NCBI GenBank assembly: GCA_038858525.1 | Contig: JAWCFL010000003.1 | Coordinates: 88,105 to 120,104, forward strand | DNA from: Candidatus Jordarchaeales archaeon | Lineage (GTDB): Archaea; Asgardarchaeota; Jordiarchaeia; Jordiarchaeales; Freyrarchaeaceae | Direction: 5' to 3' | DNA: 32,000 nt | Position numbers and translations under genes: made by a program | Notes under the pieces: generated by a model | Told to the model about the DNA's origin: nothing | The model's database searches: none | The model's input: only the letters and a program-made list of their open reading frames with translations | Part shown: one piece after another, positions 1 to 32,000 of the stretch | How the letters are laid out: each line of letters starts with the position of its first letter | Position numbering within the stretch: the stretch's first letter is position 1

Positions 1-947
1 TCGATAAGTTTCTTGAAAAAGTTTTCATGTCTTGTGCACACCATTTTCTCTAAGTCCTTGTGTGCTTTAAGAAGTATTGTGGCTGCTGGGGCTTCGTAGA
101 CCTCGCGTGACTTTAAACCAACGATGCGGTCCTCCATGTGATCTATTCTTCCTACTCCGTGAGTGCCTCCGATCTGATTTAGCTTTGATATCAATGAAAC
201 TCCATCCATTTCTTCACCATTTAGAGCAACGGGAACACCTTCACTAAACTCTATTTCTAAGTATTCTGGGGACAACGGAGCTTCTTCAGGAGGTGACGTC
301 CAAGCGTATACCTCTTCAGGAGGTTCGAGAGATGGGTCTTCTAGTGGGCCACATTCTATGCTTCTCCCCCAGAGGTTTTCGTCTACACTGTAGGGGGAGT
401 CTATATTGACCGGGATCGGTATTCCATGTTTCTTAGCGTATTCTATTGCTTGATCCCTGCTTAGGTTCCATTCCACTACGGGAGCGATTATTTTTAGGTC
501 TGGTGCGAGAGTGGAAATTGTGACTGCAAAGCGGACTTGGTCGTTTCCTTTTCCTGTGCAGCCGTGCGCTATGGCGTCAGCACCTTCTCTCCGAGCGATT
601 TCTACACCCCACTTCGCGATGAGGGGACGTGAAAGGGATGTGCTTATGGGGTAGGCATCCTGGTATAGGGCATTGGCCTTTATGGCTGGAAAGACGAAGT
701 CTCTAACAAATTCCTCGCGAGCGTCTATGGTGTAATGTTTTTTGACTCCCAGCCGCCGGGCCTTCTCCTCTATCTCTCTGAAATCCTTAGATTGCCCTAG
801 GTTGAGGGTTAGGGAAATCACGTCTGCGTCGTAGTACTCCTGAATCCATTTAAGCATACAGCTGGTATCGAGTCCTCCCGAGTACAGTAAAACACAAAGG
901 TCAACTTCTCCAGGCGACGCGGAAAAAGACGCTATTTTTGCAGTCAA
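1..947 (-). CDS. argG: Argininosuccinate synthase, N-terminal part (runs off the left edge; absent from ORF track)
   Basis: Manual minus-strand translation gives VLLYSGGLDTS, AHGCTGKGNDQVRF, SVDENLWGRSIECG and DHMEDRIVGLKSREVYEAPAA, all ArgG motifs. TTG start at 947 (alternative 953) follows an AGGTG RBS; in-frame TAG upstream. Confidence 0.96.
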   Translation of the reverse strand, partial: MTAKIASFSASPGEVDLCVLLYSGGLDTSCMLKWIQEYYDADVISLTLNLGQSKDFREIEEKARRLGVKKHYTIDAREEFVRDFVFPAIKANALYQDAYPISTSLSRPLIAKWGVEIARREGADAIAHGCTGKGNDQVRFAVTISTLAPDLKIIAPVVEWNLSRDQAIEYAKKHGIPIPVNIDSPYSVDENLWGRSIECGPLEDPSLEPPEEVYAWTSPPEEAPLSPEYLEIEFSEGVPVALNGEEMDGVSLISKLNQIGGTHGVGRIDHMEDRIVGLKSREVYEAPAATILLKAHKDLEKMVCTRHENFFKKLI

Positions 948-1126
948 AGCCAAAGCACCTTGCTTAAAAGTTTTGCGGCTTATCTAAAAAAAGGCGATAT
1001 TTCAAAATGACGTATTTAATAAAACACTTTAGAAAGATCTAGTTCCAAACAGCACAAACGTGTAAAAGCTTAAATTATGAAAGCCACTTAAACAAAAATT
1101 AAAGTTGCTTTCTATGAGGGGAGCTA

Positions 1127-1882
1127 ATGGTTGAGGAGTGCGAACAAAAAGTTAGGAAAGCCGAGGAACATTTGAGAAAGGTGACCGACACCGTTGCAGG
1201 TCAAGAGTTTCTTGAAAAGGCGGCGGATACCATGAAGGAAGCAGGGGACTGCTACAGGCAACATGGTGCTTTTGAAAAAGCGATAGAAGCCTACTCGAGG
1301 GCACTAGAAATGCATCTTAAACTGGGGTATGATATTTCGGCTGCAAAAGACTATGAGGATATGGCTTTTTGCTACGAGAAAATGGGAAAGAGCGGAGAGT
1401 TTAAGCGTTTAGCATACAATGCAGCGAAAATATACGTTGAAAGAGGAAGAAAGCTTGAGGAAATGGGAAACCTTGGATCAGCAGCTCTTTCATACGTTAA
1501 CGCCGCAACCATATACAAGAAAATAGGGGAAAGAGAGCAGTACATGGAAAAGCTTGCCCTAGCAGCTGAGAACTTTAAGCAATATGGGGAAATATGGTGT
1601 GACGAAGAGGACTATGATTATGGAGTCATGAATTTGAGCTGGGCAGTTATCTGTCGAATGGCTTTAGGAGAGATTGAAGTTGCAAAAGAACTGATCAATA
1701 TGATTGTCTCTCTTTGCGAAGAGAAAAAAGTGGAGGAAGAGTCCAGAAAATTTATTGACGCAACTAGGAGGTTCGTCTACGGAGAGCTTAAAGCCAAAGA
1801 GTTTATTAAAATAATATCGTCAGAGCTCGACGAAGCCGAGGAAAAAGTAATCAGAGAAATGCTTTACGAAAGAGAGGAATAA
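1127..1882 (+). CDS. SNAP-like (alpha-SNAP/Sec17-like) TPR helical-repeat protein
   Basis: Ala-rich helical hairpins LEKAADTMKEAGDCYRQHGAFEKAIEAYSRALEMHLKLGYDISAAKDYEDMAFCYEK match the spacing of alpha-SNAP repeats as I recall them; GAGGGG RBS upstream. Confidence 0.65.
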   Translation: MVEECEQKVRKAEEHLRKVTDTVAGQEFLEKAADTMKEAGDCYRQHGAFEKAIEAYSRALEMHLKLGYDISAAKDYEDMAFCYEKMGKSGEFKRLAYNAAKIYVERGRKLEEMGNLGSAALSYVNAATIYKKIGEREQYMEKLALAAENFKQYGEIWCDEEDYDYGVMNLSWAVICRMALGEIEVAKELINMIVSLCEEKKVEEESRKFIDATRRFVYGELKAKEFIKIISSELDEAEEKVIREMLYEREE

Positions 1883-2460
1883 AATGAGATTTTTCTTCTA
1901 AAGAAGTATTCAGTTATGCAAAAGCAAGGTTGACGTTTCATTATCAAAACGGAATTTAGGTCTCCATAACTCGAGGAGGACTTGTACTGAAAAGTGCAGT
2001 ACTAATTAAGATTCCTGCCGCATGTAAGAGCACTTCGCGTTCTTCGTTATTTTATTCTCTTAGAGTCAATCAATGTTTCAATGACAGGCTTTTCAGCACC
2101 AGGAGGCCAGCACTGGAATATTCTACCGCAACAATACTGGATAGGACTACACTGAGATCCCTTTTAATCTATTCTACAGAGGGGGAACTCTTCACTTTCC
2201 AGAAAACAATATAGCAACAATGGGGAGTTCCACTTAAAACGCCCTCTAAGAACAGCAGTTTTTAAGTCTTAACGGAAATATAATTGTCATTTTTGAATAA
2301 AGTTTCCTAGTTGAGGGGAGTGCAACTATTTCCTTTTAGATCTGAGTGGGAAATTTTTTCTCAAGACCCTAATGCATAAACTCTCACATAAAACTCTTTG
2401 TCTATCGAAAAATCGAGCGATGCCTGAAATGCTCCATACGTAGGGTTAAGCAGCAGTTCC

Positions 2461-3657
2461 TGAATAGTTAACTATAAACAATTAGAGTAATGCTCTAATT
2501 GTGGAAATAACACTTTCAGTACCGTTCGGTTATGAGCAGAGCGAGGAAATACGAAAACTCTTAGAAGACTTCAGAGATATGCTGAATTTCTGCATTGAAA
2601 GGGCGTTAAAGGATAACATAACCAGCTATGCTAGGCTGAGGAAGCATATCTATCGAGAATGGAAGTCGAGGTGGGGCTACTCAACGCACTTCTGCCACTC
2701 AGCGTGTTTAATAGCCACCTCGATGCTTAAAAGCTGGAGAAAGCTTAAACGTAAAGGTATAGCTAAAGGTGAGAAGCCGTTAGCTAAAAAGCTCTTCATG
2801 CGACTGGATCCGCAGCTCTATAAGTTCTACGGCGATAAAATCCGGATATCGGTTAGACATAGGAAGTTCCTGTTCATAAATCTAAAGTATGGTGAGTACC
2901 AGAAAAGGTTCATAGAGGCTTGGAAAGAGGGTAAGCTGAAGACTGGCGAGATAACGATAAATGAAGGCAAAATAGTGGTGCCGTTCAAAAAGGATGTAGA
3001 TTTATCGAGTCCCTGTGACTGGATAGCAATAGATATTAATGAGTCAAACGTTACGGCAGTAAGCTCCAACCCACACATCTTAAGAATTGAAAGCAGCCTC
3101 AGAACAATCCATACCACCTACTTCAACATTACCAGAAGAATCCAGAGGTTGAAGAAGTTTAAGCCTAAGACCGCTGAGAGGCTGCTTAAGAAGTATTCTG
3201 GCAGAGAGAAGCGCAAGGCTAAAGATGAATGCCACAAAATAGCCAGGAAAATCGTGAACTTCGCAAAGCAACACCACACGGGGATAATCATGGAAGACCT
3301 CAAAGGAATTAGAAGAAGAATCAGCCACAATAAAAACCTCAACCGCAGACTACACTCATGGAACTTCACAAGACTACAGTTCTGCGTCGAGTATAAAGCA
3401 AAATTAAACGGATTACCCGTGATTCATGTTGAACCAAAAGGTACTTCAAGCCTGTGCCCGATATGTGGTGGGAAGCTGGCACCGAATGGGTACAGGCTTT
3501 CGAAGTGTAATGGTTGCGGCTATGAAAACGACAGGGACATAATAGCGTGCTTAAACATGCTCAGGATGTGGGGAGTCCCGCTGCCCCCGAAAGCCGCCCA
3601 TGAGACTCCAGCCGAGGCGGAACGGATAGTTATAAAAAGCTAACTATCCGACAACGG
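2461..3657 (+). mobile_element. Non-autonomous tnpB-only IS200/IS605-type element (ends approximate)
   Basis: tnpB with no adjacent tnpA; left-side palindrome ATAGTTAACTAT (2464-2475) and hairpin CAATTAGAG/CTCTAATTG (2479-2501); right-side hairpin CGGATAGTTA/TAACTATCCG (3623-3650). Confidence 0.7.
2501..3643 (+). CDS. tnpB: TnpB RNA-guided endonuclease (IS200/IS605 family)
   Basis: RuvC-I IAIDINESN, RuvC-II IIMEDLKGI, zinc finger CPICG...CNGCG, RuvC-III DRDIIACLNM; all three acidic catalytic residues present. Confidence 0.95.
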   Translation: MEITLSVPFGYEQSEEIRKLLEDFRDMLNFCIERALKDNITSYARLRKHIYREWKSRWGYSTHFCHSACLIATSMLKSWRKLKRKGIAKGEKPLAKKLFMRLDPQLYKFYGDKIRISVRHRKFLFINLKYGEYQKRFIEAWKEGKLKTGEITINEGKIVVPFKKDVDLSSPCDWIAIDINESNVTAVSSNPHILRIESSLRTIHTTYFNITRRIQRLKKFKPKTAERLLKKYSGREKRKAKDECHKIARKIVNFAKQHHTGIIMEDLKGIRRRISHNKNLNRRLHSWNFTRLQFCVEYKAKLNGLPVIHVEPKGTSSLCPICGGKLAPNGYRLSKCNGCGYENDRDIIACLNMLRMWGVPLPPKAAHETPAEAERIVIKS

Positions 3658-3677
3658 TAATTCAAGTACCATACGCT
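3560..3677 (+). ncRNA. Putative TnpB omega/reRNA scaffold overlapping the tnpB 3' end, plus flanking guide
   Basis: GC-rich GATGTGGGGAG...CCCCCGAAAG segment and terminal hairpin at the tnpB 3' end, where reRNAs are known to be encoded; boundaries inferred. Confidence 0.45.
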
Positions 3678-3767
3678 AGTTATTCACTATGTAAAGGAGC
3701 AATGTTGTTTGGTTTAGTGGAACAAAAATTTTCTCTTAATTTTTGAACCTTTTTTGAAATAAACAAA

Positions 3768-3777
3768 TTTATATAAG
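3768..3777 (+). promoter_or_regulatory. Archaeal TATA box
   Basis: TTTATATAAG preceded by A-rich BRE-like sequence, about 20-28 nt upstream of the 3796 start. Confidence 0.5.
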
Positions 3778-3795
3778 TAAGAAAATGTTCTTAGA

Positions 3796-4707
3796 GTGGA
3801 GAACACTTTAGAGAGAGAGGGTGCAATATTGGTGGAAGAAGGAAGTGAAGACGCTAAGAAGAAAGCGGCGTACTATGAGGACACGGCTAAGATACTATTA
3901 GAGGAAGGTATACACGACGTAGCAGTGGACTTTTACACGTTGGCGGGAATGTACAGCTTACTTGCTGGAGATGAAGATGGTAGAAAATACATTGACAAAG
4001 CTGTTGAGATCTGTAAGAATTATGGGGTTTCAGGTCATAGGGAAGTCTTTGCAAGCATAGGTGTACGAATATTTGAAGGGAAATATGAGGGAATAGAAGA
4101 GGAGTGGAGTGAGATAAGAGGAGAGTATTCTGAGGAGGAGGACCAATTAGTTAGAGAGTTACTGGAAAAGTTAAAGAGAAGATCCGTTGAGGTAGAACAA
4201 GTTGTTGTTCAAGAAGCAGAGGAGTGGGAGATAGCGGAGGGTGGTGAGGGGCAATTTGAGGGGCAGAGCAGTGAGCAAGCAACTGAGGGAATACTCTTAG
4301 GGGAGGGAGCCAGAGTTGAGGAGGTTAAGACTGAGGAGGAAAGGGTTGAAGTAGCGGTAATAGACCCACGAAATGTTTACGGTAGAATAAAAATCAGCGA
4401 GATCGCTTGGCGTGCAGGGGAAAATACTGAGCGCGTAAGGCAAGTTTTATCTACTTTAATTCAAAGTGGAAGAATCCCAGGTAAGATTGAGGGAAATGAA
4501 TACATTCAAGATGAAGGTATAGTATGCCAGACTATTCAAGCAATTTCTAAGCCTCAGCGGACTAACGAAAAAACGGGTTTCCTGTCAGCATTGAAGGAAA
4601 GGGATGTCGCTGCTCCTACCAAGCCAGGCTATAAGAGATGCGGGGTTTGCGGGGAAGAGATACCGGAGGCTTTTATGGTTTGCACTTATTGTGGAGCGCG
4701 TCAGTAG
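3796..4707 (+). CDS. SNAP/TPR-like helical domain + acidic linker + PCI-type winged helix + C-terminal zinc ribbon
   Basis: N-terminal helical repeats; Glu-rich linker; NVYGRIKISEIAWRAGENTERVRQVLSTLIQSGRIPGKIEGNEY fits the PCI winged-helix pattern; CGVCG...CTYCG zinc ribbon. Confidence 0.65.
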   Translation: MENTLEREGAILVEEGSEDAKKKAAYYEDTAKILLEEGIHDVAVDFYTLAGMYSLLAGDEDGRKYIDKAVEICKNYGVSGHREVFASIGVRIFEGKYEGIEEEWSEIRGEYSEEEDQLVRELLEKLKRRSVEVEQVVVQEAEEWEIAEGGEGQFEGQSSEQATEGILLGEGARVEEVKTEEERVEVAVIDPRNVYGRIKISEIAWRAGENTERVRQVLSTLIQSGRIPGKIEGNEYIQDEGIVCQTIQAISKPQRTNEKTGFLSALKERDVAAPTKPGYKRCGVCGEEIPEAFMVCTYCGARQ

Positions 4708-4717
4708 CCGATTTTTC

Positions 4718-5443
4718 TTAAAGTGCCTCTCCGAATTGGGAGGCAAGTTTTCGCAGCAGAAGTATGCGATCTTCGAGTATTTTGTAGGCGCGGAGGGACT
4801 CGCTTCTTTTTACTATTAAAATAGTGTCTGTATAGCATGAAATAATTTGAGTAATGTTCACGTTATTACCAGCCAACAGGTCAGTTATGTATGAAATTAC
4901 GCCTGGTACCTCAATTATCTGTGGAGGGCTTATGATTATTATTGCAGATTGGTCTTCTAAGATCTCTATTATGCTTTTTTTGTCTAAAAGTTCAATTATC
5001 TTTGACTTAGTTTTTAAGTCGGTTACCACGGTAAATGCCGATGTGCCTTGGGTGACTTGTAGGAAACGTGATGATTCGACTAGCTTCACGATTTTGTCTA
5101 TGTAAATCGGGAAAGACGAGTAACTTATCGTTAGAACGGCTACATCGTTTTTAAGTTCAAGTATGCTACGCTCAAGGATCTTGGAGATCTGCTGCTCTAC
5201 GGTTTGTCTCTTACGCCTTAGTTCCTCAGCATATCGCATTAAAGCCATCTTTATTGAGTCAACGTTAACCGATTTTCGTCCACATAAAGCTGCAACTTGA
5301 TCCTTAATAGACTCCGCTAGCGCTGAGAAGTTCACTACACCCTGCTTAAGACAATCCATCACGGAAGGTTTAGTATCAATTATCTGCCTTGACGCTTCAG
5401 CTACTGATAAAGGCTTTTCGGGCTGTGTAGAATTTATAGGCAT
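4718..5443 (-). CDS. Archaeal ACT-domain protein (N-terminal helical domain, tandem ACT-like folds)
   Basis: DCLKQGVVNFSALAESI N-terminus and IIEVPGVISYITDLLAGNNVNITQIISCYTDTILIV ACT signature. Confidence 0.8.
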   Translation of the reverse strand: MPINSTQPEKPLSVAEASRQIIDTKPSVMDCLKQGVVNFSALAESIKDQVAALCGRKSVNVDSIKMALMRYAEELRRKRQTVEQQISKILERSILELKNDVAVLTISYSSFPIYIDKIVKLVESSRFLQVTQGTSAFTVVTDLKTKSKIIELLDKKSIIEILEDQSAIIIISPPQIIEVPGVISYITDLLAGNNVNITQIISCYTDTILIVKRSESLRAYKILEDRILLLRKLASQFGEAL

Positions 5444-5457
5444 CTTTCTTCCCTCAC

Positions 5458-6537
5458 TTAATTATCTTCTTCAGCGTCACTCACTAGGTTAGATGAGAGA
5501 TGAGAGAGCTTTAACTTGAGTTCCTCTGGTGTTTGATTTAAAAGGAGGGTTTTAAGGGATTTCTTGAGATGCTGAAGTACTGCATCTGGCAGATAATTTA
5601 TTAAAAAAGTTCCCGATAGTTCTTTGAAAAGTAACTGTAGTAGTGATGATAAAAGGAAATTGTCTTGGTTTTTTGCAGAAAGAGAACTTATGAGGGACAC
5701 TAATGAGATAGTTATGGGTGGCCTTTTTAGTATGTCTAGGGCTAAGGTAGGGTCAGAGCATAATAGAACATTTAACACCATCTGAACTATGTTTGGATTT
5801 TTAATTTTAAATGCGGCGTCGATACATTCAGAAACCAGTTTGGATGCTTGTTCTAAATGCTCCTTTGAATCATTATTACTGGTCAATGTGGCAAACCAAT
5901 TCTTAATAAGAGACTGAGTGGAGGCAAATTGTTCTCTCGAGGACGTTACAGTTAACGAGTTTATGAGGCGGATGAGGGATTCTCTAACAAGAGAGTGAAC
6001 TTGACGTTCTTTTTCCTTATCGCCCAGCTCTGTGCAGCATTTTATGGCGAAAAGATAGTGAGTTACGGCAGAGTCGTATTCATTGTTAGAAAAAGAAGAA
6101 GCTGCAGAACTAAGTGAAAGGTCGCATGCTTTTAGTAGGAGGCGTTTAGCAGTATCTTGGTCCCCGAGTGATGAACTGCACTTGGCAGCTCTGAATAGAA
6201 AGGATGCTCTGTCGAGCACGGATATTTCAGACGTTCTTGATGCAAGGAGGAACTCTGTAAACGCCTTCCTTAGGCATGTTTTCTCATATGAGGCTTTCCC
6301 GGATAAGTTGAAGTACTTTGCTGCTTGTTCATATATGGCGGCTGCAGTCGCATGGTTGCCGCTCTTAAGCCAGCAATCCCCTGATTTGGCGGCGAACTCT
6401 CCTGCAAGCTCAAATGCTCCGTCTTTTTCCGCCATGAGAGATAAAACTTGAAACTCTCTTGCAGCGCTAAGGAATCTGCCCACTTCAAGATTCCTTTCAG
6501 CGTCTTTTTTCAGGTGCTCGTATGGAGGAGCATCCAT
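5458..6537 (-). CDS. Second SNAP/TPR-like helical-repeat protein with alpha-solenoid C-terminus
   Basis: AGEFAAKSGDCWLKSGNHATAAAIYEQAAKYF and AVTHYLFAIKCCTELGD repeats; ATG at 6537 has a GGTGA RBS (ORF track starts at 6567). Confidence 0.55.
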   Translation of the reverse strand: MDAPPYEHLKKDAERNLEVGRFLSAAREFQVLSLMAEKDGAFELAGEFAAKSGDCWLKSGNHATAAAIYEQAAKYFNLSGKASYEKTCLRKAFTEFLLASRTSEISVLDRASFLFRAAKCSSSLGDQDTAKRLLLKACDLSLSSAASSFSNNEYDSAVTHYLFAIKCCTELGDKEKERQVHSLVRESLIRLINSLTVTSSREQFASTQSLIKNWFATLTSNNDSKEHLEQASKLVSECIDAAFKIKNPNIVQMVLNVLLCSDPTLALDILKRPPITISLVSLISSLSAKNQDNFLLSSLLQLLFKELSGTFLINYLPDAVLQHLKKSLKTLLLNQTPEELKLKLSHLSSNLVSDAEEDN

Positions 6538-6567
6538 GAAATCACCGTCCACTGAAAAGCGTTTCAA

Positions 6568-6595
6568 TAAAAAGTAAGGGGCACTTTACTTTTTA
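6568..6595. promoter_or_regulatory. Perfect 10-bp inverted repeat in the divergent promoter region
   Basis: TAAAAAGTAA-ggggcact-TTACTTTTTA between the SNAP-like gene and cdc48. Confidence 0.45.
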
Positions 6596-6719
6596 AGTTA
6601 TTTATAAAATTGAAGTTTTTAATGTTCTAATAATATCCGAGAAGGCGGTGGATTGTTAAGCGAGGTGTAATTTTATATAGTGTTATTGCGAGTTTGTATT
6701 CTTGATGTAGGAAAGTTGA

Positions 6720-8969
<2,250 letters not shown>

Positions 8970-8980
8970 ACATTTTCATT

Positions 8981-9541
8981 TCATTGTCCAATTGGCTGAT
9001 TAACTGACCTTTTGCTTTTTCTATAAAGAATTAAACCAGTAGCTGAGAATATGCATGCCGGGGAAAAGCACACAATGAAAATTAGGCATGAAATGTAAAC
9101 ATCAAGGGGAAAGAGGGCCTGCAAGAGGTAGGGTGGGAAAAACTGAGTTACAGTATAGGAGTTCAGGAGGGGGCGGAGGAAGAGATATGCTAAAGGAAGT
9201 GTGGAAAGGCTCCCCAAAGATAAACCCATTTTAACTAGTTGCAAACCAATTCGTTCCGCCCTCTGGAATAGAAGAAACTTTTCTTCTAGGTTTTCCGCCA
9301 CCTGCCTAGAGTAAATAAGCACACATAATGCACATGAAAATGCAAGTAAAATTCCGCCTATTGTTGCCATGTAGAGGAGTTCTGACGGCATAGGAAAGGC
9401 GTGTGCTGTTAGGTAAGCGGCAAATGCGGTTGTAACTCCTAGAGACGAGGAAGCAATACATATGAAAAATACTTTAGTCCAATGATCAACGGCGCTAGAA
9501 TGACGCAAAAGTCCCGCCTCCAGAGGCAGATAAACCAACAC
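8981..9541 (-). CDS. Hypothetical membrane protein (about 4 TM segments)
   Basis: Four long hydrophobic stretches; fills the gap between cdc48 and the tRNA without overlap. Confidence 0.6.
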   Translation of the reverse strand: MLVYLPLEAGLLRHSSAVDHWTKVFFICIASSSLGVTTAFAAYLTAHAFPMPSELLYMATIGGILLAFSCALCVLIYSRQVAENLEEKFLLFQRAERIGLQLVKMGLSLGSLSTLPLAYLFLRPLLNSYTVTQFFPPYLLQALFPLDVYISCLIFIVCFSPACIFSATGLILYRKSKRSVNQPIGQ

Positions 9542-9637
9542 TTAAATCAAGGATAAAAGTTTTTCTAGAAAAAGCCGACGATGGCTTTCACACCAAAAAA
9601 TTATAAGGGCGAGTTTAATAAACATTAAACCCGAATG

Positions 9638-9766
9638 GGGCTGGTAGCTCAGAGGCTGCCGCCGGGAAACTAGGTAGAGCTCCAAAGGAGCTCGCCTAAA
9701 GCGCCGGACTAAATATGGGTGAAGCTTTTAACCCGGCGGCCGCGGGTTCGAATCCCGCCCAGCCCG
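9638..9766 (+). tRNA. tRNA-Lys(UUU) with three introns (9653-9669 at 15/16, 9678-9699 at 22/23, 9708-9723 at 30/31)
   Basis: Acceptor GGGCTGG/CCAGCCC plus discriminator G, D stem GCTC/GAGC, anticodon stem CCGGG/CCCGG with loop CT-TTT-AA, T arm GCGGG-TTCGAAT-CCCGC. Removing 17+22+16 nt gives a 74-nt cloverleaf. CCA not encoded. Confidence 0.9.
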
Positions 9767-9949
9767 CTAATCTCCTTCTACGTTCTAAGTGAATGACCGC
9801 TTGTTTTGAGAGTGGAATCACATTATAGGCCCTTTGAGTGTTTTAGGAGGAGAAAAGAAAAAAAGATATATAGGAAGGAACGTTTTATTGACCGCATTTC
9901 CGGAAGGAGCTTTCTTACTTAAGTGTTCGTGGTGAAGAGGGGCTACGTT

Positions 9950-10417
9950 ATGCGAGACGGGGAAGTTGATGAGATTGACAGGAAAATTCTTTCGATTCTT
10001 CTTGATGATGGAAGAAAGAGTTTTAACGAGATTTCATTGATGGTTGGGGTTAGCACAGGGACTGTGGCGAATAGAGTTAGGAAGCTTATAGAGAGGGGGG
10101 TTATTAAGAGGTTTACCGTTGAACTGGATTGGAGGAAACTTGGTTTTGATGTTTTCGCCATTATTCTTATAGAAGCTGAGATCGGGAAAGTTAAGGATGT
10201 TTCTGAGGAGCTTTATTCTTATCCTGAAGTTGGTGAGGTATATACGGGTATTGGGGGGACGCCTCACATAGTAGCTTTTGTTAGAGCAAGTGAGGTTAAT
10301 GATCTTTTTTCATTCATGCAGAATAAAGTAGCTGTGCTTGAAGGAATTAAGAGTGTCCGCTCAGTAATAGTTGGTGAAAGTAGGAAAAATAAGTCGAGCT
10401 TAGATTATTCCTTCTAA
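9950..10417 (+). CDS. Lrp/AsnC family transcriptional regulator
   Basis: [54 protein letters not shown] plus C-terminal RAM domain; ATG at 9950 preferred to GTG 9923. Confidence 0.93.
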
Positions 10418-13400
10418 CTTTATCCTTGGGAAGATGCACATTGACATCAGTTCTTGAACGAGTAGTTTGAATGCATAACTTACCACTGTTTTCGAGATGC
10501 GAGCCTTTTCGCCGCAAATTGGGCAGTATAGTTTTCTGTTTTGCGCTTGGACTGCTAGTGCACCGCACTCTTCGCAAATGTAAATTTCTGTTCTGTCGGA
10601 CTCGTCTACGAGTTTTTCTTTGAGTAGTAAGGCTGCACCCATTCCTATTAGGCAGTCGCGTTCCATCTCTCCGAACCTTAATCCGCCTTCTCTCGCTCTG
10701 CCTTCTGTTGGTTGTCTGGTTAGGATCTGTATTGGTCCTCTTGAGCGGGAGTGCATTTTGTCTGCTACCATGTGGTGTAATTTCTGGTAATAGACGACAC
10801 CTATGAATATGTCTACCTCGTACTTTTCACCTGTAACGCCGTTATACATAACCTCTTTTCCGTTATACTTAAAACCTAGATTTTTAAGTTCTTGGCATAG
10901 GTCTTCTGGCTTTTCGCCGCAAAACGCGGTTCCATCTATTTTTCTTCCTGCTAGGCAGCCAACTTTTCCAGCGAGAGATTCTATTATTTGTCCCAAGGTC
11001 ATTCTTGACGGGAACGCGTGGGGGTTTATTATGAGGTCAGGGACTATGCCATCCTCGGTGAATGGCATGTCTTCTTGCGGAACGATCATTCCTATTACTC
11101 CTTTTTGCCCGTGTCTTGTTGCAAACTTGTCTCCCAGTTCAGGTATTCTTTGGTCTCGGATCTTAACTTTTACAAGACGGTTTCCGTCTATGGTTTCCGT
11201 GAGTATTACGGTATCTACCGTACCTTTTTCTCCATGTCTTATGTTTATCGAAGTTTCTCTTCTTATTGGAGCTGTAACTTCGAATTCCGCTCTTTCCTCG
11301 AGAAATCTTGGCGGGCTTGTTCTGCCAATTATCACTTCGCCTCCCTCTACTTCTGTTTCAGGTTCAACTATGCCGTCTTCAGAGAGGTGCCTGTAAACTT
11401 CAGACTGCCTGTGCCCTCTAACTTTTTGATCGGGTATTTCAAACTTGTCCTCTTGTCCTCCGGGATATTTCCTTTCTTCTGCTTCGTAGCACCTGAAGAA
11501 GAAGGAGCGGCCGATGCCACGCTCTATTGATGCTTTATTTATTATTAACGCATCTTCGATGTTATATCCTTCATAAGATAATACAGCAACTATGAAGTTT
11601 TGCCCTGCAGGTCTTTTCTCGAAGCCGGATACCTTAGTAACTTTGGTGGTAACTATTGGGAGCTGAGGATAGTGAAGAATATGTGACCTTGTGTCCATTC
11701 GAAGTTTGTAGTTTGAAGCGAAGAGCCCTAGAGCTTGCTTGGCCATTCCCGCTTCGTAAGTGTTCCTTGGGCTTTGATTGTGTTCAGCGTAAGGTATTAT
11801 TCCGGCGGAGATGCCTAGAATAGTTATTGGCGCAATCTCCAAGTGAGTGGTTTCTTCATCGATGTCTTCTGGGTTTAAAGCAACATATACGTTCTCTTCT
11901 TCTTCTGCGTCGAGATATTCGACTATTCCTCTCCTAACTAAATCTGTAAATGACCATTCTCTTCTTCTTAGTTTCTCCACATGCTCCGATTTAAGCTTTG
12001 GAGCTCCATTTTCAACGATTATATATGGACGCCTAACGCGTCCTGCATCGCAATTGATCTGGACCTCGTTAGAGTCGTCGTAATATGCTATGTTTACTTC
12101 ATTATTAATTACGCCTGACCTTCGGAGTTCTCTAACGCGTTTTACAAATGTTTCCGGATTATCGTGGAAACCTATTAACCTACCATTTAGAAATACCTTG
12201 GCACCTTCGACGCCAGCTATTTTGCCGAACTCTTCTATGGGATGGAGGCCGAGTTCTACCAGTTTATTTTCAACTTCACTTTCGTCTATTCCCACGGATA
12301 TGTAAGCTAGTAAAGCAAGGTTTTTCACGAGGCCACAGTTGGGTCCTTCAGGTGTTTCATTAGGGCATACTTTACCCCAGTGAGTTGGGTGTAAGTCTCG
12401 GGCTTCAAAGTGTGGCTGACTGCGACTTAGTGGAGAGGTAACACGTCTAAGGTGGCTTAGGGATGCCATATAGTTTGTTCTGTCTAGGAGCTGGCTTACA
12501 CCGGATTTCCCACCCACCCAGTTTCCAGTAGCGAGTGCATGGTAGAATCTGTCAGTTATTACGTCAGCGCGCACCGCGTTGGCTATGCTACGCCGTTTTC
12601 CTCTTGCCGCTATCCTTTCTAGTTGGTATTTTATGTCTTTGCACAGGTTTAGGAATGCAACTCTAAACAGGCTCAACAGTAAGCTGCCCGCTAACTTAAG
12701 GCGCTTATTAGCATAGTGGTCTTTATCGTCGGGTCCTCTTTTCTTTAATGCGAGTTCTATAAGGCGCTGGGCCATCTGACCCAAATAAAACGCCTTTTTT
12801 AAGCGGAATTCAGGCTCTGTTCCTATGTGGGGTAACAAGTACTTATCTAGAACTTGCTCTGCACGCTTGATTCTGTAGTCTCTAGTCTGGCCAACTGCAA
12901 CTCGCTTTCCTATGTAATCAAGAGCATCCTCCCTTGTGGATAATGGCGAGGCTTCATCTATTGAAAGTATGAACTCGTTGAGTATTTCCGGGTCACTAGA
13001 ATCAATAGTGCTTGCCACTTGCTGATCCGTTACTAATCCAAGAGCACGTATTAAAACAACGAGAGGTATTTTCCCGGGAACTGAGGGGAAGGATACTTTT
13101 ATGGTTCCGTCCCGCCTTCGTTCCATTGTTACTGGCGCCCTGAAACCTCTAGCAGTACTAAAAACCTTAGCTATGTGAGTTACGGGTCCACTTTTATCTA
13201 GCTCCTCGACGAGAATCCTATTTGGAGCTAGGTCTTCTTGTGTGACGAGAACCCTTTCTGACCCGTTTATTATGAAGTATCCTCCAGGGTCATCTGGGTC
13301 TTCGCCTATTTCGACTAATTCTTCTCTACTCATATTTGAGAGAGGACATTTTACTGATTTTAGCATAATTGGTAATTGGCCTATGTAGACTTGAACAGGC

Positions 13401-13744
13401 TCTTCTTCTATTTCTCTTCCGTCTCCTTTGTGTACTAAAGACATTTCTAAGTATATTGGGGCGGAGTATGTGAGATTTCTTATTCTTGCCTCAGCGGGGG
13501 TTATAGGGTTTCGTGATCCATCAGCTTCCTTTATGGCGGGCTGTCCTACCTCTATTTTCCCCAATTTTACGTAATAATTTTCGCCTTCAATCTCTATTTT
13601 GCCTACTTCGTCCACTACGGATTGCATACCATGTTCTATAAAGTCATTGTATGAGTCAAGGTGTTGACGAACCAAGCCTTTTTCTTCGAGGAATGCTTCA
13701 ACTACAGTCCATCTTTCCTCGATAGTTAAGTGGTGATCAGACAT
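10400..13744 (-). CDS. rpoB: DNA-directed RNA polymerase subunit B (Rpo2, unsplit)
   Basis: [69 protein letters not shown]-terminal CEECG...CPICG. ATG at 13744 (MSDHHL) has a GGTGG RBS; the track's 47-codon extension is probably spurious. Confidence 0.98.
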
Positions 13745-13918
13745 GAAAACCACCCTTATTTTTCTAAGATTTAGGGGAACATAGCTACAATAATTTGTAT
13801 GTAGGTAAGCTTTTAACGTCTCTTCTTCGAAGATGAAGCTAGGGAAAAAGGAGTATTGAAGAAGTATAAAATCTTTTTGGGACAATAGTCTTAAGTGGAG
13901 TGGATGGTAAGGAAGGAT

Positions 13919-14383
<465 letters not shown>

Positions 14384-14560
14384 TTATATAACCCCATCAG
14401 TCAAACACTCTACTATATCTTAACTCATGAGGTTATTTAAACAGTTCGAATGATCCATTATATGTCTAATTGACTTTTCCTTTAAACTGCAATCTGGTGG
14501 AGTTTAAAAAGGGACGCGGAAAGAGAGTAGTAGAACTAATTTAGGAAAAAGGAATGAAGA

Positions 14561-16180
14561 ATGACTTTCTGGAAGAATTCCGGTTTTATTGAAAACTTTG
14601 GAGGAATTAAAGGGATAATTGATGAGTTTAATGGGAAAGGGGATAATACGACTGTGGTGGATGAGTATGAAGTAGGCCCATACAGAGTTCGCATACTTTG
14701 CCTAGAAGGAGGAGAATTTAAGTATGTAGCTGAGGATGTTTTACTTGAGTCTTTTGGAAGAAGAATTATTGACCAAGTCGCACGCGATGTTTCGGCGGTT
14801 CCTTTTAAAGTTGGGGTTCACAAGCTCGACGACATAATTTTTTCTGTTAAAGAAGCCGCTATTAAAGTGATTTCAAGATATTTTAAGTTGTCTTACGATG
14901 AAGTCGAGAGAATGGCTGAAAGTGCTACTTTCAATTGCATTGGGTTAGCTTCTATAGCTCCTTTTCTCTTGGACGATAAAGTGGAGGAAGTTTACTTTGA
15001 TGGGAGAAATAGAAGCGCGTATCTAGATCATAGGGATTGGGGGAGGTGCATCACTGATGTGGTTCTTTCAGACGAGGAAGTTGAGCGTATTCTTTCAAGA
15101 ATAAGACTTGAAAGCGGATTTCAGTTGGATGATGCAAATCCTTCTTTGAAAACGGAAGTGATCACTAGAAAGTTTCGTGTTAGAGTTTTGGCGACGACGA
15201 CACCTTTAGCAGCGGAAGGTTTCATGATCAACTTTAGAAGAATGAGAGATGAGCCGTATACCATACCCGAGTTAATCTTTAACGGAACAATATCCGCTAA
15301 AGCGGCGGCCTACCTTCTTTTCCTCATTCTGAGGAGGTTTAACATATGCGTTGTTGGGGAGCCAAAAACTGGAAAAACAACGCTTATTAATGCACTTGAC
15401 ATATTGGTTCCCTTAAGTTGGAGAAGAATTTACATTGAGGATGCTGTCGAGAGCCTTGCACTTCATAATTACGGCGCACATCAGGCTAAAGTCAAAGTGA
15501 AACCTCCAGAAGAAGGAGGGGAAAGAGAGAAAGCCAAAGAGATCACGCAACTTCTTCACCGCTCTCCTGATTGGGTTTATTTAGGAGAGATCAGAAGCGT
15601 AGAAGACAGCCAAGCGATGTTTCACGCTCTTACTTCAGGACTTGTTGGGCTTCAAACGTGCCATGGAAAGTCAGTAGAGGACGTGATTCTACGCTGGGTT
15701 ATTCATCACAAAATTCCACCAGCTAGCCTTAAAAGTCTAGATGTGATAGTTGAGGTTAAACGTTACTTAACTCTTTACGGAGGAGTTAAGCGTAGGGTTG
15801 TAAGAATTACGGAAGCATGTGATGATCCAGACTTATTTTTCGACCTTGAAACAATTTTCTCGAAGAATGCATTTATTAGCACATTCGTATGGGATCCCAA
15901 GCTGGAGACGCTACAGCTCACTACTTGTTTAACAGAGACGCCAAGTTTTAAGAAGACTTGCGAGATTTACGGCTTAGATGAAAATGAAGTTTTAAACGAG
16001 ATAGAAACTTATGAAGAGATTTTAAGGAGAATGTCTGAAAAACGGCTTTTCAATGTTAGGGACAACATCATTGTGATAAATCGCCTTTATAAGCTTCTTG
16101 AAAATAAAAAGAGGGAGTGTAATAAGTGGACAAAGATAAAAGAAGAAGTAGTGAAGTTTATAGAGGAAAGAGCTGGATAG
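14561..16180 (+). CDS. Type II/IV secretion-system ATPase (VirB11/TadA/ArlI-like)
   Basis: FLLDDKVEEVYFDG, Walker A GEPKTGKT, Asp box IEDAVE, HRSPDWVYLGEIR, His box QTCHG. Confidence 0.88.
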   Translation: MTFWKNSGFIENFGGIKGIIDEFNGKGDNTTVVDEYEVGPYRVRILCLEGGEFKYVAEDVLLESFGRRIIDQVARDVSAVPFKVGVHKLDDIIFSVKEAAIKVISRYFKLSYDEVERMAESATFNCIGLASIAPFLLDDKVEEVYFDGRNRSAYLDHRDWGRCITDVVLSDEEVERILSRIRLESGFQLDDANPSLKTEVITRKFRVRVLATTTPLAAEGFMINFRRMRDEPYTIPELIFNGTISAKAAAYLLFLILRRFNICVVGEPKTGKTTLINALDILVPLSWRRIYIEDAVESLALHNYGAHQAKVKVKPPEEGGEREKAKEITQLLHRSPDWVYLGEIRSVEDSQAMFHALTSGLVGLQTCHGKSVEDVILRWVIHHKIPPASLKSLDVIVEVKRYLTLYGGVKRRVVRITEACDDPDLFFDLETIFSKNAFISTFVWDPKLETLQLTTCLTETPSFKKTCEIYGLDENEVLNEIETYEEILRRMSEKRLFNVRDNIIVINRLYKLLENKKRECNKWTKIKEEVVKFIEERAG

Positions 16181-16980
16181 TCAATTTGTGCAAGAGTTTA
16201 TCTACTTGCATTCCATCTCAGGTGAAAAGAAAACTTAAAGGAAAAGTTACGGAGGACGTTAAGCTAGTCTTAGAAAGATACCAAATTAGCGAGGGGGAAC
16301 TTTACGGTGGAAGTTTAGCTCTCGGTCTTGTTTTAAGTGTAATAGCTTTTCTCTGCATACTCATAATAGGGGGGGATTACATACTCGCAATGACAGTTCT
16401 AGCCGTTACATTCATGATCTCGTCTAACCTGCCCATCATTATCTTTTTACGAGAGGCACGTCAGTTAAGAACAGCTTATCTTTCCTATGCAGACATAATC
16501 CTTGAGATTTTCTTGTTTTCAAAGATAGCAACAGGAGACGTTTACGATGCACTTGTATCAGTAGCTAACCTTGAGGAAGACGCGGTTTCTCCTTATTTCA
16601 AGGGAATACTAAAGAAAGTTTTATTGGAGGGGGAGAATACTGAGAAAGCCGTAATAAACTTTGTACATGGCAGCCCTTTCGAGGCGCTCGAAAAACATGT
16701 TTCTGTAATATTTAAGTCAAGTTCATTACATGAAGGTTGGCGTCAAGCAATAAGGGAAGCCAGAAAGGAGATCAGAGAGGATTATCAGAGGTATACGTTA
16801 GAACTTGAAAGCAGAATCGTGATGATAGTTGGAGTGTCTATGTTTTTACCACTTCTCATAACTGTATGGCTTATTGCTCCAAACAGTGAGGGTTTGCTCT
16901 ACATGATATTACCACTCCAATCAGGTAGCGCTGCAATTTTAAGCAGACTTCTCTTAAACTCAAGGCAAAATATCTTCTAA
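16126..16980 (+). CDS. Membrane platform protein of type IV pilus-like system (TadB/TadC/ArlJ-like); start uncertain
   Basis: Directly follows the ATPase; TM hairpin - soluble helical domain - TM hairpin topology. Confidence 0.65.
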   Translation: MDKDKRRSSEVYRGKSWIVNLCKSLSTCIPSQVKRKLKGKVTEDVKLVLERYQISEGELYGGSLALGLVLSVIAFLCILIIGGDYILAMTVLAVTFMISSNLPIIIFLREARQLRTAYLSYADIILEIFLFSKIATGDVYDALVSVANLEEDAVSPYFKGILKKVLLEGENTEKAVINFVHGSPFEALEKHVSVIFKSSSLHEGWRQAIREARKEIREDYQRYTLELESRIVMIVGVSMFLPLLITVWLIAPNSEGLLYMILPLQSGSAAILSRLLLNSRQNIF

Positions 16981-17371
16981 AAACACCCAAAAAGAAGTTT
17001 GCTTCGGTTTCTGAAGAAAACTACAATTTTTATCTTCGATGTAATATGTGACGACGAGAAGCTTATGTTTCCCGGGGTGTTAGTAACTAAGGCTTAGGTG
17101 AAGAAGCCATGTTCACCTATTAAAACAATGAATCTAAGAAAGATTGTTAACTAGACGCTGATTAATAGGCTTTCATTTTAACAGGTTCTTCTCAACAAAC
17201 TCTTTATGAGCAAAAAAGGAGCATGATTAATTAAAAAATAAGAGCAGCTAGCAACAATTAGGTGATTTTTTTATGAATTATGCTCATTGGTGAGTGATCG
17301 TAAGTCTCGAAGAGAATATTTTTATCGAGAATGAAATCGGAATCATAGTAAAACTGAAGGGGGAGAGAAAA

Positions 17372-18176
17372 ATGGTTAAAAGGAAACACGGGGCGAAGAG
17401 TAAAGAGGATGAAAAAAGCCCTAATTTTCTCGGGTTATTAATAGCTTACCTGTTGTCAGCATCTATAGTAGGAATAGTGCCAATCATAGTTCTAGTTTAC
17501 GTTCTGATGGAGGTCATTAAGTTACCATTGTTCTTGCTAGTAGCTTTAGCGCCTGCATACTATGTTGCTGCAAGATGGATTTTCAATTTGACGCTGTTGT
17601 TCATGGCAAGCCGCTCGATACGGCCGGTAGAGGAGGGGGTACATGAAATGGACATAAAGAACCCAAATGTGGTTAACTGGCTTCGTAATGGAATAGTAAC
17701 GTGCCTTGCACTCCACTACATAGGGTTCGAGCCGGTGTAGAGCGTTCTACACTGGGAATAAACCGTTTGGCATGCCGGGACTTGGAGCTTTAGTGCTGAG
17801 GCGACTTGGGGCAAAAATGGGGCAGGGTGCTATAGCGTCATTTGTAGCGGATCCATACATGATAGAGATGGGAGATGGTTCTATGGCTGGCGGCGGATCC
17901 ATAATTTCGGGGCATATTTTTGACAGGGGAAAACTGCGTGTAGGGAAAATTAAAATAGGGAAAAACGTGGTAATAGGAGGAAACAGCGTAGTGTTTCCAG
18001 ACGTGGAGATAGGGGACAACTCTGTCGTAGGAGCATTGTCTCTGGTGACATCGGGTACGAGAATACCGCCTAATCAAGTTTGGGCGGGTATACCTGCAAG
18101 ACCGATGATGACCATAGACGGGAAGCCTTTAAGAGAAGAAAAAGATAAAAATAGCGAAGCGGGTGGCCTCAGTTAG
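17372..18176 (+). pseudogene. Membrane-anchored hexapeptide-repeat acyltransferase split into two ORFs (17372-17740 and 17772-18176)
   Basis: 5' ORF has two TM helices and RPVEEGVHEM; 3' ORF has LRRLGAKMG, KIKIGKNVVIGGNSVVFPDVEIGDNSVVGALSLV and VWAGIPAR; the halves are in different frames. Confidence 0.6.
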
Positions 18177-18922
18177 TGCATTAAACCGGGAAAGTAATAT
18201 TTTTCTCCATACGCATAACTTTCTTCTTTTCTGGCAATACCGCTTTCCTCTAAAGCTTTTAATGCACGTTCAGCCCTTTCTTTCGACCACCCAGTTTTCA
18301 CCATTAATTCTTCCAACGTAATAGATCCTTTTCCACTGACTAAGCCTAATACTTCATTCTGGTCGTCATTCAACTCGGCTGGAATAAAGACTGCAATTTC
18401 GACGCCCGACTTAAGCCGCAACAAACCAGGGATCACTCGTTTTTTCTCTAACTCCTTAAGAGCGCGCCTGACATCGTCCATCTTGACTTTATCTTTTAAC
18501 CTGCCTGTGCTTGCTAAAAGGTAAACCTCTCCAAGAGATAGAACTCCGCCTGTCTCCTTACGCTTAAAGAGCGCACGTTGATAGATCAGCAAACCAAGTT
18601 TTTCATGATCCACACTTTCAGATAGGCCAAACATCTTCCTCTTTAATACATCTTCTTCTTTTACTACTTGAGTTATGACTGCTTCTGCAGGTATCCCATA
18701 CTTTTCTCTTAAAAATTCTACTTCGCTTCGGAATTTAGGACTAGTTGCTATAATAACGCCGTATTTTTCGGCGATGTCGGCTATTTTCTCTTTGACAACC
18801 ATAGCGGTTTCGAGCTCCTTCTCTAGCTCCTCTAGCTTCAACTCTGCAGCTTTTTTTTCCATGCTCCTCTTCTTTTCTATTCTCTCACGTATCTCGCGAA
18901 GACCCAAACAGACCCCCCTCAT
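18173..18922 (-). CDS. ESCRT-II Vps22/36-like (EAP30) protein
   Basis: SPKFRSEV, EKLGLLI...TGGVLSLGEV, DDVRRALKEL, PAELNDDQNEVL, GWSKERAERALKALEESG, YYFPGL parallel Snf8/Vps22 along the full length. Confidence 0.88.
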   Translation of the reverse strand: MRGVCLGLREIRERIEKKRSMEKKAAELKLEELEKELETAMVVKEKIADIAEKYGVIIATSPKFRSEVEFLREKYGIPAEAVITQVVKEEDVLKRKMFGLSESVDHEKLGLLIYQRALFKRKETGGVLSLGEVYLLASTGRLKDKVKMDDVRRALKELEKKRVIPGLLRLKSGVEIAVFIPAELNDDQNEVLGLVSGKGSITLEELMVKTGWSKERAERALKALEESGIARKEESYAYGEKYYFPGLMH

Positions 18923-19605
18923 ATGTTTAAGTCTTTAAGACGCTGCTTAAAATCACGATACCATCGATAAGCTTCATACTCCATTTTCTTTGCATCCTCT
19001 TGCTCGAGTATCATATCTGGGGGCAAATCATTTAGCTTATCTCTCCATTTACTTGCTTCCTTGTAAACCCAGTAATCCCTTCCTTCCAAACCAGGAAAGT
19101 TTTCGAGTTGAAGGAGTAATTCATCTAAAATAGGGACAACTATATCTACCCTAGCGTAGTCTTTTAGTTGCAGGGAATCGATTAAAGTTATTAAATTCGA
19201 TATAATCTCAGCAGTTCTTGAAGCAAGTGATGAAGGAGAAACTTTAAGGGCTTCTATTGGAATTTCATCTTCAGATCTAACCGTAACACCATCAGAGGCC
19301 GCTAAACGAAGTTTAGCGGAAGCACGAGGATATTTTTCAAGTATTTGATTTTCTTCAAGAAACTTTTTTAAGTCAAAGCCTTTTTCCTCAAGTTTGGAAC
19401 GTATGCTTACAATGCGTTTAATATGCCATTCTAGCTGTTTCTGATACGTGCTCGCATCAATTATCCCGCTTTCATAACTATTACTCAGCATATTCAACGT
19501 GGCTATGCATCCATAAAGCTCCCCCTCAAGCTGAAGACGCGAATCTTCAGGCTTCTGCCGCTGTTTCACCCTTTCAACAGAACTCATCCAAACGCCTCCA
19601 GACAT
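18919..19605 (-). CDS. ESCRT-I Vps28-like protein (alternative start 19587)
   Basis: ELYGCIATLNMLSNSYESGIID N-domain; TAEIISNLITLIDSLQL...VVPILDELL...KWRDKLNDL...KKMEYEAYRWYRDF four-helix C-domain. Confidence 0.85.
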   Translation of the reverse strand: MSGGVWMSSVERVKQRQKPEDSRLQLEGELYGCIATLNMLSNSYESGIIDASTYQKQLEWHIKRIVSIRSKLEEKGFDLKKFLEENQILEKYPRASAKLRLAASDGVTVRSEDEIPIEALKVSPSSLASRTAEIISNLITLIDSLQLKDYARVDIVVPILDELLLQLENFPGLEGRDYWVYKEASKWRDKLNDLPPDMILEQEDAKKMEYEAYRWYRDFKQRLKDLNI

Positions 19606-19614
19606 TATTATGAA

Positions 19615-20376
19615 CTATAAATTCTTAAACATCTGAAGCTTCTTTGTAACGATATACCACTCTTTTTTATACTTCCTGTAGAGTCGAGTGTATTCTGTGG
19701 GGTCTATTTCACCGCTCTCAAACTTCTCTTCAAGCGACTGCAAAAGGTCTTCTATGGCTATTTTTTCACTTTCTAACTCTAGCCGCGCGTCAATCTCCAG
19801 CTTAACTGTTCTAGTGCTTGAGGCAGGAGGCTCTTGTGCTATATGGGTCGTTAAGCGACCCTTTAGCAAGGCGATTTCTTCATCTTTCTCCTGAAGCTTT
19901 CTCTGAAGCTCCTTAAGCTGTTTCTCCAGCATGCTCACTCTTTCAACTGCTTCTGAGGCTACGGTGAGCGACTGAACGCTCTCACTAGGAGTAACAGCAG
20001 CCATTTTCTTTGTGGGAGGTTTAAAGAGAGGACGAGGTGGTACTTTAGCAAAAGTTCCTTTGAGAGTGTTGACAACATGATAAACATGGTATTCTGGCCT
20101 CCATTGCTCTAAAATGCTTAGATGAACTCGGCCCGTTTCTGAGTCGACGTTAGGATGATCAGTAGGAGAAACCATTCTGACGGATGGAGGGTCGAGTGGA
20201 AAAGTTGGGGGGATCTTAATTTCAACTTCAAATTTAAGTCCTCTATACTCGCCTCTGCCCGCTATCTCTCCTCGCCATACGGTTAAGTCGCCATTCAGAG
20301 GAGAGAAGCCCTTGGCTCGTTCATACATTAGCTGTGCTTCTCGCGCAAGTATAAGTTCAAAATCTTCGCTAGACAA
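19615..20376 (-). CDS. ESCRT-I Vps23/TSG101-like protein (UEV + Pro-rich linker + coiled coil + steadiness box)
   Basis: UBC fold PPTFPLDPP...HPNVDSETGRVHLSIL with His at the catalytic Cys position; coiled coil; EKIAIEDLLQSLEEKFESGEIDPTEY steadiness box. Confidence 0.88.
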   Translation of the reverse strand: MSSEDFELILAREAQLMYERAKGFSPLNGDLTVWRGEIAGRGEYRGLKFEVEIKIPPTFPLDPPSVRMVSPTDHPNVDSETGRVHLSILEQWRPEYHVYHVVNTLKGTFAKVPPRPLFKPPTKKMAAVTPSESVQSLTVASEAVERVSMLEKQLKELQRKLQEKDEEIALLKGRLTTHIAQEPPASSTRTVKLEIDARLELESEKIAIEDLLQSLEEKFESGEIDPTEYTRLYRKYKKEWYIVTKKLQMFKNL

Positions 20377-20605
20377 TTTCGTCGACCCCTACGTTTCCAT
20401 TAAAACTAATGATCAACCATAGAAATTAAAACTTTTGATATAGACAAAGTTATTTTGCTTTCCTCGAAAGGTAGCAGTAACACTTATGGAAATGAAAATA
20501 GCGAGTAGGCACCTACCACCATATTACAGGTATTTTTAAATAAAAAGCGTGAAAAAGATTTTCGTATTCTTGAAAAGTTAGATTCCTCATTTGAGGGTGG
20601 TTGGG

Positions 20606-21160
20606 ATGGGGTGCACCCCGAAAGCAGAAGGAAATATAGTAATAGGTGGGAGAGTGTATCCTGCGGACAAAGTTTTTAATGCGCTTGTAAAGGAAGGCTT
20701 CGCCGATGTGAGAGTAGAGGCAGGGGGGGTTCTCGTCATCGGAAGTGAACGCATACAACCGGTTTTTCAGAGCCTTCAGGATAAAGCTATGGCTATAACT
20801 TGCTATGGTAGCCTTGCCTATTGTTGCGGCCTGGAAAAAAATTGCGCAACCAGAGATGAAGCATTAAGACTACTAGGATTATCAGATGAAGACTACTTAA
20901 AGATAAAGAAGTACATGCATAACAAGTTTATAGAGTATGCGAGAGGGCTCTGGGGGACCCGTGATGAACAACTAGAACAATACTTTACGAGGGATAATAC
21001 CAGTTTTAACGATGGAGGAAACTATTGTTTCCATAGACGCAACATAAATAATGAAGACGGAGTTGGTTCAGAGGGGAACAAGATATTTTGTACTTTTTGT
21101 GGAGAGACGCTTCCTTTGGATGCAAGATTCTGTAAAAGATGTGGCCATGCGTTACGATAA
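20606..21160 (+). CDS. Cys-rich protein with methanogenesis-marker-9-like metal-binding module and C-terminal zinc ribbon
   Basis: CYGSLAYCCGLEKNCATRDEALRLLGLSDEDYLKIKK and CTFCG...FCKRCG; ATG 20606 has GAGGGTGG RBS (track starts at 20591). Confidence 0.6.
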   Translation: MGCTPKAEGNIVIGGRVYPADKVFNALVKEGFADVRVEAGGVLVIGSERIQPVFQSLQDKAMAITCYGSLAYCCGLEKNCATRDEALRLLGLSDEDYLKIKKYMHNKFIEYARGLWGTRDEQLEQYFTRDNTSFNDGGNYCFHRRNINNEDGVGSEGNKIFCTFCGETLPLDARFCKRCGHALR

Positions 21161-21211
21161 AAAAGTAAGAAATAGAGTGACTGAAAGAAGTAGTTGGGGC
21201 TCTTTGCTGTT

Positions 21212-22222
21212 TTAAATGTTTAAATGAAGCTCGCGCCAGCGCTTGTAGTTACGTGGAAACTTAGGATATGTTATGAGCTTGGTCGCATTGAAAAAGCTGG
21301 CTATTTTTCTTATAGATTCAAATTCGTCTTCGTCGGTGAACGACCAATACATGAAGGAGATTCTCCTACGCCTAGCTGTTATGTTTCTGAGGAATAGAAG
21401 ACGTTGATTTAGAGCATTAAATTCTGGCGTGTCGACTTTAGGCAAAATCGGAGACCATGCATTAAGATTTATCAGGACGTGATTAGTTATGCCTGAAAGG
21501 GACTCTATTTCTTGTCCGAAATGCCTGTAAGCGCCATCCTGATAACCTGTTCCGGGATCAAGGTTTACTGTTGAAAGAACGTCAATACCTTTTCCCTTGA
21601 CGGTTTCGTGTATCTTTGATACTGCAGCGCTAATCTTTTCAGCACGCCATTTGAACCATTTAGAGAGAACTTCTGGGTCGTCGCGCAGAGATTCAAAGCC
21701 CGCTACGAAGTCGAGGCCTGCAACTTTCGCGAACTCGTTTTTGCACGTATTACAGAAGCAGTAGTTCTCGCGGACATATGAGAGCCCCTGAAGAATTATA
21801 CCTTTTATGGGAAAGTCTGACAACTCGTCCGCTATATTTGCCAAATAGCTCCAGAAAGCTTCTCTGTTTGGGCAAACAAATCCATCTGCAGCTACGCCAT
21901 CAGAATTATACGTTTTATAACTTGGGTCAACTGCATAATAATCATCGATAAACACGTTAATCACAGCATAAAGAGTGATCCCGGCTGCACCAGCAGCTTC
22001 GGCTATTGTTGAAAAGAAGTCTCCATACGTTTCATGTAGGGGAGCGTGTTTACTGTTGTAGAGGGCAAATCCACTCTCGTCTTTTGCAACTGCGGCAATT
22101 TGCCCCATGTAACCTCCGAAGTCAGCCATAAACTCATCAGCACTTTTCCCCAATGTATAGGGGTCTACAACTAAAAGCACGTTACGAGCCAAAAGGTCAC
22201 GTATCTCCATTATTAACACCAC
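21212..22222 (-). CDS. Glycoside hydrolase-like TIM barrel (GHL10/GHL6-like)
   Basis: FVCPNREAFWSYLANIADEL, GIIL...YCFCNTCKNEF, W..WRAEKI pattern. Confidence 0.65.
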   Translation of the reverse strand: MVLIMEIRDLLARNVLLVVDPYTLGKSADEFMADFGGYMGQIAAVAKDESGFALYNSKHAPLHETYGDFFSTIAEAAGAAGITLYAVINVFIDDYYAVDPSYKTYNSDGVAADGFVCPNREAFWSYLANIADELSDFPIKGIILQGLSYVRENYCFCNTCKNEFAKVAGLDFVAGFESLRDDPEVLSKWFKWRAEKISAAVSKIHETVKGKGIDVLSTVNLDPGTGYQDGAYRHFGQEIESLSGITNHVLINLNAWSPILPKVDTPEFNALNQRLLFLRNITARRRRISFMYWSFTDEDEFESIRKIASFFNATKLITYPKFPRNYKRWRELHLNI

Positions 22223-22340
22223 GAAACTTCTACTCTTAAAAAATTAGGGAGATAACCAAATAAAAAAGTTTACTCTAATAAAGTTAAAGTCAAATAACAG
22301 GTCAAAAGATAAAAATTAGATACCTCCTATTTATGAGGGT

Positions 22341-24962
22341 TCATATCCATGATTCTAAACGGGTTAACCCAACAATTTTATCAAACTCCAGCCCTAGTGC
22401 ATCTAAGACTTGTTCAAAGGTTGAACGGAGATATTCTTTGTATTTTTCGGTATCTATTTCCTCTTTCTTTGCCAATTCTACTGGTTTAACACCTTCTTTA
22501 CCTTTAACTTTGACGAATGAGATTATGTCACCGGGTTTAATCTCTTTCCCAAACGATGAAAGTTGCCTTGCGGCTTTAACGTGTTGCGGAGTGGTTTTTA
22601 CGTAACTTTTAAGAGACTTGGTTAACTGAACTCGAAATGCAAATTCTTCAAGGCTATATTCTTTTCTCTGAATTTTAAAGTAACATGTGCGCGCGATATC
22701 TTCGATCATCGTTTTTGCCTCGTTGAAGTCTTTTTCTGAGCGTACTTTGCTTAGAGCCTCAACCATTTTGAGAAACGCCTCTTGGATGAACTGCGGAGAG
22801 TTGCGCTTTCTTCCAGTAAGACCTTTGATATCTACTGACCCGTCTTCAAAAACACCCAAATAATTTTTCTTCCTTTCAGAGAAAGCGACGTAACGGTAAA
22901 CTTTATCTATATCTAGGTCTACACTTAGAGTTTTTTGAGCCCACCTGATTAGCTCCTCTATTTTTTCTTTTTGAGGGTTCTTTATAAATACGCTGTCTGT
23001 GTCTCCATAGATGATTTCTAGGGAAAGCTCCTGTGCTTTACTTATTGTTGTCTCGATAGTATATCTGCCTATAGCCGCAGTACTTTCCGCCACCGGTAAG
23101 CAATAGAAGGGGAAATGCTCTGCTCCAAAAACACCATAACTCGCGTTTATAAAGACTTTAAGTGCACGTTCAACGACCGAATACCATTTTCGCAACCCTT
23201 CACTTAAACTTTTATCTTTAGATTTTGGTTTGAACCACTTAACGCGTATGTCTCTTAAGAAGCCGATTATAAGGGAGCTCATACCCCGCCTCTTCGTACA
23301 AACCCAGTGGGTGGTTTCTGGAACAACGTTCACGCGGCACTCTTCATGTGGGCATCTTACGGTCTCATAGCTTAGATTATACTCTTTTATTATGCTAGGA
23401 TACAGGGAGGCGAAGTCTAACACTGCAACGTTGAAGTGTACTCCTGGTTTTGGCTTAACCACCTTTGCTCCCTTAAACTTTTTATCCTTAGTAATGGGTT
23501 TTGTATCGCTTACATTTTTCATTGATGCTATGTCCTCTGGTCTAGAGATTAGGTAACCTTTCGCTCTATGCTCGTAATAGAAGAGGCTTTTAATCCATGA
23601 GGATACGCCCTGCCTGACTAAGTCTTCCATGGATAAGCGCGAAATTCTCATTAGCAGAATTATTAGTTTCATCACTAAGTTATCGTCGAACCGTGTTAAC
23701 TCAAGAGTTATGTATGCGTCTTGCCAGCAGTATGCGGCTAGTTTAAGAAGCGGTAGCTGCGATAAATCCTCTTCAACTTCCATTTTTCCTATGTTTATAA
23801 GTGACTTGGAAATGGCATCCAACGTTTCTTCCTTATACTTGTTTGAAAAAGCGTAAACTTGGATTGAACGATTATGGAAAAACTTGTAAAGGTCAACGTG
23901 AACTCCGTAGTGAAGATAAGCAGCATCCTTAGTTAGGGTTATCGGAATCTCGTCTTTAGAAAAACCTAACTTTAAAGCTCTATGATAAAGATAGTTTAAG
24001 TCAAAATTATCGCCGTTGAACGTCAAAACTACGGGATATTTGTTAATCTCGGCAAATATCTTTCTTAAGAGGTCACACTCATTAGTGAAGTATTCTACAT
24101 TGAATTTACCAACTAGTTCGCTAGGCATTTCTCCTTCATCCATATCTTCCCTTTTTAAAATGAGGACAATAGATTTACCATCGTTTGACACTAAGGCGGC
24201 GCATATAACTTCGTTTTCCGCTGTTTCAGGATCAGGAATCCTGTCAATTACACTAGAAACTTCTATGTCCACAGCCACCCGCCTAATGTCTGGAACAGGA
24301 GCCATGAAAGATGGAAGGAAATCTGTTAGAATTTCCTGAAACTCCTCAGGTTCATCTCTAAATAGGTCCATAATTTCTTTTTCTTCCTTAAAATGGAGAG
24401 GGACAGGCTCTAAATTTCCTTCTTTGATTCTCCAAAACATGCCTGGAGTTAATCGCCTATCATAAGTGTAACAATGATGATAAGGTATTTTGTCCTCCCA
24501 CGTGTTAGCAACAATTTCTCTAATAGAAGAAGAGGTACCACCTATCGCTAACGGGTTGCTTCCGATTATCTTTGTCATTTTAATTTTTCTGTCATGAAGC
24601 AGGTCATACTTTTCTACAATTTCAAATCCAACCAGGCCATTGTGAGACATCAACCTTGGATTCTTCTTTAACTCTTCGGTACTCAAATCTGAAAGACAGT
24701 AAGGGCGATGCCCTGTATTATCATACCACCAGAAAAGCTTACCACTTTCAGGGTCATACAAGCGCACATAGGCACAATTTCGCTCACCGTCATAATCCAC
24801 TGAAAGAAGAAGGCATGCTCCAGTGTTCTCCGGCGCATATGAAGCACCAAATGCCACCCCAACAGTACAACCGGCTTTGCTATCAGCGTCGTTATTAATA
24901 TCTTCTTTTTTTTCTGTTTCACGAGACGAGATAAACTGAAGAAGTGTAGTTTCCTTATACAT
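22341..24962 (-). CDS. polB1: Family B DNA polymerase, PolB1 type
   Basis: LLSVDYDG...YDNTGHRPYC N-terminus characteristic of Dpo1-type enzymes; exonuclease VAVDIEV, TFNGDNFD, YCWQDA; polymerase LDFASLYPSII, KVFINASYGVFG, YGDTDS. Confidence 0.92.
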   Translation of the reverse strand: MYKETTLLQFISSRETEKKEDINNDADSKAGCTVGVAFGASYAPENTGACLLLSVDYDGERNCAYVRLYDPESGKLFWWYDNTGHRPYCLSDLSTEELKKNPRLMSHNGLVGFEIVEKYDLLHDRKIKMTKIIGSNPLAIGGTSSSIREIVANTWEDKIPYHHCYTYDRRLTPGMFWRIKEGNLEPVPLHFKEEKEIMDLFRDEPEEFQEILTDFLPSFMAPVPDIRRVAVDIEVSSVIDRIPDPETAENEVICAALVSNDGKSIVLILKREDMDEGEMPSELVGKFNVEYFTNECDLLRKIFAEINKYPVVLTFNGDNFDLNYLYHRALKLGFSKDEIPITLTKDAAYLHYGVHVDLYKFFHNRSIQVYAFSNKYKEETLDAISKSLINIGKMEVEEDLSQLPLLKLAAYCWQDAYITLELTRFDDNLVMKLIILLMRISRLSMEDLVRQGVSSWIKSLFYYEHRAKGYLISRPEDIASMKNVSDTKPITKDKKFKGAKVVKPKPGVHFNVAVLDFASLYPSIIKEYNLSYETVRCPHEECRVNVVPETTHWVCTKRRGMSSLIIGFLRDIRVKWFKPKSKDKSLSEGLRKWYSVVERALKVFINASYGVFGAEHFPFYCLPVAESTAAIGRYTIETTISKAQELSLEIIYGDTDSVFIKNPQKEKIEELIRWAQKTLSVDLDIDKVYRYVAFSERKKNYLGVFEDGSVDIKGLTGRKRNSPQFIQEAFLKMVEALSKVRSEKDFNEAKTMIEDIARTCYFKIQRKEYSLEEFAFRVQLTKSLKSYVKTTPQHVKAARQLSSFGKEIKPGDIISFVKVKGKEGVKPVELAKKEEIDTEKYKEYLRSTFEQVLDALGLEFDKIVGLTRLESWI

Positions 24963-25203
24963 TAAGGCTCCTCCCTAAAATTAAGGGAAAAGGGCCCCCT
25001 AAATAAGTTTATGTAACCGAAAATGCTGGTGGAATAGTGATTAGATTATTCAAAAAAGAAAAGTTATTATTGGGAGACGATTATTTTTTCTTTTCCGAAA
25101 AATAAAAGAGAATAAGTGTTTAAATACTGCGAAAGAAAAAGAGTTACTTGTAAAAAGAGAGTTAACAAAGACATCAGCTTATATAAAAAGGGAGGGAGAA
25201 TCT

Positions 25204-26403
25204 ATGAGTTCTTTTAATTGGAAAATTCTTTTTAATGAAACTCAGAAAGAAAGGGGACGTTTAGCATTAAACTATCGTGGACTTAAGGGCCTACTGGAAG
25301 AAGCGGGATTCCAATGCATTAGACTGGTGGATTCTCCTATAACTGAAGATAAACTTGAAAAATTCGATATATTCGTAATTCCATGCCCAGACCAGTCCAA
25401 GTTTAACCCGTCAGAAATAGATGTGATAGTGAATTTCGTATCTCGTGGAGGCGGCCTTTTAATCATGAGCCATGCAGGAGGAGACCCTGGGTTAAGAACC
25501 AACCTGAATTCTATAGCGGAAAAGTTCGGAATATCTTTCCAAAACAATCAGGTTACAGACGAAAGACAGAATTTCGTCCATAGTAATATGCCTAAGATTA
25601 CACGTTTTTCAAGCCACCCAATTACGCAGGGAATTAATGAAATATGTTATCCTGCAGGTTGTAGTTTAAAGATCGTTGGTGGAAACGCTGAAGGAGTAGC
25701 CTTTGCAAGTAAAACTGCAGAACCTCCGGAAGCGATAGTTGCTGCTACCGCTGAGTTTGGAGCGGGCAAAGTTGTGGCTTTAGGTTCATATGAAATCTTC
25801 AGAGACAGAACAGCTGGCGGATTAAACACAGCTCAGAACGCATCTTTCGCTTTAAACATTTTTAACTGGCTTAAAGAGAAGAAAATAGTTCATAAGGCTT
25901 CGCCTTTAAGAGAAACGAAAGAGGAGAGAGTTGCTATCACTTATGAGACGCCTGCAATTGCTTCGCTTGACAAGGAAACAATTACGGAGACGCCTGGAAT
26001 TACCGCGTACACCCCTCAGCTCGATAAGATTTTAATGGAGGTCACTAATTTACGAAAACGCTTTGATTCGTTCGTGAATGAGTTTAGAACGTTTGCTGCA
26101 AGAATGCTGTCCCAGAAAGGAGGGCCATCAATCGTCACGAGAATACCAACCGAGACACAAAAGGAGCAACTACCTCCGATGATGGTCGAAGAAATAGAAG
26201 AACTTGAGGGCAGGCTTAAGTCTCTTAAAGATCAACTTGAATACATCACAATGAGGTATCAAGCAGGAGCTATAGAAAAAGCAGAGTACGCTGTTCAACG
26301 TTCAAAGTTGCGTGGAGAAATACGCACAATAATCGGAAAAATAAAGGCGCTAAAAGAGAAAGCAGGTATACCTTATGAAGAATATGAAATAGAGGAAGAG
26401 TGA
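25204..26403 (+). CDS. GIFT (GldG/IFT52-like) domain protein with C-terminal steadiness-box-like hairpin
   Basis: ILFNETQKE, ITEDKLEKFDIFVIPCP, FNPSEIDVIVNFVSRGGGLLIM, TNLNSIAEKFGISF, YPAGCSL, GKVVALGS, NIFNWL; C-terminal YQAGAIEKAEY hairpin. Confidence 0.75.
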   Translation: MSSFNWKILFNETQKERGRLALNYRGLKGLLEEAGFQCIRLVDSPITEDKLEKFDIFVIPCPDQSKFNPSEIDVIVNFVSRGGGLLIMSHAGGDPGLRTNLNSIAEKFGISFQNNQVTDERQNFVHSNMPKITRFSSHPITQGINEICYPAGCSLKIVGGNAEGVAFASKTAEPPEAIVAATAEFGAGKVVALGSYEIFRDRTAGGLNTAQNASFALNIFNWLKEKKIVHKASPLRETKEERVAITYETPAIASLDKETITETPGITAYTPQLDKILMEVTNLRKRFDSFVNEFRTFAARMLSQKGGPSIVTRIPTETQKEQLPPMMVEEIEELEGRLKSLKDQLEYITMRYQAGAIEKAEYAVQRSKLRGEIRTIIGKIKALKEKAGIPYEEYEIEEE

Positions 26404-26520
26404 GAACATTTTAGTCTCGTTTTAATTTTACCTTTATTTATCTAAAAAGGTCAGACGACTTTAAAGCAACAGAAATATTTTCAGAAATAACTTTTGGAAA
26501 GAGGCTCTGGATGAGGTAAG

Positions 26521-27111
26521 TCAATGCTTTCCTTTTTTTAACATTTCTCTTCGTTCTATTTCTTCCACTTTTTTTCGTATCCAAGAATTAAGAATCGATT
26601 TTGCTTCAGGCATCATTACTTTTACTTTGTCAAATAACCCTACTATGAAGGAAATTATTTCGTCTACTCTCCACCGGTCTTCATGTGTGAAGAGAAAGCC
26701 GACATCATATTCTTCCTCTGGCTCGATAACATTAAGTTTCTTCCTAGAAAGCTCACGCACTAATTTCCTGATTAAGTATTTTTCGACCTCATCGTGCTTT
26801 TCGAATTTAAGAGAAATTGTAGAGCTGTTAATCGTTTTCCGCCCTTTTCCAAGTTTGCTTTCAACTTCTTGATAATTTGCACTGCTACATCGGTCTTCAC
26901 ATAAAATGCATGGAATGTCAACACCCCTTCCAGGGCATGTATGAGGCTCGAGGTCTAGGAGGAAACGGAGAGCATCGGCCAGCTCTTCCAATTCGAGAAC
27001 AGTTATTTCTTCCATTTCATCGAAATTTTCATGGAGAAATGATGAGTCTAAATCATCTTTTACACCAAATCTAAACTCTCTTTTTTCCTCGTCAAAGCTC
27101 AAAATAACCAC
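26521..27111 (-). CDS. Hypothetical protein with a four-Cys cluster
   Basis: 196-codon ORF with GAGGTGG RBS upstream; TCPGRGVDIPCILCEDRC motif. Confidence 0.6.
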   Translation of the reverse strand: MVILSFDEEKREFRFGVKDDLDSSFLHENFDEMEEITVLELEELADALRFLLDLEPHTCPGRGVDIPCILCEDRCSSANYQEVESKLGKGRKTINSSTISLKFEKHDEVEKYLIRKLVRELSRKKLNVIEPEEEYDVGFLFTHEDRWRVDEIISFIVGLFDKVKVMMPEAKSILNSWIRKKVEEIERREMLKKGKH

Positions 27112-27298
27112 CTCAACACTAGTAAGAAAACTCCCTTCCCCATAGGAGACTAATTACCAGAAACACTTTTATTTTTTCTTCTTACATCTAGAAAAAAGAG
27201 TGATCATAAACAATTATTACTTAAAGAGCGCGAAGTAACTCAAATTTGGGGGTTTTCCAAAAAACGCATGGTCCCTTGAGAGGAGCGTATAAAAAATT

Positions 27299-28081
27299 AT
27301 GCAGATGGAGAAAGTAATGATTTTACATGTTCCAAGGTTTATGAATGCCAGCAGGCTGGCGGGAAAACGCATCCTTAATGTATATTTCGATGCATTCTTT
27401 CTTCCTCTACCGGAGGAAATGAATGAAGCTATGAGAAGCTTTTTGTTAAACGAAATAGAGGAGGACGAGATATGGAATGAATACAGAATCTTGACAGGGG
27501 CAAATGAACCAATGACGCGTTTCTTGAAGAACTTCTTTTCACCTATTATTAACTCTCTTAAAGTAAAGTTTGGACAAAATGAATTTGACATTTACTGTTA
27601 TCATAACGCAACTACACATGCTGAAAACGCCAATCTTTCGGAGGAGCAACTACTCCTTGAATTTAGATGTAAAGCAACCGGGAAGCTCTTTTTGGATGAA
27701 TGGAGACAACTGCTCAAAAAGCTTGTTGGAGAAAGCGAAGAGAACTATTATAGGAAGTTGCTAATCTTGCTCAGCAGGCATTACGAGCCAGTTATCTTAA
27801 CGTATGACGCCAGCGTCAGATTCTTGAAGGAAAAATTGAGTGATTGGAGAGTCAAAGTCGAGTATACTTATTATTATTGGCGTTCACCCATGGAACAGTT
27901 ACTAGTTTACAGCATGATTCACGGAGTTGACGGTATAACGAAGGAAGACTTCGAAAAAGCCGTAAAGCAACAAATAGATTACCTCGATTTTATTTTAGCA
28001 GAGAAAAACATTGACATAGCCCACGAAAAATGGGCTGAAAAAGCTTCTAAGAGTTTAGTAAGGAGAAGGTATTTACGTTGA
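27299..28081 (+). CDS. Hypothetical protein
   Basis: 260-codon ORF co-oriented with fae-hps; no family recognised. Confidence 0.65.
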   Translation: MQMEKVMILHVPRFMNASRLAGKRILNVYFDAFFLPLPEEMNEAMRSFLLNEIEEDEIWNEYRILTGANEPMTRFLKNFFSPIINSLKVKFGQNEFDIYCYHNATTHAENANLSEEQLLLEFRCKATGKLFLDEWRQLLKKLVGESEENYYRKLLILLSRHYEPVILTYDASVRFLKEKLSDWRVKVEYTYYYWRSPMEQLLVYSMIHGVDGITKEDFEKAVKQQIDYLDFILAEKNIDIAHEKWAEKASKSLVRRRYLR

Positions 28082-28141
28082 TGGACGCTCAGAAAGTTTA
28101 AATCGATAATTAAACATATGGGAACATCCCAAGGAGGAGTC

Positions 28142-29353
28142 ATGATGGAGTTTTACATAGGTGAAGCGTTAGTCGGTAAGGGCGCGGAAGTGGCGCATGT
28201 GGATTTAATCATTGGGGACAAGCTTGGACCTGTCGGGTTGGCATTTGCTCAAGGGTTAACGCACATGTCTCAGGGCCACACGCCGCTTTTAGGTGTGATC
28301 AGACCGAACTTGCCGCCTAAACCACATGTACTGATAATTCCAAAGGTGACTGTTAAAAACATGGAGCAGGCAAATAAAATATTCGGCCCAGCTCAGTCTG
28401 CTGTAGCTAAAGCTGTAGCTGATGCTGTAGAGGAAGGAATTATTCCAGCGGATAAAGTTGACGATTGGGTTATAGTAGCAAGCGTTTTCGTTCATCCGGA
28501 TGCTAAAGATTACAGGAAAATATATCATTACAATTATAGTGCAACAAAGCTTGCCCTGAGACGAGCGTTACAGGCATACCCACCGTTGGAAAAGGTGATG
28601 TACGATAAAGATAGGGCGGTGCATCCAATAATGGGATTTAAAGTTCCTCGGCTGTGGCGGCCGCCTTACCTACAAATTGCACTTGACAATCCATCATTGG
28701 AGCAAGCGCTCCGAGTTGTTAGTGAGTTACCCAAGAGTGATATGATAATACTTGAGGCAGGTACTCCCTTGATAAAGAGGCATGGAGTGAGTGCCGTTAG
28801 CAAACTTAGGGAGGTCGCTCCAGACACGTTTATAGTGGCTGACTTGAAAACACTGGATACTGCTCAGGTAGAAGTCGACTTGGCTTATGAAGAAACCGCT
28901 GATGGAGTAGTAGCTTCAGGGCTTGCTTCAAAAGAATCCATCGATAAGTTCATCTATGAGGCAAAACGACTAGGAATTTACGCGTTCTTAGATATGATGG
29001 ATGTCCCAGACCCTATAGAGAAACTAAAATCACTTAAAGAACTTCCCGATGTTCTAATAATTCACAGAGCAATTGATACTGAGTCATCAGGAAGAAGGTC
29101 GAGATGGGAGTTAATAAATGAAATCAATAACGCTTTTAAAGGCAAAAAAATGCTTTTCGCTGTCGCAGGGGGTATAGTGCCGGAAACAGCCGATGAGGCA
29201 CTTGATTCAGGGGCACATATACTTATCGTTGGGAGATATATAACACAGTCCAAGGACGTCAAGAGGTCTGTTAGAGAATTCCTTGAAATACTTAAGAAAC
29301 GGATCCCAGGAGAACCAGGCGACGTGGACCTGCTGAGAATTCACGTCGAATGA
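28142..29353 (+). CDS. fae-hps: Bifunctional formaldehyde-activating enzyme / 3-hexulose-6-phosphate synthase
   Basis: Fae: IGEALVG..AEVAHVDLIIG, GHTPLLGVIRPNLPPKP, YNYSATKLA. HPS: LQIALD, EAGTPLIKRHG, VADLKTLDT, HRAID, AVAGG, LIVGRYIT. ATG 28142 after GGAGG. Confidence 0.93.
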   Translation: MMEFYIGEALVGKGAEVAHVDLIIGDKLGPVGLAFAQGLTHMSQGHTPLLGVIRPNLPPKPHVLIIPKVTVKNMEQANKIFGPAQSAVAKAVADAVEEGIIPADKVDDWVIVASVFVHPDAKDYRKIYHYNYSATKLALRRALQAYPPLEKVMYDKDRAVHPIMGFKVPRLWRPPYLQIALDNPSLEQALRVVSELPKSDMIILEAGTPLIKRHGVSAVSKLREVAPDTFIVADLKTLDTAQVEVDLAYEETADGVVASGLASKESIDKFIYEAKRLGIYAFLDMMDVPDPIEKLKSLKELPDVLIIHRAIDTESSGRRSRWELINEINNAFKGKKMLFAVAGGIVPETADEALDSGAHILIVGRYITQSKDVKRSVREFLEILKKRIPGEPGDVDLLRIHVE

Positions 29354-29363
29354 CGGGGGGAAT

Positions 29364-29522
29364 TTATCTGCTTGGAAACTCATATTTACATCTTGGACAG
29401 CGAATAAAGCCGCAGTCTCCCAAGGCAGAAGCAGAACACCCACCACAAGCGAAAACACGAGAGTAGCTTACATCGAAGGAGAAACCGCATTTGGGGCAAG
29501 TGATTAATTTTGAGGCAACCAT
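29364..29522 (-). CDS. Small 52-aa Cys-rich (CPxCG) metal-binding protein, below ORF-track cutoff
   Basis: GGAGG RBS, then MVASKLITCPKCGFSFDVSYSRVFACGGCSASALGDCGFIRCPRCKYEFPSR; seven Cys. Confidence 0.85.
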   Translation of the reverse strand: MVASKLITCPKCGFSFDVSYSRVFACGGCSASALGDCGFIRCPRCKYEFPSR

Positions 29523-29668
29523 ATCAAAACCTCCTTTGAAACCTTTATTCAGGGAAACTTAAAAGGAACACCAAAACCTAAAATTTTGCCTCCTTTTTCC
29601 AGGAGACTGTTGAGACTCGTATATTTAAAAAGGTTTACTTGCCAGATGACAATAAAGAAAGAGAGAAG

Positions 29669-30793
29669 CTATGTGATGCCTACCTTTTTTATGGCTTCTT
29701 CATAATAACCAGTAATTATTTTCACGTATTTGCCTGTAAATTTAGCGTCTAGCTCTGGATCTCCCGTATCGACTCTAAGGAAGGGAAGGGATGAAAGTTT
29801 GTGCGGCGTTGCTACGATAATTACATTATTAATGCCTACTTTCCTTATAACCTCACTACTTATTTGCTGATTCCCTCTTCCAAAAATGAAGCCTTGTCTT
29901 CCAATCGGGGAAACTATTATTTTTACTTCTTTTTCAAATGAGAGAGCTTTGAGTATTTCTTCTTCTCCTGCATCCTTAACGACAAGTTTACCGTTCTTAA
30001 TTAAATCTACACCTAAAGGTGTTTTCTCAACACCCAAAACTTCTGCTATCGTCTTGCAGGTTGAACCCGGCCCTAGGATGTAGAGAACACCCGGCTTGAC
30101 AAGTTCTTTAAAATACTCTGCTATGGCTAGCTGAGCATCTCTTTCGTATTGAGCTGAGCTCATCATTTTTGCGCCCTGAAGAAGAAGTGGCTCATAGGGG
30201 GTTAGCGCATACCCCTTGAGAGTAACCGCTATTTCTCCCCTTCTAAAGGCATCCTCATCAACATCCAAGACCTCGGCCTCCTTTAGTGGTAACTCTTCCC
30301 AAAGGAAGCGCATAGCGATTTGCCCAGCCGATTCCGGCGTGTCAGCGAATGTAGCAGACCATATTTTAACACCTGAAGGAATTCCTAGGATAGGTACGTC
30401 TTGCCCTACAGCGCTAAGCAAATCCACCGTTGTACCATCGCCTCCAGCGTAAAGTATGAGAGAAACGTTCTCCTTAACCATAAGCTTTGCGGCACGTATA
30501 GTGTCATTGGGAGTGGTTGGCTCAGAAAGATTTAAAGGCAATACTCTAGTCTTGAAGCCGTATTTCTCAGCAATAGTGGCGCCCATAATGCCTGGAGGGC
30601 ACACTAAGCGTATTGCGTGCCTCACAGGATAGAGAATTTTCAGGGCGTTTTTAGCTCGCTCAGGAGAAACAAGCTTTGCTCCTCGTCTCAGGGCGAGCGC
30701 CACTAGTGTCGGGTCATCTGATCCCTTAAAGGCATAACGTCCTCCAATTCCAGCGATGGGATTAACAATGAAGCCCAACAGTTTTTCGTTCAA
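29669..30793 (-). CDS. ATP-NAD/AcoX kinase family protein
   Basis: LGFIVNPIAGIGG...FKGSD, AGGDGT, GIPSGVKIWS, GPGST, PIGRQGFIFGRGNQQIS, LRVDTGD; TTG 30793 follows GGAGG. Confidence 0.9.
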   Translation of the reverse strand: MNEKLLGFIVNPIAGIGGRYAFKGSDDPTLVALALRRGAKLVSPERAKNALKILYPVRHAIRLVCPPGIMGATIAEKYGFKTRVLPLNLSEPTTPNDTIRAAKLMVKENVSLILYAGGDGTTVDLLSAVGQDVPILGIPSGVKIWSATFADTPESAGQIAMRFLWEELPLKEAEVLDVDEDAFRRGEIAVTLKGYALTPYEPLLLQGAKMMSSAQYERDAQLAIAEYFKELVKPGVLYILGPGSTCKTIAEVLGVEKTPLGVDLIKNGKLVVKDAGEEEILKALSFEKEVKIIVSPIGRQGFIFGRGNQQISSEVIRKVGINNVIIVATPHKLSSLPFLRVDTGDPELDAKFTGKYVKIITGYYEEAIKKVGIT

Positions 30794-30930
30794 AGCCGCT
30801 CCTCCATGTCTGGACAAGCTGAGCTTTCAATTTTAAAAAGCTTTTTAGGGGGAAACTTAATTACGTCTACTTTAAGAAAAAAAATCGAAAATCTTCAAGT
30901 TTTTGGAAAAAGGTTAAAATGCTGGGAAAG

Positions 30931-30951
30931 TTTCTCCACCAAGTGGAGAAA
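30931..30951. promoter_or_regulatory. Perfect 9-bp inverted repeat just upstream of the last ORF
   Basis: TTTCTCCAC-caa-GTGGAGAAA, 4 nt before ATG 30956. Confidence 0.5.
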
Positions 30952-30955
30952 GAGC

Positions 30956-32000
30956 ATGATGAATATTGAAGCGTCCTTAAAGCATATTCAGCGAATGGCG
31001 GAAGATGTCAGAAGAGAAGTTTTGAAACATAGCATAGCTTACTATCCGCATGAGAAAATCATTTTCTTATTGGCGCATAGACATGATGGGAGTTTTGAGG
31101 GTAAAACATGCTTGGCCAAAGCGCTTTGCATACTTGATGTGCTCATATTCAGAAAGCGAGATCACATCGTGATAGATTACTTCGGACCTGAAGACGCGAA
31201 TTTCCCTAGAGCTATCGGACTTCTCTCCGCTGGAAAGTATTTACACATTCAGCGAATAAACTCTAAGGAGCATGTTTTACTAACTTGGCGTGGTTACGAT
31301 TATTTTAGGAAAATAGAGAGGGTGAGGGTTCCTATTTTGATGGAGTTCCTTCAAGAACTGATTGAACTCGCCCACAAAGCAGATGAAAACCTGATTAATA
31401 CAACTTATCATTTGCTTTTTCATGCGAAATGGGGGGAAAGAAAAGTTCCATTAAGCGCTTTCTTAAAAGGAGACGAAGTGATATATAATTCTTTAGTATA
31501 TAATTTTTACAGGAATCAACCATCATTATTATTAGAGGAGAGAGGAGAAGTTTCCGGAATATATGGGAAAGAAAGGATGGAAGTAGAGATTGACGACTTA
31601 ATTCTCCCTTCATATAATGAGAAAGGGTTGGAAGGAGATGATATGAAGGACGGGCAACATCTAGCACTTCCATACTTAGAGGCAGCCAACCTCTTTATAA
31701 TGTTAACAGGGAGACAACCCACATTAGGAGATATAGCAAAAATGGCTTTCTCTAGGTTGAGCTATCATGAAAGGTTAGAGAAAAACATTATTGAAAAAAA
31801 CGAAAGAGAGATGCATTCTATCAGAAAAGAAGCTATACTAAAAGAGTGCGGTAGACACTTAGAGCTCCTGTGCGAAAGAGGGCTTTTAGAGAGAACGAAA
31901 GTAGGGAGAAAATGGATGTACATACCAGCAGCGAGAACATACTCGTTTGGAGAGTACAATTATACGCTTGTGAATCGTACCGAAGCGCGTAATTATCTAA
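30956..32000 (+). CDS. Winged-helix protein (N-terminal YwgA/SocA-Panacea-like domain, second wHTH); runs off the right edge; absent from ORF track
   Basis: 348 uninterrupted codons translated by hand; FEGKTCLAKAL...DYFGPED...LLTWRGYDY and RHLELLCERGLLERTKVGRKWMY. Confidence 0.7.
   Translation, partial: MMNIEASLKHIQRMAEDVRREVLKHSIAYYPHEKIIFLLAHRHDGSFEGKTCLAKALCILDVLIFRKRDHIVIDYFGPEDANFPRAIGLLSAGKYLHIQRINSKEHVLLTWRGYDYFRKIERVRVPILMEFLQELIELAHKADENLINTTYHLLFHAKWGERKVPLSAFLKGDEVIYNSLVYNFYRNQPSLLLEERGEVSGIYGKERMEVEIDDLILPSYNEKGLEGDDMKDGQHLALPYLEAANLFIMLTGRQPTLGDIAKMAFSRLSYHERLEKNIIEKNEREMHSIRKEAILKECGRHLELLCERGLLERTKVGRKWMYIPAARTYSFGEYNYTLVNRTEARNYL

Follow-up and report, generated by a model that had tools for sequence, protein, structure and literature searches.

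Three predicted non-canonical introns in a tRNA-Lys(UUU) gene of a Jordiarchaeaceae Asgard archaeon

Introduction

Which nucleotides of a heavily interrupted tRNA gene reach the mature molecule, and how can this be decided at a locus that standard tRNA searches do not recognise? The question is raised by positions 9638-9766 (+) of a 32,000-nt stretch of archaeal DNA, referred to here as the window. Over the full 32 kb of the window, ARAGORN with default settings did not report a single tRNA, and at the locus no match was obtained with the Rfam tRNA model, either at its gathering threshold or at E values up to 10. The original prediction had read there a tRNA-Lys(UUU) with introns at the non-canonical positions 15/16, 22/23, and 30/31 and none at 37/38, and had warned that scanners may miss or miscall such a gene.

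The genome that contains the window (G000) presents Asgard signatures, among them a eukaryote-like actin (466 bits) and an ESCRT-II EAP30 homologue; the host is an Asgard archaeon of the Jordiarchaeia, family Jordiarchaeaceae, in the order that also holds Freyarchaeum. Introns occur in 92-95% of the tRNA genes of Freyarchaeia and Atabeyarchaeia genomes, often several per gene and at non-canonical sites (Valentin-Alvarado et al. 2024, PMC11291895). Jordiarchaeaceae and Freyrarchaeaceae are the focal families of a preprint of October 2026, which gives about 2.0-2.4 intervening sequences per tRNA gene, with up to five in one gene; according to it, tRNAscan-SE frequently overlooks inserts in the D-arm, most genomes encode two EndA paralogues, and nothing points to the copying of introns (10.64898/2026.10.13.758758). 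Positions 15/16, 22/23, and 30/31 are not listed in the accessible portions of two reviews of archaeal tRNA introns (PMC4090602, PMC4033280).

Results

A script parse divided the locus into four exons (15, 8, 8, and 43 nt) and three inserts (17, 22, and 16 nt), all read on the forward strand. According to the parse and the ARAGORN cloverleaf, exon 1 (9638..9652) supplies tRNA positions 1-15, that is, the 5' strand of the acceptor stem, positions 8-9, the 5' strand of the D-stem, A14, and G15, and is followed at 15/16 by intron 1 (9653..9669), a relaxed BHB. Exon 2 (9670..9677) contains the D-loop from C16 to G22, including G18 and G19, and ends at intron 2 (9678..9699), inserted at 22/23. Exon 3 (9700..9707) runs from A23 to G30 and thus comprises the 3' strand of the D-stem, G26, and the first four nucleotides of the anticodon stem; intron 3 (9708..9723) interrupts that stem at 30/31. 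Exon 4 (9724..9766) provides G31, the anticodon loop CTTTTAA, uninterrupted at 37/38, the 3' strand of the anticodon stem, the variable loop, the T-arm, the 3' strand of the acceptor stem, and the discriminator G.

The joined exons gave a 74-nt molecule that ARAGORN folded into a perfect, fully paired cloverleaf of tRNA-Lys(ttt), and introns made up 55 of the 129 nt of the gene (43%), in agreement with the intron share and product length first proposed. All hallmarks of an elongator tRNA-Lys(UUU) were present (anticodon loop CUUUUAA, G18 and G19, T-loop TTCGAAT, the G15-C48 pair, and a 7-bp acceptor stem). CCA was absent from the 3' end of this tRNA-Lys(UUU) gene, where CTA was found instead. 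A split or permuted tRNA gene was rejected, as the four exons are collinear inside 129 nt. With a probability of about 0.9, we consider window 9638-9766 to be the single functional tRNA-Lys(UUU) gene of a Jordiarchaeaceae Asgard archaeon with three introns, predicted to be spliced by EndA and RtcB; the identity and intron positions of the original prediction are backed by intron-free homologues, nine orthologues, and the splicing enzymes encoded in the genome.

Upstream of the gene, an extra G at 9637 was assigned to the leader and is missing in relatives. A candidate archaeal BRE/TATA promoter was recognised from a reading of the sequence in an A/T-rich stretch at 9595..9622 (+), 16-43 nt upstream of the gene (AAAAAATTATAA, TTTAATAAA); the proximal part of this stretch was kept only in the same-genus orthologue. 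Neighbouring genes in the window include a Cdc48-type double AAA ATPase (6723-8969, +), an Lrp/AsnC regulator just downstream of the tRNA gene (9923-10417), an unsplit RNA polymerase subunit B of 1161 aa (10400-13885, -), and the ESCRT-II EAP30 homologue (18233-18895, -; 66 bits).

The warning about scanners proved justified for ARAGORN and for the Rfam tRNA model. When introns were allowed, ARAGORN called the locus with one false intron of 58 nt, and the Rfam tmRNA model caught only the T-arm of the gene, in exon 4. Over the 2.09 Mb of the genome, the Rfam tRNA cut-off was reached 5 times and ARAGORN with introns allowed made 11 calls; the three genes that were read (Lys-UUU, Lys-CUU, and Asn-GUU) each had at least two introns. 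Taken together, the few scanner calls and the three genes read indicate, indirectly, that most tRNA genes of this genome are interrupted. Second copies of the three introns were looked for by BLAST and none was found in the genome, where matches stayed at chance level (15 nt or less). Both the scarcity of scanner calls and the lack of second intron copies agree with the preprint (10.64898/2026.10.13.758758). A regular-expression search for introns of the 22/23 type throughout the genome was dropped, the pattern being too loose and returning mostly matches in coding sequence.

Homologues without the inserts allowed the exons to be compared with uninterrupted sequence. The spliced D-loop (AGCTAGGTA) does not differ from that of the Lys(CUU) paralogue of the same genome, where it is uninterrupted, and inserts 1 and 3 were absent both from this paralogue and from a compact, intron-free Lys(UUU) gene (L005) that belongs to another Asgard family. 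Aligned to L005, the joined exons presented 64/75 identities, with a single gap, in the D-loop. The Lys(CUU) gene, located approximately at G000:C1:147000-147180 (-), gives a precursor of 126 nt that contains two introns, one of 22 nt at 22/23 (ending in GCCTAT) and one of 30 nt in the T-arm, its anticodon stem and D-loop being uninterrupted at 30/31 and 15/16, respectively. ARAGORN accepted many alternative deletions in the T-arm of Lys(CUU), so that a match with this program is by itself a weak test of boundaries, and the case for the boundaries is founded on the homologues and on motif geometry. In tRNA-Asn(GUU), at G000:C12:59860-60040 (+), a 13-nt intron at 22/23 with the same AGGT/GCCT central helix was observed, plus T-arm inserts; since Lys(UUU), Lys(CUU), and Asn(GUU) share the 22/23 site, this site recurs in at least three genes of the window genome.

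The splice motif was scored at the exact boundaries as four central (H) pairs and two 3-nt bulges, each 3' of its own H strand, with the cut after the second bulge nucleotide. Intron 1 displayed the central helix GCTC/GGGA, with three of four pairs formed (G10 faces A), bulges AGA and AAC, an outer helix of 2 bp, and an inner one of 3 bp (GGC/GCC). Intron 2 displayed the helix AGGT/GCCT with four of four pairs (one of them G-U), bulges AGA and AAA, a single outer pair, and an inner 5-bp hairpin offset by 2 nt (TC). Intron 3 displayed the helix CGCC/GGTG, again with all four pairs and one G-U, bulges GGA and AAG, an outer helix of 4 bp, and an inner one consisting of a single C-G pair. Each helix and bulge listed in the original prediction was re-found by this geometry check. 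Strict BHB geometry was fully matched by intron 3; in intron 2 the 5' bulge faces two unpaired nucleotides and can close into a helix, and intron 1 falls one central pair short. Such relaxed BHB forms are described for (alpha-beta)2 enzymes. All three introns had at least one flanking helix beside the central one, counting the offset hairpin of intron 2.

At random exact boundaries (400,000 boundaries in the window genome), a motif of the intron-1 class occurred by chance in 0.3% of cases and one of the intron-3 class in 0.05%, four central pairs alone being found in 2.2%. For introns 1 and 3 the cloverleaf sets the boundaries on its own, because any shift alters the product, and with motif classes this rare the coincidence of these boundaries with the motifs is far beyond chance. 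Intron 2 begins with AGC, which equals exon positions 23-25, so that four pairs of cuts, from 22/23 to 25/26, give an identical product and its boundary is ambiguous by sequence. When we examined the shifted registers, only 22/23 combined a central helix of 4 bp with correctly placed bulges of 3 nt. Local folding energy was significant for the hairpin of intron 2 (z -4.5), the motifs of introns 1 and 3 being no better than shuffles.

The equivalence of the four cut pairs leaves room for a gene with the same product but another exon-intron structure, with intron 2 displaced to one of the sites from 23/24 to 25/26, or with only part of the D-arm insert removed and an enlarged D-loop retained; the published tRNAscan-SE call for Freyarchaeum, which takes out only 10 nt of the D-arm, is of this second kind. 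We hold such a structure to be improbable, given the unique motif register at 22/23, the change of product that follows any shift of introns 1 or 3, the identity between the spliced 9-nt D-loop and that of Lys(CUU), and the fact that a D-loop about 20 nt larger has no counterpart among the compact homologues. The structure with introns at 15/16, 22/23, and 30/31 was used for the comparison with relatives.

Eleven genomes of the order, covering Jordiarchaeaceae and Freyrarchaeaceae, were searched and nine of them hold Lys(UUU); the two lacking it have completeness values of 73% and 83%. In all nine orthologues an insert of 16-30 nt was present at 15/16 and one of 12-30 nt at 30/31, with diverged sequences, and removal of the inferred introns yielded tRNA-Lys(ttt) in 8/8 orthologues that were fully parsed. 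The third intron varied in location. That at 22/23 occurred in Lys(UUU) only in the three Jordiarchaeaceae (G000, which is the window genome, G002, and G004) and was absent from the six Freyrarchaeaceae; in its place, five Freyrarchaeaceae genomes presented a 30-nt intron at 53/54, and the sixth (G005, L042), a species of the same genus, had its third intron in the 3' strand of the anticodon stem or in the variable region. A pattern anchored on the exons, run over the sequence collection, retrieved one extra record only, with the same sequence as G004. The public record of the G004 orthologue (JAPDJY010000056.1, L031) is titled 'Thermoproteota archaeon'; this label is probably wrong, as its kinship to the published Freyarchaeum genome places it among the Asgard archaea.

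The helices of the introns were kept while their sequences changed. The hairpin of intron 2 covaries across the three Jordiarchaeaceae genomes (GCTCC/GGAGC, GCTA/TGGC, and GCAT/ATGC). In intron 3, the central helix changes its third pair from G-U to G-C within the family, and the inner helix is full, with 5-6 bp, in the Freyrarchaeaceae copies. In the central helix of intron 1, an identical G10-purine mismatch appeared in all nine orthologues, which indicates a tolerated conserved feature and not decay.

These comparisons bear on whether the gene is a decaying pseudogene, with AAA codons for lysine read by another tRNA. The Freyarchaeum orthologue is marked 'possible pseudo' in a published table and the window genome is 92.7% complete, so that a further copy could be unassembled; no second Lys(UUU) gene was found in that assembly. 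Decay of the gene is, in our judgement, very improbable: its exons are invariant in three species of two genera (G000, G002, and G004), whereas the introns differ in their loops and have diverged with compensating changes; in addition, all cloverleaf pairs are intact and the locus is kept across the order. Fusion of unrelated fragments during assembly or binning has to be considered for a metagenome draft of 63 contigs. We attach almost no probability to it, as DNA contigs from three separate hot-spring studies match without base differences, one of them spanning all 401 bases of window 9500-9900 and another the whole gene, and the same architecture is found in two other genomes (G002 and G004). 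The three independent DNA contig matches carry the unspliced form of the gene. The DNA runs that hold at least half of the sampled words of the stretch were all hot-spring metagenomes or runs filed under a coded organism name. The contigs of a metatranscriptome (X14) contained 40% of the words of the surrounding 4 kb, and the sole contig on window 9500-9900 was a T-arm cross-match from another organism; these contigs thus did not reach the locus, showed no joints, and are neutral as to splicing.

The published Freyarchaeum genome offered a direct comparison with a published gene call. Its table lists tRNA #5 of Freyarchaeum deiterrae as Lys TTT at 1427332-1427497, with three tRNAscan-SE introns and the 'possible pseudo' mark (PMC11291895, Supplementary Data 4). 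In the closed genome G006, of the same order as the window genome, Lys-TTT was found at 1427332-1427496 (L037, equivalent to L008:1418-1582), matching this published tRNA and supporting the placement of the host in the Jordiarchaeia, and the published introns at 1427392-1427421 and 1427445-1427474 coincided exactly with the boundaries inferred here for 30/31 and 53/54. Removal of 29 nt at 1427347-1427375 left a normal 9-nt D-loop and a clean tRNA-Lys, and comparison with the Jordiarchaeaceae suggests that the D-arm intron of this gene consists of 29 nt at 15/16 and not of the 10 nt published. Like the window gene, that of Freyarchaeum has three introns with none at 37/38, an identical 30/31 site with the same central-helix logic, and an insert after G15; unlike it, it has no intron at 22/23 but one in the T-arm at 53/54, longer introns (29-30 nt) with full inner helices, and an encoded CCA.

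Enzymes for the processing of such introns were encoded in the window genome. Two EndA paralogues were found, both with N- and C-terminal domains. The 191-aa EndA alpha (G000:C3:81835-82338) was most similar to the catalytic subunit, alpha, of the Aeropyrum pernix enzyme (3p1z_B, E 1.6e-48). The catalytic His (replaced by Ala in 3ajv) and the flanking motifs with Tyr and Lys are retained in it, as is a loop containing Lys that aligned with the crenarchaeal specific loop. This loop has been tied to cleavage at non-standard positions (PMC3241643, PMC5829648). The second paralogue, of 198 aa (G000:C43:5750-6235), aligned to the EndA of M. jannaschii with Ala at the position of the catalytic His, and it is therefore taken as a structural beta subunit. 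The EndA type, to which the original prediction had pointed as a check, came out as (alpha-beta)2, with a catalytic alpha subunit that bears the loop and a beta subunit that lacks the His; as judged from these two protein sequences, it is the crenarchaeal, broad-specificity type. RtcB was also encoded (601 bits).

Folding of the precursor was modelled by nearest-neighbour methods. The 3' part of intron 1 (GCCGCCGGG, window 9657-9665) was perfectly complementary to 9732-9740, which correspond to tRNA positions 39-47, and in the minimum-energy fold of the precursor it paired over 9 bp with these positions of the 3' exon, the 5' cut site of intron 2 being enclosed in a 7-bp helix. The conformer with the three splice motifs was modelled at -34.7 vs. 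-68.2 kcal/mol for the minimum-energy fold. The three motifs tile positions 8-35 and share A17a alone, so that all of them could in principle form together. When all splicing intermediates were folded, the central helix of intron 2 always formed and that of intron 1 never did (probability 0.00); the helix of intron 3 depended on the presence of intron 1, with modelled pair probabilities of 0.3-0.87 with it and 0.04 or less without it. Nearest-neighbour ensembles of the Freyrarchaeaceae genes did not show the splice motifs either; given that these folds miss the motifs in that family too, they weigh little against splicing. Complementarity of intron 1 to positions 39-47 reached 9 bp in the window genome and 6 bp in the sister genus, and the pairing energy between intron 1 and the 3' exon amounted to -26, -24, and -20 kcal/mol in the Jordiarchaeaceae vs. 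-10 to -14 kcal/mol in the Freyrarchaeaceae.

Discussion

From the observed gene anatomy, its conservation, and the set of enzymes, the cleavage and ligation of this tRNA and their order can be proposed as follows. Transcription would give a precursor of about 129 nt, whose 5' half (positions 8-35) may refold into three adjacent hairpins, each a BHB or a relaxed BHB built in part from exon nucleotides: intron 1 would draw on the 5' strand of the D-stem, intron 2 on A17a-U20, a segment that includes G18 and G19, and intron 3 on C25-C28. The (alpha-beta)2 endonuclease would cut after the second nucleotide of every 3-nt bulge, and RtcB would ligate the four exons of 15, 8, 8, and 43 nt. RNase P and RNase Z would presumably trim the ends, with CCA added post-transcriptionally.

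As to the order of these events, the folding models raise the idea that intron 1 of the Jordiarchaeaceae acts as an intramolecular chaperone, with introns 3 and 2 leaving first and intron 1 last. By pairing with positions 39-47, intron 1 would free the 5' strand of the anticodon stem, which might then form the splice motif of intron 3. We put this forward as a speculative and rather unlikely proposal; alternatively, intron 1 may pair with the 3' exon simply as a consequence of the GCC and GGG that the motif requires.

Triple-intron tRNAs had at first been placed mainly in the Thermoproteales, a context that does not hold for this gene: the host belongs to the Jordiarchaeia, a lineage in which multi-intron and D-arm-intron tRNA genes are the documented norm, according to PMC11291895 and bioRxiv 10.64898/2026.10.13.758758. 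As nearly all tRNA genes of Jordiarchaeia are published as multiply interrupted, the gene is typical for its lineage; it contributes one more well-resolved example of what is already on record for Asgard archaea and does not represent a new kind. The multi-intron tRNA genes of Thermoproteales are similar in having up to three short non-canonical introns of BHB type and an (alpha-beta)2 EndA with a crenarchaeal-type loop (Sugahara 2007, 2008, reviewed in PMC4033280). They belong, however, to another phylum, and in them related introns recur between genes, which has been read as transposition (PMC4033280), whereas the introns of the window gene have no second copy.

The distribution among relatives makes the locus a small, readable intron history, with two introns as old as the order and one specific to a family. 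In our reconstruction, the introns at 15/16 and 30/31 would be older than the split of the two families of the order, and that at 22/23 would be limited, in Lys(UUU), to the Jordiarchaeaceae. The conserved mismatch in the central helix at 15/16 is informative on the tolerance of the EndA of this lineage.

For annotation, the gene is a clean test case on which two standard tools fail. The comparison with Freyarchaeum further suggests that the D-arm intron was called too short there and that the 'possible pseudo' mark on the gene is mistaken.

Outside the order, a Lys(UUU) gene of another Asgard family (G033, L012, minus strand near 665) was also observed to contain an insert of 17 nt, ending in GCCTAA, at 22/23 or immediately beside it; this insert could represent an old intron or repeated gain at one site.

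Follow-up and report, generated by a model that had tools for sequence, protein, structure and literature searches.

The window, a stretch of 32,000 nucleotides from a Candidatus Jordarchaeales archaeon, carries at positions 9638-9766 of its forward strand a tRNA-Lys(UUU) gene that is split by three tiny introns. The source genome is a 2.09-Mb, 92.7%-complete assembly obtained from hot-spring metagenomes. With introns allowed, ARAGORN called a tRNA-Lys(ttt) at C3:97742-97871, equivalent to window positions 9638-9767; default ARAGORN and a scan at the Rfam gathering threshold found no tRNA in the window. The parts of the locus are the following:

9595 to 9607, forward strand: A-rich stretch and TTATAA box, some 30 nt 5' of the tRNA, a likely archaeal BRE/TATA promoter
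9638 to 9766, forward strand: tRNA-Lys(UUU) gene with three introns, 129 nt, CCA not encoded
9638 to 9652, forward strand: exon 1, 15 nt; acceptor 5' strand, nt 8-9, D-stem 5' strand, A14 and G15
9653 to 9669, forward strand: intron 1, 17 nt, at position 15/16, placed by the bulge-helix-bulge (BHB) scan and orthologs; in order A, GGC (inner helix), UGCC (loop), GCC (inner helix), GGG (pairing with CUC 9648-9650), A and AA
9670 to 9677, forward strand: exon 2, 8 nt; remainder of the D-loop and G22
9678 to 9699, forward strand: intron 2, 22 nt, at position 22/23
9700 to 9707, forward strand: exon 3, 8 nt; A23 to G30
9708 to 9723, forward strand: intron 3, 16 nt, at position 30/31
9724 to 9766, forward strand: exon 4, 43 nt; G31, anticodon loop CTTTTAA, anticodon-stem 3' strand onward

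Exon 4 continues with the variable loop, the T-arm, the acceptor 3' strand and the discriminator G. When joined in silico, the exons yield a 74-nt RNA that ARAGORN called as a canonical tRNA-Lys(ttt), and RNAfold folded it as a cloverleaf with the anticodon arm CCGGG / CUUUUAA / CCCGG. In the 92.7%-complete assembly, a pattern scan turned up no second tRNA-Lys(UUU) gene, and no tRNA-Lys(CUU) paralog was found there for a covariation test between paralogs.

Searches of genomes and metagenomes provided four distinct sequences from two genera, and comparisons among them are non-independent: the window gene, L032 and L002 (same genus or very close) and L003 (a second genus), with L031 and L033 identical to L003. 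One intron-3-centred pattern scan of each collection, metagenome and genome, returned one new variant, L032, plus duplicates of L003. The reads of four DNA runs held no strain variants, but identical copies and the 3' halves of foreign tRNAs. All three introns are kept in 4/4 distinct orthologs with nearly invariant exons, and a AAAAATATAAG-like box lies at equal distance from the gene in L002, L003 and L032. In a sister family (six genomes) the tRNA-Lys(UUU) gene is interrupted at 15/16, at 30/31 and once in the T-arm, and lacks intron 2. Across the four orthologs of the window's family and the six sister genomes, the intron positions are conserved and the loops diverge. The T-arm intron of the sister family is about 30 nt long and follows GCGGG/GCGAG (around positions 1500-1670 in loci L037-L042); L042 has an apparent further insertion near the variable region.

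The site of intron 1 is common to all orthologs of both families. Its register, 9653-9669, was chosen because it results in the D-loop AGCTAGGTA in 4/4 orthologs of the window's family; in most sister genes it gives a D-loop of AG followed by YTAGGTA, and AGCTAGGTA is found uninterrupted in a related tRNA contig. The borders implied by an earlier, sequence-only reading of this DNA (9654-9668) leave an 11-nt D-loop that is unlike between orthologs, and this register was rejected; the intron itself stands, its borders having been slightly off, and 9653-9669 fits the orthologs better.

The three short introns are probably protein-spliced introns of the BHB type, and the tRNA gene is in all likelihood functional. 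Splice motifs were assigned by a rule in which exon positions -6 to -3 at the 5' site and intron positions -6 to -3 at the 3' site form a 4-bp central helix; on both strands a 3-nt bulge follows, with the cut behind the second bulge base. By this rule, intron 3 has a central helix between CGCC (9702-9705) and GGTG (9718-9721), the bulges GG/A and AA/G (slashes mark the cuts), an outer helix between AAAG (9698-9701) and CTTT (9725-9728), and almost no inner helix, which is a relaxed form of the motif. The BHB scan returned it as 4/4/1 in three orthologs, and in L032 it was placed by alignment. For intron 2, the only register with a 4-bp central helix by manual count pairs AGGT (9672-9675) with GCCT (9694-9697) and has the 3' bulge AA/A (9698-9700); the inner hairpin GAGCTCC/GGAGCTC shows two compensatory pairs among orthologs, and the 5' splice site lies within this predicted hairpin. 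Intron 1 is again relaxed: its central helix CUC:GGG comprises 3 bp and one mismatch, the bulges are AAA and AGA, and a 3-bp outer helix is accompanied by a 3-bp inner helix GGC:GCC closed by a loop of 3-4 nt.

These motifs draw on the same bases. As the sequence-only reading had recognized, the outer helix of intron 3 uses the AAA of the intron-2 bulge, so that A9698-9700 belong to motifs 2 and 3, and A9672 is used twice, pairing with T9645 in the outer helix of intron 1 and with T9697 in the central helix of intron 2. Because bases are shared, the motifs cannot all form at once, and the mutual exclusivity proposed there holds. With regard to the enzyme, two matches to the tRNA-intron endonuclease domain (PF01974) above the cut-off were found in the genome, in reading frames of 193 and 198 amino acids:

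C3:81835-82089, reverse strand: endonuclease-domain gene, about 6 kb before the window start
C43:5978-6235, forward strand: second endonuclease-domain gene

By their domain content, the two proteins may be the subunits of an enzyme able to cut relaxed motifs.

Beyond its own splice motif, intron 1 is complementary to the last exon. The pairing first seen in the letters is exact: 9655-9666 (GCTGCCGCCGGG) pairs with 9732-9743 (CCCGGCGGCCGC) at 11 of 12 positions, with a single mismatch of T9657 opposite C9741, and nine consecutive G-C or C-G pairs connect 9658-9666 with 9732-9740. The strands of this long-range helix are:

9658 to 9666, forward strand: intron-1 strand GCCGCCGGG, whose last 7 nt equal mature nt 25-31
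9732 to 9740, forward strand: exon strand CCCGGCGGC, nt 39-43 and the first four variable-loop nucleotides, 44-47

The outermost pairs (9655/56:9742/43) need the first two T-stem bases, and their formation is not predicted. The competing stem named in the sequence-only reading is also present: CGCCGG (9702-9707) is complementary to CCGGCG (9733-9738), a native-like stem. Exon 3 therefore holds both the 5' strand of the intron-3 central helix (CGCC) and that of the native-like stem (CGCCGG).

The 3' half of intron 1, GCCGGG, is identical to mature nt 26-31, the 5' strand of the anticodon stem. This segment serves the intron-1 motif, with GCC pairing with GGC within the intron and GGG pairing with the D-stem CUC, and GGG (9664-9666) is common to this motif and the long-range helix. 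Together with three loop bases, the same six bases make the 9-bp G-C helix with the anticodon-stem 3' strand. Since the bases of the long-range helix are mostly those of the intron-1 motif and equal nt 26-31, intron 1 is a decoy copy of that strand. The description of intron 1 as an internal splicing guide was the wrong analogy: the helix specifies no splice site and decoys one strand of a stem. The helix was also considered as part of a BHB motif and rejected, because its exon strand is without a 3-nt bulge and the AAA that follows the helix sits at a multiloop junction. Separately, the self-complementary CCGG occurs at 9662-9665 and at 9704-9707, and when 5' prefixes that end ahead of the 3' strand are folded, these two stretches join intron 1 to exon 3.

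To judge chance complementarity, 5000 composition-matched shuffles of the 17-nt intron 1 were scored for their Watson-Crick run against any exon. Of the 5000 shuffles, 8 contained a run of at least 9 bp; for L032, whose run is 8 bp long, 32 of 5000 did as well. The 6-bp core that L003 retains was reached by 1186 of 5000 and is within chance.

Folding was calculated with a nearest-neighbour model, with the enzyme, tertiary structure, base modification and kinetics outside it. RNAfold runs on the precursor and its intermediates gave the picture that the sequence-only reading had anticipated, with the helix formed, the native-like stem absent and the intron-3 motif able to form. The long-range helix is part of the minimum free energy (MFE) structure of the precursor for the window gene and two same-genus orthologs, L002 among them. 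In the full precursor of the window gene it has a probability of 0.97 at 37 C and 0.68 at 75 C; taken together, the window gene and L002 span 0.97-0.99 and 0.68-0.90 at these temperatures. The native-like stem (9702-9707:9733-9738) is then near 0 and the central helix of intron 3 reaches 0.29-0.57. Within the genus, the state with the long-range helix beats the state with the native-like stem by 5-9 kcal/mol. In L003 the helix has a probability of 0.16 at 37 C.

The two helices are coupled in these calculations. Forcing the intron-3 central helix gives the same ensemble energy as forcing both helices, and therefore nearly all conformers that present the intron-3 motif carry the long-range helix. 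Deleting intron 1 from the window gene lowered the intron-3 central helix from 0.29 to 0.00 and raised the native-like stem from 0.00 to 0.78. At 70 C, the wild-type sequences gave the intron-3 helix probabilities of 0.35-0.61 versus means of 0.04-0.27 for intron-1 shuffles, and only 0-5 of 60 shuffles matched the wild type. A swap of the inner helix of intron 1, which keeps its own motif and breaks the long-range helix, reduced the intron-3 helix from 0.35 to 0.07 in the window gene and from 0.56 to 0.09 in L032 (70 C). Deletion, shuffle or swap lowered the predicted intron-3 motif in 4/4 orthologs, with return of the native-like stem; the drop is strong in the window gene and L032 but merely mild in L002 and L003. 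In folds of growing 5' prefixes, the intron-3 helix rises only after the 3' strand has emerged, when the long-range helix can form.

The calculations suggest the following sequence of steps. In the unspliced transcript, the long-range helix would outcompete the native-like stem 9702-07:9733-38. This would free CGCC (9702-05) for GGUG of intron 3, whose motif would then be presented beside the intron-2 hairpin. At the same time, the helix would sequester bases of the intron-1 motif. Excision of intron 3 would add G31 and complete the anticodon stem, which would then compete for the 3' strand, and intron 1 would thereby be released and cut last. We favour the reading in which the helix, very likely present in primary transcripts of the genus, steers folding in favour of intron 3 (and intron 2) and delays intron 1; taken as a whole, and judged on the modelled ensembles, it is an evenly balanced proposition.

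The splicing order follows from the model in part. Relative to the long-range helix, the intron-1 motif costs 11-14 kcal/mol in the full precursor, 8-10 without intron 3 and 5-7 without introns 2 and 3 (6.6, 2.0 and -1.8 over the same three states in L003); because this cost falls as introns 3 and 2 go, the model predicts that intron 1 is cut last. The stronger claim of the sequence-only reading, that intron 3 is first, is not forced, as the loss of either intron 2 or intron 3 leaves the motif of the other possible. Once intron 2 has been removed, the new junction still allows the outer helix of intron 3, and removal of intron 3 frees the AAA bulge of intron 2. As for the role of chaperone that had been ascribed to intron 1, the coupling to the intron-3 helix in the folds speaks for it, while the absence of covariation and the sister introns without the pairing speak against.

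The comparison with orthologs is where the strongest competing reading gains ground. Here the complementarity would be incidental: the GGC...GCCGGG that intron 1 needs for its own motif happens to match a common CCGGG/CCCGG stem with no effect on rate or order, and splicing in the cell would be governed by the endonuclease, the tertiary fold of the tRNA and further proteins. We regard this as a serious contender, its probability somewhat short of even. GGC and GCCGGG are present in 4/4 orthologs, with loops of UGCC, UACC, AGCU and GGA. The long-range helix amounts to 9 bp in the window gene, 8 bp in L032, 9 bp with one G.U in L002 and 6 bp in L003; the loop bases that extend it vary among the orthologs and are lost in L003, so that extension beyond 6 bp is limited to one genus. 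Its exon strand is nearly invariant. Covariation, which the sequence-only reading had looked to orthologs for, is absent: among the four orthologs no compensatory change occurs, six pairs are invariant and two changes are one-sided. The invariance of those six pairs is explained by the intron-1 motif, leaving no conservation beyond other constraints, and the conserved core is itself of a length that chance supplies (about 1190 of the 5000 shuffles).

The sister family points the same way. Its intron 1 is 29-30 nt long with an internal hairpin and carries GGC...GCCGAG in 4/6 genomes, its intron 3 is about 30 nt with a strong inner helix, and its anticodon stem ends in CUGG/CCAGG in 5/6 (L042 differs). 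In this family, intron 1 has no complementarity to the anticodon 3' strand of its own tRNA (CCAGG), so the same intron-1 skeleton is found in 4/6 sister genomes with no partner. Since the sister skeleton GGC...GCCGAG exists without the pairing, the core GCCGGG differs from the ancestral form by a single transition, and the splice motif of intron 1 accounts for it. The CCGGG/CCCGG anticodon stem also occurs in tRNA-Lys(UUU) of the distant families of L004 and L009, which again favours coincidence.

Other features of the window family are harder to reconcile with an incidental match. A 9-bp all-G-C helix that is predicted to be 5-9 kcal/mol more favourable than its competitor is physically hard to ignore, and three species of the genus keep 8-9 pairs even though the loop could otherwise vary freely. 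Specific to the window family are the transition from GAG to GGG, the loss of inner hairpins in introns 1 and 3, and the genus-limited extension in the loop. The transition weakens the central helix of intron 1 (U-A to U.G) and completes the decoy. In the sister family the inner hairpins make the intron-1 and intron-3 motifs self-sufficient, and both motifs are found in the MFE structure of 2/4 genes folded; the window family lacks these hairpins. Weighing both sides, we put the prospect that the helix was selected, as opposed to being tolerated as a by-product of constraints on intron 1, at about one in three. The full proposal, that intron 1 is a selected decoy in cis that would hold the 3' strand while intron 3 is cut and would then be displaced, triggering its own excision, is offered tentatively and appears to us doubtful on the folding models.

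A further reading is that the helix would be a misfolding trap or brake, which delays maturation, hides the intron-1 motif and blocks the anticodon stem, either as a kinetic checkpoint or as a tolerated, mildly harmful feature. With only intron 1 left, the long-range helix keeps a probability of 0.97 in the window gene, 0.75 in L032 and 0.55 in L002, versus 0.01-0.44 for the mature anticodon stem (L002 is near balance, 0.55 versus 0.44), and in the genus the intron-1 motif is never the predicted state, even without introns 2 and 3. The value of 0.97 without introns 2 and 3 means that the model overrates the helix or that the helix is a partial trap. Yet this is the sole tRNA-Lys(UUU) gene found by the scan, so selection should act against any strong interference; the extension, which a single change in the loop could abolish, nevertheless persists in the genus, and the predicted intron-3 motif is raised by the very same helix. 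We rate a trap as improbable. The least probable reading is that the exon-intron model itself is wrong (a decaying pseudogene, for instance, or other processing, with the pairing outside a splicing context): the model is built from DNA, the central helix of intron 1 has just 3 bp and a mismatch, and the 5' site of intron 2 is inside a predicted hairpin, but divergence is concentrated in the intron loops and nearly absent from the exons, splicing in silico gives a canonical tRNA, the sister family has the shared intron positions, the promoter-like box is conserved and the assembly scan found no alternative tRNA-Lys(UUU) gene.

Returning to the balanced proposition of a helix that favours intron 3, other tRNAs of the genome carry the intron-3 type by itself. 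tRNA-Val(GAC) (C1:25772-25864, reverse strand) and tRNA-Val(UAC) (C25:8386-8477, forward strand) have a 16-nt intron at 30/31, the sole intron in each, with the architecture and ends of tRNA-Lys intron 3 (CGCC../A...GGCGA[AC]/G, slashes again marking the splice sites). From their sequences, the 30/31 introns look like one intron family common to the three tRNAs. Because the Val tRNAs carry this intron alone, a helper is not generally needed for the intron type, a further point in favour of incidental complementarity. The native-like stem of both Val tRNAs is weaker (CCAC:GUGG), and in tRNA-Lys, with its all-G-C stem, intron 3 faces stiffer competition than in the Val tRNAs. Other 30/31 introns in the genome are confined to these two tRNAs, which provide no independent replicate of the design, and no other D-loop intron of the intron-1 type was found in the genome. 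Both Val genes encode CCA, unlike the Lys gene.

Related elements occur more widely. An element resembling intron 2 (...G[CG]CTAA/AGC at 22/23) is present in the tRNA-Lys(UUU) of L009 (G033, a distant family), and the same element is found in a multi-intron tRNA-Ile(GAU) of the window's genome (C6, reverse strand, from 70944). Sequence similarity suggests that the intron-2 type may move between tRNAs or be repeatedly gained, the sister tRNA-Lys being without it. L004 (G016) has a 103-nt tRNA-Lys(UUU) with the stem CCGGG/CCCGG and a single intron, roughly 30 nt long and placed elsewhere in the D-loop. Abundant contigs of other hot-spring archaea (runs X9, X11, X12 and X14) contain tRNA-Lys-like genes with a 30/31 intron; in one of them the D-loop AGCTAGGTA is unbroken and the stem begins with the G-C-rich GCGG, which would be a natural case of intron 3 without intron 1.

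At the scale of the genome, ARAGORN with introns allowed detected 11 tRNAs, and the Rfam tRNA model gave 14 matches, 5 of them above the cut-off. Almost all tRNA genes of this genome must be disrupted past detection by standard tools.

Two known kinds of pairing between introns and exons resemble the one described here. The internal guide sequence of group I introns defines a splice site and belongs to a ribozyme; as in tRNA-Lys, an intron segment pairs with exon sequence, but here no splice site is defined and cleavage is by a protein enzyme. In the anticodon-intron (A-I) pairing of eukaryal and canonical archaeal pre-tRNAs, pairs between intron and exon make the splice sites accessible to the endonuclease. 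Those pairs belong to the motif of the intron that is cut; in tRNA-Lys the paired bases form no part of a motif as a helix, and their effect would fall on another intron.

Ordered processing has precedents in archaea. In multi-intron pre-tRNAs of Crenarchaeota, it is established that the motif of the last intron forms only after the others have been processed and that relaxed motifs are cut by a multi-subunit endonuclease (Sugahara 2007 and Tocchini-Valentini 2009, as summarised in PMC3978253). The likeness to these Crenarchaeota/Thermoproteales genes extends to two or three short BHB-type introns, non-canonical sites and overlapping motifs. As portrayed in that summary, order arises there from nested introns, whereas the introns here are non-nested and one of them would pair with the distant exon strand nt 39-47, aiding the motif of another intron and masking its own; the comparison with Tocchini-Valentini 2009 is made through the summary, and similar pairings may be drawn in the original article. 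Within the Asgard archaea, 92-95% of the tRNA genes of Freyarchaeia/Atabeyarchaeia have introns, often non-canonical, and more than half have several (PMC11291895). The few tRNAs that ARAGORN detected (11) are consistent with the intron-rich tRNA genes of this clade reported there. The locus probably belongs to the same class, the sister tRNA-Lys(UUU) sharing the 15/16 and 30/31 sites; PMC11291895 counts introns, without folding or splicing order. Relative to the sister family, introns 1 and 3 of the window family are much shorter and intron 2 is extra.

The locus is thus plausibly a twist, as modelled, on the known ordered splicing of multi-intron pre-tRNAs. Ordered splicing of several introns is already established; what may be new is that pairing between one intron and a remote exon strand aids another intron. 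If the complementarity is incidental, the gene is one further multi-intron tRNA in a clade known for them. If the proposal is true, the precursor would have a strand-exchange timer built in, and this would be the first case of a tRNA intron aiding the splicing of another. Intron sequences would then carry folding information, which would help to explain the persistence of minimal introns, and the case would bear on how one endonuclease recognises numerous weak motifs that overlap, each at its proper turn.
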